Assembly (NCBI GenBank): GCA_027923505.1
Contig: BROI01000007.1
Span: 992,001 to 1,056,000 of the forward strand
Reading direction: 5' to 3'
Origin: Mayamaea pseudoterrestris
Lineage: Eukaryota
Length of the DNA: 64,000 bases
Position numbers and translations under genes: made by a program. Below the pieces are notes generated by a model. It worked only from the letters and a program-made list of their open reading frames with translations, ran no database searches and was not told the DNA's origin. The first letter of the stretch is position 1. Each line of letters starts with the position of its first letter. This document shows, piece after piece, positions 1 through 64,000 of the stretch.

Positions 1-282
1 CGGCTGATGAGACGACAGGATGACGACGTAAGCTACGTGTTATATTGGAGGATGAATCAGCATCCAATAGGCTCTTTCGTGACCATGCGAGACTTGTCGA
101 CTCATCGAAAGAGGTCGGTGGCGTTGATGGTCGTCGACGATGTGATGATTGTGACGGTCCAGCACCGCTGATGACGTCATCGAATGAGTCACGGTCCGTT
201 TTTTAAACGATCGCGACCATGGCGATGATTGGATTTGTGATTTCTACTTTCTATAGCTGTTGAGCGAACTACCCTTGCAATC

Positions 283-1174
283 ATGGCCTTCTACCGACTC
301 ACTTCATCGAATCGGATGAGACTGCTTGCATTTATGTGTACTGGCATTATTTGCAGAGCGTTTCATGCTCCATCACTTCGCATGCAGCGTTTCGATCGTT
401 TTGCTCGCTATGCATCGTCGTCGTCATCATCACTCATTGAAATGGTGCTACAGAATCCAAAGTGGCCTCCAACGTGGCCATACTCGGACGAAGATTTTCA
501 GCGACGAGACGAAACGGACGATGCATTCTTTTACGAGCAACCCCGACTCGTCTACCACATTGACGAAGCAGCAGTGCAAGCATTGACGAGTTACTATGCT
601 ACGCAACTACGCGACGGAATGGACGTTTTGGATATATGTAGCTCCTGGGTGAGTCACTATCCAAAGAACTTTACGGGAAACAAAGTTGTCGGCCTGGGCA
701 TGAACGAGTATGAATTGAGTCAGAATCCAATCTTGACCGACTATGTTGTCGCAAACTTGAACAAGGAACCGATATTGCCATTCGAGGAAAACAGTTTCGA
801 CGTTGTCACGTGCGTCGTATCCGTCGACTACCTCAACAAGCCGCTGCAAGTTTTTCGGGAGATTGGACGCGTACTGCGGCCTGGTGGCCAGTGCATCTTG
901 TCCATGTCGAATCGATGCTTTCCGACCAAGGCGTTTCAAATTTGGTTGCAGACGAGGTGAGACATAATATCTAACTTGATGGTTGCGTCGAAACGTCGAG
1001 TGCGTCGTCTCACACAACCGTACTATACACAGCGACATTGAGCATGTGTTCATCGCAGGAAGCTTCTTCCACTACGCTGGTGCGTTTGATGCGCCAGAAA
1101 GTATTGACATTAGTCCAAACCCCGGCAGAAGCGATCCATTGTACATTGTAAAGGCGCATAAGAAGACTATCTAG
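283..1174 (+). CDS. Class I SAM-dependent methyltransferase (Methyltransf_11-like), 2 exons: 283-956, 1033-1174
   Basis: VLDICSSW motif I, LPFEENSFDVVTC and RVLRPGG motifs. GT-AG intron 957-1032 joins QT-S-DIEH in frame. N-terminus looks like a targeting presequence. Confidence 0.85.
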
Positions 1175-1220
1175 CTGTAAATCAATTGAAACTATCTAGC
1201 ATTTCTTTTTTGTAACATGG

Positions 1221-4200
1221 CTAATACTCGCCAACAGGGAAACCCGACACTGTTGCCATGTGCTCCATCTTTTGACCATTGACAGTGAAGCTGACTTTTA
1301 TCTTGAGCATTAGATTCTTCGTTCCAAGCATGGAATTGGTCACGACAATCTTTTGCGTGACTTCCTTGGCATTACCGCCAGAGACTGGAACGGTGGTGGA
1401 GCTCGGTGGGTCCATTTGCATCTGCACATACTTTGGAACGGCCACTTGAAGGTTGAGTCCACGCACGGGTGAGCCAGTCGTATTCTTGAAACAGGCAGCA
1501 AGCTCGGATCGTTGGTTGTTCGTTGGATCAGGCTTGGAATATTCAAACTCAGCGGAGAGACCATTGTGACTAAAACCCATCACTCTGGGTTTTGTTGGCG
1601 TTGCGGGGGCAGGAGTCGACGCGACACTTATAGAACCAAAGAGGTCGACGGGAGCGCTAGTCTGCACAGGAGGCGCTCCGAATAAGTCAATCGCTGTATT
1701 GGAAGTCGGAGCCAAAGAGGTTGACGTAGCTGATGCGGTCGTCGGAGGAGCACCAAACAAATCCATAGGATTCGCAAACGCTGGCGACGGCGCTGCAACA
1801 GCAGGAGCCGAAAATGGATCGTATCCCAGAGATGGCGCAGCAGCTGTCGACGTTTGTGCGGAGAATACCTCTGACAACAAGTCCATGTCACTCTTGGCTG
1901 CCTCGCCAACGGGGGCGAAACTTGTCCCATTCTGCGCAGGAGTTGCTGACGACGATCCAAACATGTCATTTAAATCAAGCAAATCACCTCCATTGGCCGG
2001 GGCAGCCGCTCGCTGCGGTCGCGTCGTAGTTACCCCGCCGTCTTCCATATTTTCAGCAGCCAGGCGCTTCTCCAGCACTTTCTGGTCAACTACCGGCATC
2101 CGTGCAATGGCATCTTGAGCAGCCTTCATTACGGCCGGACTGACGCTATCACCGTTACTAACGCTGCTTGTCACACCGAAAATGTCGTCCTCCTTGGGAA
2201 CAGGAGCTGACTTGACACCCTTTGCCGCGTTGATTAAAGCAAGATATTCACATGATCGGAGTTGCAGCTCCAGCGAGCGAGACGTTGAGTGCTTGGTCAA
2301 AACAGCATTGATCATGCCAAGAGCCACAGCATCACCAGAATCAGCAAAGCGATTACTGAGTTTTGCGTACGTTGTTAGAGCGCGATTCTTGATATGCTCC
2401 AAGCATCCATGATGTTCCGTGACGCGCTCAATCGTTTGCACTACATCAATCGGTGCAAGCGCTTCCAAAGTAACAGGAGTTGATTGGGAGGCAAGCGCCA
2501 AGTCATCAGTATCGGTAGCCTGAGGAACATACGTGCAAGGCTGCAGTAACAAGTCCCCATACTCGCCAATGCACCAGATACCAATCAACAAGAGACCTGT
2601 CTGCGATCCATCATCGTCTCGTATCGCCTTGACCAACTTGTGAGCAGCGAACGCATGCGTATCCCGGTCGGCGCGAGAGATGTAAACAGCTGTAGCGCTC
2701 TGGAAAACGTTGCTGGCTTCGCGACCGGCAATGGTTAGTGTCGTGATCAGCGTATCTACCCTCCATCTGTCATTCGGACTATAGCGGTCAACGACTTTCA
2801 AGACCCTGTTGCAAATGTCAGCCTTGTGTTCCCTTGGACAAAGAACAAGATAATTCAATAGTTCAGCCGTCAACTGCTCAACATTGCTTTCGTTTACAAG
2901 ATGATAAATTAACTCCAACGCTCGCTGACGAATACTAATGTCTGGATCCCTCAAGCAGTCAACCACAGTCTGACGATGGCGCTGCAACGCGGACATGGCA
3001 TTATTGGCAGACTCGTTCACCATTCCCGACACTAATGCATCATCACCGCGTCCCATTTGATTCTGCTCCTGAATGCATCTCGACAGCGTGTTCAACGCGA
3101 CGTAGCGAATGTTGTTATCGCGATTCAAGAGAAACCGCCCGAGAATGTTAACGGCCAACACACGCAAACCATCCTCACTCTCCGTCCCCATGATGGTTTG
3201 CACGCACTCGTACAGAATCGCGTTGCCGGCATTCTTGGCCGTTTCCGTATTCGTTGCAACCTGCGCGAGAACATCATTCATTTGCTCGGATGCTTCCAAA
3301 TTGTTGCAGCCAAGCAAACGCAGTAGCGTCAATAATTGAACCTGCAAAAAGGGATCCGCAACACCTCCAACGTCATGGTCCGGCGAGAATCCAGTGTTGG
3401 TCAACAAGTTGCGAAGCATTTTGGCCAGCGTAGGAACTAGTCTCAAGAAGGCCTTGCGACAATCCGTTTGAAACGGATCCTCACCTTCCTCCTCGGCAAA
3501 CTTGTAGTCCACCATGAGTACCGTCGTCATGAGCTGTACAATGGTGATGAGCACTCCATGACTCTTGTCCTTCAGCAATGTAACGACGCGATCAACAAAA
3601 TCTTCCACCATGTCGGGGCACTTGGAGAGGCAGCGCGCCATGGCGAGGCAGGCCTTTTTTCTCAAATAGGGGTTCTGCGACTTTAAATGCTTGTCCACTT
3701 CGGGCGCAAGGTCTCTGCTCATGTCGGCAGTCGCAAGGTTTCCAATCGCACAGAGAGCGAGTCCAGCAATAAACTTGTTTTCGTTGTTCAAGTCATTCTT
3801 GAGTGCGTTGGTGGCAAGCATGAGCACGTCGGCTTCCTCCGAAAGCAAAAGCATCATACCAAGGTACCCAATTCTCTTTTCCGGGAAGTGCGGCGAAGCG
3901 CATAGTTTCATACATTCCAGTTGTCCAAAGTGTGTCGGATATCCTGCAAGTGTATCAATGTAAGGAGAGTGAGTATCTAATGTCGCAGAATGAGGTGCGA
4001 CTAACAATTTTTCATTGGCCGCCATCGGCAACGCTAATTGAAACGAAATTGGCAACCATGTAATACATAACAATTCTTATTCTCACACTATGCATCTTTA
4101 CTTTCTAAGTGAGTAAGAGAAAACAGCAAGACTTACCAAGCATGTGCATGAATAAAAGCTTGGCAACGTTTCGGTGTCGGAAATGAACCTGCTCCTCACG

Positions 4201-4396
4201 AATAGCAGTACGGATCATCGCACTCTCCTTGGCTGTAAAAATCAAAAAGGCATTGCCAGACGAATAAGTATTTAAAGGGTAGTTGAAACATGCAGTTTGC
4301 CTGCATTACCGATGACTTACCAATGACTGCTCGCTCCTCGGCCACCGTCTTGCAGGCCCGCACTTTGCGAATGAGTTCTCGCAGTTTCATCGACAT
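1221..4396 (-). CDS. AP1G1: AP-1 adaptor complex subunit gamma, exons 4396-4321, 4232-4137, 3943-1221
   Basis: MSMKLRELIRKVRACKT...ER, MHMLGYPTHFGQLECMKL, FLLNRDNNIRYVAL, ELQLRSCEY and C-terminal ear domain (LQVAVPK). Two canonical introns keep the frame. Confidence 0.95.
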
Positions 4397-4767
4397 AATG
4401 AATTTTTTTAACTTCACAAGATATCAAAAGCAACTATATAAGGATTCGCAAGAGTCTATACAAGGACAGCTAGCGTCGCAAGGCGTGTATATAAACGCGC
4501 TGGTTAGGATTCACCCCTCCGTCTTTCACCATGGCGGCGCAGCAGCACGCGACGGGCGGCTCATGACCCGATGACCCAATGAATCTGATCCCCAAGTGAG
4601 GAAGTCATCATCAGCTATGGATGTGCCGCCTACCGACATGCACTGGTACGCTCTAAAAGACTGCAAACAAGAGAAAGAATAGCTTTACTGTTAACAATTA
4701 AATGTAACGACTTGATCAAGATCCGGTCAATATGTGGGTCATGCCAGCTTCCTGACTACCAGGTATT

Positions 4768-5499
4768 TTATTGACAATCGTCGCGACTACTTTTTCTCCA
4801 TCGCTCATCCAAATTCTTAATGTCGCACGAAAAGAAGGGCTTGCCAAGCTTTTCGTTCACCAGATTGTGCTGCTCGCATAACCATACGCATAAACCTTTT
4901 CTAGACTCCGCTCTAGAGGAAAAGACTTTTACTTGTCAGAAACTCTCATCCACACCAACAAACTCGCATCACGCAGACTCAACAATCGCTCATACGTACG
5001 GAACGGGGCTTTTCTTCAGATTTTCCGCAAAGTCCTCGGCGCAATATGTACAGGGATAGAATCGGGCAATGGCCGCAAAGAAATGACGCACCAGCGTCTG
5101 CTCCGTCTCGGACGGTTGATCGGGATACCATGCGGCCTGCAAACAAAGAAGCAAATACAATGAGAGTGAGGAAGAGCAGGTGATGGATTCCATATACTTT
5201 CTGTAACAGGCAAACATGCAGATAATATAATAGAGATGGCTCACCATTGAATGAAGAAGCGTCCAGGACGATCGTCCAAGTTCAGCACTTTTAGGCGGAC
5301 ACCTGATTGCAGATTGCTGCGACTCAACATCACTACTCAAATCTACGTTTATATTCTTGTCATTAGCGTTCTTGTGTACTCTGTTGCTCGCAGCCTTGAG
5401 CATTGACATCATGTCATCGCATGCGGGTCGGTCGCAGTCGTCCAAAAACGACGGCATGTTTTTCTTGGACGACTTTGCATTTGATTTATCGGCTCCCAT
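4768..5499 (-). CDS. ERV1: Erv1/ALR FAD-linked sulfhydryl oxidase, exons 5499-5245, 5136-5000, 4912-4768
   Basis: [18 protein letters not shown], redox [29 protein letters not shown]-terminal cysteines (CDRPAC). Canonical splice sites. Confidence 0.92.
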
Positions 5500-5801
5500 T
5501 TGACGTTTAAACGAATGCCAACCTTATTATGCGCTTCTGTCTATCTATTTACAAGCTTGCCTTGGTTCCTTGGAACGAACGAAGTGTAGGTCGGACTGCC
5601 GAGAACAATAACGACGAGCATAATGGCGAGAACGGATGAGCAATGGCGCGTGAATCACTTCAGTAACGGAGCGACTTTTCAAGTCTTGGCGCGACGTCGC
5701 GGTCGGGAAGACTTGCAAAGAAGCAAACGACGATACCGAACCGCTCGTCCCCATTGTCCTAGTTTACTTGATCCCGATTCTACTAGAGAGCTCTACAAGC
5801 C

Positions 5802-6369
5802 ATGTCGAAACGATTACTAAAGGTACGATGACTATAAAATGAAGTGGGAGAGGTAGAATTTCTGCAACTCTCGCGAGCGAGAAACGGAGGCACAATGTCT
5901 GACCCGGCAGCATCGTTCTCGTCTTCGCACCATTGAAACAACCCAGGAACGAAGCAAACTTGAAACAAGTCCCATTGAGTATGTCGCCAACATTGAGCTC
6001 GTCAATGAAGATCTCTTCAAGTGGGACGTGACCATTAAAGGCCCAGCGGACTCTCCGTACGATGGCGGTCGCTTCATTCTCCGCATGGACTTTCCAGCAG
6101 AATATCCCTTCAAGGCTCCCCGACTGGCGTTCATGACCAAAGTGTATCATCCGTCGGTGCTACGAGAATCTGGTGAAATTTGTGGAGCAGTGCTCGGCGC
6201 GTGGGGTCCGACACTGGACGTGAAGCATGTGCTCATGACGGTGTACTCGTTGCTGAAGGATCCGCAGGCGGATCATCCGTTGGACGATGAAATTGCGGAG
6301 CAACTGTCCAAGAAGCCGAAAGAGTTTGAGAAAATGGCCAAGAAGTATACAAAGGATTACGCCAAGTAG
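5802..6369 (+). CDS. Ubiquitin-conjugating enzyme E2, exons 5802-5822, 5947-6369
   Basis: MSKRLLK|E..., KWDVTIKGPADSPYDGG, EYPFKAP, KVYHPSV...GEIC with active-site Cys. Confidence 0.9.
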
Positions 6370-6498
6370 AAATTGCATGATCGGGTGCTTGGAGAGAGGA
6401 AGCGCATGGCTATGCAAGGGTTTCGTCGCCGGCCTCGACAGTCGATAGCATTTGTACTTAGCAAAAAATTATTTACACTATACACTATCATAATCATA

Positions 6499-7184
6499 CT
6501 ACCAAACTTCATTCGCTTCATCCGTCAGCTGCCATGGATCTTCCACCGTAACTTCTATTATTTCCGGAATCCGCTGCTGCAGGTAATTGGCAATCCGATC
6601 CAGCACCGTCGTTCGTTGATGCCAGTATCGACCTTTGAGCCGCAGCACCACAATGGGGCCGTCCAATCCAACGTAGTCGACGCCTCCGGTGATGCCAACC
6701 CCTCGATTCTCGGCGCTGTAGCCAAAGAGTGTTCCAAGCTCGGCGCGGCAAGCGTTTAGTACACCCAGGACTGTATCCTCGTCTAGTTCCAGTTGTGAGC
6801 CTGATAGACAAGAAAACACGAGTGAGTTGCTCCATCAAAAAATACTTGCAATATTTGAATCAATTTTCAATCATACGCACCAGCTGGAACGCTAATGGGA
6901 GCTATGGACGACGAGCCGTCGTCGTCAATGGATGGCGGCTCCAAGGACGCTCCAACTTGCGCCTTTAGTTCCTGCGAATCCTCCTCCTTGGCGTATGTAT
7001 TTGTGTCTACCAAGTCAGTGTCTTCGTCATCCTCGAGTGCGGCGAAACTGGACCAGTCGCTGGATAGAAACGTTCTTGTCGAGGTAGTGGACGATGCTGA
7101 GAGGGAACTTGATTGGTGAAGTATAGTAAACGACAGGGTAGACTCTAGTAAACAGAGCAGTGCTATTGCTGATATTCTCATCAT
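6499..7184 (-). CDS. NifU C-terminal-domain-like protein, probably plastid-targeted, exons 7184-6881, 6800-6499
   Basis: GGVDYVGLDGPIVVLRLKG...IANYLQQRIPEIIEV resembles the NFU fold. Signal peptide ending TLS-F followed by a Ser/Thr-rich transit-like region. No CxxC. Confidence 0.7.
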
Positions 7185-7492
7185 TAGTCCAAATATGTCA
7201 ATGGTATCTGATCTGCTGCTGAAGAGCTGAAGAGGACGAGCCCGATCAAGACGAATCCTCTTCCATGGCCATCAAGAAGAGTGAAACGCATGCGGTGTCA
7301 CTTCGGGACTACCGGTTGACGCGCGACTCGAATGCGAACGCGCACCATCAATGCGACGATGGTTCGGTTTCGCTGCAGCGGCCATTGAAGCAATCGATGA
7401 TAGAGTCCACACTGCACCTTGATTCACTGTTGATCCCGCAAGAGTTGAAGCACTCATCAATTTACACACCATTTTACATGCAAGCCGGCAAC

Positions 7493-8266
7493 ATGGCATC
7501 AACAACGATCAATACAGGAGTCATTCATTCGAATGCACACATTCACAAGGACGAACTCTTGGCAAAGATTGGAGGCGAAGCAACCCTTCACAAGGCGGTG
7601 GATATCTTCTACTCCCGCCTGTTACAAGATGCAGAGCTTCAGCCGTTCTTTCAGCATGCCAACATGACGATCTTAAAGTGGTGAGTGGAATATCATGTAT
7701 GGACTTATTTGAATAAAGTTTCGCCAGAGTGTAAATGATATGTTAGACCGTCGCGCCGCATATGATCCATTTGTGCAAGACCGCGAATGTCGACCAAAGA
7801 GAAACGGCATACGCTTGCACATGCAATTAAAGCCATTGTTGCGTGCCAACAACCAGCTGCAACTTCATTGGTTCTCACGCTCTCACACTTCCATGCATGC
7901 AGGCATCAGTTCAACATCATGTCCATTGCATTCACCCAAGTACCAAACAATGTCGACATTCGTCGGCTCATTCTTTCGAAACACGTTGGCTTGTTTGAAG
8001 ACTGCGGCTTGACGGCGCATCACTACGACATTGTTTGTCGACACTTTGAGGAGACGCTTCAAGATTTACACGTTGATCCAGTCGCCATTGCGCAAGCCAA
8101 GTCTGTCGTTGTTCCGCTGCGCGACGTGTTTGCGGAAGGAGCAGTCAACTGCGTTCAGCAACGAGTGTATGCGCAGCAAAGAAAGCGCTCAATGATTGCT
8201 TTGGCGACGACGAGCCTGGTGGTGCTGGGAGCAATGCAGTTGCTTCGATGGAGAAGGACGTTATGA
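7493..8266 (+). CDS. Group I truncated (2/2) hemoglobin with C-terminal hydrophobic tail, exons 7493-7680, 7903-8266
   Basis: LLAKIGGEATLHKAVDIFYSRLLQDAELQPFF, HQ..., proximal-His region LSKHVGL, GLTAHHYD. Intron 7681-7902 restores the TGG codon. Start codon choice uncertain. Confidence 0.85.
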
Positions 8267-8400
8267 ATAATGATCGATCAATCAGGATTTATTCAATTAA
8301 GTAGCTACAAAGTTGCATTAAATTGTGAATAAATTCTGGTAATCTATAGATATATAAAGTTATACTGACATATATAAACACATGCGTCGCCACATGGCAC

Positions 8401-10476
8401 TTAGAATCCTTGCCCGCCGCTTTGACGCGCCTGCAAAAGCTGGGCCAGCAACTGCGTCACGGGGTCGGCGTGGTTCAAGCCTCCCTGCCAGGCTGGCACG
8501 GACGACTCTCCCATGGAATATTGCTGCTGCTGCTGCGGGTCGCGCTGAAACTGAATCGAGGCTGGGACTGGTGCATGTGTGGGAGCAGCAGCCGGAGCAG
8601 AAGGCATGAGCGCCACTCCACCGTGACTTGGAACTTGAGCTCGCCCGCTTAGCAAGTCGGAGTACAGTTGCGCAATGGGAGCCGCGTTTGATTGCGTGTA
8701 CTGACCTGGGGATGGTGCGTTGGTGGCAGCAGCCGACATGAGTGAGGACATGAACGGAATCTGCAGTGGAGGCGCTTGGCGACTAGAGCTATCGGGGTTG
8801 TTCACATATCCAGTCGAAACCAAAATGCTCTGCGGAACTGCTCGCTGCATCAGCTTTTGTTGCGGCTGCTCTTGGTACATGTTTTGAGGAGCAAGAGGCT
8901 CCGATGCCCGTGACCATCCAGCGCCGACGTTGACTTGTGACGGCAAAACGTTTCGCTGTTGTTGCTGCTGCTGCGAAAGATCCATGTGCGCCGGAGGCAG
9001 ACTCATCGAGTCAAGTCGCCTGTGATTGTGAATAAAGGTATCCGCTGGCGACATTTGCTCGACTCTGACCTGAGGCTCCATGGCCTTTTGCGCCTCCACA
9101 AGAGCGACGCGCGCCTTGATCATTTGCAGCATTTCCTCGAGTCTTGATCCTTCGCTGCGGAGCTTGTCGTTCTGCTGCTGCATGTCCGTCGTTTGCTTCT
9201 TGAGGACTTCAATTTCAATCTTTTTACGGTGGTACTTGCGCTTCGAGTAGGCTGCGTTGCGTTTGCGAATGTACTCTTGGCGATCCAAATCGTCAGTCTC
9301 CAGTGGAAGGTCCAACAGTTGCGCCTTGCGCTTTTTGGAAGCAACGTCTTGCTTGCTGCTGCTCACCTTGGTGTTGCTGCTTGACTTGACGGGAGCGCGA
9401 CCGGAATCTGACGACGACACTTCGTGGTGGCGGGTCGAAACACTGCCCGTGCTGTGGGACGCTTCGGACGACGCGCTGGCGAGTGGAGCGTAGGCTGGTC
9501 CGTACTTGTGAAACTCAATACTGGCTCGCTCCTGGTGCCAGTGCAAGGCTCGTTCGCGAAGCCCGGTGCCGCCAATGCGCTCCGGCATGAGGTACGAGGG
9601 TAGGCCGAGCTTGCGGAGCGAGGCGAAGAGTTGTTCGTGCGACTCGTTGCTGTGCACCTGCCAGTCGACTTGAAGATCGTCGTAGTGCTTGCTGCCGCTT
9701 GCGTTCTGGTGTTTTTGCGTCGACAAGTCGCAGGGTGCGACATGGACGGTGGCTCGGGTAATGGGAAAGACTTGCAGCACCATTTCTTGCCACTTTTTCA
9801 GTTCAACGACGCATTCATCCACATCATTGTCGGTAAAGACCACAAAGGTGACTTCGCCTTCAAAGTTTTCGGCAGCTTCCATGCAAATGGTGAGCAAGTA
9901 GAACATGCACCTTGCCGTGGCGACTCCGGCATCCAAGTCTTGGTAGAAGCGAAGCTTGTGCGTGTCGACGCAAATGACTTGACCGTTTGATGAATCACCA
10001 TTGACTGGCTCAAACATGCCAATCGCCAAGGCGCCGCTCTTGAGAATGTCAATGTCAACTTGCTGGAGCGCGCCCTTGTGTGATCCTTGCAGCATGGGAT
10101 AGTACGCCTTGTCGCCAAAGGTCTTTTTGCGCTGGTTCCAGTACTTGATGCACCGCCACGAGGCACTCCAAGGATTAAAGTTCTCGCACTGCAGAAACAA
10201 AATCTCGGGAGTCTCCATTTGAAGCACCAGCGATCGCTCGCTCTTGGTGGTTTCGTAGTAGTCTTTTGATAGTTGCGACGGAAAGGCCGCCATGGACTGG
10301 TGGAACTGTTGAATGGCGACCTGAAGGAATGCTTCGGCGCGAGGAAAGCCTGGAATGTCTAGTACGCAGCTGGCTTCCTGTTGTTCTTGTTGTGTATTAT
10401 TATCTTGGCCATGGCTGCTGGTGACAGTAGTTGGAGTCGATAGCGACGACCCCGTGGTGGAAACTTGATTGCCCAT
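8401..10476 (-). CDS. CRAL-TRIO-like N-terminal domain + bZIP-like transcription factor
   Basis: FLQCENFNPWSASWRCIKYWNQRKKTFG and MPERIGGT resemble CRAL-TRIO N and C motifs. Basic region RKRNAAYSKRKYHRKK is followed by heptad L/M residues and a Q/P-rich tail. Likely start MGNQVS at 10476 (ORF open to 10638). Confidence 0.7.
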   Translation of the reverse strand: MGNQVSTTGSSLSTPTTVTSSHGQDNNTQQEQQEASCVLDIPGFPRAEAFLQVAIQQFHQSMAAFPSQLSKDYYETTKSERSLVLQMETPEILFLQCENFNPWSASWRCIKYWNQRKKTFGDKAYYPMLQGSHKGALQQVDIDILKSGALAIGMFEPVNGDSSNGQVICVDTHKLRFYQDLDAGVATARCMFYLLTICMEAAENFEGEVTFVVFTDNDVDECVVELKKWQEMVLQVFPITRATVHVAPCDLSTQKHQNASGSKHYDDLQVDWQVHSNESHEQLFASLRKLGLPSYLMPERIGGTGLRERALHWHQERASIEFHKYGPAYAPLASASSEASHSTGSVSTRHHEVSSSDSGRAPVKSSSNTKVSSSKQDVASKKRKAQLLDLPLETDDLDRQEYIRKRNAAYSKRKYHRKKIEIEVLKKQTTDMQQQNDKLRSEGSRLEEMLQMIKARVALVEAQKAMEPQVRVEQMSPADTFIHNHRRLDSMSLPPAHMDLSQQQQQQRNVLPSQVNVGAGWSRASEPLAPQNMYQEQPQQKLMQRAVPQSILVSTGYVNNPDSSSRQAPPLQIPFMSSLMSAAATNAPSPGQYTQSNAAPIAQLYSDLLSGRAQVPSHGGVALMPSAPAAAPTHAPVPASIQFQRDPQQQQQYSMGESSVPAWQGGLNHADPVTQLLAQLLQARQSGGQGF

Positions 10477-10812
10477 GGTTGTCTGATTTGTGAGCGAAAC
10501 GAAGGAGGTTTGGGGCACACCAGGCAGGAAAGCGAATGACGAGCCGATTGGAGATCGACAGGAAGTTTCAGACGCACTGCGGAGGAATAGAGTTCTGCCA
10601 TTTCTGGTCAATTCAAGATGGCTGACGGACAATGACATGTGACATGCACAAGGTTGGTCATCGTCATTCTATTCACTACCGACCGGTACTAAACTCGGTA
10701 TAGTCAATGGCCTGCGCCGCCGGTGACGATCGATTTGCCTTCCCATTTGCGAAAAGAGTGGAAGGCAATGGAAGAAAGTCAAATGCCCACTACGCACCAC
10801 AAGCAAGAAATC

Positions 10813-10931
10813 TGAGTCAATATCAAGTTGAAGAACGTCAGGCTTTTCGAGTCAGTTTGCCAGATGATCCGAGGAAGCCAACGCACTTTGGGCGTGAGCA
10901 TGAGTCATCGGCAGAACTTGCTTATGAGTCA
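10813..10931. promoter_or_regulatory. Cluster of three TGAGTCA (AP-1/GCN4-type) motifs upstream of the bZIP-like gene
   Basis: TGAGTCA at 10813-10819, 10901-10907, 10925-10931; a further copy at 11445-11451. Function is inferred only. Confidence 0.35.
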
Positions 10932-11078
10932 TATGAAAGCAAACATCTGCTGGAATGGGGCTGCGTATGTTGATTGTGTACTTTGAAACCTACATTCTTC
11001 GCCTTGTGTACAATAAGATCCATATAGTCATCTTTTATTCTAGCTTCCTTGTGACGCACGATCTGAGAAAGGCGAGTA

Positions 11079-11434
11079 CCGTCAAGTTGAAAAGTCCGAC
11101 GACGAGTGCTCGTCCGCTGGTTGGCACCCTTTATTCTCGAGTAATAAACATTGAATCAATGATCTGACTAGTACTACTTCAATATATATGTTATCTTCTC
11201 TGCATCTTTATTTTGTGTTAAACAGGTCCCGCAGTATCCTGCCAACCCGCGGAAGAAGGCGGCGTCGAAGCTTTAGCTACGAACATTACAACATCATGGG
11301 CCTTTATCTCTACATAATCATGCCTTTCAAAGCATAATTCATATCACAAGGGCAATAATAGTTGATGTGAATGATGGTCATTTGGCGATATTCATCTTAT
11401 GTGAAGTTCAACCGACGACTTTTCAACTTGACGG
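11079..11434. mobile_element. Putative MITE (Tc1/mariner-type non-autonomous element) with TA target-site duplication
   Basis: GTACCGTCAAGTTGAAAAGTC (11076-11096) is the exact reverse complement of GACTTTTCAACTTGACGGTAC (11417-11437), read as TA|CCGTC...GACGG|TA. Interior is AT-rich and non-coding. Confidence 0.7.
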
Positions 11435-11552
11435 TACGCACTGTTGAGTCATTCCGTCTGCGTGACGAGCTTTAATCTGCTATGGTTGCATACAGGATGA
11501 GACGGTTCTCCTTCCGCAAGCATAAAGGGAAGTCTTTAGCTACGAACATTAC
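11271..11552 (+). repeat. 19-bp direct repeat CTTTAGCTACGAACATTAC (11271-11289, 11534-11552)
   Basis: Exact match, with looser similarity continuing downstream (ggccttt...atcatgc). Confidence 0.8.
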
Positions 11553-12001
11553 GTGGCCTTTTAATTTAAAGTATCATGCGTTTGCCTGCATGGCAAGAGC
11601 CGTAAATACCTGAGCATGTAATCACGCTACAAGCCATTTGCCTTTAAAGATGGAGCCTGCATGGTCGCAAAGATAAGAAATTCCTACAGAAGTAAAATAC
11701 AAGCACCGCTACACTAGAACAATAGAACACCCCAATGCCTCCATTATAGGGAGTCCCTTGCCGCGGGAAGAATGCTGGCGCAGCTTGGCGCATGTGCTCA
11801 AATTACTAGCCCCAACTTTAAGAAAAGAGGGTTGCGCATCTTTCGCGACCAGCGCGGAAGATCCGCAGCTGCCGGCCGCAAACGAATCGAGCGTCCCAGA
11901 AGCTGTTGTGCGCTCCTTCTACTACTACTTGTATTACCTACCATCCAAAGGACGTAGTAGGCTCTCCTGTCCGTGTTTCAATTTGTAGACTCTGCTAAGA
12001 T

Positions 12002-13452
12002 ATGTTTTCCCGGTTGCTCCTTTCCCATCGAACCATCTTGACAGTTTCCCAGCGAGCCGCCCTGCAATGCTACGGCGCGCGAGGACTGGCGACGCAGACG
12101 CAGCGTTTACTCATGCCAATCAAGACTATTGATGTGAGTCATGAAAAAGAGATTAGGACGCAATAAAATTCTATATGCAATGATATATGCATCAGTATTG
12201 CTGCTGCATTAATTCCAAGCCTCCGCCACTCACCACTCACTCCTGCTGTTTCACTTTCCACCCATTTTCTTTCCAGGTTCCAACAATGGGAGACAGCATT
12301 ACGGAAGGAGTCATTGTCGATCTTCCCGTCGCCATTGGCGACTTTGTCAATGCCGACGACGTTGTCGTCGTTTTGGAGACGGACAAGGTATCCGTCGACG
12401 TTCGCGCGCCCGAGGCTGGCGCCTTGACGGAACTATTGGGCGAGATTGACGACGTGATTCAGGTTGGATCACCTCTCTTTCGACTTGATACCGATGCGGA
12501 TGCTCCGGATAGTCCGCCATCTCATCCGGCGCCGGAGGGTATTACGAGCGAAGTGGAGGAAACCCCACCGTCGCCGTCGAGCGAGGAGAAGAGGAGTGCT
12601 CCGTCGCCTCCTCCAGAACCAGTCGCTGCTCCAAAGGCGGCTGCACCGGAGAAAGCTGACGCAGAAAAAATATCCAAACCACCAACCAAACCAGCTGCTG
12701 CGGCTCCATCGCCATCTCACGCCGAAACAACCGTTTTCCTCGGCAATCGCGTCGAGCGCCGCACCAAAATGTCGCGCATGCGCCAGCGCGTGGCCAAGCG
12801 TTTGAAGGATGCCCAAAACACGGCGGCCATGCTCACCACCTTTCAGGAGTGCGACATGGGTCGACTCATGGAGATTCGCAACAAGTTCAAGGATGTCTTT
12901 CTCGAAAAGCATGGCGTCAAGTTGGGTTTCATGAGTGCCTTTGTCAAGGCGGCCACGGCGTCGCTGCATGAGATTCCGGCAGTGAATGCGTATATTGATG
13001 AGGAGACGCAGGAGATTGTTTATCGCGAGTTTTGCGATATTTCCGTTGCCGTGGCGTCGCCGGCAGGTTTGGTGGTGCCAGTGTTGCGCAACACTGAAAA
13101 TATGAGCTTTGCCGATGTGGAGCGCAACATTGCCTTGTATGGTAAAAAGGCCAAGGAAGGAACTTTGAGCTTGGACGACATGGCGGGTGGAACCTTTACC
13201 ATTTCAAACGGTGGAGTCTTTGGTAGCTTGATGGGAACGCCTATTATCAATCCACCTCAGTCGGCCATTCTTGGCATGCATGCTACCAAGATGCGAGCTG
13301 TTGTAGTCGATGGCGAGATTGTCGCACGACCCATGATGTACTTGGCCTTGACGTACGATCATCGACTCATTGATGGCCGGGAGGGTGTAACATTCTTGAA
13401 GAGTATTGCCGACAAGATTTCGGATCCAGCAAAATTGTTGTTGGAGATTTAG
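12002..13452 (+). CDS. DLST: Dihydrolipoamide succinyltransferase (2-oxoglutarate dehydrogenase E2), mitochondrial, exons 12002-12133, 12277-13452
   Basis: Lipoyl domain VPTMGDSITEG...LETDKVSVDV, MSRMRQRVAKRLKDAQNTAAMLTTF, LTYDHRLIDGREGV. Arg/Leu-rich presequence in exon 1. Confidence 0.96.
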
Positions 13453-13717
13453 TCGCTATGAGAAGATTGGGCGTTAACTGCGTTGCTTACGCGGTAGAGT
13501 TGGGCAGTAAATGTGCTTGTTAATGAACAAAATTAAAAATAGGTCTAGTTCGTTTGCGTTCATTCTGTCGTTGCACAGTGAGCTACTACAATTTCTTTTG
13601 GCAATAACGCCAGGCTTGCGTATACAAACGTATAGAAGCAAAGATAAACAAGAAATATCATCTGCTTTAATGGACAAAAAGGGTTTATATGTAGCGCCTG
13701 ATAACACCAATTTAAGT

Positions 13718-15040
13718 TTACTCAATCACCTTTCCAAGCTGGGCCGCCATGACGGACATGACCGTCCACATGCGATTCTCAGCTTCCTGAAAGACAAGAC
13801 TTTGTTCACTGTAAATGACTTCATCAGTAACCTCTTCCGGATGGCGTGGTAGGCAATGCAGAAAGACTGCTCCCTTATTCGCTTGCTTCATGAGATTGCT
13901 GTTCACTTGGTAACCTTCAAAGGCCTCGACGCGCTTTTTGTATTCGTCCTCCTGTCCCATGCTAACCCACGTGTCAGTGACAACCACATCGGCACCCTTG
14001 ACAGCGTCGGCAGCTACCGTCGTTTCCATAATCTTTGATCCACTCTCCTCGGCCAGCTTTTTAGTCTTGAGCAATATATTGGGGTTCGGTCCAAAGCCTT
14101 TTGGCGTTGCAATATTCACATTCATACCCAGAATGGCACTCCCAAGCATCAAATCATGCAACACATTGTTGCCATCTCCAACCCACGCTAGCGTCTTTTT
14201 ACTCAAATTCTTTCCAAAATGCTCCTGCAGCGTCATGAGATCGGCCAAGGTTTGCAGCGGATGATGCAAGTCACTGAGCGCGTTGATCACCGGCACGTCC
14301 GAGTACTTGGCAAGCTCCACCACATCGTCATGACCAAACACGCGCGCCAGTATCAAGTCGTTGAACCGACACAGCACTTGCGCCGTGTCGCGCATGCTTT
14401 CGTTCACACCAAGTTGAATGTCCGACGGCCCGAGAAAGAGGGCGTGACCGCCCAGCAAATTCATGCCCGTTTCCGTCGACACGCGCGTGCGGGTGGATCG
14501 CTTCTGGAAAATCATGGACATGGAGTGGCCCGTCAGTGGTCGGGGAGCGTTTTGCACGTTTTCGCGGGCGTACACCTTTTTGTAGTGCACCGACAAGTCG
14601 AGGAGGCCTTGGAGTTCATGTTTGCTGTGTGACGCAAGAAGAGAAGAGAGCAGACATGTCAGGCATGGGTAGGTAAATACAATGGACGTTTACTGTATAA
14701 ACAACAACATCAAAACTTCCGGAAGAGTCGGTTCGCATGGATGCAGCGCCAAGCTTTCGCTTGCGCTCCGATCTATGCGGCAAAAAGCTTGCATCTGCGA
14801 AACACCAAGACTTTTGACTGATACTGGAATCACTCGCGTACCCTGTCTGCTACTACTAGCTGCTGCTTACCTGAGTTGATCAATCGTCATGAAGTCAACG
14901 CCCTTGAGGCTCGCCACCGACGACGAGACGGACATTTGACGCTTAATGGCAATGGAACGAAGCGACGAGGATTTTAGTAATTTGCTTCCACTCGTCAAGG
15001 CAGCAAGGCGGATGGATGAATTGGCAGTTGCAGCAAACAT
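13718..15040 (-). CDS. OTC: Ornithine carbamoyltransferase, mitochondrial-type, exons 15040-14871, 14624-13718
   Basis: FQKRSTRTR, HPLQTLAD, GDGNNV, DTWVSMG, HCLP, EAENR motifs. Ser/Arg/Lys-rich presequence. GT-AG intron 14870-14625. Confidence 0.95.
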
Positions 15041-15510
15041 GATGACGATGGATGATGATGAAGCGAGAGTAAGCCGTCGTTAGGCCTATAGAGAGGGCAG
15101 TACGTATGTGTAGACTGGATCAAATTGAAAGTGAGTCGAATGCGATGGGAAGGAGGTGCGTCGAATCTTCCGCGGCAGGCGTGCGTTTGTCACGTGGCGG
15201 CTGTACGAAAGGTACCACGAAACAGCTGGCAATGGAGGCATGCAAGTGCGTGCCTTTTTACTACTCGTATGTTGCGATGCAATTGCACATCCACTTCACC
15301 AAATAATACTGAAGATTGCAAAAATGTCGATTGGTAGAGCTACCCTATCGGTAGTAGAAGAGAAGGCCATGGCCAAGCAAGGCAACCTGGAGTTGTGAGA
15401 ACCGGTACGACGTCATCGGATTCGCGTGCGACGCTTTCAACATTCGACCATGATCATCATCATCATCCATCACATCACTAGCATTGCCTTGTCGCCAATC
15501 GAGAACTAAC

Positions 15511-16738
15511 ATGAAGAATGCTGTATTAAGAAGTCAGGGATCCCTGGCCATGAAGCGATCACTACGATTTTTGAGTATAGGTGGCGCGACTGACAACTCG
15601 TCGTCCACCATTAGCAGCAGCAAGTTGTCCAGCTCAGCAACCACTACACCACCAACCAACAACCAGCACCAGCGCATTTGGGACACTGCCGGCACTGGCC
15701 GCATCTGGACGGAGCGGGTCGCTGACCAACATAGAGAATCTCTCAGTGACATTATCGGCCGCATCCAGGACCAGGAACTGGCGGGTGGCCGCCTGCGCGC
15801 CAAGCAGCTGGGGGTGCTGCACGACGATCCAGCCACGGACATGGAGCTACTCACCACCAACTATACCGTCAAGGCGATCGCTTCGGCCTTGCGTGATCGA
15901 GAAGATATACTGCAGCAAGCAGCCGTACTAGCTGATGAAAATCGCTTCGATGAACTAAAGCAGCTACTCAAGGTGTGTCATCCACGCTTTGTGTCGGAGC
16001 GGCGGACCCGGCGCATTCCGGCGGACATGACGCAAGATTTGAATAGCTTTGCGCTCGAGTCGATTCGAAAGGCGCTCATGAGGCGGCCAAGGACAGTGAC
16101 GCAGGCGCATAGCAAGCGCGCGGGAGTCGTCATTCCGCTGTGTACCGTGGATGGTGTGCCGAGTGTCTTGTTTGAAAAGCGAGCCAAGAATATCAGAGCT
16201 CATGCTGACGAAGTTTGTTTGCCGGGAGGAATGGTATGTCAGGAAAACGACCCGACCATTGTTCAAACATGTCTTCGCGAAATGCAGGAGGAGATTGGAG
16301 GCATTGACCCGGTCAATATTACAGTCCTTGGCGTGTTACGATGCAACTGGGGTATGTCAAATCAGGCGTGAGTGATGAGCGTATTTTCTTGCGGACATCT
16401 TTCCTCACACAGATACTTGACGCTTCATAACAGGTGAAGTCCATCATCTAGTCGGAATCGCTGTCACTCCGGTTGTTTGCTTCCTCGGCGAAATGCCTAC
16501 CAACCTGTCTCCAAACGCTGACGAAGTAGCCGAAGTCTTTACCATACCTCTCTCCGAGTTTCCCAAGCGACACTTGTGGGTCCGCAAGGAAGGCATGGCT
16601 CCCATCTTTTTGGGTGGTCCCTACGTTATATGGGGCTTGACAGGTTATATTCTTGATCGGTTTTACAGGGACATTTTGCTGCCAAATAATTTATCCTCCT
16701 CGGACGAGGGGAATGATGAAGTATCTGGTCGACTCTAA
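15511..16738 (+). CDS. Nudix hydrolase, CoA-pyrophosphatase (NUDT7/NUDT8/PCD1)-like, exons ~15511-16351, 16434-16738
   Basis: LFEKRAKNIRAHADEVCLPGG, CLREMQEEIG Nudix box, PNADEVAEVFTIPL, IWGLTG. Start codon uncertain. Confidence 0.85.
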
Positions 16739-17094
16739 ACGGGATGTTAGATTGCAACCGTTGAGCATGAAGCTCAGCTCTCGGTTGAAATTCCATTTGC
16801 GACTTACAGTTAATTTCTTCGTCATTTTCATGCCTTTAGCACACCACACGTAGTTCAGTACATGCCTAGCTAAGATAGTAAGATTCAAGATGCGTCTGCG
16901 ACTATCTTTGACTGTGAGTAGCATTCCAAGTTGACATCATGATAGCTAAACGCGTCGTTCCGGTACCGCACGATTCGTTCTGGAAAGATCCTTCGCACCT
17001 ATCGCACGTGTTTGCCATCTTGGTTGTTTTGCGGATTTCAAGTCGACCATTGATGATTCGCACAAAGCAATTGTGTTAGTAGAGCATACAAGCA

Positions 17095-18075
17095 ATGATG
17101 TGGTTTGATCGTCGTTTCATCTATGTTGCTGCAGCTTTCTGCGTAACGACTGCCGCTGTCGACGCTGCGCCATCGAATCCTGGTGTCGGCTGGCGCATGC
17201 TGGGCTCATTGTTCAAAGACGGCAGCAAAGAAAACATAGCTTCCTCAGATCAGCAAAAGTCCATTCTGCTCATTGGCGCTGGACTTCCTCGGACGGGAAC
17301 CCTGAGCTTCATCACAGCCTTGGATCGACTCGGCTTGAATTCCTATCATGTCAAGCGCATGATGGAAACGCCTGGACACGTGGACCTATGGTACCGTTTT
17401 CGAGTCATGCAGGAAGGAAACTTGACGTCCATGATGGATCGCATCCAACACGAAGGTTTCAATGCAACGTATGGACTGCTATCGGTTTACTACAAGGAAC
17501 TCATGGAAGAATATCCAGACGCTCTCGTCATTTTGACAGTGCGAAGCGAGGACCACGAAAGCAAGGCTGCCGGAGAAGCTTGGGCCAAGAGCATTCGCAA
17601 TACTGTAGCAAACGTCCCTTCACTCATGAAACAAATTCCGTTTCGCTGGATTCCAAAGATGCGCAAGCATTCCGCAATCGTTCGCTCCATGTTTCAAGAG
17701 TTTGCGTCAACGGATCGTACGACGGGAGACATGATAGCGAATCGACTGCCCCATGACTACGACGCTTGGAACGACCAAGTCAAATCTCACGTTCCAGCGG
17801 AGCGACTCCTCGTATTTGCCGCCAAGGATGGCTGGGAGCCACTGTGCCGATTCCTGTCGCCGCTTCACCCAGAGATTCGCGCCAAGTGTGACGAGATTCT
17901 AGCGTCCGGCGAACCGTACCCGCGCGTCAATGAAATGAAGGGGTTTCGAAACTTGTTTCTGGTCCTGCGCACTGTGACTTTTTTGACGTATGCAGTGCCT
18001 GTCATGGCGGCATTGTACGTCATTAGACTAGGGGGAAGGAATCGACGACTGCATGCAAAGGCGAAGATCTACTAG
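17095..18075 (+). CDS. Sulfotransferase-family P-loop protein (Sulfotransfer_4-like) with signal peptide and C-terminal TM segment
   Basis: IGAGLPRTGTLS, YPDALVILTVR, VPAERLLVF..KDGWEPLCRFL, PYPRVN motifs. Confidence 0.8.
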   Translation: MMWFDRRFIYVAAAFCVTTAAVDAAPSNPGVGWRMLGSLFKDGSKENIASSDQQKSILLIGAGLPRTGTLSFITALDRLGLNSYHVKRMMETPGHVDLWYRFRVMQEGNLTSMMDRIQHEGFNATYGLLSVYYKELMEEYPDALVILTVRSEDHESKAAGEAWAKSIRNTVANVPSLMKQIPFRWIPKMRKHSAIVRSMFQEFASTDRTTGDMIANRLPHDYDAWNDQVKSHVPAERLLVFAAKDGWEPLCRFLSPLHPEIRAKCDEILASGEPYPRVNEMKGFRNLFLVLRTVTFLTYAVPVMAALYVIRLGGRNRRLHAKAKIY

Positions 18076-18562
18076 TATATTTTGTATAGCACTTTAGTTA
18101 TATATCCGGCTTCACAGACCGCGGTGCACATGCCGTACTTCTTGCAGTCGACTCCGTTCTGCGACATCCTCTACCCCGGCCAGTCAATTTACTGCGTCTA
18201 CTATGTTAATCTGCAGGCTTGTACAACCATTGATCCTACCACCTCCCCGCCCCGCGAATGTGTTATCGGTTTTTGCAGACCGCCGTCCTTTCTCTCCTGA
18301 TATGTTAGCAGCAGATTATCTGGTGTGTAAGGTTGAGTGCAGGTCAACGCGAATAGCTGCGTCAAACAAAAGTCTTTCCGGTACTTGCATGTGAAACGGT
18401 GCGACAGAATAACGCGCCAGCCGGGCAATCGTGCCAATGAACGAGCGAGTCTTGCGGCGCGCGCATTCGCGGACCTCGTCATTCGCTTTCGCGTCCATCG
18501 TCGACCAAACAGCCCATCACTTCCATTGACAGTCAATGAACTACCGTATACGCGCTGCCACC

Positions 18563-20130
18563 ATGGTAACTCCATCATCTTCCTCATCGTCCAGTAATAC
18601 TAATAATAGTAACCGACATGACAATCCCCAACGAATTTCCAAAAGCTTGTTTGTCATTGCACTAGTCGCTGGGCCATGCGTTGTGGCAGCCTCCTACATG
18701 CTTCTCCGCGACTCGGCAGCCGACGTTTCGCGACGAGAAAGCAGCGTTGTAAAATTCTTGAATGCAAATACTATAGCCACGGATGGCGAGAGTCAATATC
18801 CAGACTACAGCGACTCGCCATATTGCAGTGACAAGGGTCCCTTGCTTGACATTATTCGATCTACCGGCGTTGACATTGATCATCACGAGCAGCGCGACAT
18901 TATATGCAGCTACCTGCCAAAGTGGAGCGAGATTTCGGCACTGTACGGAGACGAGCCGAAAATTATTGGCCTCGAACGATGCCAGGAATATCGAGACATG
19001 CTCAAGGCCGCCAACCAAACTGCCAATGTTACTGCTGCACCAATCTACCCCATGCCTCGCGTGGCTGGCTTGCAAAACTGCGGAACGACGGCGCTAGCCG
19101 ACACTTTTTTCAATAACTTGTCGCCCAATCCAACGCTTCATGGTTCCGACAATCCGCGCGTCATGAATGTTCCCTGGCGCAAGCATACGCCCTGGCACTA
19201 TCGCTACAATATTACGTCGCCGTACCATGGGTGGGTGGAGAATAAGGAGCATGTACTGCCTGTGGTAGTAGTAAGGGATCCGTATCGATGGATGGCGGTA
19301 TGTGAATAATTGTGGTACTTTGTGTTTCGGATCATTTTTGCTCTGCTGCTCTGTATACTAATCATTTAGAATGTCTTTCTTTCTCTGCACTTCCATTTCT
19401 GCGTAGAGCATGGTACGTTTCATTCGCTCGACAAGTCTGTGAAGCGTCTATTTTTTACTAACGTTTGCAATTTCTACTACTACAGTGCAAAATCAATTAC
19501 AACGTTCACTGGGAGCGTTCCACGAAACATTGTCCAAACCTTGTACCATATCCATATTTTGGTAATGAAACGCAGACACCGACATGGGGTAAGTTTTATA
19601 GACGTAGAAAGGACAACAAACACTGCGTTACAGCAACTGACTTGTCACTTATCTTCGCATTTGCAGCATGGATGGGAATGCGATGGCCTACTCTACCGAA
19701 TCCTGAAATTTATGACGAAGGTTTGATCGGCCTGTGGAACGAGTGGAACCGCGAGTACTTGAACGTCGAGACTCCACGCCTCATTGTTCGCTTTGAGGAC
19801 ACTCTGTTTCACGCTGAAAAGGTGTTTCAGGCCGTTGCGGAATGCGCTGGAATAGTGCCAGCCACTGACAAGTTTGAAAGAGTGGTGGTGAGTGCCAAGG
19901 ACGAGGCAACGCAAAAGAGTTCCGACATGCTGTCTGGCTTAAAAAAGGCTGGAACACCCATTGGGCGCACATCGCAAATGATTGTCGAGGATATTCAGTT
20001 TGCCAAGGCACATTTAGATCCCGATTTGATGGAGGCTTTTGGCTACGTTCACCCAGAAGACATGCCGGAAGGCTCGTATGCTGCTGAAGACATGTACAAC
20101 CGGACTCATGGGTTAAATAGTGAGCGATGA
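18563..20130 (+). CDS. Type II membrane sulfotransferase-like protein, exons 18563-19297, 19407-19412, 19486-19588, 19667-20130
   Basis: N-terminal TM helix, RVAGLQNCGT P-loop-like motif, PWRKH, VVVRDPYRWMASMCK after splicing, RLIVRFEDTLFH. Confidence 0.72.
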
Positions 20131-20425
20131 TGTCGCTTGTTATCTCGACAAGCAATTATAATCGGATTGATCAGTAGAAGCAGACCGATCAGTGCAGTCA
20201 ATGCTAGTCTTTCTGCTCATGTCATTCGAACGTAGTTTGATAAAAATATAACCTCATATAATGCCAATTGCAGCAAGCGTGCGTTTATGTAAAGATTATC
20301 GTAAATATGTAGAGCAGCCAACACAGACGAACGAAAGAGAACTCGCCCTTGAATACGTGTCGTGGTAGCCTCCGATTTATAGATAATGTATCAGCTCGCT
20401 ACTCTTGCAGCGGTGCAGCGGCCTC

Positions 20426-22195
20426 TCAGTCAATCTTTTGCAACGCACGCTGGACATGCGAGTGCTTGCACAGACGTTTAAAATGAACCAGTGTCATCAG
20501 CATGAGAAGTGACATCAAAACGTGCATTACTCCCTTCAGAATGCGCGCAGAGCCTGGCACAAGCGTCTGCTCAAACTGACGCAGCCACTTTTCCGACTCA
20601 AACGTTGCCGAGTACCACAACAATGGCCAAATGACGAGGCGCGTGACAACGTAGCTCGGCAAGACGAGCAAAAAGTAGACCCTCCAAACTACTTCCGATC
20701 GCCTCCATCGACTGTTTTCCGGCGCATTCGTGCATATCTGAAGCAAATGCAGAAAGCAAGAGCTCACATCAAACGCAAACATACCAATGGCGCCCAAGCG
20801 GCGCAAGCTGGAGAAAATGTACGCGGCTCCAATCGCGACAAGCAACAAGACATGCTGCACCATGGAGCCAAGGTAATTGGCGGAACTAGACTGCATGCTC
20901 AGAAATCGACGAGGCGCGCTGTGGGGGTTCTTCAACAGCATGGCAATGGACCAAACGTGAAATGCCCCCGAGTGCCAGTGGTATGACGCCTGGAACAAAA
21001 AGTAGCGCCGTAAGGTAGTGTTGCAATGATCATAGTCTTCGTCAATGCCAAGCGTCAATCCACCGTTCAGATCCCAGCAATTCTTGGTGGAGCCACTGCC
21101 AAGAACAAACCAGGGCCAAAAGTTGGCGTGATGAAAGCTGTAAAAAGCCAGTATTACCGCACAAGCCGTGTAAAAGAGTCGAAACACGGCGGTCGCAAAG
21201 CGCGGCGCCGAGTACAAGTCCGGATGGCTCAGCAGTACCACCTGCGGCGCTTGACAGCTCGACTCGTTTTCTATCTTTGGTGGCATTAATTCTCGCTCGG
21301 ACTCGTCAAAGCGCATCCCAACGTCATCGTCATCCCAATCATAAGGCTCGTTAGCTGCGGCAAACTCATGCTTGCCCGTATTGTTATTATTATTTCGATC
21401 AATCGAGTAGTCACTCGACAACAAGTGACTACTCTTGCACCGCAGCAACGCTTCAATCGACTCGTAGTCGCGCGGCACCAAGTAGTGCACCAGCAAGCCC
21501 CGACAGACGGCCAGCAGCAGGCTGAGCAAGGAAATTAGTGTAACGTCGCTCCAGGCCGTATCCTGGCTGTACAATGGTGCGTAGCGAGCCTGCTCGAGCT
21601 CGATACCGGGGCAGACATAGGCCGTGTAGGAGTTTGGATCAACGTCCATGGGATCGGGGCAAACGCTTGACATGAAACTCTGATAGTAGTATGATCCGTA
21701 ACTATAGGCCGCGTTGGAAAAGGAATGTGATGATTGTTCCACATTCGCCGCCGACGTCGTCGCCTTTGGCTCTTGAAACTCGTTCAAGTACAACTGATAC
21801 AAGTATCCCAATAGCGACGGCAGAATCAAGCAACAAAGATACATGGCGGAACCTTCCAGCAATACTTGCCAGGAACTAGGCTGTTTCGGCGTCTGTTGGG
21901 GCGAGTCCAAATGCTTGGGCAGTTTAGACGGCGACGGCTTCATCGTTTCGCTCCCTGCTCTATTGCCTTGCTGCTTTTGGCGCATGGCAATCGTGACTCC
22001 CACTGGGTTCGCCATGGTGTCAGATTCGTTGGTTGCTGCTGGACGAGTAGAAGCTTCTGCTGTTGCTGCTGTTGCGTCTAATACGTCAATTATTTCTTCG
22101 TCCTTAATCTCCTCGTCTTCTATACTTGGCTCCAGGCAGCAGAGTGCGGAATGATGAGCAGGACCCGGGGAGGGCGCGCGGCAATCTCGAAACAA
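20426..22195 (-). CDS. TLC (TRAM/LAG1/CLN8) domain membrane protein, ceramide-synthase-like
   Basis: Multiple TM segments, RRYFLFQASYH, Lag1-like region MVQHV...RRLGAIGMFAFDVSS, TRLVIWP. First in-frame ATG at 22015; the true 5' end is uncertain. Confidence 0.72.
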   Translation of the reverse strand: MFRDCRAPSPGPAHHSALCCLEPSIEDEEIKDEEIIDVLDATAATAEASTRPAATNESDTMANPVGVTIAMRQKQQGNRAGSETMKPSPSKLPKHLDSPQQTPKQPSSWQVLLEGSAMYLCCLILPSLLGYLYQLYLNEFQEPKATTSAANVEQSSHSFSNAAYSYGSYYYQSFMSSVCPDPMDVDPNSYTAYVCPGIELEQARYAPLYSQDTAWSDVTLISLLSLLLAVCRGLLVHYLVPRDYESIEALLRCKSSHLLSSDYSIDRNNNNNTGKHEFAAANEPYDWDDDDVGMRFDESERELMPPKIENESSCQAPQVVLLSHPDLYSAPRFATAVFRLFYTACAVILAFYSFHHANFWPWFVLGSGSTKNCWDLNGGLTLGIDEDYDHCNTTLRRYFLFQASYHWHSGAFHVWSIAMLLKNPHSAPRRFLSMQSSSANYLGSMVQHVLLLVAIGAAYIFSSLRRLGAIGMFAFDVSSCFLHLLQICTNAPENSRWRRSEVVWRVYFLLVLPSYVVTRLVIWPLLWYSATFESEKWLRQFEQTLVPGSARILKGVMHVLMSLLMLMTLVHFKRLCKHSHVQRALQKID

Positions 22196-22632
22196 GAGCC
22201 TCAGCTTGGAAACAAGTGTGTAATCGTTGTCAAGGCAGGCGCGAGTCGACTATTCCACGCTGGTGGTCTGGTGGTCTGGTGGTGGCTGAGAGTGGAGTCG
22301 TTTATATAGTAGTGACTTGGAAGCTAACAAAATCACACGGTATTATTCGTGATTGCTAGGCTCTAATCGAATGACGCCGCTAACAATTTGTTTGTTTGTA
22401 CACAAGTAGACGCTCGGTTCTGGTCACTTCGAGGCAGCGACATCAACTTGTGCAGATTCAACCGCCCGCGCGCCGTCGCGGCGGAGAAACTGGCGCGACA
22501 AAGTGTCGTAGCGGTTTCCATCCTGACTTTCGGTTTCTTCCATTTCGCGCAAATGTGATTTGTGATGTAAGCATGTGTCATGACAGCAGAATATGAACAT
22601 GAAGTATGAATCGATATAGACTATGAGACACC

Positions 22633-24294
22633 ATGACGGACGAATTGGCGTTTGAAATTTCGCAAGATGATTTGGAGGCGCCGCTCTTGTCGGCCATTGA
22701 TGAAGATCAGCAGCGTGCTGCTTCCGACGCCGACGATGCAGCAGTGACAATCATTGCATCCTCGTCATCGTCAAACCAAAACGACGACGAGGATTCGGAC
22801 GACAATAATACTAGTCATTACTCGCGTTGCTGCTGCTCGAGCCATGTCGAGTCTTTTGATTGCCCCCTACTGCAGCTGACATCCATGATTTCCAATCTTT
22901 CCACCTCGTACAATGTTGTCAACGTTTCCATGGTGCTTCCCATACTGCAACAACTGCATCATTCACGAGACACGCATAACACATCGTTCGTGGCAACCTC
23001 GCTACTGGCGGGCATGATGCTTGGTCAAGTGCTGGGAGGCGCGCTGGGAGACGTCTTGGGTAAACTGCGGGCGCTCCACTGCGTCATGCTGCTGCAAGTG
23101 TTTGCAAGCTTGGCGAGCAGCAGCGTTAGTCACTCGTCGTCGTTGTATTTACATCTTGGTTGCTGGAGGTTCTTGCTTGGCATTGGAGCTGGAGCAGTCT
23201 ATCCGCTGGCGGCAGTGATTAGTGCCGAGCAAGCTGGTGGTAATAATGCAAGGCGGACATCGTCCGCAGCACGTGACGACGAGCCACTCCATGCAGCGAC
23301 GTCCACGGACGCAAGCCAGCAGCAAGCACTGTCGCGCGTCGTCTTGACCTTTTCCATGCAGGGCATTGGTTTTCTTCTTGTTCCCCTGGCGGCTGTCATT
23401 TTGCTGCAAGTATTTCCCACAAACTTGGACTTGGTGTGGCGACTCTTGCTGGCGTTGGGTTCGCTTCCTGGTATATTTCTACTTGCTTTACACTGTGCGA
23501 CAACTTGTCGGCAGGGTCGACCTGAAATGGTATCAGGCACCCCCGATATGCAAACAATCAACGATGGGTCGGACCTATCAGTACCTCATGAATCGAGCGA
23601 CGACAACCTTGCGCTGACTCAACCCCTGCTACCAGACGAAACGCCACCACGACATCTTGGGCTACTCGAAGCCATACAAAGCGAGGAAGACTTAGTTTTC
23701 AAGCTGATGGGGACTGCCTTACCGTGGTTCCTTTTTGACGTACTATTCTACGGCAATACGCTCTTTCAGCCAATCGTCATGAGCGCTGCGTTTGGATCGC
23801 AAAACGAAAATAATTCTTTGCTTCGTCTTCAAAGAATAGCTCGAGACTCGCTTCTCCTTTCAATGATTGCACTGCCAGGATATTTTGTCGCCGCCTGGGC
23901 GCTCGGCACCAAGAGTCGCTTCCACCAAACGCCTCGCTTCGTCATGCTGCAAGGTTTTGCGTGCATGTTTATTCTCTACCTTGTGATTGGCACACTTTGG
24001 AGCAAGCTCCAGCAATCACCTGCCTTGCTCATTCTCTTGTACGGACTGACATTTTTCTTTGCCAACTACGGGCCAAATACAACCACCTTTGTGTTGCCGG
24101 CGCTCGTCTACGCGGCTCCGTGCCGCGCCACGCTAAACGGCGCGAGTGCGGCGGCGGGCAAGCTTGGCGCTCTAGTGGGCGCCGCCTTGTTTGCGCCCAT
24201 GGCACACACGTTTGGAAATGAAGCAGTCATGCTGGTTTGCTCCGTGGTGGCGCTAGTTTCCTTTGCCGTCACGTACAAGTTTGTAAAGATATAG
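22633..24294 (+). CDS. MFS transporter, phosphate:H+ symporter (PHO84/PHT1)-like
   Basis: RFLLGIGAGAVYPLAAVISAE, FSMQGIG, WFLFDVLFYG, TFFFANYGPNTTTF, NGASAAAGKLGA; about 12 hydrophobic segments. Confidence 0.85.
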   Translation: MTDELAFEISQDDLEAPLLSAIDEDQQRAASDADDAAVTIIASSSSSNQNDDEDSDDNNTSHYSRCCCSSHVESFDCPLLQLTSMISNLSTSYNVVNVSMVLPILQQLHHSRDTHNTSFVATSLLAGMMLGQVLGGALGDVLGKLRALHCVMLLQVFASLASSSVSHSSSLYLHLGCWRFLLGIGAGAVYPLAAVISAEQAGGNNARRTSSAARDDEPLHAATSTDASQQQALSRVVLTFSMQGIGFLLVPLAAVILLQVFPTNLDLVWRLLLALGSLPGIFLLALHCATTCRQGRPEMVSGTPDMQTINDGSDLSVPHESSDDNLALTQPLLPDETPPRHLGLLEAIQSEEDLVFKLMGTALPWFLFDVLFYGNTLFQPIVMSAAFGSQNENNSLLRLQRIARDSLLLSMIALPGYFVAAWALGTKSRFHQTPRFVMLQGFACMFILYLVIGTLWSKLQQSPALLILLYGLTFFFANYGPNTTTFVLPALVYAAPCRATLNGASAAAGKLGALVGAALFAPMAHTFGNEAVMLVCSVVALVSFAVTYKFVKI

Positions 24295-24319
24295 CCAAAA
24301 CGATGTATCTAACAGCTAG

Positions 24320-25582
24320 CTATATACTACTCTCCTCTTCTTCTCCAGCCTCTTCCTCACTGGAATTACCCTTGACGCGCCAGTATGCCGCCAGCATGGA
24401 TCCCAAGCAACTATGCGCCGTCGCCGATAGTGCCCCCGGCAGCGACGCCAGCGGCGGCGCTCCCAACGATCGCGCCAGTACCACCGCCAGCGCACTGTTC
24501 TGCATGCCCACTTCTATCGATATGGTCCGACTCGTCGTTTCGGAGCGCCCAAACACATACTTTGGCACCAAATAGCCAGCGGCAAAGCCAAGCGTATGCA
24601 GACTCGTCACGGCGAGTGCCACTCGCTTGGTCACGGCGGCGCCGCCAGACGCACCTGACAGCAACAGCGGCACCGTTTCCGCTACCACGCCTCCACATAT
24701 CAAACTCACCAAGATGACACTCAAGAACGGCGTCCATCGCGCCATGTAACGACTGAGTCGTGGCGCCAGCTGGTTGAGCAGCATGCCAATTACCACTGGC
24801 ACTAGCACGACGCGCGCCGTCGTTTGCATCAACGTGGCGCCGCTAACGACTATGCTACTTCCAACGAGCAGCTTGACCAAGGTTGGTGTCGCGACCACGG
24901 CCAGCAGCGTCGAGCAGGCCGTCAGCACGACGGAGAGGGCAACATTGGCCTTGGCAATCAGACTCACCAAGTTGCTGGCCGTGCCTCCCGGCGAACATCC
25001 CACCAGCAGGAGTCCCAGATAGAGTGCTTGGCCCGTGGCAGCGTTGACGTGACGCAGCAGCAGCGTACGTCCCACGATGAGCGCCGCCAGCGGCATGACG
25101 ACAAACTGGCAAACGACTCCAAGTGGAACACTCACAACATTGTCTCTGCTCAAGACGCTATAAAAGTCGCTTCGCGTCAGCGTGAGACCAGTGCCAACCA
25201 TGACGGTGGCCAGCATGGCGTCTATGTAGTTATCGCGATTGACCCACTGCAACGCGGACGGTTGCGCCAGTGCCAACGCTGCGGACCCCAACACAAAGAG
25301 TGGAAAGGCGCTCGTTAGTTTGGATAGTAGCGCGTCGAGTGAAGAAAATGTTGGCGGAGATTCAGAGGAATCATCTAAAGATTGTCGCAGACTTGTGGGT
25401 TTGGCTCGCGGAAACAATGGTAAACTTGAAAGGATCTTGTTGTCATGCTGGTGCTGAGGTGCGATGCATGATGATGGCATACGGCCGACGGAATGGAAAG
25501 GCCAAGATGCATGCCTGAATCCATTGCATGTCCATGCTATAACAAGTACCAGCCATGATTTGGATTTATAGTGTCGATTCAT
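24320..25582 (-). CDS. Sodium/bile-acid symporter (SBF/BASS) family transporter
   Basis: GVVCQFVVMP, VGCSPGGTASN, RTISIEVGMQNSALA motifs. Long N-terminal targeting-like extension; start at 25582 or 25630. Confidence 0.9.
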   Translation of the reverse strand: MNRHYKSKSWLVLVIAWTCNGFRHASWPFHSVGRMPSSCIAPQHQHDNKILSSLPLFPRAKPTSLRQSLDDSSESPPTFSSLDALLSKLTSAFPLFVLGSAALALAQPSALQWVNRDNYIDAMLATVMVGTGLTLTRSDFYSVLSRDNVVSVPLGVVCQFVVMPLAALIVGRTLLLRHVNAATGQALYLGLLLVGCSPGGTASNLVSLIAKANVALSVVLTACSTLLAVVATPTLVKLLVGSSIVVSGATLMQTTARVVLVPVVIGMLLNQLAPRLSRYMARWTPFLSVILVSLICGGVVAETVPLLLSGASGGAAVTKRVALAVTSLHTLGFAAGYLVPKYVFGRSETTSRTISIEVGMQNSALAVVLARSLGAPPLASLPGALSATAHSCLGSMLAAYWRVKGNSSEEEAGEEEESSI

Positions 25583-25904
25583 TTTGCGCTGCGTTCTAGA
25601 GTCTGGCCATGCGATGCAGCAGACGGCCATGGTCACAAGACGTCAAGTTCGTTTGGCGATGGATCGCGCGAAGACAAACCGAATCCGAAATTCCGGATTC
25701 CTAGTTAGCTATGGAACGAACCGAATACAATATTGCACCGAGGGACCGGGGTCTGACCTGGCTGCATGGCAGATCCAATGTAACTAGCGCTGCACCTGGA
25801 ATGTTAGCGCTAACTCTCAGTTGAACAAAGAATAAGTGCATCTGTGGCAATAGCACAGATGGGAACTCAATGAATGGGGGATGCTGAAACATGAACACAT
25901 AATT

Positions 25905-27460
25905 ATATGTGCTTGAAACAAACTGGGAGCCACAGATGGTGATTACCTTGGTGCTGCACTGCGAACGAGACTGGGTCTTGCACAAGGCAACTCACTGGAT
26001 TTGTCGCTTATATCACTCCATGGCATACTTGATGGCATGCTGCTGGGATAAGTGCTGGAAGGCAAACTGGGAGCCACAGAGGGTGATAAGCTTGGTGCAA
26101 CACTGGGAAGGAGACTAGTCCTGCGCCAAGTTGTGACCTGGCTTGTCGCTTGAATCACTTCTTGATGGCAAACTTGATGGTAAGCTGCCAGGATGAGTGC
26201 TGGGAGACAAACTGGGAGCCACAGAAGGGGACAAGCTTGGTACTGCACTGGGAAGGAGACTACTAGGTCCTGCGCTAGGTGAGGTAGTGGGTTTGGTGCT
26301 TGGTGTTGCACTGGGAAGAAGAGTGGGTCCTACGCTAGATGTCTCACTGGGCTTGGCACTTGGTCACTTGATGGCATACTGCAGGGATGAGTGCTGGGAG
26401 ACCAATCGGGAGCCACAGAGGGGGGCAGCTTGGTGCTGCTCTGGGAAGAAGAGTGTGTCCTGCGCTCGCAGCAGAGTGCTGGGAGACAAACTGGGAGCCA
26501 CAGAAGGGGACAAGCTTGGTACTGCACTAGGAAGGATAATACTAGGCCCTGCGCTAGGTGAGGCATTGGGCTTGGCGCTTGGTGTTGCACTGGGAAGATG
26601 AGTGGGTCCTATGCTAGATGTCTCACTGGGCTTGGCACTTGGTGACTTGATGGCACACTTGATGGCATACTGCAGGGATGAGTGCTGGGAGACCAATCGG
26701 GAGCCACAGAGGGGGGCAGCTTGGTGCTGCTCTGGGAAGAAGAGTGTGTCCTGCGCTAGTGCACTGGGTTTTGTGCTTGGGTCACAAACTTGATGGAATG
26801 CTGCTGGGATGAGTGCTGAGAGACAAACTGGGAGCCACAGAGAGTGACAAGCTTGGTGCTGCACGGGAAGGAGACTGGGACTTGTGCAAGGCAACTCATT
26901 GCACTTGTCGCTTGAATATGTCAAGCAGCTGGAGTGAGTGCTTGGAAACAAGTTAAGAGTAACTGGGAGAGGACATGCTTGCAGCGCTAGGTGACACACT
27001 GGGTTTGGCGCTTGGGTCACTTGATGGCATGCTGCTGAGATGAGTGCTGGGAGACATAAAGGAGTTTGCAGGGTGAAACATTGGTGCTGTACTGGGAAGG
27101 AGACTGGGTTTGCGCAAGGCAACTCACTAGACTTGTTGCTTGAATCACTTGAATCACTTGATGGCAAGCAGCTGGGGTGAGTGGTTGGAGACAAACTTGG
27201 AGCCAAAGAGGGTAAGGAGCTTGGTACTGCACTGGGACATTTGATGGCACGCTGTTGGGGTGAGTGCTGGGAGACAACTGAGAGCCACAGAGTGACAAGC
27301 CTGGCGCTGCACTGGGAAGGAGATTGGGCTTTGCGTTTGATGACACAATGGGCTTGGTGATGGAATGACTTGATGACACACTTGATGAAAAGCTGCTTGG
27401 TTGAGTGCTGGGAGACAGGACATACAGGGAACCACAGAGGATGACAAGCTTGGTGACAAG
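25905..27460 (-). repeat. Degenerate tandem repeat array encoding frameshifted Pro/Ser-rich (PSxxPSxx) peptides, probable pseudogene; includes a ~280-bp near-identical duplication (26195-26466 / 26474-26757)
   Basis: Recurrent units gagtgctgggagacaaactgggagccacag, aagcttggtgctgcactgggaag, cacttgatggca. Minus-strand ORF pieces PSVAPSLSPS and PSSMPSS occur in different frames. Confidence 0.8.
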
Positions 27461-28486
27461 AAGTTGTAACATACTTGATGCATTATGAAGAAGGCACAAC
27501 TAAAAGGGCATGCCCTTGAGCTGCCTCATTCAGCGTTTTATGTGCTTACAAGGCTAATTGTTTGTGCTTACTTGCAAGAATGCCTAAACATGCCTGCAAG
27601 TCCATGCCCAGTGAAAGTGTAGCTCTGGTCATGCTACAATACCAATAGATGCTCGTGTGGGTCTGCTTTGTGCGCAAGTAGCGCTAAGACACGACCGTTA
27701 AAGAGTCGCTGCACGTCTGGGGGCAACGGATATGAGCACGGGTGATTTCTACAGCGTGAGTACTGAAAACGTGTTCCGCGCGCCGGCAATTTCACTTTGC
27801 GCCAAGGGAAGGGACCGTTCTGACTCTGATCGAGTCAGACCGAACTACCTTGTACCGGGTAGCATATTCCGGTAGGAGCAAGGACAGCGACAAGCAATGC
27901 GCAAGGCTCAAGCAATAGATCTCTACGGTCCGTGGAGCTGATGCTCCACCGGTATGCTCCAAGGATACAGGCGTGATCTCTTTTGGGTCAACGTCCACGA
28001 CTATATGCGCAGGCTCATTGCGATGCTGCCTTTGCTGGCATAACTCCTCTTTCAGCATGATTGCTCCGTGATAAACGCAGTATTGGTCAAACGCGAACGT
28101 GTCGCGTGAAAAGGTATAGCTTTCATGTCGAACCATCTCACACATTTTTAGTCGTTTTGGTCGTCAAAGCTTGGAGGACGCTTTTTACCCAATGCATGGT
28201 GACTCATGAAAATAATCTCCTGTTTGCATTATCGTTCATTATAGTGACTGTGATGATCCTTCGATTCCAGCGAGCCATCCAGCAGAACGTTAGACTGTCG
28301 TGATTTTGAAAAAGGATGCAACATGACCGCGGCGCTGCAACTACCCGGCGAAGGAGGTAGTCACAGACGGAGAACCGTCATTATACTTTCGCTTGCTTCG
28401 ACGACGGAATGACACTACAGTAGACTATTATATATATCACGTCCAAGTGTAAATACAAATATAGATTATCCTTTCATTACATACTT

Positions 28487-29838
28487 TCAAGCTTGCGGTG
28501 GTGGCGGAGGCGATTCACGACGCAAACGCTTGGCGTCACTAGGTCCCCCATCGTGAACTGTTTCAGAACTGATATCATCAGCAGGCACATCCTCCGACTC
28601 ACCAACTCGATCCGCAAGAAGCGCAGCCGGATGCTGCTGAGCAGCGCCATCGTCAGCAATGTCCCGGTTGGCAACATTTGGATACACGCGAGCGTTAGTT
28701 GCTGCCGCCAACCAATGACCTTCACCGTCGTCGGAAGGATGCACAGCCTTTCCCCCCATTTCCGCTTGTAACATACCGCCACCATCGGCTTCAAAAAGAT
28801 TCATATATTCAGTTCCGCCAATAAAATTACCGGTAAAACTGCTGCCGACAGTGAATGAACCAACTGTCCCACTACCTATAGACGGTGCTTGTCCGGTCAT
28901 CAAATCAGGGGCATTGCCTTGATTGTTGCCATGGCGCCCTTCCGATGACTCATCAGTCAATGCACTGGCACTCCAAGTAACACCTTCAGGCGGTGCAGCA
29001 GGTATCGTCGCTTTTACAATAGGTGGATTGGCTGGATTCACATCCAACCAGAAATCGAGTGGAAATTCATTCCCGTCGGTAGACGCAAGCTCAATCACTT
29101 GATCTAAAAAAGTCGTCAAACCTTCGCGCGAGGCGTTGTTGTTAGAGGGCAGTCGGCTAGTCATCACGGCCATTGTGGCATCTCTGATGTTTCCAGAACT
29201 TGCTCCCAAGTAGTTGTAGACAGCGAAGATAAAAAGTTTAGTGTTGTCTCGACTTGAGGCCTTCTTGAGTGTGTCAAGGTAAAGGGAAATGGCATCTGTA
29301 GAAATGGGCGCGGGAGATATTCCGGCAATGTACAGTACCTTTGTAAGAAACCAAAGTAAAACACTTTTCCACCTAACCTCGAAATGCTCAATCAATTAAG
29401 CTCCATGGCCAGTCCTCTGTGACTATCATCCTCTCTTAGACTTACTCTTGGTAATCGAGGACATCTTGATAGTTGGGAAGAAATGAACGAACGAACGAAC
29501 GAACAAGCAAGCGAGCGAGAGAATCAAAATTGTGAGGAATTCTGGAACGATTGCAAGCGGCAAGCAGAACCGATGTCCGAATGGAAATGACTGACATAAG
29601 ACATTACTATCGCATGCGCTTCGCTTCCACGAACAGCTGTCAGTATCGCGTGAGAAGTACGAACCGTGTTGGACGCTTTAATCGTCACGGCCCCGCAAAA
29701 GGAGAAGCTGGTGCTGCATGACACGGCGTCGGAGTTTTTTGCATCCTTATCTTCTTTTTCCGGTGTCGATACAGCTGATGGTGTATCATATTGATCGTCG
29801 CATGTCCAGGGATGTGGAGTTGTAGCAGTGTAGCTCAT
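28487..29838 (-). CDS. Uncharacterised orphan protein, paralog A, exons 29838-29665, 29464-29446, 29295-28487
   Basis: Splicing gives ...AVTIKASNT|MSSITKN|AISLYLDTLKKASS...REGLTTFLDQVIELASTDGN. Exon structure matches paralog B. Confidence 0.65.
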
Positions 29839-30139
29839 GAGTGCTCACGTGCTTCAGATCGTGGTAGTGTGTTGTTTCTCGTCGAATTTGACGGAAGGTT
29901 TGTGATGACGATCTCGATTTTCTCGGTGGAGATGTAGTGTCGGACTGGTGCTCACGTTCGAGCGAGCTCGCGAGCTATAATACCACTGACTTATGATATA
30001 GAGTACCGCCATAGCAAGATCATGCATGAAATATAAGTAAAAGCAGATCTAACCTAGAAGCAGCATGTTTATAACAGATTTTATTCCAGCATTTACTTAG
30101 TGCCATCACATGCAGCAGCAACTGCACCAGAAATATCAG

Positions 30140-30918
30140 CTACGTATCCTGACGGCAGCGTTTAGAGCCCGCCATGCCGGTAGGCAAAGAGGAGGAACCA
30201 GCATCATCTGTTGCAGTGGCAACATCAGGCGCTGTCACTTGAATTGGTGCTGGATTCGCATCCAACCAGAATTCGATTGGATATGCATTCCCGTCGGTAG
30301 ACGCTAGCTCAATCACTTGATCTAAAAAAATTGTCAAACCTTCACGCAAGGTGTTGGCGTCAGTGGGAAGTCGGCGAGTGATAGATGACATAACTTCATG
30401 CCGGTATTCAGGACTTTCTCCCAAGTAAATGTGGACAGCGCAGATAAAAAGTTTAGTGTTGACTTGACTTGAGGCATACTTTAGTGTGTCAAGGTAGAGG
30501 GAAATGGCATCTGTAGAAAAGGGCGCGGGAGGATTCGGTGTAAGTACACGATTTTTGTTCCACGTCAAATACTTGGCAACATTTCATTTCTTTTTTTGAA
30601 CTTACTTTTGGTAATTGAGGTGGCCTGCCTTGACGGAGTAAAAGAAACGAACGAAACATTGAGCGATGAGAGTGGATCTGTTAAGTGTCATGTCCAAGCC
30701 AATATATGTATAGTCGCGCATGTCATGTTGCAAGTAGACACTACCATACGCACTGTATTTGATGCTTTTAACGTCACAGCCGTGCTAAAGGAGAGCTTGG
30801 TGGTGCAAGATGCAGCGTCGTCGTCACAATCGCCTTCCTTTGAGATCAATGCAACAGCAGAAGAGTTACTACACTGAGTGTCCACCCGCAATGGTAGTGG
30901 GCTCGTCGTATCGCTCAT
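30140..30918 (-). CDS. Uncharacterised orphan protein, paralog B, exons 30918-30754, 30624-30606, 30510-30140
   Basis: ...AVTLKASNT|ATSITKN|AISLYLDTLKYASS...REGLTIFLDQVIELASTDGN. Intron phases and the 19-nt exon match paralog A. Confidence 0.65.
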
Positions 30919-31092
30919 TATCTCTCGCTTGTACAAGTCGGCATCGTGGAGTCTCATCGATGAGTTTTTGACGCAATGCGGTCTCGTCGCCGCCGCGTTT
31001 CAGCGATCAAATCAATCTGTCGGACCGGTTATTAATCTTTAGTTTTCACGATTGTCGTTCGTCGCATTCATCACACAACATGTCCAAACGCC

Positions 31093-33426
31093 ATGAGGCG
31101 ACGATCCCCGCAAGCCGCATCTGAACCATCAATGAGTCGAGCAACAACAAGCTTTCCTGTAGCAGATGAATCCGAAAGCATGGAAGGTTCAGAAGTCAGA
31201 GAGCAGCAGGGCTTGCTGTTGGAAATTGATGACGGTGGCGACTTTGACGATGACGACGAGGAGCCAAAAAAGGGTTTCGGAGGAAGAAATCGGCTTCTAG
31301 TGAACGATCCAATCTACTCCTATCAAGGTAGAAGGCGGTTCATCGCGCTATCCATGATACTGGGTGTTGTTTTGGTCGTTTATTTGGGTAAGTCTCATGA
31401 CGAGAAATAGCCATTGGAAAGTGCTTGTCGCATCGTTGTCGCTGCGACACCTTTCGCCTGCGTCCAGATCACTTCGCCATTGTCGTCCACCTCCGCACGC
31501 GAACGGCTACATTATTTCTTCGTAACTGGATAAGAAAGAGTCGAACCAAGACAGGCAAACGTGTGTCGGTGCAAAGCAAAGAGAGGAAGGAATGGCCTAC
31601 GGTCGACCGGCAAGACCATCGTTTTACAGCCCCACGAACCGAGCGACTGGATTGAACGGTAGCGCATCTGGCAGCATTCGAACCAAAGTCATTCTTCTCT
31701 TGGTTGTTACTTCCATGTATACTACCTTTCTTTATCGCAGTGGTGTGTTTAATCGAAGAGTTGGCTTGAAAAAGACGAGTTATTCCAAACCTCTAATGTC
31801 TCGAATGTTCGTTACGAGACTCTCGCTAACACTACATCAATCATCTTCATGTTCATTACAGGCGGAGCCAGCTCCTTCTTCACAACCTCGCGTGGTAGTC
31901 GAGCCAATTTGTTGTCGATTGCAACTTGGAACATTGCCGCCATTAACAATAACCCATTTGAATACTGGATCACCTACAAGGAGAACCCTGCCTATGAACA
32001 GCTCATGGTTGACATTGAGCGCTTTATTGAAATGGATCCATCTGACGATAAGAATTTGAAAGTGGATCAAGTGTTTACCAATGACATGATGCAGGCTTTG
32101 GACAAGCGACTGACCAAGGTGGGCTGGGCGTCGGTTCAAAACTACTGGGACAATGATTTTTCGAAGCGGCGCATCATTACCGAGTTTCTAAAGGATCCAT
32201 TGCTGGGAAGCAAGCGCCTTGCTAGCATGCCGGATCGAATCACAAACACCATCAACTTGGCCAGTGGCGAGCAAGTCTTTCGACCGACTGTCATTAACAT
32301 GTACGAGGGTGACTTGGGCACGCTTGACAAGTGGTGGAAGGAGTGGGAAGCTTTTATGTTTGACAAGCCGCTTGAAATTGAAGGCAAGTCGGGAAAGGAA
32401 AAGTTGATTCCATATCAAATGCTTCAGCCCATATCCAAGGCGAAATATCCTGATATCGAGGAGCAGGAGGAGAAGGATTCACTGCCACTCCAAACCTTGT
32501 GTGGCGCCATTTTTGACGCCATTCTCGTGCACATGATGAACACTGTTTCGAAACCAAATGTCTGGCAGCCGCTCAAGCAAACCATGGTGGAGAATCTGAA
32601 CAAGAAGAAGGTTCCGCACACGCTTGAGATATTGGAGAAGCAATACATGGATTCTGATATCATTGCCTTGCAGGAAGTGTCACAGTCGTTCATTGAGCAA
32701 GCTCGTCGGACAGTGATTGGAAAACGCTTTCATGTGCTCGCTCCGGCTGACTTGGATTCGACGCGGGACCAAAATAGCGTTGTTTGCTTGAACAAGCAAA
32801 CGTTTCCGGTTGGCATGATGCAGGAAATCACTCCCAGCGTCGCTGCAGCCTTTCCACAAGGCGTAAAGGTGCCAGTTGCGCCAGGCGACATTTTTGCGTT
32901 GGAAACGAAACATGCGGACGGCTCAAGCTACATTGTTGCATCCTTTCATGGCGATACGAATGGCTTGGCTACCAAACCAGTCGTTGAAGCCATTTTGCAG
33001 GCCATGAAGAACAATGGCATGAATGATCACAAGCTAATTTTTGGCATGGATGCGAACACGTACGAACATGCGACACCGGGAAAGCAGCAGGATGTTTTGG
33101 AGTTTGGCGAATCGTACGTTTCGCTCGGCTTGACGTCGTGTTGGGGTGACAAACCCCAGCCATCCAACTACACGACGTACAATGCCCGCACGTTTCTGCA
33201 GCCGCAGCTCAACAAGGCGTGCCGGCAGGAAGAAAAGCGCGAAAAAGGTGACGTTAACCCCAAAGATTTTATATTGTTTAAGAAGAATGACTTTACCGTC
33301 GTGGAAACGTTAAAGGACAATACGGGAAAGAAGCAGTATATTGAAGACATGGCGTTCCCGACACTAAACTTTCCCAGTGATCATGGTATCCTTTCGACCA
33401 CTTTGGAACAGAAAGTTGCGGAATAA
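31093..33426 (+). CDS. Endonuclease/exonuclease/phosphatase (EEP) fold protein with N-terminal membrane anchor; exon 31093-31387 (or 31592-31778) spliced to 31862-33426
   Basis: IATWNIAA, DIIALQEV, IFGMDAN, KDFILF, FPSDHG EEP motifs. Phase-1 splice at tacag|GC (31862). Confidence 0.78.
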
Positions 33427-33495
33427 AGTTTTAAACGTTGTGATACGTCGGCATTGTACAAATAAGGAATGTTACACGCCTTCAGAAATAGCAGC

Positions 33496-35127
33496 TCACC
33501 TTTTCGTCGCTTCTTCTTGTTGTTGCCGGCAAGTGTCTCGTAAAATTGGTAGATGCACCGTCAAAAGTCCCAAGCTTTCGGCCAGTTTGCTATTGTCTGC
33601 ATCTCCTGCTTCCTCTTGCTGCTCCATGACTCGTGCATGGATGGGTTGCACCATTTGAATATGATTGTTCAAGCAAACTCGCATTTCATTGATGGATATA
33701 TCGACCGGTAAACCTCGCAGCAAGCAGGCATCGCCAGCTTCATCGTCCGTTAGCATGTTCAACAAGGTAGCACCACCACCATTATCTTCCTGCTCCACTT
33801 CATGCAGCTCATGAATCAGCATGGCGTCGTCTCGCACAATGCTAAAGGCGGCGCGACGAATTTGTCGCTTCAGCAACGATTTCATGGTACACTTTACGAC
33901 CAGCGAGGCAAACGTGGGAGGTAGTCGCTGATGAATGCCAATGGCCAGTGCAAGCTGCTCCAAGTGTTCGCGCGACAGACCGTCCAGTGACGACAAAGCG
34001 CCAGGTGCACGGAGACGCGGCTCAGTGTGACGCACGACGGCGTGTGAATCTTGCGGCGCGTCCTTGCGAGACGAGTCGCTGAAGGCGTCCCAGAGCGGCA
34101 TGAGATTTAGCAGGGGCCCTGCCGCGTCTTGTCCAGAGACCTCCATTAGTGCAATACCTGCTGCTGCAGAACTCGTTGTCGTTGCCACCGCGTCTGTTGC
34201 TTCCGCAGCAGCAGCGTCATCATGATTCGTCATTTTCTGCAACACTAGTTTTGCTACACGCTGGTACACCAATTGCCGCTGCTGCAGCTCTAGATTACGA
34301 TACAGTTTCACTTCATAATCGTTCCAAAAGTGCCGCGACAAGACTTGGCGGGGCGCCATAAAGCTCAAAAACATTGGCAAGTATCCAACAATGGGCAGCA
34401 GCCACACCAAGACGAGCGGCGACACAATGGACAAGTCTTGCTGGAGGCGTCGCTGCTGCTCGAGCTGGCGGCGGGGAATGCGGCCTGGTGGTGGTGGTTG
34501 CGTGGAGTCTTTGGTGAGCGAGGAGAGCAAGCTGGCGTCACTGGCGTTCAAACTCAGCAGCATAATATCAACTGCTGCTGTATCTGCTGCTGCATTATCA
34601 TCGGCACCATTCGCTATACCATTTACCTCATTCTTGACTCGCTTTCGTCTCAGCGGATGGTCGATGGTCCAGGCGTTCATCTTGGTGTAGCTAGCGTCGC
34701 GAATGCTGCGACACAGTACCCACTCCTTGTAGAGCTGCTGGACGGCCACGGGGAAGCGCTTGGCACGTTCGATGACCGTCATTGGTCGCGCGGCGTCATG
34801 GCAAATGTTTACAATGGTGGAAGCAGCAGTGGTAGTTTGTGACAATGTAGGTGCAGGTGGTACCGATAGAGATTCGTCAGCTGTGCTGCTGCTGCTGCTG
34901 CTTTCAGTCACACCGCTCTCACCAAGATTCTTATTACTAGGTTCCGTCTTGATCGACAGCATGCGACTCGACGACATTGCCGCCAGACGAACAACGTTCG
35001 ATTGATTGAGCGCGTAATGCTGGGGCAAATGGACGCGCTGCAAGCCGCGGCTCGTCAGCCGCGTCGTGGTGCTCAGCACGACAATGCAGCAGCCGACGGA
35101 TCGGCGGTTCAGTGAAACGATGGACAT
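33496..35127 (-). CDS. LETM1-like (LETMD1-type) mitochondrial protein
   Basis: RRQLEQQRRLQQDL...LPIVGYL.....APRQVLSRHFW, LDGLSREHLEQLA, RDDAMLIHE, ACLLRGL. Presequence-like N-terminus. Confidence 0.75.
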   Translation of the reverse strand: MSIVSLNRRSVGCCIVVLSTTTRLTSRGLQRVHLPQHYALNQSNVVRLAAMSSSRMLSIKTEPSNKNLGESGVTESSSSSSTADESLSVPPAPTLSQTTTAASTIVNICHDAARPMTVIERAKRFPVAVQQLYKEWVLCRSIRDASYTKMNAWTIDHPLRRKRVKNEVNGIANGADDNAAADTAAVDIMLLSLNASDASLLSSLTKDSTQPPPPGRIPRRQLEQQRRLQQDLSIVSPLVLVWLLPIVGYLPMFLSFMAPRQVLSRHFWNDYEVKLYRNLELQQRQLVYQRVAKLVLQKMTNHDDAAAAEATDAVATTTSSAAAGIALMEVSGQDAAGPLLNLMPLWDAFSDSSRKDAPQDSHAVVRHTEPRLRAPGALSSLDGLSREHLEQLALAIGIHQRLPPTFASLVVKCTMKSLLKRQIRRAAFSIVRDDAMLIHELHEVEQEDNGGGATLLNMLTDDEAGDACLLRGLPVDISINEMRVCLNNHIQMVQPIHARVMEQQEEAGDADNSKLAESLGLLTVHLPILRDTCRQQQEEATKR

Positions 35128-35451
35128 GCTACAAATAATGGAACGTGTCGTCTCGGTTTAACAGTAGCAGTGATATATGTAGTCCACGCAATGATGACGA
35201 CAAATTGATGAGTGGAAAGTGGAACCATGCGCGCGCACCATGGTTGCGCTCCGAGATTCGACGAAACTAGTTGGCGGTCTTTTTCAGCACTGGAGATCGC
35301 ATCAACGATGAATCTTGATCGCTCAAGAGTAGCTGACGACTGTTGTTAACCGGTCCGACATCCGTTTCTGGCGCGACCACCACCAAGCAACATCACACAA
35401 CGACAACAAACGACGAGTGAACAACAACAAAAGTAAACCATTATTATCACA

Positions 35452-35841
35452 ATGTCACATAGAAAGCCGCATCACATTCTTCGCAGCATGCTACGACTCG
35501 TCAAGACGCCCGCGCTTCCCGCGGAGCTGCTGCAGAAGCACTCCGCGACGCAGGCGCAATATAGCAACAATGTTCGCACCATGGTGCTGCAGGAGTATCG
35601 ACAAGGCGGCAGCGCTAAACAACAACAAGATGTTACTGATACCACGGCGACTCATGCAGACAGTAACAATACGTCGTCACGCTTACTCTTTCGCTACCAC
35701 GAACTGCTGCAAAACCTGCACGAGCGCCAGCGACTGTTTGATTTGGACCAGGGCGCCGAGGAGCGCTTCTCGCCCATGGAGCTGAGTCGACGGGCGGCGG
35801 CGCGGGCGGGACTGCAGCTGCCGGAGAGTTACTCGTCGTAG
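35452..35841 (+). CDS. FMC1-like (LYR-related) mitochondrial ATP synthase assembly factor
   Basis: ILRSMLR N-terminus and GAEERFSPMELSRRAAARAGLQLP C-terminus resemble FMC1. Confidence 0.55.
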   Translation: MSHRKPHHILRSMLRLVKTPALPAELLQKHSATQAQYSNNVRTMVLQEYRQGGSAKQQQDVTDTTATHADSNNTSSRLLFRYHELLQNLHERQRLFDLDQGAEERFSPMELSRRAAARAGLQLPESYSS

Positions 35842-36255
35842 TGTAGAGAAGTGAAATAAGAAAGGAGGCGGCGAAACGATCAGAAACGCATTTGGAGATG
35901 TAAATGATGCTACTGAATACTGAATGAAAGTTACAAACGTGCATAATGCAAGCAATAGGAGGGCTCTTACATGACGCTCAAAGTATGATATAGCATCTCA
36001 ACATGCGACTTCTTATATGTTTGCTGAGCCGGTTTGCGCAAAATTGAACGGGCGATTGTATGTATGGTGCGCGCGTCCGTCCAAATCGCCTTTGAAGTTA
36101 TACTTTTGCAAGAGCGGACAATGGCGTCATAAATGTTATGTCTACAGTTACTCCAGATCGTCTGGTTGATATCAAGCGAGCAAAATAGTTGCGCGCGTCA
36201 AGCCGTGTAAAGCGCTAAAGGTGTTGGCGTCACTAGTCTCTCGCCTCTTTGACAA

Positions 36256-37323
36256 TCATTGCTTCTTTACGCGAATCTCCACTCCAATGGGCATGTGATC
36301 GGACGGATGCGTTGCGCTCGGCCAGGCGTAGCAGCGATTCTGGCGCAACAATCGTTCGCGTCCAGTTGGCGAAAGCCTCATTTCCGACGCATGAATCGCA
36401 TCAGGCTGCCATGGAACCGTTTCGACTGACTCTGAAGTGAAAATGTAATCCAGAATACAGCCTGTTCGAAACGTAGGTGGCTGTAAATAGTAACTGTCGG
36501 TGAGAGAATCCATGGCTGTTCTGTGAACATCAATCAACGGTAGATATGGCAGCTGTTGTTGCTTTTGCTTCGACTCCTTGAAACAGTCGACTCCGGGTTG
36601 ATCAAACGCGTTATTGCCTTTCGACAAGAGATGATAAATGTTGCTTGTTCGATTCATGTTAAAGTCTCCCATGAGCACAATACTTGGTTCAGTGTCTGTT
36701 AAAAATAGCGACTGCAGATGGTGCGTCGCTTGGACCTGGATGCGCCGCAGCAAGGACCGGATTTGAAAGTATCGCTGCTCCTCCGCTTGGCCATTCCTGC
36801 CTGCTTGAAAGTGTACGTTTGCCAAGAACAAAATCTCCTGCGATTGCGACAGTCTTAAGGCTGCCAGCAAGGCTCGCGATCTAGATTCGACGGCTAGTAC
36901 TTGAGCCGTCTGCGGCCGGTAGAGAATCGCCATGGCAACTGGATGTTTTCGAGTCACATTCTGAAGCAACTCGCAATTGTATCCAAGATTGCTGCAATTC
37001 AAGGCAAAGGATGGCCAGTGCGAAAGCTGAACTTCTTGCAGACAAACAATGTCAGCGTCGAATGCAGCGATTCGATCTAAAATTCGATCGGAGCGTATCG
37101 ACCAATCCAAGTCACGAGCCAAGGTTTCTGGATATTTTTCAGGCTTGGCATATGTGTCAGCTAGAATGTTCCAGCTCACAATGCGAATTGAATCGTCGGG
37201 AGCTTTAGTTAAGGTGCCAAGTGCGTCTGTAAAGCAGACGAATGACACCTCAAATCGCCAAAGAAATGACAGAGCAAGTAAACTCCAAACTTTCCATCTC
37301 GATTTAAATGAATTTAACCTCAT
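36256..37323 (-). CDS. CCR4/Angel-like endonuclease/exonuclease/phosphatase
   Basis: IVSWNILADTY, ADIVCLQEVQ, MGDFN, LDYIF, HPSDHMPI. Confidence 0.85.
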   Translation of the reverse strand: MRLNSFKSRWKVWSLLALSFLWRFEVSFVCFTDALGTLTKAPDDSIRIVSWNILADTYAKPEKYPETLARDLDWSIRSDRILDRIAAFDADIVCLQEVQLSHWPSFALNCSNLGYNCELLQNVTRKHPVAMAILYRPQTAQVLAVESRSRALLAALRLSQSQEILFLANVHFQAGRNGQAEEQRYFQIRSLLRRIQVQATHHLQSLFLTDTEPSIVLMGDFNMNRTSNIYHLLSKGNNAFDQPGVDCFKESKQKQQQLPYLPLIDVHRTAMDSLTDSYYLQPPTFRTGCILDYIFTSESVETVPWQPDAIHASEMRLSPTGRERLLRQNRCYAWPSATHPSDHMPIGVEIRVKKQ

Positions 37324-37541
37324 GGTAACAAGAGATTCAATATTATATCATGTTTACATGACATGAGGCGACCACATTAACTACAAGTGGCAGCTTGGGT
37401 CTCGCAATCTTCATGGTGGAGCGTTTGAAGTGAAGCAAATATTTGTCTTTTCTGTGCCGCTTTGACGTTTTTTCATTGCCGTTTTCTTCGAAGATTCGTC
37501 GCCTCATCAACGCGCGCGAGGATCGCGACTCGGAATCGACC

Positions 37542-38621
37542 ATGGCGTCCCCTCGTAACGGCCGACCATCAGTGAGATCATATGCTCTCTCGATATCATT
37601 GCTCTTCATCTTGATTGCAGCTATTCTTGTCTCCGCCAGTGCCTTGTCAACGCCGCATAGTCTTGTGAGTAGTCGACGACAATCCGCCATCCTTAATCAT
37701 TTGCAATCATCCTTTGCTCGTCATAGACATTCTACCGTCATGGGAGCGGCAGTGTCTACCCAAAGTCCATCTTCGTTCACAAAGAAATATTTCAATGGAA
37801 AGAATGTGTTGTTGACTGGAGCTTCTGGTGGTCTCGGAAAAGCCTTGGCGCTGCAATTGGCGCAATCTGGAGTGTCGACTCTCATTCTTTCGGCACGCAG
37901 CCAGGCAGCACTGGACCATGTCGCCCAAGAATGTCAAGCTAGCAGCGTCAACGAGTTGACCATTCATTGTATCATTTGTGATTTATCCGATCCAGATTCA
38001 GTCGCGTTGTTGGCGACCAAAGCACTCGAAGTTTGTTCCCATCGAATCGACATGCTCATCAACAATGGCGGCGTTTCCAGCCGGTCCAGCTTCCTAGAGA
38101 CATCGTCAGACGTGGACAGACTCGTCATGCAAGTCAATTTTTTGGCCGGCGCAGCCTTGGCCAAGCAACTGGTGCCAGGCATGGTGCAACGAAACCATGG
38201 TCGCATTGTGTGGATCAGCAGCGTCCAGGGACTGCTTGGAATACCTTATCGCTCCAGCTACGCCGCCTCCAAGTTTGCCGTGCAAGGCTACTGCGAATCG
38301 ATTCGCGCCGAACTGGCTGGTGCCGGAGTCAAGGTGACTGTTGTTAGTCCTGGCTATATAAAAACAAATTTGTCCAATTCTGCCATTACTGGTGACGGAA
38401 GCAAGTACGGCAAGACGGACGAAACGACGGCAGCTGGCGCCGACCCCGTGGAGGTTGCGACTACAATATTGAATGCGGCTGCCAAGGGGCAGGCGGAGCT
38501 TGTGGTGGCGGCTGGATTATCGGCCAAGGTTGCCATTTGGCTGCGCTTCCTGTTTCCGTCGTTGCTTCGTCGTATGCTGATTAAACGATACGAAAAGGCA
38601 TCAAAGATAAAGGCGGACTAG
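37542..38621 (+). CDS. Short-chain dehydrogenase/reductase (DHRS7-like)
   Basis: TGASGGLG, INNGG, YAASK catalytic motif, SPGYIKT; N-terminal hydrophobic segment. Confidence 0.9.
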   Translation: MASPRNGRPSVRSYALSISLLFILIAAILVSASALSTPHSLVSSRRQSAILNHLQSSFARHRHSTVMGAAVSTQSPSSFTKKYFNGKNVLLTGASGGLGKALALQLAQSGVSTLILSARSQAALDHVAQECQASSVNELTIHCIICDLSDPDSVALLATKALEVCSHRIDMLINNGGVSSRSSFLETSSDVDRLVMQVNFLAGAALAKQLVPGMVQRNHGRIVWISSVQGLLGIPYRSSYAASKFAVQGYCESIRAELAGAGVKVTVVSPGYIKTNLSNSAITGDGSKYGKTDETTAAGADPVEVATTILNAAAKGQAELVVAAGLSAKVAIWLRFLFPSLLRRMLIKRYEKASKIKAD

Positions 38622-38801
38622 ACATTATATGGCAATTATAAGAAAGTACGTGATTATATGTTTTGCGCTGGCTTTTACAATACTACTTGCCATTAGTTAG
38701 CTCCATTCCCATCTGCAAATCGCAACGGTACTGATACGACACGATCATGCTTCGCGCTCGAACGCCATTCGTTTTTCTTCCATTTTCCTTCCAACTTGAC
38801 C

Positions 38802-41246
38802 ATGGCGAAACTCAAGAAGCAGCAGCGGCCAAGGGTGTCATCCGAACCTCCCAAACGAAAACATCAGCTCGAACAAGAAGTCATTGATATTCTCAATCAG
38901 CGAATTGCAGATGAATCACCTGCGCGAGGCTATGCTCCGCCACTTTCGCAAACCATGGCCTTTCGGGCCTTGCCCATTTCCGAAACAACCTTGCGTGGAC
39001 TGGAAAGCGCCAAGACTCCCTTCACCATCATGACGGCCATTCAAAACTCTTGCATACCGCATGCGCTTGCTGGACGAGATATCATGGGGGCTGCGAAGAC
39101 TGGAAGGTGAGTTGTCTCGGGTGATGACTCTGCCACGGAAACAAATGCAACTTGCGTATTGGGTCGAGTGCGTAGAGACATTGCTAGCTAACATTTCAGA
39201 GCGCTGACAAATCTTACTCAATATTTTCGCAGCGGCAAGACTTTGGCCTTTGTTGTTCCTGCGTTGGAGTCCTTGTATCGCCACAGAATTTCACCAGCGG
39301 ATGGAACGGCCGCAATACTAATGTCGCCGACGCGTGAGCTTGCCGTCCAAATTTTCCATGTACTCCGAACAATTGGCAAGTATCATTCATTCACAGTTGG
39401 CTTGCTGATTGGCGGAAAGAAGGACTTTTACGAGGAGCAGGATCGACTAGCTACCACGAACATTGTCATTGCCACTCCAGGACGACTGCTTCAGCACTTT
39501 GAACAAACGCCCCACTTTGACTGCACCGAGCTCAAAGTACTTGTGCTGGACGAATGCGACAGAATTCTAGACATGGGCTTTCGGCAGCAGCTAGTTCGTA
39601 TCCTTGACTATTTGCCAAAGGAGCGGCAGACTCTTTTGTTTTCGGCCACGCAGACGCGCGACGTGTCTCACCTGGCAACCCTGTCGCTGGTGCAACCCGA
39701 ATATTTGGGAGTCCACGACAAGGAAAAGTCGGTGACACCAGAGTCTTTGGAGCAGTCCTACATTGTCCTTCCGCTGGAGCACAAGTTGAACGCTGTCTAC
39801 TCCTTTATCAAGTCGCACTTGAGGCACAAGACGATTATATTTTTGGCATCGTGCGCGCAGGTCCGACATGCCTACGAGTTCTTTTGTTTACTGCGGCCCG
39901 GTTTGCCAATCATGGCGTTGCACGGCAAGCTGAGTCAAGAAAAGCGCACGCACATTTACTTTGACTATTTGAATCGCCCAAAGGCTGTACTGTTTGCGAC
40001 GGATATTGCTGCTCGTGGATTGGATTTTCCAAACGTCGATTGGGTCGTTCAGGTGGATGCGCCGGAGGATCGCGACATGTACATTCATCGCGTGGGGCGC
40101 ACGGCTCGCTACAGATCCGGCGGCAAGTCACTCTTGTTGCTGACGCCGTCGGAAGAGAAGAATGGATTCTTGAACATGATCCAGGGCGACAACAACAAGA
40201 AAACAGTTAAGATTCCGTTGAAAAAGTTGAGCGTCAACCCCGACAAGGCCGTCGTTGTTACGCAGCGTGCAGCGTCCTTGGTTGCATCCAATTTAAGCTT
40301 GAATTTACAAGCCAAAAAGGCATATAAGAGCTACGTTCGGTCCATTGCATTGATGCCTCGCAAGGATATATTTAAGGTGGATGATCTCACAGTCGATGAA
40401 TACGCCAAGTCGTTGGGCTTGGCGTCGACCCCCAATCTACGATTTCTCAAAGCTCAGCAACTAGACCGAGACTCGGCACGAGAAAAAAAGAATGTCAATT
40501 ATAAGCTGCAACGACTAAAGGAGCAGATTCGGGTGGAGAAGCTGACGAGGAAGCTTCAAAAGATGGGCAAGTCTGACGATGAAATCAAACTGGCGTTGGC
40601 TGCTGCCGAGATCAAGGATGCTGCGCCAGATCGCGACAATGTCGTCAAGGATCAGTCTGGTACCGCGAAAGGCGGCGACGACAGCGACAGTAGTGATGAC
40701 GATGACGTTTTGGTCCCCAAGTCTGAGCAGACTTGGCAGGCGGATTTGGACGACAGCGTGCCGTTGGTGGCGGCAACGGAGAGTAGTCGACACCCAAAGA
40801 AGATTCGAATTGAAGGATCAAATCTGAACAATTCACGAATTGTATTTGACGATGACGGCGAGGCGGCTGACTTGATTCTCGACCAGGCGGCAGTAGAAGG
40901 CCAGATTGGCGACGATAAGCAAAACTTGGCGAATGCAACGGAACACTATGCGCAAAAGGTACGGGAACGCTTGAAGAACAATGCTGAAATGGATCAAAAT
41001 GAAGAACAAGAACGCGTCAATCAAAAGCACAAGAAACGTCGTCTTTTGGAAAAGATGGAGCGACAGGAATCACAAGGACCGGAGGCAACACTGGGTGCAG
41101 CGGATGATGAGTCTTCCGCCAGCTCTCAATCTGCTGCAAGTAGTGATAGTAGTAGCGCAAGCGATTCTGGGGACGAAGACTCGGGTGATGACGGTGTCGA
41201 TCTTCGGACGCAGGAGGAGCTGGCGCTTAGCTTAATTCGCGGATAA
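38802..41246 (+). CDS. DBP4: DEAD-box RNA helicase DBP4/DDX10, exons 38802-39106, 39233-41246
   Basis: AKTGS|GKT after splicing, PTRELA, TPGRLLQH, DECDRILDMGF, SATQT, ARGLDFP, HRVGRTARY, A.KAYKSY.RS and charged tail. Confidence 0.9.
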
Positions 41247-41548
41247 GCGCAACTTAAGTAAAACTTATAAATGGAAGTAGTGTCCTGTAGATCTACGGTA
41301 ATTAGTTGCTGGTAGCCAATGCTGAATTGCTTGCATAACTTACAGATTGCCACTGAAGGCATGATTGCGAGCTAAAACCGTGACCGAAAACGACGCGGCT
41401 GGCGTGCTTCGCGGTACTCGAACGGAAATTCGTTTCGTCGAGCACATTCTTTCGCGACGCGACTGAACAAGGATCACAAAGCTTGGAGGTGCTTTCGATC
41501 AAAACCTTTGCTCAAAATACTCTTACGGCTATTTGAACTCATTCAAAA

Positions 41549-43438
41549 ATGATTTCTGCATCGAGTATCATGTCTGGGGACAGGCGAAGCATCACCGTCG
41601 ACTCCGACATGGAGGAAGCAAGCGATGGAGACGTCAAGAATGACAGTCGAGGTGGTCAGGAGAAACCTTCCACTGCAGCACCGGCTGGGTTGAATAAGAG
41701 CCAATCCAAGGGGAAGCCAAACCAAGGCAATACGAAGAAACAGGAGCAGCAGCAAGGTGCGAAAGAGAACTATCCAGTCTATCAGCCATCACCAATCCTT
41801 TCCAAGCCGAGCTTTGAAGCAGCAGCCATGCCGAACGAAGAAGCAGCGGATTCACCGACGACAAGCAAGAGAAAGAGTCACAAGTGTCTCTGGCTGGCAT
41901 TACTCTGCATTATCTTGATCGTAATAGCTGTTCCGATTGCTGTCGTTTTGACCAGGAACTCTCGCGATAATGGTAACGCTACTAGCTCGAGTCAGAGCGC
42001 CGACTCGTCCAAAGGCGGAACCGAAACAACGGACAATACCTCAGGTGGAGGAACGACTTCTAGCAATGGTGATGGTGAGTCAAGCAGTGGTGCTACCAGT
42101 AGTCCGACGTCTGCGCCGTTGAAAGACTCGCCCATGCTTCGTGTCATTCAGTCCGTCACATCGGCAGAACTCTTGGCGGACTCCACCACGCCTCAAGCCA
42201 AGGCTGCGCAGTGGCTCGTGGATAACGAAGGCACTTATGACTACCAAGGAAGTGACTCGAATCGCTTGCAGCGATACGCCTTGAGCGTCTTGGGGTTCGC
42301 TCTATTTCCAGTCGGCGTTGACGTTCCGCTCTTTGGAGATGCAGCCGACAGTGAATGCGAGTGGCGCGGCGTTTACTGTGGCACGGTCAGCAATGCTACT
42401 TTGAATGGCACAAACTACTGGACAATGATTGCCAACGAAACAAACAGCAGTTCTGGTGTCATTACGGAGCTCGTTTGGGCGCAGCAAGAGTTGAGTGGCA
42501 GCATTCCAACTGAAATTGCGTTGCTGAGTTCGCTCGAGTACCTTGATTTTGGAGAGAATGCATTGACTGGCACAATCCCAGAGGAGATCTTTAGCCTTTC
42601 CAGTTTGCAGCGCTTGTTTCTTCAAAACAATCAACTGCAAGGCACTCTTTCAGAAAGTTTTTCGCAACTCGGACGCTTGGTGACCTTTTACGGCGGCAAT
42701 AATCTTTTTACAGGTGCCATTCCACAGGGCTTGGGATCCGCGGCTACAGGAACTGCCTACGTCAGGCCGCTGCGTAAGTGAAACTGATATGGTTACCTGG
42801 CGTTTGAGCAATTTTCTGACTCTAACATCATTCGCCCTTTATACAGGCTATTTGAGTCTCCACAGGAACCAGCTCGTAGGAACAATTCCTATCAACATGA
42901 ATCTACGCGAATTGTACTATATGGACCTGAGCTTCAACAATTTGACCGGTGGTATCCCCCTAGATTGGATGGAGGGCCGAGACACTGTGTCAACCTTACA
43001 TCAGTTGTATCTTGACCATAATAAACTGTCTGGGTCGCTTCCGACAAGCTTGGCAAGCCTTGGAAACGGTCGAGTGGAACAACTGTTTCTATCGGACAAT
43101 CAGTTCTATGGAACATTTCCGGCAAATTACCAGGATGCAGACTTTTTGCAACAGCTTGAAATGTAAGTGCACTCTTTGGCTAATCTCAAGGGTTCAACAG
43201 GCTCGTGTCACTCACGATTTGCTTTTATAGTCAGCGCAACCTTTTCACAGCCATTGATCCGAATCTGTGCTATCAGCTCGTCTTTGAAGGAGGTGAAGGT
43301 GAGTTTGATGCATATCGATCTATCTTGAGAATAACGATGATCGACTCACGCGCCTCATTACTTTGTACAGTGGTCAATTTTAAAGCGGACTGCGCGGTGT
43401 GCACTTGCACTTATGAGTGTGACCAGTGCGTCGTTTAA
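41549..43438 (+). CDS. Type II membrane leucine-rich-repeat protein, exons 41549-42773, 42847-43162, 43231-43298, 43371-43438
   Basis: TM helix, TPQAKAAQWL, QRYAL, ECEWRGV.C, repeated N.L.G.IP LRRs, C-terminal ADC...C.C..C. Confidence 0.85.
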
Positions 43439-43635
43439 AAGAATACAATGAGTTGCATGGTACAGTAGGCAATTATCCGAAAAATGGATATCTGACAAAG
43501 AGTAGCTGCGCAAGCGCCTCGTCACAATCGGCATGTATAACAATGAGATTGCTGACTATATATGTTCACTTTGACTGATAATGTAAAGCAATGCGGTACA
43601 GTACCGCTTATCCGCTCATATGAACTCGCTGCACG

Positions 43636-44942
43636 TTATAACAGTATGTCAGCAAGATGTGTTAAAGAGGGGACAATCAAGCCATTCAAATCCTTCTCAG
43701 TCGACACTTGTCCAAAGACAAATAAGTCGTTTCGCACTAACGTATCGGCTGGCAAGTGAGACATTGGAGCAGACTTAAAAACCAGTGAACCTTCATCCTC
43801 ACTCAATGGAAGGCCAATACGTACTCCAAATGCTAGGCTGGCGCTTTCTGTATCATCGTTCTTCGCAAGCGAGGCGCATTTCGTATCATGCCATAAAGCT
43901 TCGGATGAGCCGCCATTCATCGCATCCATGCTCTTGTTGTCACGCGTAAATTGCAGCAACCGCACAAGATCCTGCCCCGATACACCTTCCGCCTTGGCAA
44001 AGCTCACATTGTAAACGTTCAGTGCCATGTATTGCATGTACGACAAGGAGCTTGCCATGAGGCAGCGAGCCAGAGAGCCAAAACAAGAGTCAAGCTGTCG
44101 TAGCTGACGGAGCGCTGCGTGCCAATGGCCCAAGTGTACATTGGCCGTCAGCTGCAGCGCCCATTGAAATAACGGATACTTGGAATGTTGCGTTAATGTC
44201 GCATGCTTTCGATGTATTGTATAAATAGATTGTAAACCAGATGGGTGGTCGTCGCCAAGAAAGTTCCCAGGTTGGTGTTGCTGATGTTGGAGAAACCCAT
44301 TCAAAGCGACAAGTGTCGAAAAGGCAAGCATTTCATCGTCCCACATGCAATTAGTACTCTCAGCGTCGTCTTGAGAATTCCAATAACTAGACAAGGCAGT
44401 CTCCAACGCATCACGCCCATACTTGTGTTGATATTCCAAAGTATCGGCCATGAGGTAAAGAATGAGCACTTGGCAACGTGCCATGCGATGCTGCAAACGT
44501 TTGGATCCAGTGCGGGACACGACCAGATCAACTTGAACAGCTCTCTGGGCATATTAAAAAACATTTGGACCCATGAGTGTCTGTAATCTTTTAATCAATA
44601 AAATTCATTATTCATTCATTACTTTCTTACCAAACGATCCTCGACAAAATTTGCCGTGTCCAGCAGACTCTGCCTCTCATGGTTTGGCGTCGACCTTCTA
44701 TCTACGAGCAATTGCATTAGATGAGTGACCGTCAACTCCAGTTGCGTCAAGCTTCGAATAGGAAACGCTCGCTTCGTTCCAGCCGCCGACCGCCGATACT
44801 TTTGCACCGCCAAGGCTGGATCAATGATTCGTTTCTGCATTGGCACAGTCGGATCGACACACTCGAATATTGAAACCTCCTTGTTGGCTTGACGCTCCTG
44901 GCACTCCTGCAGTGAGCACATGCTATATGGAGACGTTGACAT
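43636..44942 (-). CDS. SAC3/GANP family protein, exons 44942-44631, 44544-43636
   Basis: MCSLQECQERQ, AVQKYRRSAAG, FVEDRL|RAVQVDLVV joined across a canonical intron. Confidence 0.8.
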
Positions 44943-45574
44943 GATTGAAATGCGTTGCTGAAGAGTTTTGTGAGGTTGGATGTGGCTCGCGTCGCCTTCA
45001 TCGGATCGCCAATCGATTGGCTGCCCGCTGCGACGGAAAATGCGCGCCAGCATATCGGCTCGCACGATCGGTTCATGACGGGTCTGGCTCGTGCTACCAT
45101 CGCATTGCTGACGCGCGCAAACGTGGCTGGCGCGAGTAACAGCGCTAAGTAGGTTTACGACTCTAGCTAAATAAATCGACAATGCCGATGAATCTTCCTA
45201 AGTAACTCAATTTTCCTTCAACATCCGGGTTAATCCGCCATTGTATCCGTCCCGATTGCCGGCGATGCAAACGCACGCGAAACGCCGTCCTGGCCGCGAG
45301 CAGGCATTACGTTGCATCGAGCTTGCGGTGTGCACCGGCCTGGCCAGCTTTTCGTATACATTGCTTGCTCGCGCTTGCTGAAGTAATTTGTGATATACAG
45401 CACATCCTATATTTGCGATTACCAGTAGTAGACCAAGACTACTACTGCAGCAGCGCACCGACTCGCGCTCGCACCAAGCCACCGAACTCTCACACTGTCA
45501 GCCTCTCACACGAGCGCCGGTATTCTCACCCGAGCGAGACGGCCATCATTTTTTTGAATTCCCTCCAATCAATC

Positions 45575-47296
45575 ATGTCTCGCAATGACGACGACGAGCC
45601 AGTCCAAGACTTGGACGAAACGGGCAAGCTCAACGAACAGGATGACGAGGAGGAGGATGTCGGTGGAGTAGCCGAGCAAGGCTCGGTGGTGAGCTCTCCA
45701 TCCAAGAGTGTGGATCGCATGCAGCAGCAGCCGCCAGGAGCAGCGCCCCGACAGCAGCAGCAGTCTCATCCTTCTCATCATCCTCCCCCGCATGGTTACT
45801 ACCATCCGCATCACCAACCAATGTATGGAGGTCCGCCGCCGCATGGCAGTGAGGGAGGTTACGCTCCTCCTCGAGGCGGAGGCAGTGGCTACGATGGACC
45901 ACCACCTCATGCGGCTGGTCCTCATCCTCCGCCGCCCTATGGCTACTATCCATCCTCTCCCTACATGCCGCCGCCGCCGCACTACGGACATCACATGTAC
46001 GGACCGCCGCCTCCGTACCAGCAGCACCCCATGTATCACGGAGGACCGCCGCCATCATACTACAATCCCTATCCGCCACCACCAAACGCGGGCGGTGAGC
46101 ATCATGCGCATGATCCTTATGCAGCAGCGCACCATCATCACTATCAGCATATGCCGGGGGATCGTAGTAAGGTTGTAGCGCGTCCCAGTCCACCGGACCA
46201 TGACGCTCACGTGCGCCACGGAGACGACAATTACGAAAACAATGACATGGACGACGAAGATGACGACGACGACGACGACGAAGATAACCATCACACATCC
46301 GCCCGCCTCAAAACGTACATTAAGCCAAAGGGCGGAGGCGGCGGCAACACGCAGGAAACCTTGGACCGCCGCTCGCGCAAGAACCAGCAGTCCCGGGCGC
46401 GGGCCGCCAAGCTGCGGATTCGCGTACTGGAGATTGAGCGCAAACCGGAGGAGGACCGCACCGAGGAGGAAATGCAAATATGGGAGCAGTACGAGCAGCG
46501 GCGGCAGCGGAAGAACAATCGATCGAGGGAGCGGGCGCTGGAAAAGAAGGAGGAGATTGATCGGATACTGGCCAAGCCGGATAAGAAGCGCACCAAGATT
46601 GAGAAGCAGTTTTTGGAAACGGCGTTGGCGGCAAAGAAGAGAAAGAATGAAGGTGATCGACTGCGGCGACAGCGACTCAAGGAACTGGGATTGTCCACCA
46701 AGGGAACGGGGATTCGTCCGGGTATTTCGGCGCGGGGACCGCTGCCGACGCAGTATCAGCATTTACTGGGAGCGCCACCGACGCCGGCTGGTCCGCCGGG
46801 GCATCATCACGTTGTTTCGCACCATGGACATCCCGCCTATCATCATCATGCGCACCATGCGCCTCCGCACCATTATCCAGGCTACATGCCGCCGCCACCG
46901 CAGCCTGGTCAAATGCCACCGCATCCGTATGGAGGCGATATTCCAATGTCGCCACTCCCGCAGCATCATCACCATCATCATCAAGGACCGCCACCACATG
47001 CCGCCGCCATGCCATCACCCTACACTTCCAACAATGCGCCGCCAAACTACCACAGTCCGCAGCGACGTGATGGCGGCGGCAATCCGGCCTACCTGCCGCC
47101 GCGCAACTACAACGACGACGCGCGCGTCGAGGAGCGGCACCATGCGGATGGATCCACCACCATTTCCGTGCAGCCAGTAACGAACGACGGAGACGATGAG
47201 GAGCAACAAGAAAAGGGAGAAAATGATGTTGATGAAGTAAATGTGGAAGCTGTGCATGAGGAAGAGAATGTGGTCCTGCAGGAAGAGACAGTCTAA
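45575..47296 (+). CDS. His/Pro/Tyr-rich protein with a central basic repeat domain, putative transcription factor
   Basis: Long ORF with first ATG at 45575; low-complexity flanks around three RKN-centred basic repeats. Confidence 0.7.
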   Translation: MSRNDDDEPVQDLDETGKLNEQDDEEEDVGGVAEQGSVVSSPSKSVDRMQQQPPGAAPRQQQQSHPSHHPPPHGYYHPHHQPMYGGPPPHGSEGGYAPPRGGGSGYDGPPPHAAGPHPPPPYGYYPSSPYMPPPPHYGHHMYGPPPPYQQHPMYHGGPPPSYYNPYPPPPNAGGEHHAHDPYAAAHHHHYQHMPGDRSKVVARPSPPDHDAHVRHGDDNYENNDMDDEDDDDDDDEDNHHTSARLKTYIKPKGGGGGNTQETLDRRSRKNQQSRARAAKLRIRVLEIERKPEEDRTEEEMQIWEQYEQRRQRKNNRSRERALEKKEEIDRILAKPDKKRTKIEKQFLETALAAKKRKNEGDRLRRQRLKELGLSTKGTGIRPGISARGPLPTQYQHLLGAPPTPAGPPGHHHVVSHHGHPAYHHHAHHAPPHHYPGYMPPPPQPGQMPPHPYGGDIPMSPLPQHHHHHHQGPPPHAAAMPSPYTSNNAPPNYHSPQRRDGGGNPAYLPPRNYNDDARVEERHHADGSTTISVQPVTNDGDDEEQQEKGENDVDEVNVEAVHEEENVVLQEETV

Positions 47297-47668
47297 TTGA
47301 ACATGGGGAATATATTATGGTCGTTGCTGTATTTTGACAAAGTGTGAACGAGTGTCTGTTGGTCAAGAGTTGCGCCCGTGCACTTTTTCTATACAGTTGG
47401 CGACATTAAATGTTTATGGAGAGTATCTATACGTAATATTTGCGCTTACTTAATCATCTTGCTATTTGGTTTGTTTTAATACGTGTAGGAACTGTCGTTC
47501 TTGCGCTCCATAGGCAAACTTTATTATTAAAGGGCTCAGCGAACGAAAGCATTGAATGGAATATATTAACGTGCAATGTAACATCAGCGCAGAAAGAGAT
47601 CCCAGCTGAGCGCGACCACTGTACAACTGGTAGAACAGAATTAACCAACGAAGAAGATCGATTACCAT

Positions 47669-50600
47669 TTACGCAGGCAAACATTTCTCTGACGTCAAAA
47701 AGCAACATCCTAGAATCTTTTGGCAGCGCGATGGTTCATCCACTGCCGCGTCTCGCAACATTTCCAGCGCGTCGTAAACGAGAGGATGGAGCGGAAGCCG
47801 ACAAGCTTCCTCGGCCAATGTTTGCAATTCCGATCGCTTCTCATCGAAGCAAAACATGACCGCTCCTGATACGAGCAAAAGACTATGAAGTTGCGGCATG
47901 ACCCTGCGATCCGAACTGACATCAAATATTTCACTCGCAGCATGACGACAACCTAAAAGCTTCAGGATGGATAAACATCGGCGCAACAGTCGCTGTGCCA
48001 ACTCTTGTTCCTCCTGTGTTACAGCAAAGTTTTCCGCCAGCAGCTTGCGGAGCATTAGTTGAATGGGCAAAGCCATCTCAATGTAGTCATTAGGCACCTC
48101 CTCCTCAAAAATCTTGCGATCAGAGTTACTGTTGAGTAGACTACCTGGTGACGTAGTGCCAACAATCTTAAACTCATCGATAAACTCTGTCATCGCTGGC
48201 TCTAAAGTATCAGTGTACGCTAACGTAATCGCCAGGACACTTTCAAAGGAAGTACAAACATCAAGTTCTGATCGCAAAATATAATCAGATGTAGGTTCAA
48301 GTTTCATCAGCTGCAGCGCCGGCTTGTTTAGAAGAGACAAGGCGGCAGCCTGTCGTACATCAGCGTCATTATCCTGCAAAAGCATCATAGCTGGAATAGT
48401 AAAAGCTCGTCGTACTGACAACGTCGTCTCAGAGAACGCGGCAGTTTCGTTCAATAGCTTACTCCCTGACAATGCCACAGCTGCAGAGTGTCGAAGCCTC
48501 CACGGCTTGTAAGGGTCGCTGAGGCGGCTCACGAGGTTTTTAAAGACATTCAACGCTTCCGCAGGTTGTGCTTTCCAGCGGATCACAAAGGACATGAGCT
48601 CGGCTGCATTTCCGTCAATGGCCGTAAAGTCTTGCTGTCCTTGCTCGTCCCCCATGCCAGCGCTTACCCCAATCATTCGTAAAGCTAATTGCCATAACTC
48701 GCTCGGCTCATTGGACTCCGAAAACGCGGCATTATCATGACGTACTCGCGCATTCAGGCATTCAATCAGACAGCGAGATAAGCGACGAACGTTGGGATTG
48801 TGTGATCTAGCGTCAAGCTCCCCGGCAAGCGTCGTGAAAAGAATCGACTGCAGCACATCAAAGCGCTCGTTATATTCTGTATCAGCAGCAAGCCATCCGT
48901 CGACACCTTCATAAATTGATTTTTTTAATGTTTTGATGGCAGCAACTCGAACATCGAACGATGGCGAGGAGAGAAGCGTTAACAACCTTGCTTCTAGGAT
49001 TCGGTCGACTGTATCAATCGTCCAAAACAAAGAAAGGAGATTCGCGCATATTCCGGCGCCGACGATAGAACCGAGCTCTGCGGCGCCAATGTCGTTACTA
49101 CACTCTTTTTCGAGCCACTCAATCGTAGCTATGCCATAATGCTGGTATTCGTTGCCAGCATTTGTTATTTGAAGTATCCTGAATGCACTTGACATTACCA
49201 GAGCAGGTGCACAAGGGCGCCCTCCGACAATCCGTAACCCCTTCTCAATTATTAGGTCCAGCATTAGATATGTTCCAAACGATTCTCTTAACTCGTGCTG
49301 AGTCTGAAGTAGTTCGAAAATCAAGCAAAAAGTGCCATGAATTTGGTTGAAACATACATTGGGCGAAATTAGCACTGTTCGGCACCACTGCAACAAGGCT
49401 AATGGGGAGGCGACGGATGCTTGCTCACCGCAAGAGAGATTCGCTAGCGCGCGTGCAGCTCCTTTCCGCATGGTGATGTGCTTATGCCTGGTTGATTCGA
49501 GCAATGGATATATAAGGTTTTCAGTTTGTATCGTTGCGTCAGTGCCAGACATTCGTGTTGGTTGCACTCGTGAAAGAAACACCATGAGAGGGAACACAGG
49601 AGGCATGCTACTCCAATTATTACGAGCCAAGCTCACGTCATGAGAATGAATAAAAACGGATCGAAAGAAGTCGGACAGCATCGGGTAAGCTTTGTACAAA
49701 TCGGCTATATTAGCAGCTCTGCTGCTCTGAGCTCATAAACATAATTTTTTTTGTGAGGAAGGTGTAGTAGTGCTTTCATCATTGCGCCATACGTCAAGCT
49801 TACCGTATTGTCGACACTGGCCGCATTTTTATCCGGATCGACAGCCCGCAGCATTGCTGCAGAAAACACCATCGTCGCAGAGTTGCGAGTGGCCCAGTCC
49901 GGATCCATGTACCCTAATACTGAAGAGACCAATGCCTTGCCAGCAATAGGCACCGAGACGCTTGACAAGGGACTATCGAGAAGAATCATCCGTACGATGT
50001 TTAAGGAGTGAATTCTTCTCAGGATGCCGCCTTGTGTAGTCAGAGAATCGCCCTCGGTTTGCATATCAATAACATCGTGAGGTAAGTGAAGGCAGTCTAG
50101 AAGCTGTGTCATTTTGGTAGGTGAAGGCAGGGACATGCTCAGCAATCTGTTTAAAACCGTTTCACACAGGGGAACCGAGTTATGTCTGGAGGATACCTCG
50201 GACCGCATCAACGAAAGAAACCCCAATGCGTACCCCGTACTTCGACGGAGTGTCGAATTCCGTGATTTGCTCGTGTCGGATATTTCATGCAACAGATTTA
50301 TCATCCATTTGCGTGGCAGCTTTTTCAACTCCTCGTCGTCCGAAGCTAGGCATGAGACCGCGAGTTGCTGAAGGGCTTTGTGAGCCGCATATGCAGCTCC
50401 TGTGTGTTTCACAGAAACTTGCGTCTCCAATAACAAAATTCCTGCGTCGTCGACGGAAGATACAGCTGCTCGAGCAGTAGTCGAGCACAAGCAATAAACA
50501 AAAGCTTCGCAAGCATCTTTGATGAGTAAACATGATCCGACGACAAGCCTTTGTGAAGCCATTTGATTACTTCGTTCGGCTAAGGTGACTCGTTTCAAAG

Positions 50601-53600
50601 AACCAGTGATGCCGTTGGCTCCAAGCGCACCCGGGTTAACGATTGCGTTCTGCGTTCGAGCAACATTGCCGAATTTCGAGTCCTCAGTATCGCCGATAAC
50701 ACTTAAAGATAAGCGGAGAGCTTCTCGAAGTAAATCAGCTATCTCAGCTGTAAATACTTCCGGATTAGCATAGAATGATAGATTTAATTCTACTAAAACC
50801 AGTCGCATGCCTCTAATCAGCCCATGAGCGAGTGGAAGTCCGTTTTCCGAAAGCCATCTTTCGTCGGTGAGTATTGTATCAAAAGCTTGGGCCATAAGCT
50901 TTAGACGTTCACGAACCAATGAAAACAATCGCTCTAAAACAGTGATCTTGGCGCTATCTGATGGGCACAGCAAGCAAACTAGTTGCAAAAGGCGTGCACC
51001 GGTATCGCATTCGTGCTGCCTTGGCGATGATGCCAAGTACACGGCGTGGTTCTCTATCATCACAAGGTCCAAGACAGAGCGCGGTAGTTCAATTGACTGT
51101 GGAATTGCCATATGGACTAAGCGTTCAAGCAATTCAGACGCCTTCAACCTTGTGTCATCCCAAGCGCTGCTCAACAACGACACAATCATGCAAAACACAT
51201 TTGCCGATAGAACATGAGTCGTGATCATGAATAGAGTAACTTCTTCTGAAAGGCTTCTTGCTCTATTAAACCATGTTCCGCTCTTACATAAGTTTCTGTT
51301 TGACTTGTCAGAGCTTAATTTGCGCGACGAAAAGTCGAGTATGCATTCCAGTATCGCTAATGCGAATGTTGCTTTGCTTGACGGGCTTCCCGGATATCCC
51401 GTCTTCTTACAAAGAATATCATTGATAAGAAAATCATTCACAAACTGCGACAAACGAGGTTGGAATGCCCCGTTTGAGAAGCCTTCGGCCTCAATTGCCG
51501 ATAATCGATCCATGAAATTGAGGAGACACAGACAAAGACTCGATAGGTACTGACGATCCACATCTTTCGCAGCAAACGCAAGTGACTCTTCCCAAAATTT
51601 GGCTTCTAGCAAAATTCGAGAAAGTGGATTGTCGGATGGCTTGTGACAAGCAATGACAGTTGATAAAGCACAAAAGGCGGAAGATCGAACCATGATGGAG
51701 GCATGGACCAAGCCAAGCGACAAGCTGTCAAGCGATACACACGACGTGATTGTTTCTCTGAGAGAATTCATGGCGCCATCGTTCCCCGATGCTTGCGATA
51801 AAAGACCGAGATTGCCGACAATCATAACAGTTTCCAGGCTCGCCCACAGAATTCGATCACTAATCGTGTCTCGTTCGACAAGCGGCAACTTGATCCGTCC
51901 GTCTAATCGTAACGAGTCGATTTGGAGCAACAAGCATTGTAGCACCTTTGCGGCCATTGCCCTATTCTCGTCGACAATCGTCCATATTCGAGCAAGACAG
52001 AAGGACGCAATTTGACTGCGGCGATTGGCTTCCATTGTGACAAGCGCGTGCGCCAGGCTGGGAACCCATAGACCCAACCAAGCGTTTCTTATTAGCGACG
52101 CCTTTGCCGAAGAATCGCCGCGCTCCGGCTCTACGTTCAGCTTTCGTCGCTCCTTTCGATTCATTGGCTTGCGAGCCGTTTGCATGCCTGCCGCCAGTAG
52201 TTGCTCATGCAGCAACGTTTGCAGTAGCTTGGCCCACAAGTCGGCAATAGCAACTGTATTGTGCCCAAAGTCAGCAATGCCCAGTAAAAACTCTGTAATT
52301 AATTGAGGCCCCGCCGCATCCAACAAGAATTGCGCCCCGGTCTCTGGCAACAAGGTTTCCAGTGCCAAGTAGCGACCTTTGCGATGCGGCGGTTGCTTCA
52401 AAATCTGATGCACCAGTGTTTGCAGTTGCGTTGGTTCCAACTGCTTGCGCATGATGCGAACAATGGTTTGAAACAAGCACGGCAGCGAGTGTGCCAGTCG
52501 CCGATCCGGATTCTCCCAAGCGTGTAGCACAATGTGGAGCGTTTCGTTTGTCAAGGATTGGAGTAGTTGATTGTCTTGTGCATCATCATCATGATCCATG
52601 TGACTCAGTAGCGTTTGAATGCCCTTGAGCGCCGCGAGGCGCACGTGCGGATCCGGCGAATCCATGGCAGGTCGTTTGAACGCGGCCAAGAATACTTGCA
52701 GAAACGTGTCTTGGTCGTGACACTCCGTCAAGAGCAATTCACTGCTGACAGCCGCCAATACTCCCTGCAGCAAACAAACTTGCTGCATACTTGTCAATGT
52801 CGACAAGAAATCCGCCGAAAGTACTTTTTGCAGATTGTCTCTATTCCACTCACACGCTCTGCCGTAGGCGACCACCACGACGCGCAAATGCTCCACCTGG
52901 AGCTGGCAGGAGGTGACGGCGCGGAGAAAAAAGTCGCGTAGTTGCTCTAGATTATCGTCGTCATAAGGAATTGGCGACACTAGTTTGAAAACGGCGGCAA
53001 TCTGCGAAATGCGATCCAGATTGGCAAGCATGCGCGTGCTGCTGCTTGACAAGAAGGAGTCATTTGCTGCATCTTCTTCATGCATCACTTTCAAGTCAAT
53101 CTGTTGCGCATGTCTCCATAGGAGAGACACTGCCGTCGACGCCGAAATTCTTGTCGCGAGCAGCGGATACGCCATGCAATGCTGCAGCGTCGTCAGCGGG
53201 TCCTTCCAGTATGTAAAGGCAGCGTCGTAATCAATGATGGTGGAAGTAACGTCGTTCGTTAAATCCAACGACCAAACACATGGATCAAGTGCATCGATAT
53301 CAACATCAGTATGACGTTTAGTATCAATGGCATTCACCACCGACTGCAACGATCTTCGCAGCGACGTTGGTGTCTTGACGCTCAGTGACAATTCCAGCAG
53401 AATGCGACAGCATGGTGCGGCGTCGTTGTCGTCGTTTTCTTGATCATTTAAGTCTCGTTGCTGTCTGGATTGAATTAACGTGTTTTTGAACTTTTGCAAA
53501 ACATGCATTTGATCATCTATGCAATTCGCATGCATGAGTGAATGCAAAAGGCGGTCCCATGCATTTGTGACGTCTTGCTCCTTCTCCGACATTGAGCTTG

Positions 53601-53757
53601 CATGGGCATGTTTCCGCAGCAGTTTCACGGCGTCGCGCGACGAAACGTTTGATGCCGATGCAGCGTCGTCGCCGTCATTAAATATTCTACATAGCGGCCC
53701 ATCATGAGGTACACGAATGGCTTTATTGTCTTTGACAACGGCCCCATGTCGACCCAT
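47669..53757 (-). CDS. THADA: THADA/Trm732 (DUF2428) armadillo-repeat protein, exons 53757-49804, 49726-47669
   Basis: KGRYLAL, KHTGA, LRRSTG, RIHSLNIVR, W.TRNSATMVFSA, VFPLMVFLSRV. Intron 49803-49727 joins the two ORFs in frame. Confidence 0.85.
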
Positions 53758-53975
53758 GGTATGTACATATGCATTGGCGAGTGAAACGAGGACATCATGG
53801 TCGATTGGTCGATGGATCGAGGGTGATTGTTGAGTGGTGGACGGTTTATGTCTTTTCAGTCGCGCTTACTATGAAAGGGGCCAATCAGACGGCTCGCTCG
53901 ATGACACGTGAACCAATCCTCGCCAACAAACAAAAAAGTCATGCTGCCATCAGATCGGATCAAGCGAACATTATA

Positions 53976-55582
53976 ATGTCAAGGCTGCCATGCATAAAAC
54001 GAAAATGCTGGTTAGTTGTATGCTCGAGAAGAAGAGGAGCGTTGATAGATGCTCGAAATCAAGCTGCTGCTGCATGGTCGATGCAGAAACAGCGACGACA
54101 AACATTGCACACTACTGCTGGCAGCAGCAATCACGACGGTCCATTGCATGCCATGTATTACGACTTGGTGCAACAACGAAACGTGCAGGCGGATCCGCAC
54201 CAATTGATTGCATTGAAGGAATTGGAGCGGTTGCGAACCAACTTGGATCAAGTAACACCACTATCACAGCAGCAAGCGCCTTCTACGCAAAGCAATTCAT
54301 CCTCCTTCTCATTCTTAAGCAACTGGCTATCATCCGCCAAGGAAACTGTCCATGATACGTTATTATCGACCATGCAACCGTCCGTCAAGGGAGTCTATCT
54401 TCATGGTGGTGTTGGTTGTGGAAAGGTGAGTGCTGTTATTTCGTGTGACGAGTTAATTGTTATTGGTTGTGTGCAGCTTCTGTAATTCATGGTTCCAATG
54501 TTCCAACTCTATATTACATTCAAACGCAGACTTTTTTAATGAATCTATTCTACGATAGCATCACTGACGGACCTTGGGCCGCGTCCAAGCAAAAGGTGCA
54601 CTTTCACGCCTTCATGCTCAACGTGCACCGCCACATGCACTTGGCGCGCCACAAGAGCGAAAGCAGCAGCAGCAGCAGCAGCGACGCTATCATACCCACT
54701 GTCGTCAATCAAATACTCTCACAGGGCCACTTGATTTGCTTCGACGAGTTTCAAGTGACGGACGTGGCCGATGCAATGATACTGCAGCGACTGTTCAACG
54801 GCATTTGGAAGGCGGGCGGCGTCGTGGTGACAACCTCCAATCGACCGCCGCAGGACTTGTACCTAAATGGCTTGCAGCGCGACTTGTTTCTGCCGTTTAT
54901 AGCGCTACTGCAACGCAAGTGTCAGGTTGTTGACATGTGGAAGTCAGATACCGACTATCGACTAATGCAACTAAAAGTGGATGGCAACAACAGTGTCTTT
55001 TTCGTCGGCGCCGACGGCAAGAAGCAGTTTGACGCGTTATTCTACAAGCTCGTTGGAGCAACGGCCGTGGCGCCCACCTTTTTGCAGACGCAGGGCCGCC
55101 ACGTGCACATTCCGCAGGCAGCCTTGACCAAAAGTATTGCACGATTTTCGTTTGAAGACTTGTGCCAAAAGGCGCTGGGCGCCGCCGACTATTTAATCAT
55201 TGGCGAGCACTTTCATACCGTCTTTGTCGACATGATTCCGCAAATGTCCATGAATGAACTAAACTGGGTGAGGCGGTTCATTACTTTTGTCGATAGCATG
55301 TATGAATGCCATGTCAAGCTCATACTGCAGGCGAAGACGGAGCAAGCCACCTTGTTTCAACGAGCCAGAAGTGACACGGACCATGATGAAGTCTTTGCGT
55401 TTGATCGTACATTGAGTCGATTGGAGGAAATGTCGAGCCAAAAATATTTGGCGACGCAGCAACGTGGAAACGAAAAACACTTTACGGAGAAGCAGGAGCG
55501 TTTGCGAACGTTTACCGAAATCACGGTTCGGCCGGTGGAAGATGCAGACTATGACAGTGAGCGATTTAAAGTAATAAAATGA
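53976..55582 (+). CDS. AFG1: AFG1/LACE1 (ZapE-like) ATPase, exons 53976-54425, 54530-55582
   Basis: KGVYLHGGVGCGK|T, HFHAFM, CFDEFQVTDVADAMIL, TSNRPPQDLY.NGLQR, FAFDRTLSRLEEM. Confidence 0.93.
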
Positions 55583-55634
55583 ATTTACTATTGCTATTTC
55601 TCTATGAGTAATGTTCACATTCTACAATTATTGT

Positions 55635-56435
55635 TTATCCAAAACACTCTCGCTTGCGACCTCGCATGCGCACCTGCTCGAGTCGCGCCAAGGTGGCTTC
55701 CGACCCATTCGCCTTGACGCGGTAAACGTCAATGACTTTCTCCAGAAATTGTGGCGGCAGCTTGGGGTGTGTCGAAACGAGCGCTCGCTCCAATACGTAC
55801 AAATCGACGGCTCGCTCTTCGGCCGAAGTCGAGTTCTTGGCCAAGCCAAAGTCAATGAGCATAATGACTGCGTTGTTATCATTTGTTTCGTCCAACTCAG
55901 ATTCGTCCATCATCGACGACGGAGCATGGCGATGCACCATCATGTTGGATGACGTCAAGTCGCCGTGGACAATGCCCAGATTGTTCAACTTTGCCAAGAC
56001 GAGACCCAAACTGCGAGCCAGCGCCAAAACCATGCGCTCCGCGTCGCTGCTCGATGCTGCTTTAGATGCTGTATCGTCATTATCATCATCATCATGATTG
56101 ACTGCTGTGTGTAGCAACACTTGTAACCGCTCGCGCAAGGTGATTACTTCGTCACCAAGATACTCCAGGTACAAGATTGGCGCCTGCACTCGTAACACCT
56201 TTGGGACGCGCAAGTTTCCCTTGGCGCACTTTTCCAGCAGTTTCGCCTCGGCGCGGCATCGCTGCCTGGTGAGGCGGTCGTCCAAGACAACGTGTCGATA
56301 TTTTTTGGAAAAGCGCTCCTTGGCGACGACGACGACTTTACCACCATAGTTGGGAACCTTCCAGACGCGAGCCTCGGCTCCCTGCGACAGCAACGTCCAA
56401 TCTGGACCTGGTATACTGACAGAGTCTTGCTCCAT
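55635..56435 (-). CDS. BUD32: KEOPS complex kinase Bud32/TP53RK
   Basis: QGAEA, KERFSKKYRH, HGDLTSSN, IDFGL, EERAVDLYVLERA, VRMRGRKR. Confidence 0.95.
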   Translation of the reverse strand: MEQDSVSIPGPDWTLLSQGAEARVWKVPNYGGKVVVVAKERFSKKYRHVVLDDRLTRQRCRAEAKLLEKCAKGNLRVPKVLRVQAPILYLEYLGDEVITLRERLQVLLHTAVNHDDDDNDDTASKAASSSDAERMVLALARSLGLVLAKLNNLGIVHGDLTSSNMMVHRHAPSSMMDESELDETNDNNAVIMLIDFGLAKNSTSAEERAVDLYVLERALVSTHPKLPPQFLEKVIDVYRVKANGSEATLARLEQVRMRGRKRECFG

Positions 56436-56870
56436 AATGCTGTGTTATTGTGAATCAGTTGTTGTTTCGAATAACTTGTTGAATCAATGTTGTGATGCAA
56501 TGCGTGCTGCGCTCCGTCCTGCTCGTCGTGAACACTTGCCGCGCTACTGATAACTGACGACTACGTGTCAAAAAGTCGTTGCAAAACCTAGGTTTCCTGC
56601 TTCAGAAGAGAATGTGCTTGTCACTGCAAATGACATATGGAGCTCTGGTCACGGAAATGGTTCGTGATGGTTTGTGGAGGTCTCGTCGCCGCGAAAAACG
56701 GTGTCACATGCGCGTCGTACTGGTTATGGATGATGGATGCGTCGTCGGTTTGATACGCCGCCATTGAACAAGATGGACGCAAGTAGTTCTACTACCCGGT
56801 AGTATCACACCATTATCGCCTTTGCCATAAGACGCTGTTGATTTTTGACTTACAACATCACAAATCGCTC

Positions 56871-58587
56871 ATGGCATCCATTCCAACGTCATACGGCGAC
56901 GACGGCGGGGACGACGAGTCTGGTGCGTTGCAGCAGCGAAGCATGGTGACGGAAGATCATCCGTTGGCAAACGTTCCAAATGATTTTGAACTTGCCGAGA
57001 AGTCATCAGCAGCGCCAGCGCCTTTACATGCTTCTCCGTCAGCGCGTGCGATCCAATTTCCATTGCCGCCGCCGCAGACGTCTACCGCCGGCCAGCAACA
57101 TGCTACTCCACATCTAGTCGATTCCCCGACGAGAACATTGGATGAATTTGTCGATCTATTCTTGCTGCAAGATGAAACGATGCATACGCGTCTTCATCCT
57201 GATCCTATACCAGCCAATATTTCCGACCATGACAAACTCGAGCTGCTCGTTGCTCGCCGCGCCTTTGCCGAGGTTGTCACGTTGACGCATCAATTACTAC
57301 ATGGCGCGCATAGTCACTACGCTCCCATTTGGCGCACGCTTTTGGAAGGCAACGAAAAAGGCAGCCTGTTGGCGCTGGAATCCCAGCGCATGCAACTGCT
57401 GCAGATTGCCACCATGCACATGCACGCCATGCTGAAACTCCAGCGTTTCGACGAACTACAAAAGGAGCTAGCATCTTGGAAATTTGCGCGCTCGTTCAAT
57501 GATGGTCCTAGTTGGGTGCCGTGGTCGTTTCGTATTGCCTATGCAACGTGCCTCCTTTACGCGAATGATGTGAACGATGGCTCCAATGATGGCTCACTAG
57601 TAGTCGATGTTCTCCACGACCTTCGAGATAGCATTCCTGCACAAGACTTTATCAGTTTGCTCCGCGTGGATCAAACGATTTGCAACTATTACTGCCGTGA
57701 AAAACAGTGGCGCATGGCCTTGGCGTCGTTACAAAATATGGCAAATCATGTATCCGCCGCGTGTCAGCAACATGATGCGAATGACGAAAACGACGTGAAT
57801 GCCGTATTAGCGTTGGCGCATTCATGTGAACTGTGGAGCCGACAGGGGCGTGTTTTATTGCAAGCTGGCGCCACGGAGGCTGCGTCCAGCATTTTTCAGC
57901 AAGCCTCGTCTCACTGGGCGCGTTTATCATCGAATGCGGAACCATCATTGGCGCAAAAACATGCCATTATTGGAATGGTTCCTGCTCAATTGTTGATGAA
58001 CGAAGGACTTTTGTCGTTTGCGAACAACAAATACGAACATGCCTTGGAGTGCTTTCGACGTGCGGCGCACCATGTCAAGCCCATGATTTCTCAAGAGAGC
58101 AACACGCCAGCAAACGTTTGGTCCGTCGAGAGTGTCTTGGTGACAGAGACATCTTATGCATTGTACGGCGACTGTATGAATAACATGGCGCTCTGCGCCA
58201 TTTACACGGTAAGATTGTTCGGAATGAATAAAACTGAAATACTGTCGTAAATGATCTCACGTCATTTGTGCTCTCCCATGTCTTGCGCGCGATTAGTGTC
58301 GGTTACACGAAGCTATCCATGTGATGGAATCTTTGGTTCGCGAGAATCCAACGGCTTTCTTGACTGAACGTGTCGCCTTGAATCTGTGGTGAGTTGCAAT
58401 ATGTTTGTTTTGACTGCCTTTGCTGGCTTGGATAGTTGCTGATACTGTTTTTGTTGTTTGTAGCACTCTTTACGAATTGCAATGTGATACCAGCGTCGCC
58501 GCCCGCAAGAAGCGGGTGTTGCAACTGCTGGCGAAGCGGTTCACGCTCCACGATGTTGCCAACGAGTGCTTTCGACTCCAGCAGTAA
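56871..58587 (+). CDS. TRAPPC12: TRAPP complex subunit 12-like TPR protein, exons 56871-58208, 58297-58388, 58464-58587
   Basis: VPWSFRI, NNMALCAIY|..L.EAI..MESLVRENP...L.ERVALNLC|TLYEL...KKRVL resembles the TRAPPC12 C-terminus. Confidence 0.75.
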
Positions 58588-58880
58588 GGTATATATGACT
58601 TACCGTCTATTTAAAAAAACCCTATCGCTAGGTTTTATAGATTGCCAATCAAAGTATCATGAAAAACCTTCACTAAATCATGTCAAGTGGCACATCTACA
58701 AGATGAAGCACCCAGCAGTATTTACCTTTACAACATTTTGCAAGCATGCACTTTTTACGATAAAGTCAAAACAAACATGATGCCACGACAAGTCTCACAT
58801 AACCAGCCGACTTGTGTGCAATTTGGTTCCATCATCAACCACCACCTGCAACTACTACTACTCATGCGCACGACTACGCC

Positions 58881-60054
58881 TTATTCAGCAAGCTCCCGAC
58901 TCTTGGTCAAAATCGCCTGCAAGCAAACATTGGCATCCTCATCCAAGACTTCCTTCAAATCGGGCAGCAGCGAATCCACCGTCTTGGTCGCCACTACATG
59001 CTCGTAAATGAAATCAATGAGCGACACTTCCTCCTCGCCCAGGTGGTGGCGAATCTCGCCGGCAATGAACTGGCGCAATGAAGCATGTGATGATTCCGGA
59101 ATGGAGGGAAACGAGTCGACTGCATCAGTCGTGGTTTTGGATTTCTTGCTTGGTGGTTCCGCGCCTTCGTCTTGCTGTGTTTCCGTGCCGTCTTGTTGTT
59201 GCTGGGCAGTCATCCACGCCGGCAGATTGGAAACGCCGCGGGGAGCGCCTTGCGTTGGAGGAGGCAAATTACCAATCGGCGGTGGTAGATTGCCAGGTGG
59301 AGGCGGTGGAGGAGGAAGCAACAAACCAGTTGGTGGCGGCGGTGGAGGAAATAATCCAGCTGGCGGTGGCGGCGGCAACCCACTACCAGGCAATGCATTT
59401 ATCGTCGGAATGGCTTGTTGCGCAGACAATTCCTCTTGGACTTTCCGTTTGATCACTGGCAGCATTTGCTCCAGCTTGGTTCGCACCAGCTCCTTGCGGC
59501 GCACCGCCTTGGTGCCCTGCTGCTTTTCGAGCTTGACGCGAAAGGCTTGCACCAAACGCAAAACATGCGGCGCCTTGAGCGGATCAGCATCTTCGTCGTC
59601 GTCGTCGGCTTCGTCATGGTTATTTTCCTTGTTGCGTAGTGAGGACGACGCGTCTGTAGTACTAGTGTTCGTCGCTGGTTCATCTACGACGGTAGTTGCA
59701 TCCGTCGCTCCACTTGGTACATCACCACTGCTACCACTCCCACTGCCGCCACTTCCACTATTAATAATATTTTCATACGCCTGCATTAGTTTGTCAACTA
59801 AGACTTGCACCGTCGCTGGATCCATCATGGACGGCGGCAGCGGCACGTCGGGATTGGTGGGCACCAAGTGGGCGTGGAGTTTTGATAGTGCTGGTGATGC
59901 ATTATCGTTGCTGCCGCTCTCGTCATTTTGTTGTTCCTTTAGTTGCTTGACGAGCTGCTTGACGGTCGCAACGATGCGCAGGGCGGCATCCGAATGCGAC
60001 GTGGTGACGAGCGCCATGATGGTTTTATTGTTCATGGCGTCGTCATTATTGTCC

Positions 60055-60089
<35 letters not shown>

Positions 60090-60347
60090 GTCATTTTGTT
60101 CGCTGTCATTAGACGGCGGCGGAAAAAACAATATGCTTCTGGCGCTGGCGCACGGCGCCAGGAATTCGCGCATGGCTTGGTGGTGGTGCAAGGTTTTCGG
60201 AATATTCATTAGCAGCACCTGCGTGGAGAGTCGAGCGATTGCTGGCGGCGGCGGCATCATGACATGATGATGCGGTCGAGTCACTGGAGGAGGCGGAAGC
60301 GGCAAGCCATCTGCGGCTAGAGGTGGAGGAGGAGGGACCGTTGCCAT
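58881..60347 (-). CDS. PWI-domain, proline-rich protein (RBM25-like C-terminus)
   Basis: LRQFIAGEIRHHLGEEEVSLIDFI...LKEVLDEDA PWI motif; RGVSNLPAWM; poly-Q and poly-P tracts. Confidence 0.75.
60057..60086. repeat. (CTG)10 coding microsatellite (poly-Q in the PWI protein)
   Basis: Uninterrupted ctg repeats. Confidence 0.85.
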
Positions 60348-60644
60348 GGTGCAAGGTGGATTTGTGTGCGTTTCGTGTGGCAGCGCGCGCAACGAAGCGA
60401 TACGTCGCAGCAACGTCGCACCGGCATTGAATCGACACCAGTACGACAGTCAACGATTACGGCGTTTCTCTCCTCGTTTCACCATGGCAAGATTTTCAGT
60501 AAAGATATTACACGTGACGCTTGCTCGCTGCTAAAGCTCAATGTAGCTCTGCCTTATTGTTTAGTGAATCTTTTAGGAATAACTATTATGACCTTGAGAA
60601 ATTATACATGATGAAGCGAGCGTCTCGGTACCGGAGCATTGCAT

Positions 60645-61012
60645 TGAGTTAAACGTTCCTTTTGCTGCTCTCGTCTTACTGCTTTATATGGATACAATAG
60701 TCTCTAAAGTACAAAGACTGTAGTTGGGTGAAAGTCGCTTTACTAGTAGGTGTGAATTAGATGTGATGTGGGTCGGTGAAAGAACACTGAGACTGAGCAA
60801 ACGATTGCAATCCAAAGGAGCGAAGAAAGCCACGTATGCTCCAGCTCAGATTCACCTCAAGGTACATTCAACTTGCATCCAAAGAAAGGCCTGATACGGT
60901 GCAAGTTCAAGTACATGAATGAGGAGGATTCCCATGGCGATGGCTTGATTATGTGGAACGAGATGAGTGGCTGAAAGGTGTCGCACTGAGAACCGCAACG
61001 ACCTTTAACTCT
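60645..61012 (-). repeat. Putative 3' LTR (~365 bp), preceded on the minus strand by polypurine tract GAGGGAG(AG)
   Basis: 8-bp terminal inverted repeat GAGTTAAA (60646-60653) / TTTAACTC (61004-61011). CTCCCTC lies adjacent at 61011-61017. Exact boundaries need the 5' LTR. Confidence 0.6.
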
Positions 61013-61102
61013 CCCTCGCGAGACTGGACGGGGAATCAATAACATATAGATGACAACAGGGGCGACTTGTTTCTCTAACGGCTGGTTGCAGACAACCAAG
61101 GA

Positions 61103-64000
61103 CTACCAACCTTGGACTGAAAGGCGGTTCCGCTCGAAGGACTCACGCGGCAACCCTTTAGTCATGTAGTCGGCATCTTGATCCTTGGTATCAACCTTGA
61201 AGACCTCAAACTCTCCTTGATTGTGGTGCGACCAAAACCAGTGATACTTAACCAGAAAGTACTTGGTGCGATTGGTTAGTTTCTGATTGGTAGCGAGGTA
61301 ATAGCAACCTTGATTGTCCTCGAAAACGCGGGCACGAATGGAGGTCTTGATTTCGGGCGGCAAGCTCAATACCTCAACAAATTCACCAAGGATGCGCTTT
61401 AAAGGAAGGAGAGTCTTGAGCGAGTAGGATAGAGCACTGTACTCAGCTTCAAGGGTGGAAAGAGAGATCTCGGTCTGCAACTGGCTCTTCCATACCAATG
61501 GGCAACCAGCCAACAGGATCACATACCCAGTCCTGGATCGAACGCTGTCAGGCAAATGGTCTGGTTCTCGCTTGTGCAATCCACAGAAGTCTGCATCAAC
61601 AAACAGATCCAAGTTAAGCTTGCGGGTAGGCTTAAAGATAGTGCCTTGATTGCGAGTGCCGGCAAGGTAGCGCACGATAGTCTTAACGGCAATGGCATGG
61701 CTCTGCTTTGGAGAGGAATTAAAGCGAGCAACTTGTGAGACAGCAAATGCAATATCAGGGCGAGTATTAGTTGACAAGTAAAGGAGCATGCCAACAATAG
61801 AGGCGTATCCCCATTTTTCCACCATCGGGGAGCCATCTGGGTCGGATCCAAGGGCAACTTGCGAGGCAGGCAAGTAGTTGGGCTTGCAGCTTTGGAGACC
61901 AGTCGCTGCAACAATCTTGTCAATCAATCCTTGCTGGGTTAAAGTAAAGGAGCCTGCTTTGTTGTCCCGCACGAGCTTGATACCGAGGTACTCGCACAAG
62001 GATGCCTCCTGAGTCAACTCGAATCCCATGGCTTGCAACTTGGAGATGAACTGGGTAACCACATCAACTGACTTAGCGACAATGCAACCATCATCAACAA
62101 AGCAACCAAAGAGGATGTTAACACCATAGAAGAGGCATTGGTCGAACTTGCTCTGCTTCAATCCCATACGAAGGAGAGCGTCTCGCAAATGCTCGAACCA
62201 GAGGCGCGGGGCGACGGCAAGACCGTAGAGACTCTTCTTTAACTTTAAACACATGTTGGCGCCTTTGGAAGAGCGGAAGCCTCGAGGAAGATGAATCCAA
62301 ACGGGATCTTGGAGCTCTGCTTGGACGAAGGCGCTGGCAAAGTCAACTGAGCAGGTGTGCCAATCAAGAGTCAAGGCAATGACGAGCAGCACTCGAATGG
62401 TGCTCCAAGCAATAACAGGGGCAAACGTTTCAAACACGCCTTCTTGGAGATCACCACGGACGCAGTAGCGCCCTTTATACTTTTTAATGCTGCCATCAGG
62501 CGTCCGCTTGCGGCGGAAGACCCAGGTTCCTGGCAAGATCCTTCCTTTCGCTTGAGACTTGGGCACCTCCTCCCATGTTCCCTTGGACTCCAAAACACGG
62601 ATTTCTTCTGCTGCTGCCTCTAACCACTTGCTAACATGAGGTTGATCCGCCATTGCTTGCTCGTAGGAGAGGGTGTCGGGATCCGTTGCGGCAGCCTTGT
62701 AAACAGCAGGCGCCGGGATACGGAGAGAAGCAAACAAACCAGCAAAATGCGCGGCATCGGCAAAGGATGGAGGCTTTAAAGGAGAAGCAGAGGCATTGAC
62801 AGCGCTGTAGCCAAAGCCTTGGTCTCCTTCATAGCCATAGCGGGCAGAAGACCAGCCAACTTGGCGCGTCGAACGACGAGGCGCTGGGGCGTCCTGGGGT
62901 TGGAGACCAGCTAGGCGTCCTGAGCGACGGAGAGCAGAAGGCAAAGGGGAAGAAGATGGAGCAGAAGCAGTGGTTTGTGTCTCCCTCGGAAATTCTGTTT
63001 GGGTAGGCAAGGGTGTAGGCTCCCTCGAGGATGGCTCGTCGGATGGCTCAAACGTAGGCAGCTCCCTCGTTTGAGACGGCTCGTCGATGGGATCGGCGCT
63101 GGGAGACGGGAAAGGAATCTCAGTTAAAGCAGGATTGGAGGCGTCTGGGTGCTCAAGAGGAGATGGAGAAGGAGCTTGAGCAGGCGCTTCAGTGGGTGGA
63201 GCGCTGGGACTGGCGTTGGCAACTGGATTATCGCTTGGTTTATCGGTGGGGCGTCTTGGAGAAGATGGCGGCACATCAACGGGAAGAGCTTGAGAAGGAT
63301 GATTAGCATCAAATGCAGCCCGAATGCGTTCTTGGCGACTAAAGGAGCTTGGAATAGGAGTAGAAGCAGCCTCCTCTTCTGCCTCGGCCTCACTGTCTGT
63401 CTCGTCACCGACAGGAATGTACTGGTAGGCAGAGTCACCAAAGAGCTGAAACCATTCCTTGGACCAAAGATCAGGGAGAGACGAAGGATCAGAAGAAACA
63501 GTGGCAAAGTAGTCATCAAAAACAACATGGTACTGCGGCGTTATACTTCCCGTTTGAGGATTGAGTACCAAAGGGACGGAGCTGGCATGCGAGTCGCTCA
63601 TACCAACAAAGATACACCGATGAGCTCGAGGTTGCCAACGAGGAAGCTTGTGTCCATCAGAAAGCTTCTTATCAAGCACATATACGGGGCATCCCCAAAC
63701 GTGCAGGTCGTGGAAGCGACTGTGGGGCCATCGAGTCCTTGTAAACAGATCCTGTGGACTGATCCCCGTGCTTGGATTCGGCATTTTGTTCCACAAGTAA
63801 ACGGCATGGCGGACTGCCATAGGCCAAAGACTAGGATCTGCAACCTCTGGCCAATGGATAGCGGCATGTAGGAGCATTGCTCGGGCAATGGACATGATCG
63901 TTCGAATGGCTCGCTCCGCTACCCCGTTCTGGCAATGGGAGCCCGTGCCGGCAAACTTGACGATTTGATGGAACGTGGTTAAATGCTTTGCGAATGCCTT
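61103..64000 (-). CDS. Copia Pol polyprotein, partial (integrase C-terminal part, reverse transcriptase, RNase H)
   Basis: QNGVAERAIRT read at the window edge, WGCPVYVL, RT YKGRYCVRGDLQ, KKSLYGL, FVDD, RNase H FVDADF, LSTLEAEY, FEDN, ADYMTK. No stop codons. Confidence 0.95.
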   Translation of the reverse strand, partial: KAFAKHLTTFHQIVKFAGTGSHCQNGVAERAIRTIMSIARAMLLHAAIHWPEVADPSLWPMAVRHAVYLWNKMPNPSTGISPQDLFTRTRWPHSRFHDLHVWGCPVYVLDKKLSDGHKLPRWQPRAHRCIFVGMSDSHASSVPLVLNPQTGSITPQYHVVFDDYFATVSSDPSSLPDLWSKEWFQLFGDSAYQYIPVGDETDSEAEAEEEAASTPIPSSFSRQERIRAAFDANHPSQALPVDVPPSSPRRPTDKPSDNPVANASPSAPPTEAPAQAPSPSPLEHPDASNPALTEIPFPSPSADPIDEPSQTRELPTFEPSDEPSSREPTPLPTQTEFPRETQTTASAPSSSPLPSALRRSGRLAGLQPQDAPAPRRSTRQVGWSSARYGYEGDQGFGYSAVNASASPLKPPSFADAAHFAGLFASLRIPAPAVYKAAATDPDTLSYEQAMADQPHVSKWLEAAAEEIRVLESKGTWEEVPKSQAKGRILPGTWVFRRKRTPDGSIKKYKGRYCVRGDLQEGVFETFAPVIAWSTIRVLLVIALTLDWHTCSVDFASAFVQAELQDPVWIHLPRGFRSSKGANMCLKLKKSLYGLAVAPRLWFEHLRDALLRMGLKQSKFDQCLFYGVNILFGCFVDDGCIVAKSVDVVTQFISKLQAMGFELTQEASLCEYLGIKLVRDNKAGSFTLTQQGLIDKIVAATGLQSCKPNYLPASQVALGSDPDGSPMVEKWGYASIVGMLLYLSTNTRPDIAFAVSQVARFNSSPKQSHAIAVKTIVRYLAGTRNQGTIFKPTRKLNLDLFVDADFCGLHKREPDHLPDSVRSRTGYVILLAGCPLVWKSQLQTEISLSTLEAEYSALSYSLKTLLPLKRILGEFVEVLSLPPEIKTSIRARVFEDNQGCYYLATNQKLTNRTKYFLVKYHWFWSHHNQGEFEVFKVDTKDQDADYMTKGLPRESFERNRLSVQGW

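Follow-up and report, generated by a model that had tools for sequence, protein, structure and literature searches.

In the reading that we favour with moderate confidence, positions 28487 to 30918 of the stretch analysed here hold two tandem copies of an orphan three-exon gene, gene A and gene B, of which gene B is spliced; the copies would go back to an old duplication, would carry a gene-conversion tract and would encode a putative nuclear adaptor. The block that the two proteins share looks conserved, most probably because a tract of ~290 bp was homogenised by gene conversion, and the case is a clear one of a seemingly conserved orphan domain that is better explained in this way. What we describe is more likely an ordinary lineage-specific gene pair with a conversion tract than a proven new domain. 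As it stands it matters little, since species-specific genes are common in diatoms and an annotation of gene B that includes the micro-exon already exists. The whole stretch, called the window below, comprises 64,000 nucleotides (contig C7, positions 992001-1056000) of the 30.6-Mb, 41-contig assembly G000 of Mayamaea pseudoterrestris and is gene-dense, with ordinary eukaryotic genes.

Gene models and the 19-nt micro-exon

The initial annotation of the window, made from its letters, had proposed that four apparently separate open reading frames resolve into two genes of the same architecture. This is confirmed: both three-exon models are open, with no internal stop in either gene, all introns are of the GT-AG type, and the intron phases are 0 and then 1. 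On the minus strand, gene A (exons 30918-30754, 30624-30606 and 30510-30140) encodes a product of 184 aa and gene B (29838-29665, 29464-29446 and 29295-28487) a product of 333 aa. The protein motifs quoted earlier and the basic motifs at the C-termini are both present in the translated models. The stretch is covered by four runs from a single study, none of which is recorded as RNA; we read two of them, X3 and X4, as RNA-derived on account of GT..AG joints in a neighbouring gene, and an X1 contig continues through the introns (29231-30512). The parts of the two genes, with their basis in brackets, are:

30754..30918, minus strand: gene A exon 1, 55 codons, the last ~20 in common with gene B (gene model; X4 record 28)
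30625..30753, minus strand: gene A intron 1, GT..CAG (gene model)
30606..30624, minus strand: gene A micro-exon, 19 nt, phase 0 to 1 (model; inclusion by depth arithmetic only)
30511..30605, minus strand: gene A intron 2, GTAAGT..CAG, its 3' end equal to gene B at 20/22 aligned sites (alignment)
30140..30510, minus strand: gene A exon 3, with the shared block, a short tail and the stop (gene model)
29665..29838, minus strand: gene B exon 1, 58 codons, to the first donor (model; X3 record 19 ends at 29665)
29635..29664, minus strand: in-frame 30-nt extension of gene B exon 1 to the second donor, +10 aa (X4 record 27; GKY94944.1)
29446..29464, minus strand: gene B micro-exon, 19 nt, whose ATG is the start of the 275-aa isoform GKY94945.1 (model, contigs, GenBank)
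29296..29445, minus strand: gene B intron 2, GTAAGT..CAG (spanned by X3 contigs and X4 record 27)
28487..29295, minus strand: gene B exon 3, with the shared block and a ~180-aa acidic, low-order tail (model, contigs)

Micro-exons measure 3-27 nt, and the internal exon seen here fits this size, is followed by a strong GTAAGT donor and is present in spliced contigs. Its 19 nt are, however, not divisible by three, so that it is required by the frame, unlike a micro-exon that serves as an optional in-frame switch. Skipping it shifts the frame in both copies and leads into 6 stops in gene A and 12 in gene B; both frames need the micro-exon. In intron 1 of gene A, tandem acceptors (AAG and CAG) lie 4 nt apart at 30625-30629, and only the downstream one is in frame; the upstream AG, with an exon start at 30628, breaks the frame, and gene B uses an AAG acceptor.

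The similarity between the genes sets in ~20 codons before the end of exon 1. The shared block of ~85 aa described initially does exist, but the true common part is thus longer, ~115 aa, and begins at the end of exon 1. In the DNA alignment the two coding sequences are separated by indels of 9, 3 and 6 nt and both frames stay open, which bears out the earlier view that splice signals and frames were kept despite divergence; the part that is not supported is the conservation of the block as a domain, as its dN/dS and silent sites indicate below.

Transcripts and existing annotation

Gene B is a transcribed and spliced protein-coding gene, the translation of which is predicted. In three X3 contigs, position 29446 is followed immediately by the opening 10-11 letters of exon 3, which shows the junction 29446/29295, and X3 record 17 aligns with 29295-28545 from its letter 20, leaving 19 extra letters ahead of exon 3. 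X4 record 27 covers 29795-29635, continues with 19 letters and then covers 29295-28941. Its bin depth of 1.17 agrees with the 1.172 expected with the micro-exon (0.79 without it), and we therefore place the 19 letters on the gene B micro-exon, which also shows that the second donor at 29635 is used. X3 record 18 retains at least part of intron 1, and X3 record 19 stops exactly at 29665, from which we infer use of the first donor. Intron 1 of gene B is thus handled variably, with donor 29635 and retention seen and donor 29665 probable.

For gene A, X4 record 28 (depth 2) aligns with 30927-30753 and then departs from the genome at the predicted donor. The depth of its remaining 96 letters, 0.77, lies close to the 0.80 expected for micro-exon plus exon 3 (0.65 without the micro-exon), a fit that consists of depth arithmetic only. 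Gene A is not covered in X3, and in both X3 and X4 the pieces listed end 50-60 nt short of the gene B stop; we do not count such gaps as evidence. The proposal that both genes are expressed and spliced therefore holds well for gene B, where the micro-exon is spliced in two RNA-like runs, and weakly for gene A, with one contig of depth 2. Among the predicted junctions, 29446/29295 is seen directly and 29665/29464 indirectly, and those of gene A come from that one contig and the depth arithmetic.

Gene B is already annotated as MPSEU_000459300, a hypothetical protein of Mayamaea pseudoterrestris. Of its two GenBank isoforms, one uses donor 29635 (343 aa, GKY94944.1) and the other starts at the ATG of the micro-exon (275 aa, GKY94945.1); micro-exon and exon 3 are identical to those of our model, and the records do not include the 333-aa form that uses donor 29665. 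Neither this form nor the gene A protein was found in the protein collection searched. The practical value of the analysis lies in a probable missing gene model, gene A, and a probable missing isoform of gene B. According to PMC9724779 the gene models of this species are RNA-seq-based and were made with funannotate. The locus number of gene B was not found in two supplementary files of that article, and literature searches on diatom micro-exons, on diatom orphan tandem duplicates and on the locus prefix returned nothing on this gene.

Search for relatives

The tandem pair is an orphan, without a detectable relative outside this diatom. A profile built from the two copies gave one match, gene B itself, among 1,835,955,588 protein representatives, and word-indexed protein searches led to 1 confirmed candidate out of 83 and to 0 out of 13. 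Of the pattern stretches found in metagenome, viral and prokaryote contigs, none was confirmed (0/482, 0/131 and 0/152, respectively). No relative of the pair occurs in the 82 loci that were fetched (456 kb including the window, MBD-gene regions among them), nor in the 80 of 289 loci of the neighbouring gene that were kept. The reach of this homolog search is that of a two-sequence profile in libraries where related diatoms are thinly sampled. Within G000, searches by protein, DNA and micro-exon pattern, all of them loose first looks that distant relatives would escape, returned these two copies only, so that the further copies for which a search had been suggested did not turn up. Two pattern matches to the micro-exon with 2 mismatches (C27 and C37) have no GT donor and no similarity and were rejected.

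Comparison with known families was equally negative. Neither exons 1 and 3 of the two genes nor the annotated isoforms match a Pfam family, PHROGs gave E values of 0.16 or worse, NCBIfam gave no match, and Rfam gave none in 25000-33500. We rejected DPC2 (E = 0.11, 13 bits where the cut-off is 70); a search for the DPC2 family in G000, run without a positive control, found nothing. Also rejected were CFA/I fimbrial subunit fusions, found in the PDB by sequence, since their whole-sequence E of 1e-6 is a sum over repeats with per-stretch values of 0.1-1. In the ESM Atlas the recognition scores of 1736 and 1916 are under the 2300 mark and provide leads only; the top clusters are nameless, the named ones are mostly HEAT-like, and all have 148 shared features or fewer. 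The suggestions of a lineage-specific family and of a protein without a recognised domain are both supported by these searches.

In Phaeodactylum tricornutum, 3170 of 12,233 gene models, about a quarter, are given as species-specific, and intron retention is called prominent in the same work (bioRxiv 10.1101/176024). The pair resembles such species-specific genes of diatoms in that it is expressed and that the libraries searched contain no relative from beyond the species. It differs from them in being a tandem duplicate with its exon structure kept, which makes a test of selection possible.

Selection and probable gene conversion

A dN/dS near 1 had been named beforehand as speaking against the proposed family, and such a value was found in the shared block. 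For codons 62-150 of exon 3 (87 codons), maximum likelihood gives 0.76 (p = 0.46 vs 1) and a counting method 0.86, with a 95% interval of 0.45-1.77. For codons 34-61, which comprise the end of exon 1 and the micro-exon (28 codons), dN/dS is 0.28 (p = 0.013), and for codons 1-150 it is 0.60 (p = 0.031); dN/dS was left out for the 5' portion of exon 1, where sites are saturated. Signs of purifying selection are confined to the end of exon 1 and the micro-exon, and the constraint on the protein is modest.

The silent sites are unevenly distributed, with 7/57 synonymous differences in the core of exon 3 against 11/23 in exons 1-2 (p = 0.002). When synonymous and intron sites are pooled, the best segment is 30536-30251, in which 71/79 sites are identical compared to 107/204 elsewhere, the intron alignments of this baseline being near background identity. 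Under three penalty settings, 0/5000 permutations reach the score of the segment, and the strictest setting gives p = 0.017; an earlier window scan statistic had given p = 0.28. The segment and its counterpart are:

30251..30536, minus strand: probable gene-conversion tract of gene A, which begins in the last part of intron 2 and extends over the block (silent sites)
29033..29321, minus strand: probable counterpart of the tract in gene B (repeats D10 and D11, 87-88%; silent sites)

In the block, silent and intron sites are as alike as coding sites, and this indicates gene conversion. The silent sites of exon 1 and of the introns are about half diverged, which strongly suggests that the duplication was not recent; the silent-site pattern suggests equally strongly that the ~290-bp tract was homogenised by conversion later on, although for two sequences and no outgroup conversion and constraint at the DNA level are indistinguishable. 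Concerted evolution of tandem paralogs by gene conversion is a known pattern, with which the pair shares a contiguous run of high silent identity across an intron-exon border between diverged flanks. It departs from the pattern in that it consists of two sequences with no outgroup and in that the tract is interrupted by a diverged patch (codons 93-113), in which 7/21 residues are identical.

Allelic differences were counted in two X1 contigs, all of whose differences were listed (40 of 173 table rows). In exon 1 of gene A, 4/5 are synonymous and 1 is non-synonymous, and in exon 3 of gene B 8/8 are non-synonymous (7 codons). At 29218, the X1 allele of gene B (Tyr to His) carries the residue of gene A; at this single site a trace of conversion and shared ancestry are both possible. 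The codon scores of the pair (-0.016 and -0.021) and its GC3 (0.46 and 0.45) are lower than those of all 14 neighbouring genes compared. Taken over both genes, the allele data are mixed; those of gene B exon 3, together with the codon-usage results, also fit a gene under little constraint.

Could the shared block nevertheless be a real, selected, lineage-private folded domain, possibly alpha/beta, of two functional paralogs whose likeness reflects constraint? We regard this as unlikely. Indels that keep the frame and the low dN/dS at the end of exon 1 and in the micro-exon are what such a domain would predict, and the amphipathic patterns match in both copies, with order-promoting residues enriched in the block (35-42% vs 8-33% outside). 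In the block itself, on the other hand, dN/dS is 0.76 and does not differ detectably from 1, silent and intron sites are equally alike, and both gene B allele changes located there are non-synonymous; moreover, predicted models reach a pLDDT of 35-40 and the family has no third member. Should the block turn out to be a new fold under selection, in a nuclear protein that arose within the lineage, the pair would illustrate on a small, testable scale how a family originates in diatoms.

We consider it improbable that the pair is young or decaying, under little constraint, of de novo origin or decayed from an ancestor past recognition, transcribed but with proteins that do little, its frames and splice sites owing their survival mainly to conversion and recent age. 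Against such a history, the frames are still open over 184 and 333 codons, with three indels that preserve them and both splice pairs intact, in spite of silent sites that have diverged by about half outside the tract, and codons 34-61 show significant purifying selection. It would account for the exclusively non-synonymous alleles of gene B, for the lowest codon scores and GC3 among the neighbours, for the several ways in which intron 1 of gene B is handled, and for the start of gene A ~180 bp from a divergent conserved gene, in a slot that another gene occupies in a different genome.

Protein features and fold searches

Neither protein has a hydrophobic segment of membrane length (best 19-residue means of 0.83 and 1.01), and both are acidic, with a pI of 4.5-4.6. 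The consensus of the classical monopartite nuclear localization signal (NLS) is K(K/R)X(K/R), and each protein contains a single match to it, within the last 7 residues in gene A and the last 14 in gene B:

30152..30163, minus strand: sole K[KR]x[KR] of gene A, NLS-like, residue 178 of 184 (consensus scan)
28520..28531, minus strand: sole K[KR]x[KR] of gene B, NLS-like, residue 320 of 333 (consensus scan)

Among the long ORFs of the window, 1/28 has this motif in the last 20 residues. The tails of A and B are unalignable (p = 0.09), and tails plus flanks are not above chance (p 0.05-0.84), so that the two NLS-like motifs may be unrelated. Set beside known monopartite signals, the pair offers one C-terminal match per protein in a disordered context, known from sequence only.

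Tentatively, we propose that the product is a soluble, non-secreted and non-catalytic nuclear adaptor or co-regulator. The N-terminal module of ~115 aa may be the part that binds a partner, it would be followed by an acidic disordered tail and by a C-terminal monopartite NLS for import by importin-alpha, and gene A would be the shorter, tail-poor version. A more far-reaching form of this proposal, to which we give little credence, holds that the gene arose in this lineage next to a bidirectional promoter, with two introns and its obligatory micro-exon already present, and that its product contains a nuclear interaction domain of a new alpha/beta type. Conversion would then keep the interaction surface of the copies compatible while the acidic tails diverge, long and activator-like in B, short and competitor-like in A, and the choice made at intron 1 of B would add, lengthen or remove the selected N-terminal part of the domain.

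The hydrophobic periodicity of the proteins is strand-like at the end of exon 1, in both copies, and at residues ~140-150, and helix-like at ~55-72 and 115-132. AlphaFold2 gave one mixed alpha/beta model (pLDDT 34.9) and one all-helical model (pLDDT 40.1), and the two disagree. The helical domain of the initial annotation is thus unproven, the more so as the part encoded by exon 1 shows a strand-like periodicity. With these low-confidence models as queries, Foldseek found nothing at E 0.001, and VIA gave best Z scores of 6.2 (r.m.s.d. 4.2, 106 aligned) and 5.9, with none at 8 or above; as far as such models go, the structure searches neither place nor exclude any fold. A homodimer prediction scored 0.00, the fold of the chain being itself uncertain.

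Two known folds were considered, a beta-grasp (ubiquitin-like, PB1 or Ras-association) and an H4-like histone fold, both by eye from what we take to be their consensus patterns. For the beta-grasp, hhalign returned a probability of 0.3 against 25 ubiquitin-like and 0.1 against 3 PB1 domains, within the shuffled null, compared to 88 for a PB1-ubiquitin control (the query profile consisting of two sequences); no Ras-association sequences were found in G000, and the Pfam scan was without match. For histone H4, the two-segment match has p = 0.05-0.11 and is reached by 6.5% of 294 real windows, hhalign gives a probability of 1, and BLASTP produced no alignment. We rejected both candidates. A very diverged member of either fold is most unlikely, even though the order of strand-like and helix-like segments partly fits a beta-grasp and a pair of short H4-like motifs is correctly ordered. 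Neither a fold nor a function is established.

Genomic setting

The pair sits head to head with a conserved gene. Some 180 bp (30927-31111) lie between the 5' contig ends of gene A and of this divergent neighbour, and they possibly form a bidirectional promoter. The neighbour has a conserved coding exon of 521 aa (31111-33426, plus strand) without Pfam match and with 289 relatives in metagenome contigs, which show 46-72% identity among the 80 that were kept; two alternative upstream donors are spliced to 31861. When this gene is used as bait, the orphan is encoded in none of the 80 loci kept, of which 5 also have the convergent LETM1-like gene downstream. The syntenic loci are only distantly related, with 64-68% identity in the neighbour protein, and their upstream sides are rearranged, other genes occupying the head-to-head slot in L018 and L069. 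Of these loci, L018 has the longest flank upstream, and its slot holds a 740-aa gene with no relationship to gene B (best E 1.6). Synteny is thus broken at the position of the pair.

The 740-aa gene of L018 shows a weak match to a TFIIB-type zinc ribbon in its N-terminal part and has a counterpart on contig C32 of G000. The two genes, of 735-740 aa (L018, 4250-6472, and L096, C32:164644-165816), may encode an RRN7/TAF1B-like factor.

On the other side of the pair lies a dispersed element, probably a member of a non-autonomous Helitron/Helentron-like family:

25732-27846: dispersed element of 2.1 kb with Helitron-like ends, 640 bp downstream of the pair

The element contains internal tandem repeats of 131-279 bp, which read as broken Pro/Ser-rich frames, and has 165 matches with shared ends in G000. 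It was apparently inserted between A and T without target duplication and has a hairpin just inside its 3' end. That the pair is transposon cargo or a domesticated fragment, as the proximity of this element and the synteny break might suggest, is highly improbable, because the pair lies outside the 3' end of the element, its DNA matches only itself in G000, its CpG observed/expected ratio is 0.99 vs 0.34 in the element, and neither similarity in 82 loci nor a transposon Pfam family was found. Recent Helitron cargo was rejected on the same grounds, the pair being outside the element, confined to a single locus and not CpG-depleted.

Two further observations were made in passing. Elsewhere in G000 (L111-L128, C36:151664-155185) an open frame of 1599 aa contains at least 16 tandem, diverged ubiquitin-like domains. 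In the window, 47669-53865 holds a THADA/Trm732-like gene as two overlapping frames (49705-53865 and 47669-49732), which may reflect an intron or a frameshift.
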